From Oikopleura dioica (lineage: Eukaryota; Animalia; Chordata): a DNA stretch of 64,000 nucleotides. Location: assembly GCA_907165135.1 (NCBI GenBank), contig OU015566.1:7812001-7876000 (forward strand), read 5' to 3'. Position numbers and translations under genes: made by a program. This document shows, piece by piece, positions 1-64,000 of the stretch (position 1 is the stretch's first letter; every line of letters begins with the position of its first letter). The notes under the pieces were generated by a model, which was not told where the DNA came from, did no database searches, and was given only the letters and a program-made list of their open reading frames with translations.

Positions 1-1015
1 TTAATATTTTTCATTTAACGAACTTCATTTATTGACAATTACGATTTTTGATAATAACAATAATGCAATAAAAACTGACTCAAATCACGAGTTATCAAGT
101 TCAATTGCGTGCGTTTATCAATTTATCAGAAAACAGTGCGAGACATCAGTCTCTTGAGTGAAGGGAAACAAAACAAGAGACGATGGGATCAGAATAAAAG
201 TCATTGAAATCAAATTCAGGACAATTTCGACGCGCCAGGATGCACTCAGTGCAGTTTTACGGCTGACCCAGAGAGTCGGAGCGCTACGACCGAAGATTTG
301 CTCCTACGGCGGTCTGCAGCTCTTCAAAGCTAACTTAGAGAAAACGGGAGGCGGGTACACTCGTTTCGGGATCCCCTTCCTCCGCTCAATTTGCTGCTGC
401 ATTAGAGAAGCAATAAATCGAAAGAAAGTGCGAGAAATTGGCTGCCTGAGAAACTTTTCGAAAATTCTTGAAAAGCCAATTACTTCGGAAACAAAACCGC
501 TGGCGGAAGGAGATGAGTGGATTCTGATGGCAAAAGCGATTGTTCTGACTTCGCTCACGAACTTTTATTATGACGATGAAGGGATAACGGAAATGATATC
601 GTTGGATTTTGCTTCGTCGATTGCTACTCTCGTAAGTTCTGAAGCCATTATCTCAGTTTACTTTTCCAAATATATATGAAATAATAAAATAAAAAATATA
701 ATTTCAAATAAAATTTGATTACAATCGACTTTAACAGTTGCACAATAATAAGCAAAAATACATTTATTTCAAATATTCTTGTGCTGCATAACGATGTCGG
801 TTAATAACTGCTCCTTCCTAAAGGCTTGAGTTTCATTTTAATTTTTCGTCAGTGAAGAATCGTTATATTCATTTTCATGTCATTCTTCGAAAATTTTCGA
901 ATTGTCTCGTAAATTATGATCTTCTATTTATGTAAAAAATTCCAAATGTAATCTTGTCTCCCTCTTTATGGCGTGAGCAAGCATTATCCAATTTCACGCA
1001 AATTTATGAAACCAA

Positions 1016-2086
1016 GTGATGCTAGAACCAATTTCAAAGAAATCAATGAATTTTCAGCTTCCTGAAACACTGATCGACATCGCCGAAAGCCCAGATGCAC
1101 CGACCGACTACGACCATCAAATTGCTGCTAGCTCCGATTTGCCCACCGCTTTCAACAAAGTAGACCTCGTTGCTCCTCTAACCGCGCCGCAGAATTCCGT
1201 CCAGAAGATGAAAAGACTTCAAAGTAGCTCTTCGTCTGATGAGTCTTTTGAATCAGGTCTTAGCCCTCCCAGCTCGCCTGTCAGAAGAGCATTCAAAAGA
1301 AGAAAACGCAGTCATAGAACTTGGAGCAGTAGCTCTGACGAAAGTCTCGGAACTCCTGGATTGCCCGCTTCTCGCGATCGCTTATCAGCAATTGAAGCTT
1401 CGCCCGACCGAAGCAGATCTGCAAGCCCCTTGTCAATTTTACCTACTCCACCTCCAACACCTAATCATGAGCCAACCCAAACTCCCCCTGTGCAAGAAAA
1501 AGTCTCGAATAAACTGACTCAGGAAGAAGCCGCGATTACAATTCTCAACAGATTCATGATGGTCAAACCAAACGAAACAATCGAGCAATTATCAAAGCCA
1601 GAAGTCATCATTGCGATATTTTCGTACATCAGCAAAGGCGGCCAGCTGAATTGGATAATTCAGAAGATCATGGAAAGCATCATCTCAAAGGGAAAATTTA
1701 GCAATCTTCTGATCGCAAATTTCATGACCGTCTTGGCAAAGACAATCGAAGACCGATACACTCTTGATCTCCCGGAAGACAAAAAGGACGATCTTCTTTG
1801 CAACATCACTGCGAAATGGATAGAAGAATTTGTTGTTGCTTCAAGAGAACATATTTTCACAATAGACGCTTGGCTAGAAGCCGGAGAGGATGATCAACAA
1901 CTGGCGGTGGCGCGAACGATTCCATTTTTGCTCAGTGACGAGTCTAACTGGCTTCATTTGCCGGCTTCTTTCGATATTTTAAAAGTGAGTGTAAAAGGGA
2001 AAAGCAGCCTGGTTAAGAAAATCTTTAGGATAATATTGATGAGCACAGTTTTCGATCAATCCTTGCGTTTTGCACCGAAGCACTAA
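1016..2086 (+). CDS. Intronless 356-aa orphan ORF: Ser/Pro-rich N-half with a basic NLS-like stretch, helical C-half; possibly TE-derived
   Basis: Long open frame with no intron in an intron-dense genome; RRAFKRRKRSHR motif; no family recognised. Confidence 0.45.
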   Translation: MMLEPISKKSMNFQLPETLIDIAESPDAPTDYDHQIAASSDLPTAFNKVDLVAPLTAPQNSVQKMKRLQSSSSSDESFESGLSPPSSPVRRAFKRRKRSHRTWSSSSDESLGTPGLPASRDRLSAIEASPDRSRSASPLSILPTPPPTPNHEPTQTPPVQEKVSNKLTQEEAAITILNRFMMVKPNETIEQLSKPEVIIAIFSYISKGGQLNWIIQKIMESIISKGKFSNLLIANFMTVLAKTIEDRYTLDLPEDKKDDLLCNITAKWIEEFVVASREHIFTIDAWLEAGEDDQQLAVARTIPFLLSDESNWLHLPASFDILKVSVKGKSSLVKKIFRIILMSTVFDQSLRFAPKH

Positions 2087-2139
2087 AAAAGATCCCCCGG
2101 ATTGCAGATAATTCGGAATCCCATAATTCGGAATCGCTT

Positions 2140-2967
2140 ATGATTGGTAAAGATTACGATGATAAGCGGACCGTGACGGTGAAACTCGCAGACTGCAGCG
2201 TGACTGTCTCGCGGCGAAGGTTGGAAGAGATTTCACCAATGTTTCAGGAACGGAATTCTTCGGAGTCAAGAATAATGATTTCATCTGATAAAATCACTTC
2301 TGACCAATGATTTTTCCGCATCAAATTGAGTTTACTCAATTGGTTAACCAATAAGAATATTCCAAAAAAGGCGATGTTACATCACGCCGATTCAGCGCAA
2401 TTCACCGAATCTACCGATCTTATCCAATTGCCTACTTTCGATTCGGAGATTGTTTCGTTCGTCCTTGGAGTTTCCAAAACAAAACCAAAAGATCCTATCT
2501 CTGTTGATCTCTTTTGCCAACAGTATTTGATCGAGGAAAACATCAGACAAAAAATTCAAAGGTAAAAAGCTTACAGACATCAAGGACATAATTAATAATT
2601 ATAAAACTTAGCGCGCTTTGGGACTCGATCAAAAAAGGGTTGGAAGATGGTGAAAACGAGTCCCTTCTGATTCACGTTTCGGAAAACTCGAATTCCGAGC
2701 AGCTTTTGCCCTGGCCAGTGCGCGTCGTCGAGCACTTGGTTGACTTTTCCAACCGCTCGTTTTTCAAAAGATTTTTCTTCTCCCAATCAGGTAACGCCCC
2801 GTTATTCGCCCGATTCAGAAAAAATAAGAGAAATTTTAAGATCATGTTTTCAACATTCTGAATTATCTTCTGAGAGTTTCTTCACCGACATCAACATCCT
2901 GACTCAAATTTCAACTTTCAACATCATCTTTTTTTTTCAACTATGTCTATCTTGCAGTTTTCTCTGA
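2140..2967 (+). CDS. BTB/POZ-domain protein, multi-exon (approx. 2140-2247, 2371-2561, 2611-2790, ~2829-2967)
   Basis: Splicing 2247 to 2371 gives TVTVKLADCSVTVSRRRLEEISPMFQ|AMLHHADSAQFTESTDLIQLPTFDSEIVSFVL, matching the BTB pattern SPxFxAMF..F.ES...I.L; later introns are GT-AG. Confidence 0.6.
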
Positions 2968-3270
2968 GTTTCTGTGACTTGAATTTTCGCTGTTTCTTTA
3001 CATTCGAGAAAAATCATTTTAATTTTTTTACGCAATTTTTTATCATTTCTAGACTTGCGATAACAAAAACTTTTGGTGAGTTTATGGACTAATGAATTAT
3101 TCACAACATGAAGATCGACAGCGCTAAGGGACGGATTTACAGAGATTCTTCGTTTATTTGTTTTACACTTCAGTGGAAATTTTATGTAATTTCCAGCCTC
3201 ATACCTACTCGAGAAGGCTACATTTTTAGGATTAAAAAAGAAAGGCTCTAGCAAAAAATGTAAATCCCGA

Positions 3271-6200
3271 ATGAAGCTGAAAAAGAGTCACACAGAACCT
3301 CCCGCCGATTGCGCCGAGCTTATCGAGAAGCTCGTCGGGCTCAACCACGATGAACTACTCGATACCTTGACGAAAATCAACACATGGACAGTTGGCAAGT
3401 GCGAGCTTTACCACTGGGTTTCTGTGCTCGACAAGTTCGATGAGATCCTCGGCGAGGCTTGTTCGACTGTTGAAGGGCACCAATGGTACTACAAAGTGGA
3501 CAAGGATTCGAAGCTTCGCGATCTTGTTCTCGGGATCTTGAACTTTACCGCCTTGCTCATTGAGTACTCTTGCTCCCGTCACATCTACAATAGGTACAAA
3601 TAATGACATTACCCAATAGCGAAATGCTATTTTTAGCATCGATCATGTAATCTCGCTCATGTGCGTCGCAGACCTGGACGTCACCCATTCTGTTCTCAAC
3701 CTTCTCTACACTTTCACCAAGCGATCTACCTATTTAACTCGCCTAAATCAGGATACGCGTAAACGACTCATTGCCCAGCTCACCTATTTAGCAGACTCCT
3801 GGGGTGGGAAAGGTACCTTTTATCAACTCCAAGCTCACGACTTATTCTTACTCTAGAAAACGGCTACGGCCTGGCAGAATGTTGCACGGAAAGTGACAAC
3901 CGCCAAAAGTCCGCCACAACGCTTCACTTCGACTTCCGCGTCGAAGATGACAGCAAAAACGATCAACACCAAATCGAATCCAAAATCGAGTCAATCTATA
4001 TACAGGATATGTCGGTCTTTACCGACCCTCTTGGAAAAATTATGGAAGAGCTTCTTGACATGTACAACCGCTTGCCCAAAAATCTTCACATGAAGCTTTA
4101 CACTCAACTTCGACTTGGTAATTTCACTCTTCATTTTTCTCTATTTCGATCTTTTTTACTTAGCCCATTCATTCGGAAACAGCGCTGACCGGCTCAAGTG
4201 CGTTCAAGTCCGACTCCATGCAATTTCTGTTCTTGTTTTCATGAGCACTTCCGAAGCGTCGATGAGTCCCGTTCTCTATCCCGGCTTTGTCGAAGAAATC
4301 GTCGACTTGCTCATGCTTGAAGCTGATGAAAAGCTCATCGAGATCAAAGCCGCCGCTTTACGAACGATCACATCCATCGTCCATCTCGACCACCATCCGC
4401 GCCTCGTCACGATCATCGATGCCACTGGAAGTGGCGAGTACCACGGCCTTTTGCCAAAACTCATTCGTGAGTGCATCGCATCGATGACAAGCGAAGACGC
4501 GGCTGAACAAGGTGCGCCCGCTCGATTTCCTCATAGCCTCTCCACTGCCTTATTTTCCTTCCTCTACCACTTGTCCAGCTATGAGAGTGGCGCCGAAGCC
4601 CTTGTCAACTCTGGCATGGTCGAGAGCCTCCTCACTGTCATCCAGAAGATAGGCGATCAGCAAGACCAGATAATGTTCGTCACACGAGCTGTTCGAATCG
4701 TCGACTTGGTCACAAACGTCGAGATGACCAGCTTCTCTGGATTAAAAGGCGTTCAAATCTTCATCGATCGACTTGAGCGCGAAGTGGCCAGCTGCAGGGT
4801 GGAAGCTCCAAGAGAACTCGAGCCAAGAAAGAAATCAGCTGATGGGACAATGGAGATCGACGAAAATCTCCAAGAGTTTACCAAGAAAGGAGTGCAATGC
4901 ATGCCCCAGCGATCAGCCTTGTTCAAATCGATCCTCAACTTTTTGAAGAAGACGATTCAAGACCAAACGATGGCCGAATCCATCAGGCACATTATGGAGA
5001 GCTCACTGCCAAAATCCCTCAAACACATCATCTCCAACTGCGACTACTACGGCGCGAGCTTGTTCCTTGTCGCACTCGAGGTTGTACAATTCTACGTGTT
5101 TCACGAGCCATCTTTGCTTTCCAACATGCAAGAAACCGGCATTACTGATGTTATCCTTCAAGCTCTTTTGATCAAAGGTCCTCCAGCGACCAAAGAAGTC
5201 CTTCAGTTTCTTCCCGCCATTTTTACAGCTATGTGCATGAATGAAGCTGGCCTCAACGAGTTCCAGAGCTACAACCCATTCGAGAAGATGTTCAGAGTTC
5301 TGATCAACATCGACTATCTCCAGGCGATGAAAAAACGCCGTAGTTCTGAGTCAGCAACGGATACTGCTGGAACTCTTGGCTCATCTGTTGATGAACTGAT
5401 GCGTCATCAGAACTCTCTTCGAAAGCCTGCGATCGCAGCGGCTATCGACCTTTTGCACCATCTTGTTGATATTGGAAACAACCCTGATACCATCGTCGTA
5501 AAAACTCTGTCCAGCACTTCGAAAGTCGATGCTACTGTTACAGCTGAACCAGTAACAATTGACCAGGAAACTCAATCTGACGAGGAACGCGCAACGATGG
5601 ACGGAGAGTTCGTAGATGACGGAAATGTTGAAAATCCAAAGAAGCGACGTAAACTCGTCGACATGATTGAGGAACAGAAGAAAATAAAAGAACCTGAGAA
5701 AGTCCCATTGATGGAATACATCGTCAACGTTTGCAAGTTCCTCGACTCGATGCTTTCGAACAATAACACTCCTGATCACTGCAAAGAATTTATCGCAGCC
5801 GGCGGTGTTCCAGTCTTGCTGAAACTTGTTTCACTAAAATCACTTCCGCTAGATTTCCCAACTTCGGCAGCGGCTCAGCAAGTCGCTTCTGTTCTACGAG
5901 TGGTGTTCGTCCTCTCAAAGGACAAGTCTGTGCTGAAAGCAACGATAGATGTCGTAAAAGAGTGGCTTGACAAATATGACCAATACTGGCAACAGGAGTC
6001 CTCCAAGGCAACGATTGAGTCACCTTCATTGATGTTGCGTGAATATACTGATAGCACATTGGATCCGGTCAGATCTTCAATTGAAATGCCAATTTTTCAG
6101 CTAACGAGCAAGATCTTCGGCTTCGTAAATCTCCTTCAAAATATGACGAGCAATGTTCAAAACGAAGCACGTGTTATCTGTGTCAAAGTGTGGAGCAGTG

Positions 6201-9200
6201 AGACAAGCTTAAAAGTTCTTGATGGCTTCGCGAAGCTCTATCGAAATCTGATTTGGGAAAGTTCTTGCATGATTGAAATAATGGAGGACAAGATGGAAAT
6301 CGAAGGCCTTGGAAAAGCTGATCTCGACCGAATCTGTACAATTGACTGGTCAGAAGAGGTCAGTCCGCTGCCATCAGCGAGTGCATCATCTGCGTCATCG
6401 AATGCGACAACACCTGTGGACTCAAATCCTTTGAGCGGAGCTTCACCAACATCTGTGCTTCAAGACGAAGTTGGATCGTTGAATATCGGCTCTCCTTCCG
6501 AGCAAAATCGACCACTCAAACGACGATCTCCTGATCCACAAGACGCTCAAAGAATAGAGCAGCTAATGAAGAAAGATAAGACGATGAAGATTCGAAAGAT
6601 GATCAAAGACGTCCCATACGAAGCTGCCCAGAATCTCGGCGTCAAGCTCTCAACCCTGTTCCAGCTCCTGGTCAAGTTTGCCACAGCGCCAGCTCGGAGT
6701 AACCGCCGAAATCCAAACAAAATTCCACCGTCCACTTCTGCGCGAATGATTGCCAGCGAACTGATAAAACATATCACTGATACACTTGTTTGGAAGCCGC
6801 CGATTCAAGTTTCATCAACAAAATTCCGTCTTTTCTTTGGTCGATCCGCTACGCAGCTTCTCAGCGCGTTGCTCCTTGATGAATGCAAAGTTCCTTACAT
6901 GCTGATGCTCCAGCATTTGGATTGTGTCGATGGCTTGCGAAAGATGGAAAGCGCACTGTATTCCTCGATCGAAGATGCAGCTGGCGAAAGTCTTGAAAGC
7001 CTTCTTGAAAAAGAAACTCTCCCAAGAGGGGTCGGTGAACATCTTTCCGAGTGGCTTACTCTCATTGAAAAGCTTGTGGACACTCGAAAATACGATCAGA
7101 AACCAACTGATCGAACGTATGTCGATATGCCTGAGAACTACGCGCCATATCATGTTCCGTTCAAACGAGCCAGCTTCCTAGCTCATGCTCACACGATCGC
7201 TTTCCGCGCGATCAAGTTGCTCTGGGGCAAAAAGTGCTTGACAAACTTTGGAACGAAGAAAGAGTCATCCCGACTTTTGGAAAATATTCTCACAGTCTTG
7301 CGACACATCATCAAGTCGGAAGACTTCATCGATGAAGCTCTTACAGTTGAGCGAGAGTCTAGCGAAATCAATGCAAGCAATCGTAACAAGTCGATTCATG
7401 CATACTTTTTGAACGAAACAGAAGCTGACTGCAAGAAACATAACGGATTTAATCCGAGATTCAGCAAGATCATTCAGCAACTTGTAGCTGGTGAACAACT
7501 TGATGCAATTTTCGAAGAATTCAAGTGGTTGGAACCGAAAGAGTTCATCGATCGTCTGTACAGAAACCAGGACGGCTCATCAGAAAATCGTGATTTGGGA
7601 GAAGGAGGATCAAGAAGGCCAGCATCGAACGCGATGGTCGACGCTTTGTCACTTCTTAGTCAAGAAAGACAGTCGCAAAGCCGAGCAAGTACAGTTCGAG
7701 AAGCTACGAACAGATTGGACACCCTGCGAAGCAACTTAGAACGAATTCGGACCGATCTGGAAAATTCGGCAAATCGAGACAATGATCATGCAACGCTGTT
7801 GGCTAATAATGTGGAAACACTCGTAAGCATGGGATACAGTGATGATCTTGCTCGTCGAGCACTTGCTCAAACGAGAAATAATCTTACAGAAGCGATTGAA
7901 TTCTGTTTGTCTGCACCCGCAGATGAAGATGACGAGCTAGCGATGGCGATTCGACTGAGTCTTGGCGAGCCCACGCGTGATCCAGACTTGCCTGCCTTGG
8001 AATATGCTTCCTCGGAAGAAGAACCGCCAGTCAATTTAGTTGAGCCTTCTCCTCCTCGAGAGCTTACTTCGTTTGATAAGTTGAAAAAACTAAATAGTGA
8101 AAACGTCGCACGATTTGCTGCACTCTTGGCTTGTGGAGACTACATGCAATCTTTGGAAAGAAAAGACTCGCCCTACATCGAGCCTGCCGAAGTGCGAGCT
8201 TTCTCGGAAAATATGACAAGCGGCTGCTTCCAAATGCTCGAAGATGATCCAAAAGCGGTTTATTCTGTTTCTGATCTCTTGATCGCCACCATGCGTCGAA
8301 GCGACAAGTCGTGGACTCAGCAAGCAATCACAGACATAGTTTCAAAGATCAACCTCACGGCCAAGGATGTGCTGGAAAAGCAAAACTGCGTTCAAAAGAC
8401 GGTTGAAAAATCATCTGATCCAGGGCTGGCAAATTAGGGTCCTAACAGCCGCACTACCGAAAAATTGTTAGGGTTCTAACTCAAAATTAGTGCGAATTAG
8501 TGCGGCATCCCCGTCCTACCCGTCCTATTTTTTTCCTTGATATTTTTTCGTCTATTAGGACTGAATCGCCGCCCTAACCGTACTAATTATGAGGCTCTTT
8601 TTCATCATCCAATCGGCGCGCGCTTACCACCAGGCGCGGAGGACAAATTGGTGGAAGATTGAAAAAAGAATGGAGCTGATTGGATGAGAAAAACGAATGA
8701 CCCGCCATGATTGGCGCACCAATAAGCGCGCGCCTCTTTTAGGACGATTTTAGTGCGGCTTTTTCCAACTCGTACTAATCGCACTAAAAAGTTATAAAAT
8801 GAGAGTTAGGGTTCTAACAATAGGGTTCTAACTCAAATTAGTGCGGCTGGCGGGACCCTAATTTGCCAGCCCTGATCTGATCCAAATTTTTCGAAGGGTC
8901 TGCTGACATCGCTCAGGGACAGTGGTTTCGATCCAGGCCAGTTGCGAAAAGCCTCGCAAGATCTTTCAACAGGCCTGTTGCTTCTTACTTTATTGTTTGA
9001 TGAAGCAAAGATGAACTGTGCTAAAGCAATCGATGATAACAAGCTTATGGACACGATTGTCGAGCTTTTAACGATGGCAAAAGGCCTTATCGATGGAGTG
9101 TGCCAGGAGGAAGTTCCAAAATGGGTCTCCTCTAGTCTTCTTCTTGCCGATCTTTATCAAAAGATCTCTCTTGCTGATGAGCGCCGTAAACAACTGGACC

Positions 9201-12200
9201 TGATCTACTCCAATCAAAAAATCGTATGGAAGTACTACGAAGAACGGGAGAAACGATGGAAGGCGTACACTGACGATGAAAATAACAAGATCACGAAGGC
9301 GTACGAAAAAGGCGATACTTCCTGCAGACTTATTGGAAGGCGAAAGTATTTCATTTGCTTTAGTCGAATGATTCAACAAAGCGATGAGACTCCAAGTAAG
9401 AAACCAATCATGCGCTTCTACAGCGGTGCAAAAAAGGATGATAAAGCGATGGATGCATCACCAAAAGCCACCCTTGAAGCTCTTGCTCAAGATAGTGTGA
9501 AACTGACTGACGATCAGGCGCAGCATCTTATTGATTGCTGTGTGGCACTCTGTACAAGACAAAATACCGATTCAGACACTATCCATTCAAGTCTTCGAAT
9601 TATTCTCCGAGTGACAAAGAAGCACTCTTTGGCTCTTTTCTTTGCCGAACGAGGAGGCCTTGAAATGATGTTCAAACTGAATCAAAATCAAGGCTTCTCA
9701 GGATTCTACTCTATCGCTTCTCTGCTAATTCGGCACTTGCTGGAGTCGCCAGCGATCCTGAAAGCTTGCTTCCGAAAGACAGTCGCTCTTTTCGCTACAA
9801 CCAGCAGTGCCCAAGCAAGTCTTGGCGTGCATGATCGCGCAACTTCTTCACGAAGTTCTCACCGAGAAATAAATTTGATGCTTCGTCAGCTGAGTCCGGT
9901 TGCTTGTAGAAATCCGGACCTCTTTATCGAAGTTGTCCAAAAGCAACTGAAGATCAATATTCGAAATTATCATGGCGGAAAAGACATTTCAAACGTCAGT
10001 GCAGATACTGCTCGAGACGCATTCTTGAATAGCAAAGACAACGAGAAAGAAAACATTAAGAAAAATCCAGCGCCGGAGCTCACGAACATTCTCCAATTTC
10101 TCATAAACAAACTAGGCACTTTTTCGGAAGAGAAGGACAAGGAAATGGAAGATGAGCCACAACAACAGCCAAAACCACAGCCGCTGCTATCCCAAAGTTT
10201 GCTTTTGCGAATTCTTGCTGAAGTCATCAGCTCATATCCAGCTTGTGCTAGTGCTCTCTGCAAACTGAAAATTGCTTGCGTCGATTCAAATCTAATGGAG
10301 TTCATCATTGACAAGCTTTTACTTCACAAAGGAGAAACGACCCCAGATAATCTTTGTCTGAATCTTCTCGCTTGCTTCGCAGCCTGTGACCATGCGAAAG
10401 TCAAGAACACTTTTATCGCAGAATTGAAGAATGGCCTTGCTAGAATTGTAAAGCAGCCCGAATCGTCGCAAAAGCACCATCATCTTCGCGCGATTGTAGA
10501 GTTGGTCCTCGTTGCTATCAAGCGAAACAGCCCTCCTCAAAAGGATGACTCTTTGCGTGGTATCAGAAGTATCCCCGACAAAGATATTAACTCGCTCTCT
10601 ATAACTATGGTGAAGCGTGGGGTTGCACAAGATCTTGCCAGGACTATACATACCTTAGATCTTTCCAGTCCTCATCTTTCTGTCACGATAAACATCATCT
10701 TCAGGGCACTCGAAACGCTTTCTAAAGTCACAGGAATCGCCATCAATATCAAGAGTGATTCAAGCTCAAAGAAGTCTAAAAATGGAGTTGCAACTACTTC
10801 TGCTAATGCGAATGATCTTAGCCCAGCAGACAACAGTCCTCTTGGAGCACCATCATCATCTCATGTTCTTGAAGACTTCCCGGAATTGATCGCGGCTGAG
10901 CGCGAAATGCGACAACAAGCCAATGAAGCTCTTATGAACATTATTGCTAACGAAGAGCGAATCCATGAGTCGAGAAGAAATCGGCAAATGCTTATTGATG
11001 CAATGCCACCTCCTTCAAATCCTGATCGCCGAGATGACAACGATCAAGGGTCAAATATGGAATACGAAGATGAGCAAAGTCAAGAAGAATCGGTCGAAGC
11101 TGAAAATGAAACTGAGCCTGAGGATCTACCTGAGCTCCAGGACCTCTATCAAGCCGATGCTAATATGCACGATGATCACGATCATGGTGAAGAGGAGGAT
11201 GAGGATGAAGACGGGGGTGAAGACGTTGATGACGATGAAGATGAAGACGACGATGATGATGATGAAGATCGGGGTGACGGTCGCAACTACACCGAGAATG
11301 ATTACCTCCTTCCCGAAGGCGTCGGCATGGATCCACCAACTGAGGACATGGAAGAGGACATGAATCGCAGTGACGATGAAGAAGAAGACGATGACGACGA
11401 CGAAGAGTCCATCGAGTTTCCTATTCCCGGCGAATCAGGTCACTATGAAGGCGAAACCTACGAAATTCTTGATCCTTTTAATCACAGAGACATGATCCCC
11501 GGTATTGTTCCAATGGATCTTATGCCTCGTCGAGGACTTGAGCGTTTCATGGACCGGCCTACTATGGAGAATTTTAGCGATACTTTCGTTAACTCCTGGG
11601 GTCGCGGGCGAGATCATATCCCCTTCGGTGGTCGATTCCGCCACAGAGCAATCCGCACCCGAGGCGCAAGCTCAACGAGTAACCAGCCCCCACCGCCGGA
11701 CAATTCATCTCGAAATCTTCTTCAGCCACTCAACCCAACTCATCCTCTTCTAAGCCGAGTCGGAACTGGAAGCAATTCAAGCGCAACTCAACGCAATTCC
11801 ACGTCAAGTGCGCGCGACTACGTCTTGTCTTATTCAGGTCGAAACTGGGAAAGTTTAGGAAATCAGGTCTACCCATATTACTTCCATCGTCATCGACTTC
11901 GACCGCAGAATATTTACAACAGCCCAGGAACCTTCTTTAGTCGTGATCTATCCAGAAGTGCTAACAACTCGCTACCATTTTCTAGTGCTCAAATGAACAT
12001 AAATGATTTACTACCTGATCATATGGCAATCTCCAGATCGTCGCGACATTCCGATGAGAGACTCGGAGAAACGGAAGTAACATTCCCATCCGCGTTTTAT
12101 CGATGGGCCGAAGAGGCGACAGTTCTCGACGGGGAAAGTATTCACAATGTTGTACTGATTGTAAGAAACGACATTATGCCAGTTCTTGAAGAGCGCTGTA

Positions 12201-15200
12201 AGAAAGATCTTGAGGAAGCCGAGAAAGCTCGTAAGATACGCGAAGAAGAGCGACAGAAAGCTGAAAAGAAAAAGAAAGAGGAGGCGGAGAAGAAAAACAA
12301 GAAGAATTGAAAAAGAAGGCTGCTGAAGAAGCAGAAGAAGCCGAAAAGAGAGCAAAAGAAGAGTCGGAAAATGCAGAAAAGCAAGATGAGCCGAAGACCG
12401 AGCCAGAAAATCCAACAGCGGAGCAGCAACCCAGTGCAACCGGGCCAAATCCAAATGCATCATTCGCTGAGATTCTCAACTCTACTGGTGACCTCGCTAA
12501 TCTGGACACAAGTGCTGGTGATATTCCTCAAGAATTCACTGAAGCTATCCAGGCTGCCTCCCAAGAAGCAGCTGCTTCTCAGGGGGCAACTTCTCAAAGT
12601 AACACTGCTCCCGCTGAAACTGATGCTACGTCCCAACCAGTCGATATTGCACCAACAACTGCTGTTTCAGCTCCGGAGACACGATCAATCAACCCCTGGC
12701 AGGAAATGGATCCCGCTATCCTCAACGAATTGCCCGAAGAAGTTCGACGTGAAGTTTACGCAAGCGTTCTAGATAATGTCCGCCGAGAAACATCGACTGC
12801 AGTGGAGTCGACTACTCTTGATCCTATCAACGAAGAGTTCTTGAATGCTTTACCTGCAAATATTCGTCACGAAGTACAAGCTGCTCATGAGCGCGTCAAC
12901 TCTGATCTGAGCGAAAGAGCCGCTCGTGTTGGAGCACAAGCGACAGCGCAGAGCTCCTCTGGGGCCACAGGTGGCGATGGTAATATCGAAGAGTGGATTC
13001 GAACACTACCTCAGGATCTCCGTCGAACCATTTTGACGGATATGGCCGAAGAAAACGTCGCCGCGCTGCCTGAAGATCTTCAAACTGAAGCTCGTACTCT
13101 TCAACAGCGAACACTTCGAGGCATCAATGCGTTGGAAAGTTACCGTCGCAGAACTATCCGTCCTTCTAATTTCACTGGCAGAGCGAATTACCTCGGTCGA
13201 TATGAATCGCGCCGTGGTACTGATTCTGACACAAGATCAAGCGAGAAAAAGACCATTCCTCATCTGTCACCAAAGTACATGATCGACGCCGAAAGTCTAT
13301 CCTGCATCCTCGCAGTACTTTTTGTCAACGACAACGGAATCCAGCAGCGAAAGCTGCACATGATTCTCAAGAATTTCGCCATGCACGGGTCGACCTGTAA
13401 CTGGCTCATCACTTCTCTGCTAGATATTATTCACAGAACGACCAACACCTCTTCAAACGCCCAAGATAAGTCTTACATTGTGCCCAATTGGCTGAGCCTC
13501 AAGCTCGAAGCCTCCCTCGGCGCCCGCCATAGTGTCTTCCAAATCAAGAATGATCAGCTCGAGATCCACCCTCAAGCTGCCTCGTACATTTGCAGATCGG
13601 TTATCGAATCGCTCACTTACCTAGCCAAGTGGAATACCAAGTTCTTCAATGCTTCACCATGCCACACTCAGTCAACGGTGCCTCCTTTCTGGGATTTATT
13701 GTTCAAGCTCGAGAAAGACAGTTCATCTGTAAGTCATCCTATCTTTATTCTTGTTCGTAACCAACTTTTGTAGAGCAATTTCGGAAAGAAAGCAGACCCT
13801 CAGTGCCAGCTACACACATCCGATAACGACGTTCAAGCCGTAAAATCCCTCGAGCAGCTGAACAAATCCGTCTTTGCCTCTCTTCTACGTATGCTCAATC
13901 ACCCTGTTATCAACGAAAGCAAGTCTCTTCTTGATAAAACTCTCACGCTCATCTCAATCGTTGCCATCGACCTTCCAGTCATCAATGGTGGCCAAGAAAA
14001 AATCTTCCAGAATGAAATTTCAAATTTGGTGAGTATTCTTGGTCGTGTTTCTTCAGAGGAAGGAACTCATGAATGCACCCAAATTTTGCTGGAATTGTCG
14101 CGATGCCACATCAGCTTTAGAATTCAAGTTCTGGACGAGCTTATCGCCGGTGCTTCAGTGTTCGGGAAGAAGCTCGAGGGACAACTCCGACAGCTTCTGA
14201 CGGAGCTGAAAGCCAAAACAAAGGAAGAGCGCGAAGCAAGCAACAAAAACGAACTCATAGTTCCAGCAATGCAGAAGCTTACCTCTAAAAACTCAATTCA
14301 AGGTAAATTTGTAACTCAAAAATATATCAATATCTCCCGTCCTAGCTTCATTCTTGCGTTTGCTCAAGATCATCGAAGAGCTTCGACGATCAGACTTTGG
14401 CAATAAATCTAGCGGATCTATGCGAGGAAGTCTCAACTGGCGAGAAAACGGCCAGCGAGGAAGTCGGTCAAGAGGGCGCGATGCATATTCTTGGCTTCAC
14501 CGCGGCATGCAAAGTTCCCGTTTCCACTTTGATGAGACCCTGAATGATGTGATTCACGGTATGTATACTCCGAATATGCTTAGAGGTTAGTCCAGGTATA
14601 ATTTGAATTCAATATTATATCTCATTTATTAACATTTATCTCGATTTTTAATATTGACTATTCAATATTCGTATCGAGCTTGATTGTGGGTGATTTTCCC
14701 GGCGCATGAGAGATGGAGTGTAATTCTCTTGATTTTGTAGCGGCCATCTCGCGGAATCGCCCCGACACTGCCGAAACGATCATTGATGTTATGGAACGTC
14801 AACTTTCAGGGCGAGGAGGAATACAAGATGTTGGCGTTTTACTCCCACGTTTCATGCGAAGCGGTAGCGGCAGTGTGACTTTGCGCGATAATGAACCTCG
14901 AAGTGGTTCGGCTAGCGGAACTCAAAGGCCTTCTACGAACGATGCGGAGGAGAGTGCGAAGAATGCGAAATTGAAGCAGGCGAAGGAAGAAAGTGAAAAA
15001 CTCAAGAAAGAAGCTGCATGCTTGAACGAGTATTTGGCGGACTTGCTCAACTTATCAGAATTGTGGCAAATTCTTTCTGACTCACTCGGTAACATCAAAC
15101 ATAAAACATTAGTTTCTTAAAATTTAGGTGAACTTGATGTCAACAAGGACAGCCACACATTCATGGTTCTCCAGCCAGCAGTCGAGGCATTCTTCATGGT

Positions 15201-16976
15201 CCATGCGACTTCAACGGAAACTGAATCTGAGAAGAAAGAGACGAAGCAAGAAATGCTCGCGCATATTGAAAAGATCGCGCCTCTTCCTGAATCTCCAGGG
15301 GAAGAGAAAGAGGATGAGTCGACTTCGGAGCAGAATAAGTACAAGAACTTGCCTCAAAATACTGTCAAGTTCTTGCAATTTGCTGAGAAACACAAGGTAT
15401 GAAAAAATAATGAGCTAAGATTTTACTCAATCTTCAGGCGGTTCTCAATCAAATTCTTCGACAATCGAGTACTCAGCTGGTCGATGGACCATTTTCTGTT
15501 CTCACGAAGCATATTCGACTGTTGGACTTCGACATCAAGCGTCGCTACTTCCGAAAAGAACTTGACAAGATCAAGGAGAATACTCCCCGAGGCGACACTG
15601 CGATCCACGTCAATCGAGAGACAATCTTCGATGACTCATTCAGAGAGCTTCACAGAAAGAAGCCGGAAGATTGGAAGGGCAAGCTCTACATTGTGTTCAA
15701 CAATGAAGAAGGGCAGGATGCTGGTGGCTTGTTGAGAGAATGGTACAATTGAAATAATTTAACTTCTTTTAAATTTATTTAGGTTCCTGGTGATTTCAAG
15801 GCAGATGTTCAACCCGAACTACGCTCTATTCGCTCAAGCGGCTAACGACCGTGTAACTTACAGAATCAACCCTTATTCTGATGTTAACCCAACTGACAAG
15901 CTGTAAGTGAATTCGAAAAGTACTCTCCCTTGACTTCATTCCTAGTTATTTCAACTTTGTTGGTCACGTGGTTGCAAAGGCGATTCTCGATAACAAGCTG
16001 CTCGAATGCTACTTCACCAGAGCATTCTACAAGCACATGTTGGGCGTTACAGTCACATACAAGGATATGGAAGCTGAAGATTTGGAACTTTACCGCTCGT
16101 TGCTGTTCCTTATCAACAATCCTGTTGCTGATCTTGGCTATGAGGTGATTCTTTCGACTGATATTTCTTTTTAACAAATTCATAGATAACCTTTTCAATG
16201 GATTTCGAACGATTTGGAAAGACGGAAACGATTGACTTGAAGGAAAACGGCAGGAACGTTCCTGTAACGGATGAGAACAAACTTGAATACGTACATCTTA
16301 TTTGCCAGGAGAAGATGGTTGGTTCGGTGAAGAATCAGGTTAGAAAAGAGCATCCTGGTAATCGTTAACTCGGTTATTTTATAGCTGCGAGCGTTCTTGG
16401 AAGGATTTTACGATATCATCCCCCGCAGATTGATATCGATCTTCGACGAGCACGAATTGGAACTGCTGATTTCTGGCCTTCCTACAATCGACATTGACGA
16501 TTTGAAGGCCAACACGGAGTACCAAAAGTACAACGCGAACTCGCTTCAAATTCAGGTATGAATTATTCAATTAGTTGAGTCCCTAAACTCTGCTTTAGTG
16601 GTTCTGGCGCGCATTGAAGAGTTTCAACCAGGAGGAACGAGCCAAGTTCCTTCAATTTGTTACTGGAACATCCAAGGTTCCGCTGCGTGGATTTGCCAAT
16701 CTTGAAGGTAATCATCGCTTCTTTTATATTCATTTTTTACAATATTTGAAAAGGTATGAACGGAACTCAAAAGTTCCAAATCCATCGAGACGAGCGGTCC
16801 ACTTCACGACTTCCATGTGCGCACACATGTTTCAATCAACTTGACCTGCCAGTGTACGAGACTTATGAAAAACTCCGTACCCAAATGCTAAAAGGTAGCT
16901 AATCTTTCCTACTTCAGACAGTAACAATCCATTTCTAGCTATTACAGAAAGTAGCGAAGGTTTTGGACTTGCGTAA
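3271..16976 (+). CDS. HUWE1: HECT E3 ubiquitin ligase HUWE1, multi-exon; interrupted by a MITE at 8421-8874 and a 1-nt frameshift near 12295
   Basis: N-terminus [13 protein letters not shown]...GKCELYHWV; UBA ([15 protein letters not shown]), UIM ([12 protein letters not shown]), WWE ([14 protein letters not shown]), UBM repeats ([16 protein letters not shown]), HECT end ([11 protein letters not shown]...EGFGLA*); many short GT-AG introns. Confidence 0.97.
8421..8874. mobile_element. hAT-type MITE (454 bp) inserted in a HUWE1 coding exon
   Basis: TIR CAGGGCTGGCAAATTAGGGTCC / GGACCCTAATTTGCCAGCCCTG; 8-bp TSD ATCTGATC at 8413-8420 and 8875-8882; removing element plus one TSD restores [11 protein letters not shown]. 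Confidence 0.93.
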
Positions 16977-17498
16977 GCACAAGCTGCTCGCTTCCTTCTC
17001 ACCCTTTTCTTCACTCCCACCACGAGACAGAACCTTCTCATATCCTGCTAGCTTTTTGCATGTTCAACTCCTACAGATAACACACGAATAAACACAGTTA
17101 TTATACAAATAAACTCAGCATTAGTTTCAACCATTCTTTTAACTTGAAAGTTTGAAACTCATATAATAACCCCTATTTTACACCCATCCTGTCCCATCTG
17201 GAGCCCGATAATTGCATAAATTATGCTGCATAACTTTCTGCCATGATGCATAAATGCTTCATAAATCATCACAAATGCTTTCGGTTTATGTTTTTTTATT
17301 CAGTAATGTTGCGATTTTTCATTGCAGCGAGGAGGTACTTGAATCCAGTTTTCATCAGTTTTTCTTGCATTTCGACTTCTTCAGTCAGATCCTAAGAATT
17401 CTTATTACATTTGTAATTGAAGGATTTTAATTTATTTTTCCCTGAAAAAAAAAAATAAAAAAAAGAAGTCCTTTTCAAACGCTCCTGTTCATGAATGA

Positions 17499-17654
17499 TT
17501 ATGGACTTACGCAAACTCGCTGAAGAAGATGGAAGATGAGAACGCCAAAGAAGCCAATGATGGCGCCAACGAAGAACATCAAGACCTGGTTAGTTCGGCT
17601 GTTGCGTTGGATCTTCTCCAAGATTTGATCTTCGTTAAAAGTTTGAATCTTCAT
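17499..17654 (-). CDS. Possible small single-pass membrane protein (partial model)
   Basis: MKIQTFNEDQILEKIQRNSRTNQVLMFFVGAIIGFFGVLIFHLLQ contains one clear hydrophobic helix. Confidence 0.3.
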   Translation of the reverse strand: MKIQTFNEDQILEKIQRNSRTNQVLMFFVGAIIGFFGVLIFHLLQRVCVSP

Positions 17655-18003
17655 AGTTTTAAATAGAGTTTTACGATATGATTTTTGGCAGTCGATCATG
17701 TCATTGATGACCGGAGACTCTAATTATTGTTGCCGAGAAAATTCACTATCATAACGTAAAACTCTGTTTTTATTCAAAAATTCTCAAATTGATCGTCTGT
17801 TCTTTCCAAGATTCGCGACTTCTGTCGTCTGGCGTTCGTTTTCCGAAAATGTTAAAGTCTTCTAGAGCTGAGATCTTTTTTTCTCGAAATTTGTGTTTCA
17901 TCTTTCTAGACCAGCTTTCTTTATTTGAAAAGACGCAAAATTGGTGGCAGTTCCAAATTCTTGAAACTCAGAACTTGAACTCAACTTGAATTTTTCTAAC
18001 GAA

Positions 18004-18645
18004 ATGGATGAGAAAGACAAAGCCCTGGTCGGTATCGTTCATCGCCGTCAGTCGAAGAAGCCTGAGCCCTTTCAGGTACGTTTCCCTCTCTTTTTACGAA
18101 TTCTCCAAGATGACTACAAGCAGAAATATGACGTTAGAGTCTTACAGTAACACTTATTTCAGGTAAAACATGCGCCTGTAAAAAAAAGAAAGCGCAAGTA
18201 TCAGCGGAAGAGCTTAGCGAACCAAACTGAGCAGCAGCCTGCACCGATCCCGCCCCCGACTAAGATTATCGTAAGTATATGCACGGTAAATTTGAAAAAA
18301 AAATCCTTTAGAAGCGAACGAAGCCTGCTGCTCCCAAAAAAATCAAACCGGAGATAATTGATCTCACGAAAGAAACACAACCATCAGAAAGAGCTCTGCG
18401 AATGGTAGTTAACGAGTTTCTGAACATGAAGACAGTGTGGAAGATGACAGTGGTTCACGTAAGTTTTACGAAATTTATGAATCAAACTCAATCATCGTTT
18501 TAGCTGCGAATCCTCATCACAATGAGATACCCCGAACTCGACGAAAAGGAGGTGCACTTCGACAAGCGGTGGAGAAAATGGGTCAAGGATGAACTCGAAG
18601 TTCGATTGAAGCGTTTCATTCCTCCTTCTGCTCATCAGGATTAAA
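18004..18645 (+). CDS. Small basic multi-exon protein of unknown function
   Basis: ATG near 18004, three GT-AG introns (donors near 18073, 18271, 18459), KKRKRKY basic stretch, C-terminus ..KRWRKWVKDELEVRLKRFIPPSAHQD*. Confidence 0.5.
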
Positions 18646-19051
18646 CTGACCATCGTTAGAACCACTGTCATAATAAAGGGCATCCGAAAAAAATCCTTGA
18701 AATTTGAAGTTGAGTCTCATCTTTCTGATTATTGAAGACTAGTCCAACGGAAGCTCATAAAAGAGTTTTCAATTAGAAAAGTAACTTTGAGGAGTTACCA
18801 ATAAAAACATTCGAAGCATAACGACTCGGAACTCCATAGTTTTTATGGCCTCATCAAATTTAGGTTGATAACTTATCGACCTAGATTTCGGCGGCGGCTC
18901 CAATCCAATTTTTCATAAGATTATCTCATTTACGATCTCCAGCTGGCGGCCAAAATCGCCATAGCAATCGGTTACGAGATGGCGCTCGAAAAATGACCCT
19001 ATAAAAAAACCTTTCTCATAAATCTTCAACCTTCGAATCCTCAGTTGAGAA

Positions 19052-20699
19052 ATGTCGTCTTTAGCCGACCTAGAGGCGAGAATAGAGAATGACGAACAGA
19101 ACCTCAACCAATTTTTCCTGCTCCTCATGGGTGCGATCGTGATGCTGATGCAATCTGGCTTTGCATTTTTGGAAGCTGGATCCGTACGAGCAAAGAATGT
19201 GGTCAACATTTTGGTCAAGAATGTCCTCGATTGCTGTAAGTACAAATCGAAGTTATAAACACTAACCGGCTTTACAGTCATCGGTGCACTTATCTACTGG
19301 GCTTTTGGATACGCCTTTGCTTACGGTGATGTTTCTGCGGACCATCCTTCTGCTGGTGCCAATAGATTCATCGGGTTCAAATACTTTTTCTCGTAAGTTC
19401 GATTCGTTATATTCTCCGTTCATGCATTAATTCAGCATCGATATTGATGATGGAACTGGCTTCTTCGCCACGTGGTTCTTCCAATTCGTCTTTGCGGCTA
19501 CTGCGGCTACGATCGTCTCTGGCGCAGTTGCTGAGCGATGCCAGTTCGGTGCTTACATGATCTACAGTACTTTCATTACAGGCTTCATCTATCCCGTCGT
19601 GACCCATTGGACTTGGTCGGGAACCGGATGGCTTCAAAATCAGCTCATCGAGAGCATGCACCGTCACACTTACGACGCTGACGGAAAACTTGTTTACGAC
19701 GTTGATAATCCCGTTGGCTTCGTTGACTTTGCCGGCTCAGCAATCGTTCACTGTACTGGCGGCATTGCCGCATTTATGGGTGCTTGGGTGATTGGCCCGC
19801 GAATTGGACGATTTGATAAGGAGGATAGCACCATGCCTGGTCATTCAACTCCTTTCGCCGCTCTCGGTGCCTTCATTCTTTTCCTCGGCTTCCTCGCTTT
19901 CAACGGTGGTTCTGAGCTTGCGATTGTTGGAGGAGACCATGCAGTCGTCGTTGCCGCCGCCTTTGTCAATACCATTATTGGCGGTGCAGCAGGAGCCATC
20001 TTCGCCGTCACTATCAACTATGTCGTTGCCTGGATCAAGGGCGAGCCTCGTTACTGGTCCCTTCTCGTCACCATCAATGGTGGACTTGCTGGAATGGTTG
20101 CCATGTGCGCCGGCTGTAATGTTCTTCACCAAGGAGCTGCTTTTGGACTTGGCGCTATGGGTGGCATCACTTTGATGTGGTTTTCGTGGGCGATGAAAAA
20201 ATTGAAAATTGATGATCCTCTTGATGCATTTGCCGTTCACTTTGGCGGTGGTATCGTTGGTATTCTCGCCACACCGGTGTTTATGAACGGTGGAGTCGTG
20301 CATTGGAAGAATTGTGCTGACCAAAAAGATGCCTACAGGTAAAACTAACTTTCATATGAAATTTCTAATTCAATTTCTAGCGCTGCTTTCCCAGCCGTGA
20401 CCAATCCTGACGCCGAAGGATACTTTTCCTGTGATCACTTTGAATACAAAGTCTTTGCCTGGAACCTCGCTGGATTCTTGGCCATCACACTTTGGGCCGG
20501 CGGCCTCTCTTTCCTCACTTTCTACTCTCTCAAACTGCTTGGCATTCTTCGAGTGCCAAAAGAAGACGAAATCAAAGGTCTTGATGTTGGCAAGCACGGT
20601 GAGCCAGCCTACCCGATTGAAGCTTACCTTGATGGTCAAATTCCCAACGTCCCAAAATTCGCCGAAGATATGGCTCTGGCGCAACGAAGAGCAGATTGA
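19052..20699 (+). CDS. AMT1: Ammonium transporter (Amt/Mep family)
   Basis: Motifs MQSGFAFLEAGSVRAKN, YPVVTHWTW, DFAGSAIVH, GFLAFNGGS, DDPLDAFAVHFGGG; three GT-AG introns. Confidence 0.95.
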
Positions 20700-21203
20700 A
20701 AATTTCAATTATACTTTCGTTGATTCCGCATGTTTCAGTAAATTAAATTGATGAATTGGAAATAAATTGAGAAATACATGAGTGCAGCGTTTTTTCATCA
20801 GTTTTGCGGCTGAAAACTTAATCTTGCGTCCAAGTTTATTGTTATGCAAGCTTCTGTACAGGATTGAATCTTTAAAAAGCAATATTGCCGCTCTCCTTGA
20901 GAAAGTCCTTCTAATTAGTTGCTGAGATTTCATTGCTTTTACTCGAACTAGAGAGAAAAATGGCCTTTTTACGCCTTTCTGTTATTCAGCCTTCTTTTTA
21001 AATGCATTTTATAGTAAGAATATTTATAAGTAATATTGAAAAACTCATTTTATTTTTAACTTTAGTTGAACTTTTGACCTTAGACCCCCACATCTATTCA
21101 TTAATGTGAATTATGCATTTGAATTCTGAATCGTTATATTATGATCACAGGCGTAATTTAATATTCTAACTCCGATAATTAATTCTCGCTTCCTCGCCTG
21201 GCG

Positions 21204-21355
21204 TATAAAATCAGGCGTTAGCCTAATTAATATATATTTTCGAGGACAAGAAAAAGATATGCCGATGCTGCTATTTGGGAAATTTCGAAAATTGATCTGG
21301 AGTGGGCAGTCGCATGAGAGAGGGCCAAATTATGGAAAAGAACTCACTTCACGTG
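21204..21355 (+). promoter_or_regulatory. TATA box plus candidate alternative first coding exon (21259-21355) of the K2P gene
   Basis: TATAAAA at 21204; 97-nt ATG exon ending at a GTAAG donor (phase 1), in frame with the acceptor before 23241. Confidence 0.45.
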
Positions 21356-22040
21356 GTAAGAACTTATTATTCGGTAACTCAGTTTGGCAGAGGATAAGTT
21401 TATTGACCAATGCTAATTATAGCCTATTAGCCTCATGATAACCTTATTTGTGCACGCATTGTTCTCAGAAGAGGTTCAAAACCTCGAAATTATACAACCA
21501 ATACTCATCGTAGGAAGAAAGAGACAGAGAGTTAAATATGCGAGCTTTATTACGAAAAGATTCCATTGGCATTCGCAGATTGTCAACTTGGGGCATTCAA
21601 GCAGTAAAAAGTATGTAAGACAAGACCATAAGGAGACAATATTTTTATTTATGGCCGAAGTCATTCTAACTGTCGATTGGCTTTTTACAATTCTTTTTAT
21701 CATTATTGTTGTCTTTCTCAGACAAAAATCAACGGATTTTAAGTGCCTGATGGCAACAAAATATCGAAAGAAATGTCGTCTGCTTTATGTATAACGGTTT
21801 TAATGTAAATTCAAAAAGGCAGAAGGGCAGATCTCAGAACCGGCCCGATACTCGCCACTTTATTCTCTAAGAGGCCTCTTTTTTTCAAATGAAAAATTAA
21901 CCGCAAGAAAAGAACTGCCATGACTTAATTATCTTTTGCAAACAAAATGTTTATACGTATGTGTATGTTCAATTTCTGCGGTTTTTGGCCTCCGATAAAG
22001 TTCGCGGTTTCAGCCAGTCAATTTATTTGGTGGTTGCGAG

Positions 22041-22116
22041 TATAAAAACTCTTTTTTTTTTAATTTTTTTGCTGAGAGGAGTACTGAAGAAAAGAGGATG
22101 ATTGAGCTTGAAGGAG
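22041..22116 (+). promoter_or_regulatory. TATA box plus second candidate alternative first exon (22098-22116, MIELEG) of the K2P gene
   Basis: TATAAAAA at 22041; 19-nt ATG exon ending at a GTAAAA donor (phase 1), in frame with the same acceptor. Confidence 0.45.
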
Positions 22117-23240
22117 GTAAAATGAGCTAACCAATAAAATAAATCAACAAGCACCAAGCAAAAACGCAGCGTTTTGCCGTAGCCGGACAATCTGTCACTC
22201 AGTCAGAATATGCTGCATAATCATTTATTTACAAAATATTTATGAGGCTTTCATTGAAAGTGGAACCCTCTCTGTATTTCTGTGACCAATAATCATTTTT
22301 TACCAAAAAAATCTTTTGTATTTTTCGACTTGAGAGAGCGGGTTTAAGTTTACTATCTTTCTGCTCATTGAGTTTGAATTTTTAATGGGCTCAATACTGT
22401 CGCTCCCGGAGATACTCCCGGATGATAGTATGAGCTTGTTCTGTGACATTCTCTGAATAGAAAATAATTTAATTTTTGAAAAACCCTATTTGAAAAAAAT
22501 GGTGAAAGCGGAGATTTACAACAATGTTATTATCACCAAGGACCAGTCTTGAAATTTTTGATTCGTTCATCGAAATCAAGGAAGAGTCGATTTTCGAACT
22601 GAAAGGCAGCCACTAGAGTTGGCTCAAGAAGCCGCAAATATGCAAAAGAAACAGAGGCCAGCAAAAAGCAAGTGTATTTAATATTAATATTCATGCAATT
22701 CTATTCCTTGATTTTAAAGATCAAACATCTTGGTTCATCAGCTGACTCAATTTCTTGACGTTTCAAAAACTTGAAGCTCAAAAACTTCCTTTTTTGATAA
22801 AAGAGACTTGGTCAAAAGCTTATTATATTAGAGATAATTTGTTAATAATTATCCAAAAGGATAGCAGACGGTATGACAAGAATTTTCAATCAGATTTCTT
22901 CATATAAAATCATTGACACTTCGAAGTATCAAGATTGTCTCCTCTACCTGTTCACGAGTTAAAATTCATTTGAACTGAAAATTTAATCAAGGAACAGACT
23001 ACAGTGTATTACTTTTCCGAACAGAATGTCCTCAGATGCTTTAATTATTTTTTCTCAATTTACTTCCCCAAGTCCGCTAGTCAAAGAAACGCTTTTGCAT
23101 AAACAATCGCATAATATTTTCGCTTTTTCGCTTCATTTTTCCATCAAAAGAATTTATTCGCATTAATTTGCAACTAATCAGAAACTGGGCTAATTGATTC
23201 GAAGAAGAAAGAGAGAGAAGGAAAATGACTTTTGTTTTAG

Positions 23241-26200
23241 TAGAGAATAAAGGCAACATGGACAAGAAGGCATTTTTGCTTTTACTTGGATACATCGGAT
23301 ACTTGTTTCTTGGAGCAGCAGTTTTTCTTCACCTGGAAAAGTCAATACAGGTATGTGGAATATTCCAAGTGAAGAAGTTTTTTTTAACTAAAATCTAGGT
23401 TAACAAAAATCTGTTAGCTGTCATCCCTATTTGTTTTTCTGCCACACAGCAGATGGCTGACATGATTATTGAAAACCTTCTCCTCAGTTTTGTTTAGGAA
23501 GAAGACTGTAAATATGCAAATACAACGCTTCAAATGGAAATCATGGACTTTGGAAACCAATACTTTTACGACCTTGGTCTGAATCGAAAATTATGCAAGG
23601 GGATCAACCGTTTAGATGAACTCTACGCTACCGCCAGCGACCACAGCCACAAGTAAGATACAAGTCCTACCCGATTTGGGTATAATTAATTCAATTTTAA
23701 AGAGAGCAAGTGACCGAGCTCTTTACTATGTGGGCTGAGGACGATTGCTCGGAAGAACGATACACGCACGTGTTAGGCGAGGTTAAATCAGTTCAATTAC
23801 AGTTATGAATAATTCAAGCAGGCAAATACTGTTTTTATGCTGAGCAAAGTTGTTTAACCGGTGGTAAAGCAAGGCTCACAAAAGAAGCAGAAAACAACAC
23901 GGCCTTTCAAGATGAATTTAGAGAAGTTTACGGAGAGCTGATAAAATTCGCTGGCTTTGAGAGTTTTGACGAGGAACATCTGAACATAACTGGCGCTGTT
24001 TTCAGGTGAGTCCTTATCAGAGGTAAATATTTTTAACGCCTGATTATTACGCTCCCCCAAAGAGCACCTGCTTTGACTCCATAAAAAGGATCTTGCAAAG
24101 CTAGAAAAGAAAAAAAAAACATATTTTTTGATAATTTTAAAATGTTTCAAATGATAGTTCAAACTGTTTAAGAAAGTCCTCGGTTTTCTTAATAAATTAT
24201 AATAAAAAAGGCAATCATTAAAATACTGAGTAAATACTCTTTTGTAGAAATTTGATGAGCAGAGGAGTTGGCATTGTCACAGAAAATTACTTCACATTGA
24301 TCGAGTCCTGCGCAGAAAAGTGGACATTTCATTCAGGAAAACAGGGTCAACAGTTTGTCTATAAATACTTAATCAGCGCCAAAGTCAAATTATGACCCAG
24401 TAACCAGCTTTTTTCTTTGCTGGGACAGTTGCAACGACGATCGGGTATGGCCAGCTCGTTCCAACGACCGACGAGAGTCGCATATTTTGCATCGTCTTCG
24501 CCGCCATTGGAATTCCATACTTTGCCTACATGACTTCTGTCATCTCGCAATCAATTAATAATGGACTGGACCGATTGACAAAGAAATTTGGTGTCACGGT
24601 AAATAATTAAATCCAATCGAGTTTTATTGGCTTTTTAGACATCTAGATTAATTTATGTTCTTGGGGGCATTTCGGTGCTTGTTGTTATTCCAGTTGTTGG
24701 TTTTGTAAGAATAGAAGGTAAAGAAAGATAGCATAGATCTTGATTGAACCCGCATTAAACTTTCAGAGTGGACGCTTGTAGAAGCTGTTTATTTTTCTCT
24801 GATTTCCTTGTCGACCATCGGGTTCGGCGATTTGGTCCCCCGGGAAGAACCACCGACAAAGTACGGTATGTATTGGCGAAAGTGGCCTTGTGAAGCTTAA
24901 TTATTTTGTGTTTTGGCTAGGGATGGAGTTGGAAGGGTGTAAAGACCAGTAATTAGAACTACAGTAGTGTAACCACTCTGAGTTATAAATTCATATAGGA
25001 CAAAAAAGTAGAAATAAAAAAGTAATTGCATTTATAGAAGATTAATATGAAAAAGTTCAATCTTTTTAACCTGCAATTTTTACCCCGGGAAACTGGCATG
25101 ATTCGTAGTTCACGTCTAAAATTCCCTCGAAAACCGCCTAATTAGCAACCTTTTTAGCGACCCACATAAATAATGTCACTGCCTGTTACGACACGCTCAC
25201 AAACCCGATCCCTCGGAGTTCTCGTCACGTTGATCCTAGCCAAGGAGACTGCAAACCGGTTAGTATCTATTCCTCTGACCCAGATCTTTGATAGTTTATT
25301 AGAGCGTAAGGAGATGTTTCTTGAGGGGTATTTCTGATTCAATATCCGCTTTCATATTTTATCAGCCCTATTTCTTGAGTAAAAAGAAATTTGGATGAAG
25401 CATTATTATTTTAATCAATATTTAATGCATTTTTCCTTATTTTTACCAATTTTTACTTCGCTTTTTGTGAGGGTTTTTTTGAAGGGACTAAAGTTCATTT
25501 GCAGAATGTGTATCCGGAATCGGTAGAATTAGTCTTTGATGTTTACCGAGTTTGCGTATTCTTTTGGATTCTGACTGGATTGACGTGGCTTGGTGGCATC
25601 ATCCAAATGGTTTGGTACGCAGAGCAACTTTATAGATGCATTATCGGATAATTATTCATTTAGTTCGTTGGTTTCGAATTCGAGAAAAAACGAGTCGCAG
25701 GCCAGGGATCTAAATTTTTGCCGAAAATCAATTGCGATTGCGATGCGATTGCGACGCAAAATAGTCCGGAAATTGCAATGCGATTGCGATTTTTTTCGCA
25801 AATTGCGAATTTTTCGCGAATTGCGATTTTGTCGCCATTTGCGAAATTTTAGCGTAAAAAGTAATTTTTCAAAGGATTTAAGACTATTTTTTGAGGTCAG
25901 GCTTACAATTAAGCCTTTAGAACACAGAAAATAGGCTCTGAGTCAAAGAAAACCCATGTCAGAATAACGAAGGAGCATTTTGACAAGACCAAAGTTCGCA
26001 AAAAAATCGCAATTTGCGAATTATTGACGAAAACTGAGTTGCGATTGCGATGCGATTGCGATTCGATCAAAAAATAATTTGCGATTGCGAATTTTCTGCG
26101 AAATTTCGCATCGCAATCGCAAAATATTCGCAAATTGCGATTTTCGCGAAAAAATTTAGATCCCTGTCGCAGGCTGTATCCATGACGGAGAGCTTTCTCG

Positions 26201-27182
26201 TCACTGGCGGAGAAACGGAGAAAGGTCACGGGTTGTTGAAATTCTGAGCTAAAGAAATCTCCAATTTTATATCCATATTTTATCTAACTGATGAATTTCC
26301 AATCTGGCTCAGTGCCTGTTCCGTGCTCTTGCTGCGCTGATTGTATTTATCGCAACCAAAAAGTGCTCAATGGAAAAACCGCTGGCGAAAGCAAACCACC
26401 GAAAAATGGCAATGTCACAAAATATATTCAAAATGGAAATTCAAACGGCTCCATTAATCTTAATCTGAGTAAAGGTACAGCCGACGATTCGCGGGTATTG
26501 AGTATTTTGTAGCTCATAACAAGAGAGTTTATGATGGACCATATTTTTCTTTTCCGGAGCCGTCTTTCGGTATTTTCGCTTTCTTGAGATCTGGAATTCC
26601 AGAGCTAAGTTGTAGCTTATCCTACCTAGTGCTAGCTTAAAATTCGCGAAAGCGCCGAAATCATTAACTGTTCTCTCAGCCATTACCTCTCTCATCATCT
26701 AAAAACAACTGTCATCATAACCATCTGTTCTCATAGTGTAAATAACCGAAAAGTTCCAAAACAGAAGAAAGCTAACTCCTGATCAAAAGGTGATTTACCG
26801 CTCAAGCCCAAACCCTGCAAGCAAACTTCCGCCGCACCCCACTCTCAAAACTCAAGCAAGCAAAAAAGAAAGAGAAAACTCAAACCAAGATTTTTCTACA
26901 GAAAACAGACCTATTCACTTCCAGTTACTCCCGTAAAACACCAGTCGAAATATAATATAAACATTTCGCAAGACATCACTTACCAGGTAAGATGAATAAT
27001 TGAGAACAAGGATGAGTTCATATTCATATTAAATATCGAAAAACACTAAGTGGTACAAAATATCCTTTCAGCACATCAGTTCACAACCCGAAGGCCACGC
27101 AAGAATCGACATTTTGGCCGATAGCGCATCAGAACATCGCCGTCGGCGCTACAAACAACCACCTTTCCGCATAAAATTGTAG
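23241..27182 (+). CDS. KCNK: Two-pore-domain potassium channel (K2P/KCNK family), multi-exon
   Basis: M1 AFLLLLGYIGYLFLGAAVFLHLE; pore 1 FFAGTVATTIGYG; pore 2 EAVYFSLISLSTIGFGDLVP; M4 WILTGLTWLGGII; long C-tail; extra T at 24409-24414. Confidence 0.9.
25703..26166. mobile_element. hAT-type MITE (464 bp) in a K2P C-terminal coding exon; predicted exact GC-AG intron 25701-26172
   Basis: TIR CAGGGATCTAAATTTTT / AAAAATTTAGATCCCTG; 8-bp TSD TCGCAGGC at 25695-25702 and 26167-26174; subterminal TTGCGA/TCGCAA repeats. Confidence 0.93.
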
Positions 27183-27368
27183 ACTTCGATATCTCTGTAC
27201 CTATCATTAATATTGAAAACTGCCAGAATATCAATATATTATTTGTACATTATAAACTGTGGATTGAGGTAATGTTTATTGGCAAAAAGGACGAGTTGAC
27301 GGTTATTTGATTATTGGCGAGGCAGATAAGAGGCCCTTAATTAGGGTAATTTCGTCACGAGAGAATTA

Positions 27369-30300
27369 TTAAGTATGTCTTCGTCTTCTGTAGGGTTTTC
27401 TTCTGCATTTGAATTCTCCTTCATCAAATATATCCCATGTCTTTGAGCTGCCATTGCAGATTAGCGGCTTGCTAATTAGCTCTGAATTTCGCTGGAAAAT
27501 AAAGCCATTCACGCATTTGACATCGCACATTTCTTCCAGCCCGTTGGAGGACATTCGGCAGTTGAACGAAAGTCGCTCTGCTCGGGCGACTTTGAAATTG
27601 GGATTCTGGCACATTCGGCAAGTTCTTTAATGGTAAAATTAAAAAATTATTGAAGTTAATTATTTACCCAAGTTTCCCGGACCAAACTGGACGGTCCCCA
27701 ATAAGCTTGCACGTGACTTTGACGCGTCCAGCAATAATCATATCGGAATCGTTGCAGATCAATCGGCAGGTATGTCGTTCACACTCGACCCTGCCAGTTT
27801 TCGTTGCGCGAGGAGTCGTATTGAATCGCTAAATGGAAATAAAATTATGTCACCTTCTATATTGATGAATTCTTACCGACTCGCATTTGTCATGCCAAGC
27901 AAATTTCCATGACGGTTCTTCGATTAGCGTTTCTTCAGCAATGAAGTCTGAGGATGCATCATTTTCCATTGCTTGTGAAAACCCAGCCGGAAGGAGACTC
28001 GTAAATTTGGGACAAGGAGGAACGAGACATACCCCCGTCTCGGCAGATGAGCCTGGACATAAATTATTAACAGGACATGTTCTGGTTCTGACGGAAAAAG
28101 CCGTTCCGCATGTCTGAGTGCAGGCGGACCAAGACGACCAACGCTCCCAGGATATTGATGCGATTTGAAATGCTATGTTTGTCGTCATGTCTGGCAGAGA
28201 TGTCGTTTCAAAGTCAGGTAATGTTGATTCAGTCTCATCGATTGTGGGTGCTACCTCTGTTGAAAAAATTGAGGATGTTGTGCTGATGTTGATAGCAGAA
28301 AGAAATTCAGATGTTGTTTCGGTAGAAATCGTTGTGGATGTTGTAGTTGTCGTAGTTGTGGAGGTTATAGTTGTTGTTGTCGTAGTAGTTGTCTTTGTAG
28401 TAGTTGTAGTTGTAGTTGTAGTCGTAGTTGTAGTTGTAGTCGTTGTTGTTGTTGGACTCGTTGTCGTTGTTGTAGTCGTTGTAGTCGTTGTAGTCGTTGT
28501 AGAAGTTGTAGTACTTGTAGTAGATGTAGTCGTTGTAGTCGTGGTTATTGGTGTGGTCGTTCTTGTTGTTGTAGTTGTTGTTGTAGTTGTAGTTGTAGTC
28601 GTTGTTGTTGTTGTACTCGTTGTCGTTGTTGTAGTCGTTGTAGTCGTTGTAGTCGTTGTAGAAGTTGTAGTACTTGTAGTAGTTGTAGTCGTTGTAGTTG
28701 TTTTTGTCGTGGTTGTTGATGTATTGGTTGTTGAGGTCATAACTCTTATAGTAGTAGTAATTGATGACCTGCTTGTTGTTGATGCAGCTAAGCTAGAAGA
28801 AGTCGATGACGTTGTCTTGGCTGATGTCACGGTGGCTTCCTCATCTTTTCACGCATTATAAAATTATCATTGAGATTTATAAAAATAGTATTTCTTGGTT
28901 CCATGACATTTATGATACGTGCCTTTCCCAGCTGAATTTTCCTCAATCGAGGAAAGAAATTCCGTGAGTCCGATTACATCACTCGTGCTACTCGCCTCAG
29001 AATTCTCACAGCGAAAAAGCTCAGGATCCTTATTCCATCCACAACTAGTCGGTCCACAGCTGCAACGAATCACATTTCTTTCCTCAGATGAGATGGAATT
29101 TTCATTGCAGATGAGTGAGCATCGAATTCCGTCGACATGATGGAAAGTTGACTGAGCCAAGAACTTTTCAACATTTTTCATGTAGAACTTAGGCCCATTT
29201 ACGTGACAAATCCATTTGCCTCTGAATGTGCTTGGCAAAGCTGGACACAGTAGTTCGGGCTCCTTCGATGTTGTCGTGGATGATGTTGAAGTTGTCTTGA
29301 CTGTCGTTGTACTGATCACTTCCGTAGTTGTTGTTTCAGGCTCAGTGGTAGTCTCACTGTCCCAAGAACATTTCACTTTTCTTGGGTTTTTGTTCCACGA
29401 GCATTTTTCATCCTTGCACGTGCATTTGAAAAACTGAAAATAAATACAAAACCAAGGAAGAGTTTCAACTCACGTTTGGCCCCTTGACATTCACGAGATT
29501 GGCCTCCGGAGCGCATTTCATCGCACACTTCGTATTATGGGTGACATCTTCGTCATTTCCATTGTATCGGAATCGGAAGCCGTTGATGTCACACACCCAC
29601 ATTCCCATAAACTGTTCGGGAACTTGCAGCCCTCCGCAATTTTTCCCTGAGTTCTTCTGTGCTTCTTTTTGAGAAGTTACTTGAGCAGCAGGAGTAGGAG
29701 TGGCTCTGCTTGGTTTACAGTTAGCGTCTGCAAGCGCGATATTCCACGAGCAGTCTTTTCCGTTCGGACATCGACACGTCGCCAAATTCTTTTTGTTCAT
29801 CCCCTGAACTGCCATGCCCTTAGCACAAGTAAGTGAGCAGGTACTTTTGTGCTCGAGAATCTCCGTGGAGCAATCCCAAAAGCCTCTTATTCCTTGTGGC
29901 GGGGGAGAAACGCACGTCGAAGCCGAATTTTCTTTCTTTTTTGGAACACACTTCGAATTATGAATAAACGGAACCCACTTGCAAAATCGTCCTTTGCAGT
30001 TGCAATCAAAATCCTGAAAGTCTCGTTAAAATCGGTAAAAAAACAAATTGGCATACAAAAATGGCGCTGCCTTCTGGTTCAAAATCTTCATCGCAAATGA
30101 GAGAACAAATCACTTCCCCGGAGAAATCGTCTTTTTCGCGTTGATTTCTGCATTTCCATCTGCCATTCGGCTCCTCTGGCGGACTTCTGCAGCTTTTGAC
30201 CCCTTTTTAGCGTTGGATATTTTTCTAGATGCGTTTTAGCAAACCATAACCGTATTATTCTGACATTGTGCTAAAAATTTTACAGCTGAGGTCAACTTTA

Positions 30301-31044
30301 ACGGATAAACATGTAAATTGTTCTACGGATAAATTTGTCTGGGTACATATTTAGACTATTTCACTTTGTTTAGCACCAAAAAATGAAGAACTAATTTTTG
30401 CAAAAGGGGGCCAGGCGCCCCCTCCAAGAGCAAATCAAATTTCCAACCACTCTCCTTTGCCACTTGCCGACTTGAGGAACACAGGATTCTCGTAATCGAA
30501 TGACGCTAGAATTTCCTCATCTTTTTATGGTTACGCGTATGCCGCATCAAAACGCAGTCGCTGGAAATGACCCCCGATTTGATTAGTATGCCTTATTTAC
30601 AGTTAAAAATTTACAGTAACAAAATTTTTTTGCAGCATTAAATATGCTTCACGATGAAAATTTGATAAAAGTGCGAAGGTTGCATTTCTAAGGAACTCAG
30701 AACGGCTCCTGATATTTTTGCTAGCTCAATCGAATCATCTTTTGGAAGATTTACCGTGACCAGCGACTCCCCCCAAAATACCGCAAAAAAGTCCCTCCAC
30801 GCTCGATGTGGAGGTCAAGAGTCCCAGCCAAAATACCGAAATTGAAATGTGCGTTACCACTTCCTTCATATTGCTGAAAATAAAATTCGCTGTCAAGTTC
30901 TTCCATAAACAGCGGATCTCGCTCATCGATCTCTGTCACGTGGACGAATTCCGTCAACCCATCCGTATCCAATCTTATAAAACAACCAAAGCATGAGTTG
31001 ATTAAAAACGTGCAAAAAATCAGCAAGTTTCTTTTATTTTTCAT
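27369..31044 (-). CDS. Secreted mucin-like glycoprotein: signal peptide, several Cys-rich CCP/sushi-like modules, Thr-rich domain, TSP1 repeat
   Basis: MKNKRNLLIFCTFLINSCFG signal; C-W-C modules; long poly-Thr tract; TSP1 motif WERWSSWSACTQTCG...RTRTC; GT-AG introns. Linking all exons into one gene is inferred. Confidence 0.75.
28330..28760 (-). repeat. Coding Thr-codon tandem repeat (ACN)n with internal block duplication
   Basis: GTT/GTA/GTC triplet array on +; block GTTGTAGAAGTTGTAGTACTTGTAGTAG occurs near 28495 and 28655. Confidence 0.9.
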
Positions 31045-31555
31045 TTTTATGTAAACAGCCTTTATCGCGCCACTATCATGACATTTTATGATAATCACGA
31101 GAGCTCAATGGCGCCGCTGAAATTTAATTTTTAATGGCAAAATGTGAAGCATAAATTGATTTTGGCATTTAACTCTTGTAAAATGAACGATGAGTAAATT
31201 TGATTAATGCATGGTGGTCGTTTTTTAACTTTCTATAAGAAACGTTTCCTTTATTCTTTGTACTGAAAGTTAGAAAACCGACGTTCTATTCTCACCCGCA
31301 GCATCACTACAGGTTCCTAGCATTTTCCAAAAGCTGAATCGCAAATTGCAACTAAGGTTGGCGGATATCTACCGTAACTAACGCGATTGGCGATTCTAGC
31401 GCTCCCAAGAAATACTGCTGCTCAGAGCACGAAGCAAAAGGTCAGCGCACCTCCACCGCCACCCTTGCCCAGTATAAATACTCCACAAAGTCAGCGAATC
31501 ATCATCACAATCAATTACTCAAACAGTAATACAATCAAAGAAACATTTGATAAAA

Positions 31556-32058
31556 ATGAAGGTTTTCGCTGCTCTCTCCGCCGTCGCCCTCGCTCAGGAT
31601 GTCCGACAAATGAGCTCTCACGAACGACTCGACTCTGTAAGTCCTTAGCTTACTGTACCAGCTTCTTATTTCTTCACCTTAGGTCTCTGAGAACATCAAC
31701 ACCTGGATTGATACCTACATCTCCGACCACAACCGAGTCAACAAGTACAGAGACCAATTCACCAATCTTGTCAACTACCTTGACGCCAAGTTGGATATGC
31801 AGTGCGCTGGAGAGAACCAAGACGAAGTCGAGCAACTTGCTGCTGATGGTAAGCAAACCCTTCTTATCCCTTCTTAAAAATAATTAAAGATGCTATCGTC
31901 GAGCTCGGCGCCGAGGAGAGATCCGAAAGCGAATGAAGATCCTCAACCGAGTCCACCGAGTCCATCTCCTCGGTTGCAACCGACCCAACAAGGCCAAGAG
32001 ACGAATCACAAAACTCACCACCAAGTTCCTCAACGCCCTTGCCAAGGTCCAGAACTAA
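31556..32058 (+). CDS. Small secreted orphan protein (~138 aa, 3 exons), basic C-terminal helix
   Basis: TATAAATA near 31473; signal MKVFAALSAVALA; GT-AG introns; needs a 1-nt correction near 31917 to read AEEEIRKRMKILNRVHRVHLLGC...KVQN*. Confidence 0.65.
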
Positions 32059-32267
32059 ATATTGAAAACTCAAGTGTTATAATGAGCTGACTTTGACTGT
32101 GATACAAAATATTTATCCTTTCAATAAAATTAACAAAATTCAACAATTGTTTTTACTGAACTAATTTCAAAGCGGAGATCAAAGCATCATCATGCCCCGA
32201 GGTTAAATATACTGAGCTTGCAACAACCAGTTGTCCCTAAAAGCACCCTTTTTTATCAGAGTAAAAA

Positions 32268-33313
32268 TGTCGGATAGAACATCATCCATTTCCTGTAGCG
32301 AGCTCAGTGATTATAGAGATATAGAGCTACCAGAGGAAAATCTTGGTGGATTCAATGGAGGGATTCTCATGGTTCTCAGCAAAAAATTAAAACAGCAAGA
32401 ACAATTTTTCGACAGTGAATTAAAAGATATTAAAAAGATACAACATGTCAAAAACCGTGAGTTTCTCAATGAACTTGAAAATAATAGAATGACGGTGGAG
32501 GAAATTGAGAAAAGGGTTGAAATTTCACTGCTTGAAAGCGAAAAGAATCAACAGTTGAGAAACATAAAGCTTGAGAAACTTATTGAAGATGTTCAAGAAA
32601 TAAAGAAAAAGTATGAAGAAAAAATTGAGGAGTGTGAATATTATGACAAGCAACGAAACAACGAGATGAAGGAAATCAGAAAACGACTTGACGAGTATGA
32701 AAAGAATGAACTTGTTGAAAAAGAAAGCAAGACGCATCCATTTAGTTATATTTTTTTAATAATTATGATTGGTATGGAATTATGTGCTGATGATTCTTCC
32801 GCTCCCGTCACTCAAGTCTTTCTTGGTAAATACGGAGACGACTTTTTTCGTTTGATATCCATGTTTATGACTTCTGTGAGCAGTTCTCAACAGTGCTTAT
32901 TTTACTTTCTTCGATTCGCTTACCTACTAATCTATATATTCTTGCGGATTCTTTCAATTACGTGCAGTGCTTATTTTATATTACCAGTCACATTATTTTA
33001 CTTGACGATGTATTACTGTGGGGATGTAATATCCAACCCAGTGGAAAATAAAATTAGGGAAAAGTTTTTAGAACGAGACGCTTCGACCAGTAAACTAGAT
33101 GAAATTTTTCTTGGCCGTGTCACTTTGTCAATGAGAATGCAACTATTAAAAATAAAAGTAGGCCTATTCTTTCACAGAAACAGAGATATCCTCTGGGTCT
33201 TGACAGGACCCATGATTTACGGTGTCGCAATAGGACTTGGGTTTAACTTTCTTTACGGAATCTATCAGGTGGCTCTATTCTTCTGTTACTGTCTTATAAA
33301 ATTTATATCATAA
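32268..33313 (+). CDS. Intronless protein with an N-terminal coiled coil and several predicted TM helices
   Basis: About 348-aa uninterrupted ORF; E/K-rich heptads followed by hydrophobic segments; no family recognised. Confidence 0.6.
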
Positions 33314-33630
33314 ATTATGATTCATAATACATGATTTAAATGTTTTTTAAGAAGTGTATTTTATTTGACAAATAAAGATAAAGCACGTATTCGATGATTA
33401 TTTCCAGGCTGAAAGCGCAGCTGCTTAATCCTCGTCAGGCTAAAAATATTTGTATGTGCTCTATTTCATGTTTCTTCTTGGGGTGCACCTCTATTGGTAA
33501 TAAATGAATAAAAAAGAAATTATTTCTTACAAGGGTTGTAAGTATCAAGTATTTATATCAATTTCAAATTGAAGCCGATAATAAACGAGGATGAAATTGA
33601 ATGTGCGTGTGTGTTCTTTGAAGCAAGTTA

Positions 33631-35100
33631 TTATTTTCTTTTATTTTGACAAACCTCAAGCGTATGCCAAAGCGCGACAGGTCTTCGCGGTACGTTGATC
33701 ATCCCCATCCAGTGCTTCAGAGCCTGTCCTGTCGCTTTTTTACTCACATGGTTTGAATAAAGGTATGTCGAATATTTGAGAACATGATAATTTCTAACCC
33801 TTTTCCTGAGAACAACCTTGCCAATTGGATCATTTGAGCCAACTTGGTCATGATCCACTACTTTGATCACAAGCTCTACTGACTGTAGCTGCTCCTGTTT
33901 GACAGAGTTCATCGTGGGACCATCTAGATTATCCTCCCTACTCGTTCGTAGATAATGCATAGATCGGGATGATGGGAAAAAGAAGCGACGTAGATTATAA
34001 ATTGCTTTCTATTCCTTCACATCCACTCGAAAAACTCGTTCCTGAGTGACTTCAAAGGCAAATGACTCGTTGTAATACGGCGTTAATGTATTCTTTTTGA
34101 CGGATGTCTTCTTCTTCTTCAGCCTTGGAATTTAGATTACATCATAAATGAACAAATGCGCCGGATTCACCGCTTTCCGTTTCGGTTGAGGTAAATCTTC
34201 ACATATGGATCCGATAATCCATAAGCGTCCATCTTCTTAAGATTCTTCGCTTCTGAACAGGATGTTGAGGATAGGTTTAACCCGCCTTCATCCGGTTCGT
34301 TTCTTACCTAAGATTCCGACAGTCATCTTTCCAGAAGTAGGCACGTAGCGCAAGCTGAAGCAAATGTCCCCCAACGTTGTCTGAAAAAGCAGTCATTTTT
34401 GGAGACATGGAAGAGTTCAACCTGCGTGAGAGATTTGATCGGCTTCATTCCACAAAACGGCTCAGCCAAATCGATGCTGGAAAGAGGAATCTGCACTTAA
34501 TTCATCGGTTTTAATGAAAAGGACTTATGCAAAATAAGAGTGTCTATTTGCTTTCGTCGCCCAATTTTCGCATTTCCAGCTAGATCTTTTCATTCAAAAG
34601 GTCGGGAAATGAACTTATAGAATAATTATCGACAGTCTGAGTGCTTTCCGTAGACGCGAAGGGATTACTTTTGAACTTTGGGTCTTCAACGAAAATACCT
34701 GATCCGATTGAATCGTGCTTCCCGAAGCGGTCATAATCGTAGATCCCAAATACTTTGATGGGCTTCTTATTGGTTTTCTGGTCAATAAATTGGATACATG
34801 TGCTTTTCTATCGATGAAATAGAGCAAGGACCAATAAGATGGACCGAAAATGAAATCTAGCCAATGGGATTGAGAAAATCAGGTTCAAAAAGCCCTGGCA
34901 AGGGTCTTATGCGCAATATCCTTGTACAAAAGCGGCATGTCGAATCGCTCATCAAAAACTGGATCTAGTGTTTTTCGATGAACCTTCGTTGATAATTTTC
35001 GCTTCTTATCCGGCAAGAAGAACAGTTTTACATAAGGGTCTTTTCGGGTTTAAAATCGCTTCAAAACTGACGAGTGGAATTAATGAGCGCAGCCTGGTAG
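33631..35100 (-). CDS. SYT: Synaptotagmin-like tandem C2 protein (3' part; 5' exons not resolved)
   Basis: C2A: [14 protein letters not shown]...[22 protein letters not shown]; C2B: [45 protein letters not shown]. Confidence 0.88.
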
Positions 35101-36568
35101 AAAACAACATGCTGAAGACAACTCACAACATGTAAAAATATATACAGTATATAATATACTGTATATTATAAAATATGCTGTAGGTCAAGTTAAGAAGATA
35201 ATCGCTAAGAAGGGATATATAAACTCGGTCCTGATGTGCCTCCTATATCCATGGCAGGTAAATTAGTTGCTTTCTTCACGTGGACTTTAAGGAGATTGGC
35301 ATCAAAGGAGTAATCTAAATTATCATACAGCTGTGTACTAAAACGTGCAAATTGAATTTCACGCTGCCTTCACATCAACATCTTGTGCGTTTTTATTCTT
35401 ACACAATCACAATAAATTATTGTTTATAATCCGATCAATCATAAGTATGATTCTCTTACCAAGGGAGAAAAAAAGCGTGCCTTCATAACGATACTTATTT
35501 ATTTCAACAAAGAATCTGTGTATTACTCTTTTATCGCTTCCTAGATTATTTTCTTCTTTTGACTTTTTACTCTCCATGTTTTCTCTTAATATTTTTTTCA
35601 CTGAAAATTGTTTATCACCGAATCGGTTTTTTTATAAGGTAGCGCCGACCGCCAGAAGATGTCGTCACTCACTACTCAGATTCACTCATCCTTTTTTGTA
35701 TTGACCACTTTTTCGCTGATTTGTATAATTTATCATTTAACTAATGCATATTGATATAGAACTTGAAAGGTGTTTATCATCATTTACTGAATAAAATCGA
35801 TATAAAAAATAGCTTCAGTTAAATATTGAAAATATAATACGGTATAATATCGACTCGATATTATCGAGAACATCAATTTGAGGTATTATATCAATATGAA
35901 GGTACTCACCATAGAATTAAAAATATATATGTGAATTTGAAAAGTTGAACAGCTGAGTCAACCGATATTTCAACCACTTTAAAATTGATATATTGGAAAA
36001 ACACGTAATAGTGTTTGCAGCTCGGTTAACCATATTTTAAGCCTCTTTGAACTCATATCGATTTATAATTTCGATGCTGAAAGTTTATTTGGTCTTCAAT
36101 CGACGATTAAAAAAGAATACTTGAATAATTGATGGTCATTTATTCTATTTGAATGGAGATAATGCTGATAACTTGAAGATACCATCAAAAATAGCTTATA
36201 AAAATGATATAAGAGTTCGTTTTTATTGCAGGCTTAACGTTTTCGGAACAGAAATTCCATCATCAGAGCCGGTTGCTTGAAAACTTGACGATCTTTTAGC
36301 AAAGGAGAAACTGACCTTTTCTTGTAGAAGAATGAACTGATCAATATTCCGAATAATAACTTGATCCCTAGCCACATTCTAGAGAAAATAATCTAACCCG
36401 AACTATTTTTATAATCTCAGAGGCTCCAATTGCCTTCAAAATGATATAAATATATTAATTTATCAACAGATAAATAGAAGAACAACGATTATTGGCACAT
36501 AGATTCTAACTCTTGAACAGCGTATTGAAGCTGGGTAGCAGTAAATCTTTAAACGTAGTTTCCTGGAG

Positions 36569-36829
36569 CTAAACGAATATTTCCGCGGTATATTTCCTTG
36601 CAGCCTTCGTTTTCTTCGTTGATCTCGATTTCCGGAAACTTATCAATAGCGCGGCAAAGGTCAGGAGTGCTACGAATGCTATAGCTGGAACGTCAAAGCT
36701 CAGGTCGAAATTTCTTTGCTCGCAGAGTCTCCCTGTATAAGATTTTTTGCATTTACAAGTCGGCACATTATCGTGAATAACAGTTCTTCCGCCGTTCAAG
36801 CAAGGTATTCTGTTTCGTCTTCGCACCAT
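36569..36829 (-). CDS. Tiny EGF-like plus TM protein, paralog A (86 aa)
   Basis: CLNGGRTV...CKCKKSYTGRLCE, then a hydrophobic helix, a basic tail and C-terminal EIFV. Confidence 0.75.
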   Translation of the reverse strand: MVRRRNRIPCLNGGRTVIHDNVPTCKCKKSYTGRLCEQRNFDLSFDVPAIAFVALLTFAALLISFRKSRSTKKTKAARKYTAEIFV

Positions 36830-37368
36830 TTTTCAATTTCTTTTCTGCTAATAATTCACCTTAGGTTGATTCTTATATTTAAAAATGATGGTGGCGTCCT
36901 TTCATCATAAAATAACGTAAGTATTTTTGCTCTCTAGCGTTAAAATTACTATTGTAAATGTGTAAATATATTTTGGAATGATTAATTTACAATACAGCTA
37001 GCTGCTTTTTTAATAACATGATGATGCCATCGCTCATCCAAGCTGCTCGAAAATTGGGACTAAACGAATTTATGGAAGTGCATTTTTAGATAACCAATAA
37101 GATTGCTGTATTTGGCCTACCGGCCAATCAAAACCCTGATCCATAAAATTACTTCCATAAATTGTTGTCCCGAAAATTGAGTTGTTTGTTTCAAGAGACA
37201 AAACTCATTATTGATAATATTATCGTTTTAATCGTCAAAATATAGGCATGCACAGATAAAGCAGAAATAATGTTTGAGAATGTCGAAGCATTTGAAGCAC
37301 GAATACTAGTAAAAGTAGCTTTGGCAGTTGCGAGCGGCACAAATAAAAGTGAAATCAAGGAAGAAAGG

Positions 37369-37671
37369 TTAGACGAAAATCTCACGGGTTTTTGATTCCG
37401 TTTTTTCTTGAAGTTTTTGATCGGCGTATTTTCTTCTCAAGGAGATTTTCGTGATTGATGATTTTGCAAGAAAAGCGCCACCAATAAGAAGAGCGGCTAG
37501 TGCGACTAACGCGATAAATGCAACTGGAGAGCTGTAACTTGCAAAGTCGAAGAATCGGGATTGACAGTGTCTTCCAGTGAAACCATCCAAGCACTTGCAT
37601 GTGGGCAAATCATCGTGAATTACTGTTATTCCGCCGTTGAAGCAAGTTAGTTGGTATCGTGATCTGACCAT
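37369..37671 (-). CDS. Tiny EGF-like plus TM protein, paralog B (100 aa)
   Basis: CFNGGITV...CKCLDGFTGRHCQ, TM helix, C-terminal EIFV; clearly homologous to paralog A. Confidence 0.75.
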   Translation of the reverse strand: MVRSRYQLTCFNGGITVIHDDLPTCKCLDGFTGRHCQSRFFDFASYSSPVAFIALVALAALLIGGAFLAKSSITKISLRRKYADQKLQEKTESKTREIFV

Positions 37672-37976
37672 TTTGTTTGTTTGATTTTTATGGACCAGCC
37701 AGCTCAACCGAGCTCATTTATATGACAAGGGGAAAACATGATTGAGTATGAACTTCCATGGCGCCACAGAGAAAAATATTACATATAGTAGTTAACGAGC
37801 TCTCTAGCGATAGACTTTTCTTTCCAAGAATTTCAAGAGCAAATTGATTACCATGATACAGTCAGCGATCAATCATCATTCATTAAAATGAACTAATTCG
37901 GCACTAGAAATCCCCGGGGGCGATTCAGCGTACCCTAAACATAAAGTAACTGGGGAAGAACAAATTCAGAAATAAA

Positions 37977-39432
37977 ATGTCAGAAAGAGGAAATTCCAGC
38001 TGGAAACAATATCTGCCCTTTGAAAATAATAAGCTAAATTATGCAGCGTTATTTTTCTGCTTGGCGATCTCTTCTCATAATGCATATAACTACCTTCATC
38101 CGGAAGTTGCAATAGAGCCATTTATGGACGCTTATTTCGTAAATTCCGCGATTAAAAAAGAGGAATTCGAAGAACTTGAGAAATATGTGTTAAAGCACGT
38201 ATCTGGAGAGGATTTTGCTGGAGTAAGGAAGAACTTCAAGCCGACAACAAATATTCTGGAGCATTCGAGAGACAAAGCGTACTGGGAAGGCCCTGTGAGA
38301 GAAACTGCTTGCCCAGTTCAAATCAGAAGGGTAGAAAAATAATTCTATTGAAGGGTTATTTCAAACTTTTTAGAGCCTGGAGCCACTAGAGCGAAGGGTA
38401 CCCGATGTAGTCGGCATTGGATTCGCTAAGTGTGGCACTGGAACACTTCAATTTCTCGATTGCCACCCCAGAGTAACGATGAGATCGACGGAGCCGAAAA
38501 TCTACAATTCGATAAATACTGAGATTATACTCAAAGAAATGGGTTACGCAGCAACAGAGCTTGACTACTTGAATTTTGAAGCTGTCAAGAAAGAATATCT
38601 CTCAAAATTGCCTCTCGTCGCAAAAGATGAGATATTGATCGAAAAATCGCCCATTTATACAGAGGATGATGGAAATGGACAGATCGAAGGTAATTTTTTT
38701 TTTCATTCTTATTTTCCAATAGCCTGTAATTTCAGCGAACGCAAAAGCAATGAAAAGAATCAATCCAAATACAAAAATCATCGCGATCGCCTGCGACCCG
38801 ATCAAAAGGGGTTACTCTATGTTTCAAATGGAAGGCAGAAGAACAAAAATACGACTCGCCGATCATCAAAATATCAAAAGGTGCAAGGCTTGTCTCCACG
38901 GAACGGTGAATGAAACAATACAGGAATACACCGAGACCATTAGCAAAGAGCAGTATGGACCAGGGACGGGGTTTGAAGAATATGTCTTAGGTTTACGACC
39001 TTTTGTCGACGAATTCGGGTAAGAGAAAAATTCTCTGAAAGCTTCCAATTCAAAATTTTAAGAGCGGAAAACGTCCTCCTCCTCGACGGGGAAAACTTGA
39101 TCGCGAACCCGAACGAAGAGTGGAGCCGGCTGCTTGAATTCCTCGGCTTGGAAAAAGACTCACTGAAATTCTACCACGACAAAGAAAAGGGATTTCCATG
39201 TCTCGAATCTCCGCTAAAATACTGTCTCAATGGCGCTAAAGGGATTTCACGAAAAGAAGATGTCAGACAACTATATCCAAAAGAAACAGAAATCTGGCGG
39301 AAGGCTTTTTCACCCAAGATCAAAGAGTTGATTTCGTATATGAAGATTTGCGACAAAATTGACAGAAAGTGCTGTAGAAAATTGAAGAAAGAAGCGACAT
39401 CATTTTCTTGGGCTTATGAATATGCTTGTTGA
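37977..39432 (+). CDS. HS3ST: Heparan sulfate 3-O-sulfotransferase-like type II membrane protein
   Basis: N-terminal TM anchor; 5'-PSB-like PDVVGIGFAKCGTGTL..LDCHP; 3'-PB-like IIAIACDPIKRGYS; LLLDGENLI..P; KGFPC...CL...KG. Confidence 0.8.
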
Positions 39433-40329
39433 ACAGTCATCTCTGTTATTAATCTGTTTATTTCTAAACCAATAAAACTATTAATAGGATCATATTCATA
39501 AATCATTCATAAAAATAAAAATTTTCAAATGCGATAATCATATTTGAAATATGGAATTTAAATTTAATTAATCATTGCTAAAATAGTATTTCTATGACTA
39601 AAAATGTGAAAAAAAGGGCAAAAAAGGGAAAATCAATCACTCAATTACTATAAAAGCCACGCATTTGGCATATCATTTCTCGCATTCTAAAAAAAAATTA
39701 AAAGAAAAAATTACCCCGAGAGAAAAACATGGTCTATAATTTCTAAAATATGCGATTTCGGACTCGTCTAAGAAACATATTATCCTGCATTATATTTTGT
39801 AAGTAGTACTCGCTGATTCTATAATGATGGCTTTTTGAAGGACAAAAAGCGGATTCGGATACTTACAACTTATCCTTTTTTGTAATTTACCTTCGGAAGA
39901 AAATTAAATTGGCTTCCCTCCCATTGCTATTTTACGATCAGTAAAAGAAAATGCCATAATCAAATGTAATTTTCCCTTTCCCTTGAATTATGAATCGACT
40001 CAATGCTGTATAAAATGGCGATAGGTGCTCTAATGATCTCAAAACATGTTGAAACCAACTTGTGCGAGTTCGGACTACCCGGGTAGCTTATGAGTAAATG
40101 AATAAAAGATCATGAGAATCTAACACCAAATCCTCCTATTTTATGACGAGAATCTTCGCGATAACGCTTTTGTTTTCACGGAAACTCGTGGACCCTGAGT
40201 CATCTCCAAAACAAACGTAATTACGTTTTCCCTTTCACGCTTATAAAGAAACCGAAAAATGAATTCCTTAGACCTAATCATAGCTCAAGACAAAAAGGAG
40301 CAAAACTTGAAAACCATTTTCAGAAGAAA

Positions 40330-40724
40330 ATGACGAGCCCAAAAGAGAGACTTGAATTCGCCGACACACTTCGCCAAAATGTCGACCATTGCAACTACGC
40401 GAGTCGGACTGCAGCTCCGGCTAAAGAGCGGCCTAGGATCAACGATCCTCTTATAACCGTTCGACCACAACCGACAAGAAAGGACTTCCAATATTTCATG
40501 GGGGTTATGTTGAAACGATCGAGTGCCAAGCCGCCAACTTAAAAATCATCGGCAACCTGCTCAAACAGGAGAATTACTACTCAGAACACGACCAGCGGCG
40601 ACAGGAACAAGTGAACATCGTGCAGAACATGTTCGATGGCTTTCGCTACAGCGGACCGCTTCAGAAAAATATTACAAGCCTGCGAATTCCACTCAACGAC
40701 AATGTTCATGAACTTCAAAGCTGA
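40330..40724 (+). CDS. Possible small two-exon orphan protein
   Basis: Two adjacent coding-like frames (MTSPKERLEFADTLRQ.. and KIIGNLLKQENYYSE..ELQS*); junction not resolved. Confidence 0.3.
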
Positions 40725-41435
40725 TGTCGGGCCGATGTTAACTTCTTCAAGGAAGGAAAATAATCGAGCTTGAACATTTTCATTCCAACCATTATATATT
40801 TTTTAATCTGTGCGATTCTGTATCCTTTTTCTGCTGCCTATTTTACGTGTTATTACTTGCTTCTATTTTTTTATTTTCAACGGAAATTCGATGTCAATAA
40901 ATTCAAAATCATCCTTGCTGTCTTCAAATTGCTCATTCAATCGACTAAAGCTTTAATATATAAATTCTTATACAATTCGGACGGAAATTGATGTCTGGTT
41001 CCAGATCTAACCTTTAGAATCAGGAAGGAAAGGTAGAAACTAGCTGAGCCACGCCCAACGGAAGTGCCTCTCAGAGAGTCTCAGCCTTGATTTTCCGTTC
41101 AAACGAGATTCTTCAAAGTAGTAGAGGCTGTACCTTCTGCCAGCTGTGACACTACTCCTTCCACCAAATTTAGATGTTTCAACATAGTGCTCGTTTCGTG
41201 TATATTGCGATATTGATAGAAAAATTAGATTTTTCCGGAAAATACTTACTAAATAAGGTAAGAAATAATTTTCACGAACTAATTTATAGAACAAGTTTTC
41301 ATAAAAATACCTAGACATCTTCATAAAGGTATGAACTATGAAAAAAAAACAAAAAGAACACTTTATTTAGTGAAGATTGAAAGCTGAATTTATTCGCGAT
41401 ATATGTTACAAATGAAAATATAAGCACTCAAGATT

Positions 41436-42340
41436 CTACAAGTCCGATTTTTTCGACATGGTCAATCTTCTCAGAATTCCGGATCGTCGACGCTTGGGCG
41501 AGGGGATCGCCTCTTCCCAGATGACGATGTCGTCGTCGATTTTGACTTCGATCGATCGTCGTTTGGAGGCAGATCGTGTGATGGGTTTTCGGAAGATTGA
41601 GCCGAAGAGCGACTTGCGCTTTCGCTTCGGAAGCTTGAATTCGGATGCGGCGGATTGGATGGAGGTAGTGGACGTGTTTAGGATATCGCTTTCTGAAAAG
41701 GAGCTTTAGTAAGGGTCTCTCAATAACTGATGAAATTAAGGCTAAAAGTTCATCCCTATAAAAGTTTGTCTTATTCAATTAAGCAGGGAGTTTCCAAAGG
41801 ATTTATGGCCCCGCAATAAATCTGGTCCTCCTTCCAACTCGCTATAAAACATAAGGGTCTAAAAGTTCGAGCCCCATAAACGACGATAGATGAAAGAAAC
41901 GGTCAATTTTTATCGTCCCTTGCTTATCTTTCATGGCTCTGCCCATGAGTACCCACGCCGCGATATTTTTAAATACAGTGCTTATGCGCCATTTATGTTG
42001 ATGGCTATCGGCCACTCCAATTGAAGTAGCTCCCACGTGCTTATCCGGGAGAACCAGCAACATCCTTATCGCCTCTCCCTTGCTTTCCTTTTTTTGCAAT
42101 TGATGCATATCTCGAAAGAGAAAAAAGGTATTTCTTACCGTTGAGATCGGCCAAGTTGGAGCAGGAAGCGTATCTGGCGCTCTTTGGAGTCAAGAGCGAT
42201 CGCTTTGATGCGAAACTCCGGCGCTTCGGAGTGACTGTAGTGGTTGGAAGGGAGTCTACAGATTCAAGAGCATCTTCGGGAATGGCACATGTGATGACTT
42301 CTTCGCGAATGGGCGAGATGCACGAGATGGAGTCGTTCAT
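41436..42340 (-). CDS. Two-exon Ser/basic disordered protein (~150 aa) with NLS-like motifs
   Basis: Exon 42340-42139 (GTAAG donor, phase 1) joins the acceptor at 41692 in frame: ..NLADLN|ESDILNTS..KRKRKSLFGSIF..SPKRRRS..SKKSDL*. Confidence 0.55.
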
Positions 42341-45300
42341 ATTTGCTGAAAGGCAGACTTAGAATAAGTTACTTATTTTTCCCTTTTTTCGATCATGAGT
42401 GCCTTATATTTACTTTTGGTTTATTTACGACTCCGATAGTATTTGCGGATTAGGATTAGCTAATTTGCAGGTCACAAGACGCGCCGGGAGGCATTGTCCT
42501 TAATTTTTCCTTTCTCTAAATTAGGCTGACCTAATTAAGGGTATCCTGGTGGAGGGGAAAATCGATTGCCCCATGAATCGCTTATTGCAATTTTCCGTGA
42601 GCTGGAATCAATCAGGCTTTATTTTTTGAAAGAATCAGGCTGATTTCCCCGTGTCCAGCGCGTGAAATTTATTTCCCTAATTTCTTGGCATCAAAAAAAA
42701 GCTCGAAGTTAGATTCTAGAGCGGCTAATTAGATCAAACACCCGTGGCCCGTCTGTTATGCAAATTTGCTTCAAGGGCTAAATTTTACATAAAAAACCTT
42801 TTTAGGCGGCCTTCTTTTGAAGGTGAATATTTGATTTTGGAGAAACCCACAACAAGGAAAAAAAATTGAGAATGAAGTAATAAACAATTCTCAAATGTCA
42901 AATCAGTTGTGTACTTCCGGTGGTAAAAATCTAAATCAATTATGACGCGAATTTGTTGGTCTAGCTGTCAAAAAGCAGAAGAGTATTAGATAATTAAGAT
43001 AATTTGCATTGACGGGGTGATATTTTGGCAAAAAATCATCTTCCTGATAGCAAAAATGGAAAATTTTCGTAACAGGAAAATCGTCATCAAAATTCCCAAA
43101 AAAGACAAAATACTCAAAGACAGTCAGAATCTAATAAAAGCAACACCTGACGAGAATAAATTTCGTCTACTTTCGTCAACAAATTAGCTGAAATCAAGGA
43201 TGAGTATCGACTTTTCCAAAATTGGAAAGATTCGCGCGAAAACAAGCTCCGTCAAATTTACTTCCGCTTTACTGGCTCCGTAATCGGATGCGCATTTTGT
43301 AAATCTCGTCGGATTACTTTGTCACGGGCGGCCGGGTCGCGGCTCTTTCGTCCTTGGAGGATCTTCGTCTCAAGTTTGAGGCTCGTGTGAAATTTCGCCC
43401 TTATCTCCTTGAAGATTTAGGCCCCATTATCTGGCTCCCGCTACTTGACTTCATGAGCCCTTGATCTTGTGTAATGGCCGGTCATGGGAGAATTGGGGTG
43501 TAAAAATGAGGTTCTAGGGCGAGACAAACATTAGGTCGAGAAAAATAGATAATGACCTGATTTTGAAAGCTTCAAAGCTTCAAGATTTAATTCTATGGAA
43601 GTGAGCCAAAAAGCGAAACTCAGAATTTAATTGATCGATTAATTATGATTTAACTGGCTTTAAATAGTTAGTAAACGACCGTAAATAGTTCAACAAACGA
43701 AATTTTTAACTATTTTTCTACATAATAAATCTTGAAGTGAACATAAAAATTTACTCTTATTTAACTTTCCCAAAATTGATTCTTTCCCTGTTCAATCATT
43801 ATTTTTTTATTTGTACCTGATGCTGAGGTTCTCTGGTGCTTTCGATAATCTGCAGGTTGTCAACAAGTCAAGTTTTTCGATGTAATTTTTACTCGAAATT
43901 TAGCTCTGTAATGAATTCTGCGTTGGCCAGCTCCCCGCCAATCTATGAATTTTGAATGAGGGCGCGGCGGGTGGCGCTCCGGAGTCGCCGCTCCTGAGCT
44001 CGGCACGCGCGCGCGAGGTTTGAAAAATAAGGAATTTGCTCAAGGTGAGGCGACCTGCCGGTGCATTAGCATCATGGGTGGTGCCCTGCCAGGCTCAAAT
44101 AGATTCTTTATCAATCCTCCTTTCATATTGATATGCGAAAACGACGCGTCGCGATGACTTTCACACGGCCGGGTTCTCAGTTGACAAATGACGCCCGTAT
44201 GCATATTATTAGCGACATGCAAAAACAGACCGAAAACATGCATGAACAAAATGCTCTTGAAATTTTAGAATTGAAAACTGGACGAAAGAAATCAAGGCTT
44301 GACGATTTGGGTGGGAGTAATTTACACTCTCGAGCTGCTGTTGACGGATCCTTCAATCTGGACAATAGGCTGAAGTGAAATGGCCCTTTAGGCCTCATTG
44401 AGTCCTCATAATGTCAATCGAGTACGTATAGCTCCTGCTTCTCAGCTTGTTACTCGTTTTTGAGATTCAAAAAACGCGCTCTGTACAAATAGAATAGGGC
44501 CTTTGTGTGACAAAAAATGCTGATTGTACTTTTCGTAAAATGCAGCTCCAGCAGCATCAACTTCTTGTTAAAACTAAATTGACCTCAAAAATGACCAATT
44601 GATCGTTTGAAAGTCCGAAGTTGTTTCTCACGCTACCGGAAGGACTCTTGAGACACTCAGAGGCCGCGTTTGATGCGGTGGCGGAATATGTTGTTTTGGG
44701 ACTGGCCGCTATTTTTTGATATCGCCCGATAAGCAAGCAGAAAGTTCAGAAGCTCGGGTCAGGCTACACATTCCCAGCCTTTCCGGGATGCCAGGAGCAA
44801 AACTTGTTAGTAAGAACTGCCCATATTGAAGCACTGCTCCGGATGTTTCGAGCAAAACGGCTGTCAAGAATATGAATCTACTAATCACTTTTCGAGCACT
44901 GGAAAATTTTCATGAAGTGGAGACGTTCAAAACTTCCCCTTTCCCAAATTTTTGAACCTAAAACAACGCTGGTGTCTATCATTTCCTCCTGGATGCACTT
45001 CCGGTCCATATCACATTTTACCGTGGGTACTATACATCCTTAGTCCCGTGAAATAGACCGTGAAAAATGCATCGGCTCAGCAGGAGTTTCCATCCTGAAA
45101 ATGCATATTCTCGATAATCCTCCCCAAAATTGAGGTTCATATTGGAATTCAATTTGGCCCTGTCGCAGCGTGGGACAATGACATGTGACAATTGTTTGGC
45201 TAAAAATAGAAATATTCCAGATTATACAGATTATGCAGCTTGTTGGAGCATGACCCCGTTGGTGCTAATTTTAGAACCAAGGTTACGAACTTAGCGAGGG

Positions 45301-48300
45301 AAGAATCGAGGGGGTCAACGGAGGATCGACGGTAAGAGCCGAGATTAGTGAGGAAACTCGGGGGATGGATCAGAAAATGACGGGCATCCGGATTCACGCG
45401 TACGATGCACTCTTTGAAAGACCACAAAGATGCTTTTCTCCTGGCAAATTTAAGTTTTTCTTGTTCGTCCAGTACGAGTTTGAAATTTATAATTTGTTAT
45501 CAATGATAACTTATCATCCTGACCAACACTGACTTGAGAACTTCCTCAAGAACAGACTGAACTCATCATTTTTCAAATCGGCAAAATCAAATTGATGCAG
45601 CATTAATTATCGAACCGATAATAGACGAGATAGGTCCCTTATCGTGCCATCCTTGTAATTCAGGGTCCCCTCCCAGTACTTAGGTTGAAATTAAGGACTC
45701 GAGGAACAGCTGTATCTGAATTTTACAAGCTACCGCTCTCACAAATTCGCGAAAAACTTATCCACTGAATGGGTCTTTCAATAAAGTGGATAAGATATCG
45801 TCGAAAACGTTATTCGGGATAGCTTCCCTTCATGACTTTGAGAGCAATTTCAAAGCGTATCTGTGCCCTTGTAATCCGTAGTAAAAGGAAATTCTAGAGC
45901 TGTTTATAAACTGACCTTGTTCTCGCGGTCGGCGACATGGATCTGGAAGCGATTACAGCCTCTGAAGTCGGGGTACCGTTATCAATGCCGCGCATCAGCT
46001 TTCATTGCGAGCGGGCTAATGAGTCCGGAACATTCGGATTACCTTGAATCGGCGCCAAAAAGAGGAACAAAAAGGGGGCCTTTTTGACCTCAGATGAACG
46101 ACCGATTGGGAAGGCATATAAGTTCATCTGATGAACTTTTTTTCTAGTGCTGTCTGGCAGACAAAATCACAGTTTATGAGACAAACAAAATTAAGGCTTG
46201 GATAGAATGTTTTATATACAGAATTAGCTGCCTTCTCGCCAGTGTTTTCTCTATAAGTAAACACTGACCGAAAACTGGTGCTAACAAAATTTCGGCGACT
46301 TCAAACGAGTTTGAAAGATGTCAAGCAAAATGGTATACAAACGTTGCGCCTCTTATATCTTCTCGGTCAAGGGTGGAAGTGCGTGTGGGAATGTGGCTGT
46401 TATTTTCCCGGGTGTCTTTTTATATTGATATAACCTGGCATTTACGATTTTTGTACCCTATCTCCTCCGCCTTGCTTTCTTACAAAACTGTTTTGGGGAC
46501 AACTTCCGGCCAAGTGGCTTCCTTAAAACTTGTTTCAAATGCTTCATTTTTCCCGGAAGTGGTTGACCTAAGTATTTTTGAAAAATATTGTTTGCCAAAA
46601 ATTTTTAAATTGGAAGCGAGGGTATAATTTTGGGCAAGAGGGGAAGGAGGAAATTATAAATAGATATCGAATGCGCTTGGCGACATTTTTGGGGGCAATT
46701 TTCAGAGGCAAGAATTCGAGAAAAATTATACAGGCTTCGTTTGGCATGAAAATTTTAGGCACCAAAGCTCGATAAAACACTCGATTACGAGCTGAGCTGA
46801 GCACACACTTTCGTTTTTTTGCTCCCCAAATAAAAAGCTGTCACGCGCGCAACCTTACGAGCTACGGAAAATTTAAGGAGCGTAGGGCAAATAGTAAAGG
46901 GCTAACGACAGTCGTTTATGGGTTTTCTTCCGCAATATTTACCGGTAGTCAAGATGGGCGTTTATGGATTACTCTGGTGGGAGGAAAACAGGATCAGAGG
47001 AGCCGCTTTTTAGAAAAGCGTCGAAGATAGATGATGATGGATAAACAACGAAATTATCGGATTTTCGAAAAAGAATGATTTGCAAAAGGGCAAGTATCTT
47101 TGCGTTTTCTTTTAGAAATAATTTTGTTGTCAGTTAAATTCCAAGTCCTCATTTTATGAATAATTTCGACACTCGCAGATTTCCCTGGCGAAGGTCCAAA
47201 CAAAATTTGTTATCAAAAAAAATTTTTCTGGCTCATTGCTATCGCCCTATTGCTCATTCTAAATTGTATTCTACGACACTTATCAGTACTTCGGCAAACC
47301 ACTTCGCAATTATCCTTATCAATGTTTTATAGACCTTCGAGCACGGGCGTATTTACAAGGTTGACCTTTTTCGACGCAGATGTTAGTAAATATTGGGTCT
47401 TGCTTGGCCATGTCTGACATTTTCGCGATGGGACTCTCCCATGTAACAGAGGCTCATGTCGGATTTTCTGATGAATTGACCCTTTTCCGCGCTTTCGATG
47501 AGATAAAGGCCCTGATCAAGTGGCTAGGACTCAAATGGTTCCAGTAAGTTTCGAGCAAGGAGTGAGTTTTTCAGATGCGTAGAAAGAGTGATCCAGTTTC
47601 TGCCTCGTAAAGTCACTGATCATTGATCAGTGATCAAAGGTATTGCAAGGGGGTAATGATGCACCCTCCGCGGATTTAATTTCTTTGGCTGACCTTTCAA
47701 GTGCTGTCCAAGATGTTAGCTAATTTACGCGAAAATTGGCCCTTGAAGATGAGCCGGAGCGTTTCAGTGAGCGGATTTCGTCTAGGACTTCTTAGTTCTC
47801 TAAATCCGCTATTTATTCTTGGCGAGGCTTTATCGGATAATCAAAATAAACTATTCGGCGAGATATGAGGGATTAAGAAATTGGCTAATTATCGCTAACA
47901 AAATTATACATCCACAAAAAGATTTTCCCATTGCGGATTCTAGTGTCGATTATGGTCTTATCGTAAACCCGAAGATCTAATCCCACACGAGTTTGTATAC
48001 TTTAGGCGTGGCTCTCAAGCTGCCCCTACACCCCAGGAGATTCCCCCCAAACACAGCAAGAGCTCAAGAATCGAAATCTTTGTTGATTTTGGCAAGTGCT
48101 TCACCGGTTGTAGGAAATCAGCGAGTGTTGCTGTTGTTTGGTATGGATGCACGTGCGTGAATAATTTACACCCAAACACCTTGCTGATTTATAAATATTG
48201 AATAATTCGCCGCTTGTGGCGGAAATCCGAATTAATATCGACTTGTGGAAAGCCCGGCGTGAGCTCTTGCGGGATTTTTTCTCCTAGCTCACTCACATTA

Positions 48301-48633
48301 CTTTTCATACTAACTTCCCTTCTTGCTGTGACGATAAGCCTGTGTTTTCCACACAATAAACCATTTCAAATCCTTCCTTCGACAAAAGGAAACGAGCCTG
48401 AAAACTTTGGCAACTCTCTATCGCAAAAAGAAGGAACTGATTATCCCCAATCACCTGGCCGCCGCTTTGATCGTTCTTCCCTTCCGACCTTTATGATGCC
48501 ATAACACCACTAAATACCCCCGCTCCAGTGATTTTTTCAAGCCATTATGCTTATTGTTCCATCCCACCTGCTGATGATAGAATGGCAATACACAGAACTT
48601 GTCCAAAATCGAAGATATATTTTCCCACATGCC

Positions 48634-49347
48634 TAGGTGTAATGGTAGAAAAATGGACCACATGATCGCCTTTTTAAAACTTCAATTATGATGCAGATTT
48701 AGAATCGCTAGGTCGTGGCGATCATTTTGATACCAAGATCATCGGAATCGGACTAAATTTTCGACCGAGAATGACCATCTGAAGTCCCAAAATGAGCGCT
48801 AGAAATTTTCGAGCGCCCGGAAAGGATGAATACTCCATCCAGTCATTTAACCCATAGTCTCACTTTGTAGAGCAGGTTTTATTCTCCCAGAATCACTTCA
48901 CAGAAGTTGTGAACAGAGAGTCTAGTACGGACGAGCGCCGAAAGAAGCCGAAAAATGGGGAAAATCAATGCCAAATTTGGTTTCCGAGAACTCGCACTAA
49001 CGATTTCGCCTTGATTTTGCACGTTTTTGGGGGCATCTTTCGGCGCTGGTCCTTACTAGAATCCCTGTTCACAATTTCTGTGAAGTGATTCTGGGAGAAT
49101 AAAACCTGCTCTACAAAGTGAGACTATAGCTTAAATGACTGGATGGAGTATTCATCCTTTCCGGGCGCTCGAAAATTTCTAGCGCTCATTTTGGGACTTC
49201 AGATGGTCATTCTCGGTCGAAAATCTAGTCCGATTCCGATGATTTTGGTATCAAAATGATCGCCACGACCTAGCGATTCTAAATCTGCATCATAATTGAA
49301 GTTTTAAAAAGGCGATCATGTGGTCCATTTTTCTACCATTACACCTA
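48634..49347. mobile_element. Fold-back hAT-type MITE (714 bp) with ~315-bp near-perfect arms
   Basis: Termini TAGGTGTAATGG / CCATTACACCTA; 8-bp TSD CACATGCC at 48626-48633 and 49348-49355; ~80-bp spacer. Confidence 0.93.
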
Positions 49348-50874
49348 CACATGCCGCGACCTAATGAACCTAAATCTGGGCCATGGCGCGAGAAAATTAG
49401 GCTAATGAGGAAACTTTTGGATATTCGATGGGAAGGGCTCCGTGGAATGCATCGGGCTGGAATTACACATGTTCTCATGCCGATTTGCCCAATCTACGAG
49501 ACAAAGAAGATTTCAGTTAAGAAAATCGCCATGCAAATAGCAACACCTTCCTTCAAGTGTCGGTTCTGGCTCCCCTTGAATCCATAATTAGCACCCTGCC
49601 CACGTGACCCTTCTCGAGAAAATCTCAAAGGCAGATTTCAACCCTCAGGTGCCCATTTTGCGCCTCCTTGAAAATCTTGAGTCAACAAGATCCCTTCGAA
49701 ATGCGCCTTTGAAGGGCCTTTACTCTTAGAAAAATAAACCCACTGACCATTGCGAGGCAATTTTCAATTTCGATCAAGAAGAAAGAGAATGAGCCGAACG
49801 AGTTGGTAAATTTGAATTGGGACTGTCATTGGGTTGTTAAAATATTTGGCTTTATTGTGGGGCGAAGAATGGGCTTGTTTTATATATTTGTAGGTCAATT
49901 GTTGTTGGTGTTTGATTTTTATCTTGCTGAAAATGCTTTTGAATGGCGATGAATTAAAATACTGTAATTCGAGGACGATGTGCATCTTAATCCTATTTTC
50001 ATTTCCCCAGGCCGACCGGAAATCGCTCCTCTGTTCGCCGATGTTCCGCCTTTCCGGCTCATTATTTCCAATTCCCCATCCCCTCTCCGGTTACTCAGAA
50101 GGCGGAAAGTTTCAAACCAACCGACAAGTGAGCAGACAAAGGGTTGACGCTTCCGTACCTTTCAAAAATAACCACCGAACATTCGAATCAATTAAAAAGA
50201 GAGGCCTTTGTCCGATTGTCTGGGCAGAACTGATCGCGTTCCGCGAGTTTGAAAATCAATTCGAAGACAATGACACAACATGAGCACGAAAAATGCCAGC
50301 TGTCAGATTTGTCATTGTTACTTGAAATCAAAGACGACGCATCCATGTCGAAATTAAAAGTTTCTGTGTATTGAAAACTGCGCCAAATTTTGCGCCCGCT
50401 TTTTCAATTTATTTTTATAGGGGCTGTAAATTACGGTTAGTTTCGCTGCAACAGGTGCAGCCTTGCTCGATGGAAAATGCCGTGCGTCAACGATGTGGAA
50501 AAATTAATCTAACGAAGATAATCACGTTCCTAGAGCTACTCAAGAGCTCGATCATAAATCCGCTTGGTCTTAATTAATCGCATTTGGGGCTCGCGAGGCA
50601 AATATTCTCTCATGCTCCTGGAAGACGAGCTTCGTAAAATATTTGACATACCCTCGGACAAAGAAATAAACACCATGCTATCAGATAGATAGCATATCAA
50701 TCTTACCAATGTATCAAGGATAGGTAAGGTGTTGGGAGCAATTATTTTTGTATATCTTTATTATCAATCAGCAGAACTACGATTATCAGTGAATTAAAAT
50801 AAATTAAAAAATCATAGAATCAGTCGAACATAAAATGCTCTCCCGGAAAACACGGAACAATATCATGTCATTAA

Positions 50875-51631
50875 GGGTAATCCTATACATCAGCGCGGCG
50901 CTGCTCGGTCGATCCGCGCTCCGCCAGAACCTATTTCTCACAAGGCCATAAAATCTGAACGGAGTGAGATTTTTTCAAAATTCAAAAAGATTCTGAATGC
51001 TGAAAGTTTCTTCTATTACTCTAGCAAAAATGAAAGAAATCGGCAACCAGGAACCATCTGAAAACTGCCGGTTTCCTCCAACAGATATTTCCGCCACATT
51101 TCTTATCCAAATTCCACGAAAATCAGATGGTCTTGTAGAGGATCGTCTGTTCTACAATTCCTGTCTTTTAGATTTTCTTTTTGCGCTCTCAAAAATTCTC
51201 TATGATAGTTTGAAGAGAGCGCTATTCTTCTCTGCGCGAGCGCGCCGTGAGAAATAGGAAGCAAAGAGGCGCGAGGAAGAATAACGCTCTTTTCAAATGA
51301 CCATATATAGTTTTCGAGAGCGTAAAAAGAAAATCTAAGACAGAGGAATTGTAGAACAGACGATCCTCTACAAGACCATCTGATTTTTGTGAAATTTGAA
51401 TGAGAAATGTGGCGGAAAATGTCTTATGAAGGAAACCGGCGGTTTTCAGATGGTTCCTCGTTGCCGATTTGTTTCATTTTTGTTAGAGGAACAGAAGAGA
51501 AGTTATGGGTAGAGAATCTTTTTGAATTTTGAAAATATCTCATTCCGTTCGGATTTTATGGCCTAGTGAAAATAGGTTCTGGCGGAGCGCGGATCGAGCG
51601 AGCAGCGCTGCGCCGATGTATAGGATTACCC
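50875..51631. mobile_element. Fold-back MITE (757 bp) flanked by TTAA, with GG..CC termini (Kolobok-like; a TA-target reading is also possible)
   Basis: TTAA|GGGTAATCCTATACATC ... GATGTATAGGATTACCC|TTAA; imperfect inverted arms over ~360 bp. Confidence 0.85.
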
Positions 51632-51653
51632 TTAAGAAAAGAAATTTCCACAT

Positions 51654-54600
51654 TTACTGTTCGATGAATTCCTTCACATGCTCGGCTGTCACTTCAGGAT
51701 CATTGACGTAGAAGTGATGGTTTCCTCCAAAAGGCCAAGTGATTTCCATCCTTTGCAGCGACTTTCCTACAAAAATTTTAATCCTCAGTCGAATAGACGG
51801 TGATTATTTCAACTTACGTAAAAACTCCTTTGCCGCTCTTCCCGTATTACTTTTGTAGACATCCATGTCGATTCCTTTTAAGCCTTCGCGAGTTTGAAGA
51901 AGTGCTTGAACTTTCACATCAGATTCGACAATGGTATTGTACAAATCCTTCATTTGATCTTGACGGGGTTTATAAAAAAATTATCCTTTTCCACATGTGT
52001 GAGCACATCTTACCAACAGAATTAGGGCTATTTTTGAAGAGTGGACTTGCCTCTTATTCATGCATATAAATATCACTCAATTATACCAATCTTCTGATTA
52101 GATAAATTTGAAAGACGTCAATAGTTGAGAACACACCTGAAAATTCCCATCTTATCCATCCATCAGATGATATAACAAAGATTATTTTTATTTGCGAAAC
52201 CCCGGTCCTACGCTCATGACTCCAGGAGTAGCTAACGCTAAGGCGCGGTTCAAATTTAATTGCCTCAACTTGCTTTTGATGTAGCTCTGCCAATTTACAT
52301 ATTTACCCTTTATAACCATATATTTTTAGAATCCTTATGAGAAGATCTAGTGCTTTAATATCTTCGATTTTCGAATTTCCGATTTATATCGGATTTTTAT
52401 CGGTTTCCCGCATTTCCAACGAGTAATACCCAAACAATTATATATTTTCAGAATCCTCTCGACGTGAACTTTTCTCTTATCGAGTTATTTTTCCGGATTA
52501 ACGGTTTTGTCGGTCATTTATCGGTTTTTTACCGGCATTCAAGCTAGATAGTGACTATTATACCTTTTCTGAAAGCACTCATTCAGAACTATTACTTCTT
52601 CATACTTTCAATCTTCAAATCAAAATATTATCGCTTCTTTATCGCTCCGAACCGCGAGAGTCGATTTTTCGACCAAAAAGGATGAAGAGTCACCAAAAGT
52701 TTCTCCCTGTGAAATGAATCATATTTGACCAACTAGAGAATGAAATCGAGCCGAGATCATTTCAAAAAAAAGAGAGAAGCAGAGATCAAAAGAGATAGAG
52801 AGAGAAAGCGCTAGAATCCCTCGCACCAACTGATCCCCGCCACTTTTCAAAAGCGCGTTTTTTCTTTTCTTTCATTATGATCGAGAGACTGTCACTAAAA
52901 AAGAAGAAAGCAGCGAAAAAGAAGATCGAAACGGACATGAATTGAAAAAACTAGAATTGGAAAATGAAATGCTCAAAATGGAAATTGCCAGACGCGTTTC
53001 TCACGCTAAAAATAGTTTCGTGAAAGTATTTCGATGGGCCTGTTGTCGTTTTTTGTCGGTTTTTTTGTGGGGAAAATTGGTTTCAAAGAATTTACAAACA
53101 GTAGTCATGTAAATAACGATTCTAGAGCCAAAAAGAAGCAAAGATCATCAAACCATCAATGGAGAAGAATCTTTCGATGATTTTGGATTCCATTTTTTCA
53201 GTCGATTTACGTAAACTGGACAGTAAAGAAGCGACTTTTGTTCGTCAAATGAGAGGTAAAATCGAAAAGTTGCTACAACCGATAACAAAAACAAAAGCCA
53301 TTGCCACCGGACATTCTGAAACTCTCCCATGGATAGTTCGAGACATCGAATACGATATCATATCAAAGGAAGACATGAAATATTCTGATATGAGCGACTT
53401 CTGGATGAAACATCCAAAGTATAAAGAACTTGACAGATGCCTTGGGGACACACGACCATCTTCATACAGCTCTACAACCACAGATGATGCCCTCAAAACA
53501 AGTTTATGCCAGTTTTTCGAAGAGAATTCCGATTTGGACACACGAGTTCGAAGCGAAGTTCAAGTTCTTGGTCAAATAAAACGTAAACGATATCTGCGAA
53601 AGCCATTTTGGATATTGTTGAAGCAATATAAAGCAGAAAAAGGGCCGGAATGCTGTCTTAACACCCTTCGGAAAATATATAAAAGCATTTTTCCAGCTGG
53701 CTATCTCTTCCTGATGATAATTCTATTCTCCGATGCGTCTGCCCGAGTCACCTTCAAGTGGAACTCTTCTGCAAGGCTATAAATCGAGTTTCTATGCGAC
53801 CTGCAATATCCGAAGAACAATTATTGGGCACGACAGTATGCGAAAACGGCGGACATGCAGTCAGATGCTTGGAAAATGCTTGCTCAACATGTGATGACAG
53901 CGAAGATGGATATGCTCTTGCTCGAGCACGCCTAGAGCTGCTCATGGAACTTGTACCAGACGATGCAGATGTTACCTATGCCCAGCTATGTGAAATCGAA
54001 AAAGTCGACGCCAACAATAACAGATACAAGCGAGAGCAAATTCTCATGCAATGTGCACCAAAGGTGGAGTTCCTTGATTTGCTGACCGACTACCTTCTGA
54101 GAGGATGCATGTCTTCTGGTGCCCAAAAGAAACTGCTGAACCACTACAAACTCAACGAAGAGTACAACTTCAGCAGGAGTCTTCTAGACATCTGCACCTA
54201 CGATAACGATGCCCTAATGATCACGACGGATTACGGTAGGAGTTGCGATCATCAGATAAAGTCCTTACCATCCATCAGAATCAACTTTTCTAGAGGATTC
54301 GAAGGCTCTAGAATATCTTACAGGAAGATTCACAGGCCTAGTCAGACCTATTCCTGATGATCTGGAGGCTCTAGAATGCCTTATAGGAAGATTCACAGGG
54401 CTAGTCAGAACTATTCCTGATGATCTGGAGGCTCTAGAATGTCTTATAGGAAGATTCACAGGGCTAGTCAGAACTATTCCTGATGATCTGGAGGCTCTAG
54501 AATGCCTTATAGGAAGATTCACAGGGCTAGTCAGAACTATTCCTGATGATCTGGAGGCTCTAGAATGTCTTATAGGAAGATTCACAGGGCTAGTCAGAAC

Positions 54601-57600
54601 TATTCCTGATGATCTGGAGGCTCTAGAATGCCTTATAGGAAGATTCACAGGGCTAGTCAGAACTATTCCTGATGATCTGGAGGCTCTAGAATGTCTTATA
54701 GGAAGATTCACAGGGCTAGTCAGAACTATTCCTGATGATCTGGAGGCTCTAGAATATCTTACAGGAAGATTTTGAAGGGTAGTCAGACCTATATAAGACA
54801 TTCTAGAGCCTCCAGATCAACAGGAATATTTCTGACTAGCCCTGTGAATCTTCCTATAAGACATTCTAGAGCCTCCAGATCGTCAGGAATAGTTCTGACT
54901 AGGCCTGTGAATCTTCCTATAAGACATTCTAGAGCCTCCAGATCATCAGAAATAGTTCTGACTAGGCCTGTGAATCTTCCTATAAGACATTATAGAGCCT
55001 CTTGATCATCTGGATTACTTCTGACTAGCCCTGTGAATCTTCCTATATACTTCTGATACTGACGTTATATTATAGCGATGGGTGTCAGTGCCAGAGAAAT
55101 ACAGGAAACGCAAACTATGCATTTCCGGAAGGATGTGTTCCCGCTACTCTCGGATATTAGCTATGGAAAGTGCCCAGACGGAAAGCCTCGGAAGATCTAC
55201 ACACATCTCCTTGCAGAAGTCAGAACTCCGAAGGATCCACAGTTCTCCCTTGCCGGAATCAGAATGTCCTTGGAGAAAGCGTATCAGTTGTATGGCCCCA
55301 AGAAGAACCTCTTTGTACAAAGTGACGGGGCGGAAAGCCAGTTTTGGAGTGCCGAAATGTATTACACCCTTCCCAAGTTCTTCAACAGCCTCGATGAACG
55401 GTTCAACTTCCAGACAATCATCTGGTACAAGACAGTGTCAGGGCACGGAAAAGGTAAGCAAGTCCCTATTTAACATTCTTTTGATTTCGTAGGTGAAATC
55501 GACTCGAGTCATGGCTGCGTGAAGAGAGATCTCACCAACCTCTACAACAATCTTGGCCGTAACGACCTGAATGGGGATGGTCTTGACGTTATTGGTTTGG
55601 TTGACAGCGCTGCTGGACTCGTCGACTACTTGAACAAGGATATGAAATGCCATTTTGGCGACCTTCATAGTGATAAAGATGATAGCCGAGGATACTTTCT
55701 GAGTGGAAGGTATATTTCCGAGTTCCAGCGTGACCCAGACCTTCAAATTGCCGGAAAAACTGTCAACGGCAGTCGATCGGAATGGTTTCATATTATTCAT
55801 TCATCAAAATATCCATAAAAAGTGTAAATTAACCTAAAAAGTATCATATGCTTCGCCTTTGCAAAGACGAAAACGGAAAATGGGAAGAAACAAGGTTACA
55901 ATTCAAAAAACGACCGACCGCCACATTTTGTGAGAGAACTCTCACGAGACAAGAAGAAAAAAACAACATTTGCCCAGACGAAAACTGCCACCTACCATCG
56001 AGCCTCCATTGGATTGACGTTATTCTTAAATTATAATTCTGAAAGTTTCAATAATATTTTCTTCAATAACTATTGCCATCAAAATAAAGGACAAACTGAT
56101 AATTAAGCTCATATTTATAACATTCAGATGATGTAAGATGGTCTTTGAGCAGGGCCATGACCTGCGGAAGCGCCGCTCGCTGAGCAAACGCTTGAGCGTT
56201 CGAGCGCATAAGGTAATATGGCTTTTTCATTATATTTATACTTATAAACCGACTTTTCATACAAAAAAACCGACTAAAACCGACAATAAACGGACATTTC
56301 TACTCACTACACTTTCAGTGGAAAGGACTTGAAATGGGCTTTCAGAAAATGTATCATACCCCTTATCTATCTTGAATATTTATGAAAAACCGATAAATGA
56401 CCGGTAAAACCAGTAAACCGACGTAAAAAGATGACCAGTGGAAAATTGACATCGAGAGGATTCTAAAAATATAAAATTGTCCAAGCGTTACTTGTACGAA
56501 ATGGGAAAAACCGATAAAAATCCGATATAAACCGGAAATTCAAGAATCGGACATATTAAAGCACTAGATCATCACATGAGGATTCTAAAAATATATGGTT
56601 ATATGGGGTTAGTATGTAAACTAGCGAAGCTACATGAAAAGTAAGTTGAGGCAATTAAATTTGAACTCCACCTAAGCGCCTATCTCGGTTGAGCTGAAAC
56701 TTTCCATTCTCAAGTTTCCTCGCTGCTCTTTCAAGCCACAGTTCTTTGGCGGTGTCACTCAGACCTGATCCGAGTCGTTCCATACCAATATCGAGCCTTC
56801 GAAAGAGCTCCTCCTGAAAAAAATCCGTTCCAGACATAACGCATTCCAGAATGACCAACCTTGGTGTTTTGATATTCTTCTTTTTCTCTGTAGTTTACAT
56901 TTTCCAAAAAGGCCTTCTTCGTATGGCCCTTGAAATCGTCCCTGATCAAGGGCATTCCTGCCGAATCGAGCAAGATCAAACGCTCCACTTTCTCCGGGAA
57001 GAGTGCCGTGTACATTCCGGAAACGCCACCGCCAAGAGAATGCCCAATCAAGTTCACTTTCGAGACATCAAGGGATTCAACAATGTGGCTCAGGGCAAGA
57101 GGGTAGATGTTGAATTGATACATCGAGCCATCAGGTAGACGATCTGGAATATTTTTTGAATGATCAAAGTTCAATTTTGGAGAGAAACGACTTGAAAGTC
57201 GAGAAGACTTGTGAGGGAGTGGGCCCGAGGATGCAAATACTCGTCGTTTAGTCGAGTATTTACCCATTTCAAAAACTTGTTGATATGTCAAAAAAGTAAA
57301 TTTATGGGCCATCAATGCTCAGCAAATATTTTTAGCCCAATTTGTTTTTGAACAACTTACCGGATAGGCCGTGCCCAACAAGGTCCAAAGCGATGTAGTG
57401 GTTTTCCTAAAAGTTGGATTTTCATCCTTCTTGAAGCATTATTTTCTACCTGAGGTAGTTTACTGAGAAGAGGCTTGAAGAGGCCGCAATTATCTTGCCA
57501 GCCGTGGAGGCAGACGTAAACGTTTTTCGAATTCGGGTTTCCGATAGACAATCCGCGGATTTTACCCCACGGGAGTTTGTAAGCGACTTGACGAAATTGC

Positions 57601-57608
57601 CCAGACAT
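51654..57608 (-). CDS. SERHL: Serine hydrolase-like alpha/beta hydrolase, split by a 4.4-kb transposon predicted to be spliced out
   Basis: LPWGKIRG, CLHGWQDNCG, IALDLVGHGLS, nucleophile elbow GHSLGG, LILLDS; C-terminal GGNHHFYVNDPEVTAEHVKEFIEQ* at about 51770-51654. Confidence 0.85.
53159..56036 (+). CDS. Intron-containing transposase-like protein (Sola-like motif spacing)
   Basis: CxCxxH and CxxC Cys motifs; spliced TDY|AMG...QETQTMHF; VQSDGAESQF; WYKTVSGHGK|GEIDSSHGCVKR; introns near 54237-55075 and 55454-55492; frameshift or tiny intron near 53696. Confidence 0.75.
54290..55045. repeat. 63-bp minisatellite: ~8 copies forward then ~4 inverted, inside the transposase intron
   Basis: TCTGGAGGCTCTAGAAT recurs at 54361, 54424, 54487 etc.; reverse complement at about 54803, 54866, 54929, 54992; alternating GCC/GTC variants. 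Confidence 0.97.
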
Positions 57609-57833
57609 GATTTACGTTTTCCTCTGAAATGCCGAAAAATAGACAAATGATAGGTCAAATATGCTGTGTAGCTGCTTCTTTATGGCACCAGTTTCCATAT
57701 GTTTAAAAAAGAAAAAAGAGAATCCTCAATCATTTTACTTTTATAAATATTTTTAGATAATCGTTGTTTTTGCAGTAGTGATAAAATTTCAAGCAAAAGG
57801 GACAATGGAAGAAATCGAAAAGGATGGTAAAAA

Positions 57834-59604
57834 TCAGAGGTTTGTGGTAGCAGGGTTTTCGCGGATTTTTAACAAAGCGTCTTCCTTGGTCTTGTGCTCG
57901 AAAAGTTTGCTCGTTGGCTAAGACAAGGGTTTAAATTGAACAAAAGAAGAGGGTACCTTCAGATCAAGATCAACGATTTCCATTTTGAAGTGAATGTCAC
58001 CATCTTTCTTGGGAATAAATACGATCATAAGACTACAATCTTTGATAGTTTTGGAGATCAGATGTCGTCGAACAATGTCAACATCCGATAAGTCAGTTTG
58101 CTTCTTTGCCGAGGCTAGCCAATTGTGTGAAGGGTTTTCCAAATCTTCCACTTGCTTTGGGCTTAGTCTTTTGAAACTTTCTAGGGAAGGGTAAGAAAGA
58201 GAAGAGAGAGAATGGGTTTACCGAGAACTTCATTGGCACTGTGTGAGCTTGTCCTTTGAAGTGCAGCTAGAGCGCGTAATGGGCCGTTCTGATAACATGA
58301 AAGAGAACTTTCGGAATTTTTGAAATTTTCATTTTTGAATGTTGACGAGAAACAATGCTCGTCGTTTTCACTTGAGAAGATTTTGGTCAAGAAATTTTGG
58401 GTTTTTCACTAACCTGGCGCCGAGCACATTGCACAGATCGAAAATAACCTTGTCGAGGGCATCTGGAAAGCCGCATAATTTCTCGATTAATTGGGGGAAA
58501 CGTTTTGCGCAAGATGCGCCAACGTGTTCCAAAGTTTCCATCGAGTAAATCAGCTCTCCGTCACAGAAAAATCGCAGATTGTTTTGAGGGTTTTCGAGGA
58601 GCTACGATAAATTAATCAATTCAAAATTATATAATGCTCGAGGTAGATTACATCTATGAAATAAAAAGAGTTTATTTTTATATTTTATGGCCCAAAATTA
58701 TAAGATTCAATTACACGCATCTGTGGGTTTAATGAAGCAATTAATAAGATCCCTAATCGTACTCAAATTGTCATACTTACTGAAATCATATCATATGATT
58801 TTCATGACAGCACATGATACCAATTATACCCTTATGTAATCAGATGATTGCCTTACATAATAAATCAATTAGGAAGACTTACATGAGCGAAGGCGAAACG
58901 TTTGCGATTAAGATCAGAAGAAAAAAGGTCGACGGGGCAGTAGGCTGATCGGGAATCATATTTGCCGCGGCGGATCTTTTCGAGTTGCATGAGGCAGAAC
59001 TGGCAGGATCGGCGATTTGGTTGAACAAAAGAACACTATTTCAGAAATATAGTTGAGTTAAAATCTTGAATAACCTTGGGCTTGAGCTCTATGGCGATAT
59101 TGGAAACAAAAGGAATATTTTGACAGAAATCATCTTGTAGTACAGCGAATCTCGCTCCTGGAGGGATCACCTTATCTTTCCTAGTTCAAAATTTATGCTG
59201 ATTTTCTTAAAATGCGAGCCTTACCGAGCGGGTGGGCGATCATTGGAAATTCTTTTTGATAAGCGATTACAGAAATCTGCGGGGAGACATACCAAGCTTC
59301 CAGAATCCGCCTGAAGTCCGAATTCTGCAAGCAGAGGGCTCTTAGGAAGTGATAATAGGAATCAGTTTGATGGATTTCTTACGACAACTAATTTTTCAAA
59401 GCGTAGTCTTCGTTCAATCTCTCGCTTGTCCTCTTCTAGCGTCCGTTCCAGGCCAATAGGCGCTTTGATAAAACGAAGGACTTTACGAAGGGATTGGTTG
59501 AAGACAACGAGGTGTTTTCCGCCCTCTGCTCGATATGCCTGTAAAGGTCAGTAAAAAAAGGAAATTGAAAGAGTTCTTACCCAGTCTTTTGGGTCCCAGT
59601 GCAT
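57834..59604 (-). CDS. IPPK: Inositol-pentakisphosphate 2-kinase, multi-exon
   Basis: N-terminal DW|AYRAEGGKHLVV...KVLRFIK; SKTIKDCSLMI; EIVDLDLK|P. Confidence 0.8.
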
Positions 59605-60048
59605 AACAGTTATTTGTTCATCATTATTGTTAACTCATAAGATACGAATTTTCTCGCCCAAATTTCACTGAAAAATTAAAAACCGTCAAGAATTATTGCT
59701 TCAGTTTTTTAGCTTGGAGACAATCATGAGCACTAGAAAGCCAATAATTCTTCATAAAAGAGCCAAAATCACGCTTTGGTCCGAGAGATTCGAATATCTA
59801 CTTCTGTCAGCGGCCTTGAATTGTCAAAGCCTCTCTTTTTAGAAAATAATCAGTGGATTTCTAACGTGCCAGTATTGCATTACAGGGAGAATAGGGATAA
59901 AAAGTGACAGTTGTAAATAAGGGTTTTAAAGATTCAGAGGAAGCTAAGAATAGCTCCGGGGATCATTTGACAACGTGAGAGGAAGCTATAAAAGTAAAAT
60001 CCTCGATGTACTGTAGATATTCTGTGAGATATTGGCCGGCACTTGAGC

Positions 60049-63000
60049 TCAGACCCAAGATGTCCATCCTTCGTACATGAGCGCAAGGTTGTGAATCGCC
60101 CGTGCTTCTGAGATCACGTGATCGACCTGGTCGGAAACGGACTTTTGAAGATTCTCGTCAGGATCAAGTCCATCAAGTTTTTGCTGGATTCGTCGGAGGA
60201 TGAGGATGGCCGTTTGATTGCGTTGGTTCTTTTTGAAGTTGAAAGCTTTTGGCGTCACTAACTTTCGATAAAAAATAAGTTCAACCTTCCTTTGCGGGCT
60301 CTGTTTTTGCGGCGCTGGAAGTTCTAAAGTTCTGGCCAAAATTCAGACTCGGGTCTTGTGATGGTGCTTGGGGCGGTAACTCTTTTTCTGAGCTCTCTGA
60401 GTTTGCCTGTTCTTGTTCGGCCAGGGCAAACAGCGACGTATTGATCTTAAACGCGTTTACGTTCCTAATTCAATTCGTTTTATTTGGTCTAACGAAGTAT
60501 TCTGTATTCAGAACGACGGATCGTAATTCTTTATGATTATGCATGATCTTAGGACAGCGATTCGGGTATTTACGAGACTAGGAAGACGTCGAAAAAACCT
60601 GTAAAAGATACTACAAGTGTCGGATCTTTCTGTTCTTGAGAAAATGTTAAAAAGAAAAATCTGTAAATTAACAGATCTTCAAATTGAATCTCTATATTTT
60701 TACTAACTTGCTATCGTCAAATATTAATCATTGTCCACTAAGGGATAAAAAATCTGCAAACGTTGCCTTTGTAGTCTCATCGAGTAGTGAATTGGTGTCG
60801 CTGATTAGTCTCTCTGCCAGAACAATAGACTCCGACTGGGAGGAAAGTTCATTTGCCAGGTCCTTCAAGCTCTCCGCGTAATCCGCATAAGCCTCGAGCC
60901 AGCCTTTCGCTTTCGCCGAGGCGGGATTCGACGCTGGGATTTCTTGCAGCAACTTGACCACCTCGCGGAGAACTTTTTTACGCTGATTATGTAGCGAGGC
61001 GAGGAAGTTCGAGAACTCTTTGATGGAGACTTTCACTTGCTTGATTTTATTGTTCGAGTGTGACTTCGAGTGGTTGAGATTGGAGCTCTGGGAGTTAAAG
61101 TTTTATTTTTGAACGTTCGAGTATCTCGTCCATTGATTAAATAATCATATCTCAGTAGAGGTAAGTTATCAATACTCAGACGAATTGATTACCTTTACTT
61201 TCAGTTCCTGGCGACAGTTCTGCCTCCATCTATCCGGCACAAACGGCGTCTTATCATCGAGAACAGGAGGTGTGAGTTCTGTGAGAGTAACTTCTTCCGG
61301 TTGAATCTGATTCGAGCAAATCTGGTAGTCGCCGATGATCTTTATCGAGGTCTCGATGAGCTTCAAATTGTCTGAATCAAATTTGTTGCTTTCAAAGCCC
61401 GGAAGACGGAGAGATTCAAACGTATAAACGCCTTCAATAAATCGTTCTACGCGTTTCGCGATTTCCGAGTTTTCCGCAAGCATCGTCCGACGATCTTCTT
61501 TTGCCAGAAGAACTGCTTGCTCGATGGGCTTTACTCTTGGATTCGTGCCGCTTGACCATTTGAGTCGCTTCAATAAGTCTTGTTCGTTGATTTCAGTATT
61601 CTTGATAATATCAACAATTGCTTTGTCCAGGTTGCGCAACTCCTCGAGTATTTCTTGGAAATCCTTGATCACGCGCGATCGCATATTAGCCTGATCAAGT
61701 TGATCACAAAGCACATCTTCGTGGAGCCATTGGAAAGAGGTCTTCTGAAGCATTGCTCGTTTCAGACAGGAGTTTATCAAGTGAGATCGTTGGGACAATC
61801 GGCGGGTGATGTCGAACATTTTCCAGTTGCGGATGTAGTTCATTACAACGGCAGTTGTCTTCACGATGTCGGTCTGAAATGAAAATTAACGTTTTGATTG
61901 ACACAATCTTTCAGAAATAGTCCGTCCTTTGTCGCATTTTTACGGTCAATTAGACTGAATTTATTCGATGAATAGAGGCGATAGTCTAGGCCGCACTAAT
62001 TATTTATTTGTATAATCGTTCGTAACTCTTAGTCGGCAAAAATCAATCAAAACTAAAAATACCGTACCTCTTCTTCTTCCTTTTTCAAGGCCCTTTCGAC
62101 GACTGCTGTCAAGTCTTTAGCATCAATCGCCCCTGATGATAGCTCTTCAGATCCGCACGCTTCGATAAGAGCACAGGATACGCGTCCCATTGCGTAACTG
62201 GGCATGCCGAGCAGCACCTCTTGAATGAAATTCGCAATAAACACCTTGATCGGCTTTGCCAGCTCCTCTTCTGAAAGCAGTTTTGGATTTGTCTCGGACT
62301 GGGAGCTGAAAGAAAGCGCATTTCCTCGAACGAGTGAAAAGAAACTCGAGAGAGCTTCAAGTTGTCGCAGGAAGAGAAGTCGGCGGAGGTATCGCGAATC
62401 GTAGGTTTCGTTTCGGATGAGCTTCTTTGCTGGAGATATTGAGTGATTCCAGCGTTCAGGGATCACCAAGTCAAAGAAGAACGACACGAGCTTTTCAGTC
62501 GCGACTGTGATATCCTGAAAGAATAATTAAAAAAGGGCAGTGTGAAGGTTATTAAGTCACCTGGAAAATATCGTTGCACATTTTTACGAGCATAAGTCCT
62601 GGCAGCGCGTTTCCATCACTTCCCATCCCTTCGCATAGCTCGTCGAAATGTCTCTCGAGTATCTGTGCCGTTTCCAAATACTGCTCTGTCGTAGCATCTA
62701 CTTGTCTACTTCTGAGCACAGAGCTAAAAATAGACGATCATGAATAGGGGTCCTTTAAAAAAACGTCAGAAAATGTTGTTGACCGTTTTCTCTACTACCT
62801 CAAGTTGCTGATCATCTTTGACAGAGGCTGAGAATAGGCCAAGTTGATGATGCCATCGATAAGCTGAGTGCTTTCTTCAACCTTTTAGTACAAGTTTTCG
62901 ATGAGTTTCATTACAGCAGATTATTCGAAAATTAGAGTGCTCTCTGATTAATGGATTTGACAACGAAAGATCAAAGATCGATATAAGGGGTCAGTTGAAA

Positions 63001-64000
63001 CCAGTTTGATTGATCCTATGCGGCGAGCTAGGAATAAACGAGGAATAATTAGACAAATCAAAAACTTTCCTGAAGCAACGAAACGGCTTCTGGAACAATG
63101 TATCCTCTCCATTCGGAGTATAATTTGCCTAGACAAGTATACACATCGCTTGTCAAATGGATGTCCAACAAGTTCAGCGGCGCCACTGCCGTTGGAAAAA
63201 CTCTTGCGCAAATTGTCGCGATTTCTTTCTGCTCAAAATAAAGCGATTTCAATTCTTCAAAGAACCAGTCTCCTGATTTCGAATTGATCGACGCCAGCTT
63301 AGGCCCAGCTGTAGCTACATGTTCTTCCATCGTGATGGATTTCATGTAGTTCTGCGAAAAGACTTTGACGAGACATTGAAGAGTTGGAAGCTCGGCTCGA
63401 GGAAGATCAGCAAGTAGATCGTCCGTCGCCATTTCAACTGCTTTCATTGCTGTTGTAATATCAGCGAAAACATTTTCTTGTTGCGCTTGTCGCCTTTGAA
63501 TTTCGGTCAATTTCGCCTGGAGTCCTTCTCTGGGTTCGTCGATCTGGGAGGAGAGGCAGAGCGCCTTGGCTTTGATGAGACGCTTGCGAGTGCCGTTCAT
63601 CGACGAGTCCTCCAGCTCCAGCAGCCTTTCATGTGCGTTCTTGATTGAAGTACACGCGTCAATGCTCATCTCGTTTTCGAGCTTGAGAATGGCATTCGCC
63701 CAGAAGTTGATTCGATGAGAGTTCACGACCGTTTTCGGATACAACTGACGAATACTAATGTATGCGGCGAGCATCTTCACCCCTCGATGCGTGATTTGAT
63801 GTCGCCGTGCCAGAGTGGTATTGAGCTGGTTGTACAAATCACTCGCTTGGGCTGATAATTGCTTCTGCCCGATTTCTTTCATATAAACCTCTGCACTTTG
63901 GGCAGCGAAGGGCATGCTACTGACTGGCGTTAGTAATTCATCAACCAAAAGTTCGATTTCTCGTGCGGAGTTCAAGCCGATCTGCTCGGACGCTTGTTGA
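60049..64000 (-). CDS. SMG1: PIKK kinase SMG1, 3' portion (runs off the window end)
   Basis: FATC domain SVSDQVDHVISEARAIHNLALMYEGWTSWV*, preceded by RNQTAILILRRIQQKLDG and a long helical insert typical of SMG1. Confidence 0.9.

What the first reader, a model, noticed from the sequence alone, without database searches (positions are those of the whole stretch)
52238..56671. Transposase-bearing 4.4-kb DNA transposon that forms an exact intron and is splice-ready in either orientation (candidate autonomous introner)
Seen in sequence: the element interrupts a coding exon of the minus-strand hydrolase. On the minus strand the junctions read GAT AGG CGC TTA G|GTGGAG...GCGCCTTAG|CG TTA GCT ACT. Removing 56671-52238 (4434 nt) as a canonical GT-AG intron rebuilds the pre-insertion sequence DRRLALATPGVMS exactly and joins the catalytic GHSLGG half to the C-terminal GGNHHF half. 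On the plus strand the same ends read CTAAG|GC...CTAAG|, a GC-AG intron. The CTWAG target supplies AG on both strands, and the element ends supply GT or GC. Established: TE-derived intron gain (introners) is reported in Oikopleura, mostly from short non-autonomous elements. Inference: this family could insert into exons with little cost and be a mobilising source of new introns. TIR divergence of roughly a fifth of positions by eye suggests it has been tolerated for some time.
Basis: partly seen in the sequence, partly recalled or inferred. Interest (0 to 1): 0.92.

Follow-up and report, generated by a model that had tools for sequence, protein, structure and literature searches.

The report
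Transposon in exon with splice-like ends
A recently inserted 4.4-kb DNA transposon interrupts a hydrolase gene of the tunicate Oikopleura dioica; its ends could in principle let it be spliced out exactly like an intron, but the public RNA-guided annotation treats the gene as broken, so this is a testable candidate and not a shown new intron.

Summary
The window is Oikopleura dioica OKI2018_I69 chr1. At 52243-56671 lies a 4429-bp element with about 340-nt imperfect inverted ends, flanked by CTAAG on both sides, inside a coding exon of a minus-strand alpha/beta hydrolase. Removing 56671-52238 gives a 304-aa protein collinear with the 306-aa Bergen ortholog. A 98%-identical environmental contig carries the empty site.

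Three more copies in the same genome define the family. The target is G|CTNAG|C with a 5-bp duplication, and the ancestral termini are GT at both ends. The GT...AG geometry is therefore a family trait.

- No copy coincides with an annotated intron.
- The RNA-seq-guided annotation splits this gene into a 215-aa piece that reads into the element and an 87-aa piece after it.
- A second exonic copy is annotated with the terminal GT spliced to an acceptor only 87 nt inside the element. The same acceptor motif is present here.
- The donor GTGGAG is atypical for local introns.
- The family is low-copy, and this copy's transposase reading frame carries a 1-nt frameshift.
- The arm divergence is inherited, so it is not a sign of age.

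The most likely reading is a recent, mostly disruptive insertion. Exact splicing is untested.

The parts
52238..52242 (+). Left copy of the 5-bp direct repeat CTAAG (target-site duplication). On the host (minus) strand its AG, at bases 52239-52238, is the proposed 3' splice site.
52243..56671 (+). Body of the DNA transposon, 4429 bp. Termini are GCGCGG... on the left and ...CTCCAC on the right.
56672..56676 (+). Right copy of the direct repeat CTAAG. It forms the last bases of host exon 4 on the minus strand.
52243..52576 (+). Left inverted-repeat arm. It carries subterminal TTATCGG-type repeats and the acceptor-like motif ATATATTTTTAG|AATCC, whose AG ends at 52329 and 52451 on the plus strand.
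56338..56671 (+). Right inverted-repeat arm. On the host (minus) strand it supplies the donor G|GTGGAG at 56671-56670. It also has strong acceptor-like sites whose AG ends at 56585 (+87) and 56463 (+209).
53159..56036 (+). Putative transposase gene. The N-terminal reading frame starts at 53159. A 1-nt deficit in an A-run near 53680-53686 shifts the frame. The annotated remnant g2093 (P0009, 381 aa) spans 53794-55818. Motifs are DYAM, SDGAxxxFW and GHGKGEID.
54236..55075 (+). Intron of the transposase gene filled by a 63-bp array: 7.8 copies at 54303-54792, then 4.1 inverted copies at 54792-55047. It folds into a hairpin of -541.6 kcal/mol (z -34).
55454..55492 (+). Second intron of the transposase gene, 39 nt, splitting GHGKG|EID.
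56672..57608 (-). Host hydrolase exons 1-4 (57608-57450, 57406-57361, 57143-56860, 56813-56672), carrying the GHSLGG nucleophile motif. The annotated g2094 (P0002, 215 aa) runs on to a stop at 56655-56657 inside the element.
51654..52237 (-). Host hydrolase exons 5-7 (52237-52208, 51958-51818, 51766-51654), carrying GGNHHF. They are annotated separately as g2092 (87 aa) starting at ATG 52217.
51959..52207 (-). Non-canonical GA-AG intron of 249 nt lying 30 nt downstream of the insertion. It is absent from the Bergen ortholog and has an 8-bp near-terminal inverted repeat, CGGGGTTT/AAACCCCG.

Best explanation
This is a recent insertion of a low-copy cut-and-paste DNA transposon into exon 4/5 of a SERHL-like alpha/beta hydrolase gene. 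An environmental contig of the same lineage carries the empty site, so the insertion is probably polymorphic.

The element belongs to a rare, unclassified family. Its transposase is predicted to have an RNase H-like fold. It inserts at the palindromic target G|CTNAG|C, duplicating 5 bp (or the central 3 bp).

The termini begin with GT, or GC at one end in this subfamily, and the duplicated target ends in AG. Every insertion therefore happens to have the outline of an intron whose removal would restore the gene.

Inferred: in practice this allele is mainly disruptive. Transcripts either read five codons into the element to a stop, or splice from the terminal GT to the strong acceptor 87 nt inside the element. 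Both give a protein of about 215 aa that lacks the C-terminal part carrying the GGNHHF motif. The downstream exons are transcribed as part of read-through or element-initiated RNA. Exact 4.4-kb excision, if it occurs, is a minor product.
For: Insertion and family.
- Inverted ends, duplication and chance control.
- Empty allele, 98.0% identical and collinear.
- Continuous exon in the Bergen ortholog.
- Four copies with different flanking 5-mers (CTAAG, CTCAG, CTCAG, CTTGG) and the flank consensus G...C.
- Sister copy 97.9% identical.
- RNase H-like core model (pLDDT 70.7) matching RNase HI, PIWI and P-element transposase, with 7 hits at E<=1e-3.
- D/D/E columns conserved.

Disruptive rather than spliced.
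- The annotation was made with RNA-seq intron hints. It yields g2094 (215 aa, ending in the element) and g2092 (87 aa) as separate genes.
- The same pipeline did call a 4.15-kb element-bearing intron in UFD1.
- The annotated REX1B model at the other exonic copy is reproduced only by the terminal GT joined to an acceptor at +87. The same acceptor motif is at +87 and +209 here.
- Donor GTGGAG: G at +3 in 1 of 26 local donors, G at +4 in 4 of 26, A at +5 in 4 of 26, G at +6 in 2 of 26.
- Trusted local introns are 39-281 nt long.
- No full-length Okinawa-type hydrolase protein exists among 5.8 billion clustered proteins.
Against: - The geometry is exact, and the acceptor CCTTAG is typical for local introns: T at -3 in 12 of 17, and pyrimidine content at the median.
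- O. dioica accepts weak and non-canonical donors. About 11% of its introns are non-GT/AG, and a GA-AG intron lies 30 nt away in this very gene.
- The 340-nt arms could pair in the pre-mRNA (-361 kcal/mol) and bring the two sites together.
- All downstream exons are still intact, though the insertion is recent enough for that to be expected anyway.
- A gene model is not a direct RNA measurement. The RNA-seq came from pooled cultured animals, not from the sequenced male.
Confidence: 0.6

Rival explanations
1. The element is removed efficiently and exactly as a GT-AG intron (56671-52238), so the hydrolase stays functional. The family is an intron-generating transposon (introner) whose target and termini neutralise exonic insertions in either orientation.
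For: - Exact restoration of a 304-aa protein collinear with the ortholog.
- GT or GC termini and a duplication ending in AG on at least one strand in all four copies.
- Two of four copies lie in coding exons.
- The arms could pair to juxtapose the splice sites.
- O. dioica tolerates odd splice sites.
- Known introners recruit one splice site from the duplication in the same way.
Against: - No annotated intron coincides with any copy.
- The RNA-hinted annotation splits this gene and alters the other.
- Strong acceptors compete at +87 and +209.
- The donor is atypical and the length is far above that of local introns.
- Only about five copies are known, and no short derivatives were found in about 200 kb examined.
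- Two of four copies in exons is what random insertion into this compact genome could give.
Confidence: 0.2
2. Partial use. The terminal GT is a working donor but pairs with internal acceptors, at +87 or +209 or further inside. This produces chimeric or truncated mRNAs. The AG at the far end serves, if at all, as an acceptor for other donors or for spliced-leader trans-splicing, so that the 3' half is expressed as a separate message.
For: - The unique solution for the annotated REX1B model uses the terminal GT with the +87 acceptor.
- The acceptor motif is conserved at the same distance in this element.
- g2092 is annotated with a GA-AG intron. From my knowledge of how AUGUSTUS works, it predicts such an intron only when hinted, which implies that the 3' half is transcribed.
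Against: - The REX1B intron could be an ab initio prediction without read support.
- No RNA data were available here.
- Trans-splicing at this site is pure inference.
Confidence: 0.3
3. Assembly artefact: the element was placed in the gene by misassembly of Nanopore reads.
For: The assembly is Nanopore-based. The single-base deficits in A-runs could be read errors.
Against: - The junctions are precise, with a perfect 5-bp duplication of the family's preferred target.
- The host sequence is intact on both sides.
- Sister copies show the same junction anatomy.
Confidence: 0.02

Closest known systems
Introners: intron-generating DNA transposons (Huff et al. 2016; Gozashti et al. 2022, PMC9860276; Gozashti et al. 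2025, PMC12130899)
   Same: - Inverted ends plus a short target duplication.
- One splice site (the GT) is carried by the element and the other (the AG) is recruited from the duplication, so splicing would leave the mRNA length unchanged. This is the arrangement described for Chrysochromulina-type families.
- Autonomous inverted-repeat introners are reported in several species.
   Different: - Described introner families have 5 to more than 2000 copies that are themselves spliced introns, mostly short (median 30-654 nt) and non-autonomous.
- Here there are about 4-5 long copies, and none coincides with an annotated intron.
- Splicing has not been shown.
Transposon-derived non-canonical introns of the appendicularian Fritillaria borealis (Henriet et al. 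2019, as summarised in PMC11282704)
   Same: - The host is also a tunicate (an appendicularian).
- The introns carry inverted ends and target duplications at the exon boundaries.
- The spliceosome tolerates unusual ends.
   Different: - The Fritillaria introns are short non-autonomous elements with AG-AC or AG-AT ends, and they are experimentally spliced.
- This is a 4.4-kb protein-coding element with GT-AG ends and no splicing data.
PIF/Harbinger DNA transposons
   Same: From my own knowledge of the family: insertion into a palindromic target centred on a 3-bp T-N-A duplication (PIF: CWCTTAGWG), with termini starting GG. If the repeat here is read as 3 bp, the target C|TNA|G and the GG...CC termini look alike.
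   Different: - The encoded protein has no match to the PIF/Harbinger transposase domain, or to any Pfam family, even at E<=10.
- Its motifs (DYAM, SDGA, GHGKGEID) differ.
- No Myb-like second reading frame was seen.
- One copy has TTG as its central triplet.
Transib DNA transposons
   Same: A 5-bp target duplication (from my own knowledge of the family).
   Different: - The termini are GTGGRG, not the CACWRTG-type heptamer.
- There is no sequence match to RAG1/Transib cores in Pfam or the PDB.

Membership tests
Class II cut-and-paste DNA transposon with inverted ends | Terminal inverted repeats | tested here: met
   341-nt arms at 80% complementarity. The 24-nt terminal core is found only at the two ends, 0 expected by chance. 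Sister copies have the same arms.
Class II cut-and-paste DNA transposon with inverted ends | Target-site duplication that differs between copies, and an empty site | tested here: met
   Flanking repeats are CTAAG, CTCAG, CTCAG and CTTGG at four loci. The empty allele is L001, and the Bergen exon is continuous.
Class II cut-and-paste DNA transposon with inverted ends | Encoded DDE/D transposase with an RNase H-like catalytic core | tested here: inconclusive
   No Pfam match or PDB sequence match. The core model (pLDDT 70.7, pTM 0.70) has the strand-helix order of the RNase H fold. It matches RNase HI, PIWI and P-element transposase at E 4e-4 to 3e-3. The D, D and E/D columns are conserved. No activity was tested.
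Autonomous element (this copy) | Intact transposase reading frame | tested here: not met
   One base is missing in an A-run near 53680 relative to the L010 copy and to proteins P0029 and P0030. This shifts the frame, and the annotation keeps only a 381-aa remnant. It could be a homopolymer error of the assembly.
Introner (intron-generating transposon family) | Element plus one repeat copy bounded by splice-site dinucleotides, with removal restoring the reading frame | tested here: met
   GT...AG on the host strand and GC...AG on the other. A 304-aa collinear protein results. Three of four copies end in AG on both strands. The fourth (L005, CTTGG) ends in AG on the host strand only.
Introner (intron-generating transposon family) | Orthologs or alleles lack an intron at that position | tested here: met
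   The Bergen ortholog and L001 have uninterrupted exon sequence there.
Introner (intron-generating transposon family) | Multiple copies that coincide with introns of unrelated genes | tested here: not met
   None of four copies equals an annotated intron. One is nested in a UFD1 intron, two are in exons annotated as truncated or altered, and one is intergenic. Only annotated protein-coding copies could be found, and the whole genome could not be searched.
Introner (intron-generating transposon family) | RNA evidence that the element is spliced out | not testable with these tools
   No read data were available. Indirectly, the RNA-hinted annotation does not splice it, and no full-length Okinawa-type protein is in the protein collection.
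PIF/Harbinger | PIF/Harbinger-type DDE transposase (Pfam DDE_Tnp_4 or Plant_tran) | tested here: not met
   No Pfam family at E<=10 for P0029, P0017 or P0014, nor at E<=1 for the window's reading frames.
PIF/Harbinger | 3-bp TWA duplication in a palindromic target | tested here: inconclusive
   The repeat can be read as 5 bp or as 3 bp plus GG...CC termini. The outer C and G are invariant in all four copies, so the two readings cannot be told apart.

The most novel reading that the evidence does not exclude
This rare, unclassified transposon family is a currently active, transposase-encoding introner in an animal. Its palindromic target G|CTNAG|C and its GT termini would make every exonic insertion, in either orientation, an exactly removable intron, helped by pairing of the long arms. 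It would then be caught here at the polymorphic stage, giving a live example of how O. dioica gains its lineage-specific introns.
Probability: 0.15. Interest if true: 0.8.

Novelty: new member of a known kind. Interest (0 to 1): 0.45.

Why it matters
O. dioica has replaced most of its ancestral introns, and how new ones arise there is unresolved. This locus offers several things together in an animal that is kept in laboratory culture:
- a dated event, with filled and empty alleles that are 98% identical;
- exact knowledge of the pre-insertion sequence;
- an element whose ends mimic splice sites.

One RT-PCR, or a re-mapping of the existing RNA-seq, would show whether a fresh transposon insertion in an exon is born as a working intron, as a leaky one, or as a null allele. 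Separately, the element represents a transposase family with no Pfam or PDB relatives and only 13 relatives among 1.8 billion representative proteins. That is of interest for transposon classification.

Tried and rejected
1. Other copies in the window. Self-BLAST and a search with the terminal core found none outside the two ends.
2. Metagenome scan with the shared 19-nt terminal core. All 33 hits were chance matches with no flanking similarity.
3. More annotated copies, sought with the C-terminal and N-terminal parts of the protein. Only P0009, P0010, P0012, P0029, P0030 and the Bergen protein P0017 turned up.
4. Ends of the Bergen copy (L006) and the Y-region fragment (L007). They were not recovered. 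The contig ends inside the element, or the copy is truncated. Two 30-nt matches in L007 belong to a large unrelated inverted duplication.
5. Distant relatives on Tara/ENA contigs (L044-L051). No terminal repeats were recovered.
6. Sequence classification of the protein. Pfam and a PDB profile search gave nothing. Foldseek gave only the general RNase H-like fold.
7. Rfam on 48-60 kb found nothing.
8. A first attempt to rebuild intron sets from gene coordinates produced spurious tiny introns, and a second timed out. Only uniquely solved genes from the third attempt were used.
9. The idea that arm divergence dates the insertion was rejected.
10. Literature. No paper held describes this element or introners in O. 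dioica. Denoeud 2010 and Huff 2016 could not be read.


Full report
**Origin and host gene**

The hydrolase reading frame next to the finding matches Oikopleura dioica proteins. P0002 is 'Oidioi.mRNA.OKI2018_I69.chr1.g2094.t1' (98% identical), and P0003 is the 306-aa Bergen ortholog. The gene inside the element is chr1.g2093.t1 on record OU015566.1. The window is therefore O. dioica Okinawa assembly OKI2018_I69, chromosome 1.

The host gene is an alpha/beta hydrolase (Pfam Abhydrolase_1) on the minus strand.

**The observation**

- The inverted arms are 341 nt long and 80% complementary.
- The 24-nt terminal core occurs only at the two ends, against 0 expected by chance.
- The element proper is 52243-56671, flanked by CTAAG on both sides.

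I rebuilt the host gene by hand as seven exons. The six introns are, in order: GT-AG of 43, 217 and 46 nt; the 4434-nt candidate; a GA-AG intron of 249 nt; and GT-AG of 51 nt. The product is 304 aa, collinear with the Bergen protein and identical at 231 positions. It runs through NRDRRLALATPGVMSVDQMKDL and ends with the GGNHHF region.

**Empty site**

ENA contig L001 (736 nt) matches the window with the element removed at 720 of 735 positions. It reads straight through the site, with two synonymous differences there. The Bergen gene (L003) has one continuous exon at the site. The insertion is thus real, precise and young.

**The family**

A search of 1.84 billion representative proteins with the most conserved exon found only 13 relatives. 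Further searches found five protein-coding copies in the Okinawa annotation, one in Bergen, and some on marine metagenome contigs.

Four Okinawa copies have both ends:

| Copy | Flanking repeat | Termini | Position |
|---|---|---|---|
| window | CTAAG | GCGCGG / GTGGAG | coding exon of the hydrolase |
| L010 | CTCAG | GCGCGG / GTGGAG | intergenic, internally deleted |
| L009 | CTCAG | GTGGGG at both ends | coding exon of a REX1B-like gene, ten codons before its stop |
| L005 | CTTGG | GTGGAC at both ends | inside an intron of UFD1 |

- Aligning the flanks gives the target G|CTNAG|C.
- The outer C and G never vary. The repeat can therefore equally be read as a 3-bp duplication with GG...CC termini, as in PIF/Harbinger.
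- A GT terminus plus a duplication ending in AG is a family trait. The GC at one end is peculiar to the window/L010 subfamily.
- All three genic copies are antisense to their host gene.

**Age**

The window and L010 copies are 97.9% identical. Their left arms are 98.5% identical to each other and their right arms 99.4%. Left against right within either copy is 81%. The arm divergence is inherited from the source element and does not measure time since insertion.

**The encoded protein**

- Pfam and a PDB profile search find nothing.
- An alignment of nine relatives shows a cysteine-rich N-terminal part and three conserved acidic motifs: DYAM, SDGAxxxFW and GHGKGEID.
- A model of the core (pLDDT 70.7, pTM 0.70) has the strand-helix order of the RNase H fold. 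It matches RNase HI, PIWI domains, retroviral RNase H and P-element transposase at E 4e-4 to 3e-3. The full-length model was weaker.

'Transposase' is thus a well-founded inference, but the superfamily is undetermined.

In the window copy one base is missing from an A-run near 53680, relative to L010 and to proteins P0029 and P0030. This shifts the frame, and the annotators kept only a 381-aa remnant. This copy is probably not autonomous, unless the deficit is an assembly error.

**Is it an intron?**

No RNA data could be examined, so the evidence is indirect.

1. The annotation. It was made by AUGUSTUS with RNA-seq intron and exon hints from the same culture. It does not remove the element.
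   - g2094 reads five codons into it (…NRDRRLGGVQI*, 215 aa).
   - g2092 is a separate 87-aa gene starting at the first ATG after it.
   - I reproduced g2092 exactly using the GA-AG intron. From my knowledge of AUGUSTUS, non-canonical introns are predicted only when hinted. The downstream exons are therefore probably transcribed, yet no hint joined them to the upstream half.
   - The same pipeline did call the 4.15-kb intron of UFD1 that contains the L005 copy. Intron length alone did not prevent a call.
2. The REX1B copy. The annotated coordinates and length (127 aa) are reproduced by only one G?-AG intron among 21 possible 87-nt removals. It starts at the first base of the element (GAG|GTGGGG) and ends at an acceptor 87 nt inside (ATATATTTTTAG|AATC). 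The same motif lies at +87 and +209 from both ends of the window element. In a genome whose introns are mostly about 40-50 nt, this near acceptor is a strong competitor to the one 4.4 kb away.
3. Splice-site quality. Among 26 trusted local donors, the element's GTGGAG has the minority base at +3 (1 of 26), +4 (4 of 26), +5 (4 of 26) and +6 (2 of 26). Its acceptor is typical.
4. Protein collection. No full-length Okinawa-type hydrolase protein is present among 5.8 billion clustered proteins.

Points in favour of splicing:
- The geometry is exact.
- O. dioica tolerates odd splice sites.
- The arms could pair in the pre-mRNA (-361 kcal/mol).

**Comparison with what is known**

Introners that carry one splice site and recruit the other from the duplication, leaving the mRNA length unchanged, are well described. 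A few autonomous inverted-repeat examples exist. Among tunicates, transposon-derived introns are documented in Fritillaria borealis and Styela clava. I found no report for O. dioica in the papers held.

This locus has the anatomy of an introner but fails one defining feature: copies that are themselves introns. A second defining feature, RNA evidence of splicing, could not be tested here.

**Verdict**

- Most likely (0.6): a young, mainly disruptive insertion whose intron-like outline follows from the family's target and termini.
- Efficient exact splicing has about a one-in-five chance and is directly testable.

No step had to be referred.

Noticed in passing
window 54236-55075 (arrays at 54303-54792 and 54792-55047); also L005 9215-9942, L007 29715-30458, L010: The first intron of the transposase gene is filled by a 63-bp tandem array followed by inverted copies of the same unit. 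It folds into a perfect long hairpin (-541.6 kcal/mol, z -34). The array is kept at the same place in diverged copies (59-98% protein identity). The unit is 21 codons long and open in some frames, so one annotated protein (P0030) reads into it. Distant relatives on Tara contigs also have an inverted-repeat cluster, but after the GHGKxEID exon.
   Followed up: partly
window 51959-52207 (minus strand): A 249-nt non-canonical GA-AG intron lies 30 nt downstream of the insertion. It is used by annotated gene g2092 and is present in L001 but absent from the Bergen ortholog. It has an 8-bp perfect inverted repeat (CGGGGTTT/AAACCCCG) a few bases from each end, which suggests an older transposon-derived intron in the same gene.
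   Followed up: partly
window 57144-57360 and 57407-57449 (minus strand); L002; L003: Introns come and go in this gene between lineages. The 217-nt intron 2 is absent from Bergen. The 43-nt intron 1 is present in Okinawa and Bergen but absent from ENA contig L002, which is 94.5% identical.
   Followed up: partly
window 56585, 56463 (minus strand) and 52329, 52451 (plus strand); L009 about 11035: A conserved motif, ATATATTTT(T/C)AG|AATCC, sits at +87 and +209 from both ends of the element, reading inward. It looks like a strong splice acceptor and appears to be used in the annotated REX1B model. It could equally be a transposase-binding repeat.
   Followed up: partly
window 53680-53686 and 55835: There are single-base length differences in A-runs between this copy and the L010 copy. 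The first breaks the transposase reading frame. Either is a real mutation or a homopolymer error of a Nanopore-based assembly.
   Followed up: partly
L003 3999-4389 (Bergen, FN653015.1): An unrelated 391-bp miniature element has perfect 18-bp inverted ends (CTAGGATGGCCACCGACA) and an 8-bp duplication (ATTAAGAA). It sits 26 nt inside an intron of the neighbouring EamA/TPT transporter gene.
   Followed up: no
L007 16454-26530 (Y-specific region, OU015570.1): A large near-perfect inverted duplication has arms up to 754 nt at 98-100% identity, spanning about 10 kb. A truncated copy of the transposon family is fused by the annotation into a 1560-aa chimeric model with reverse-transcriptase domains.
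   Followed up: no
L005 7469-11517: The UFD1 copy lies only 7 nt upstream of the host intron's 3' splice site, yet the annotated gene still uses that site. A 4-kb insertion next to an acceptor is apparently tolerated.
   Followed up: partly
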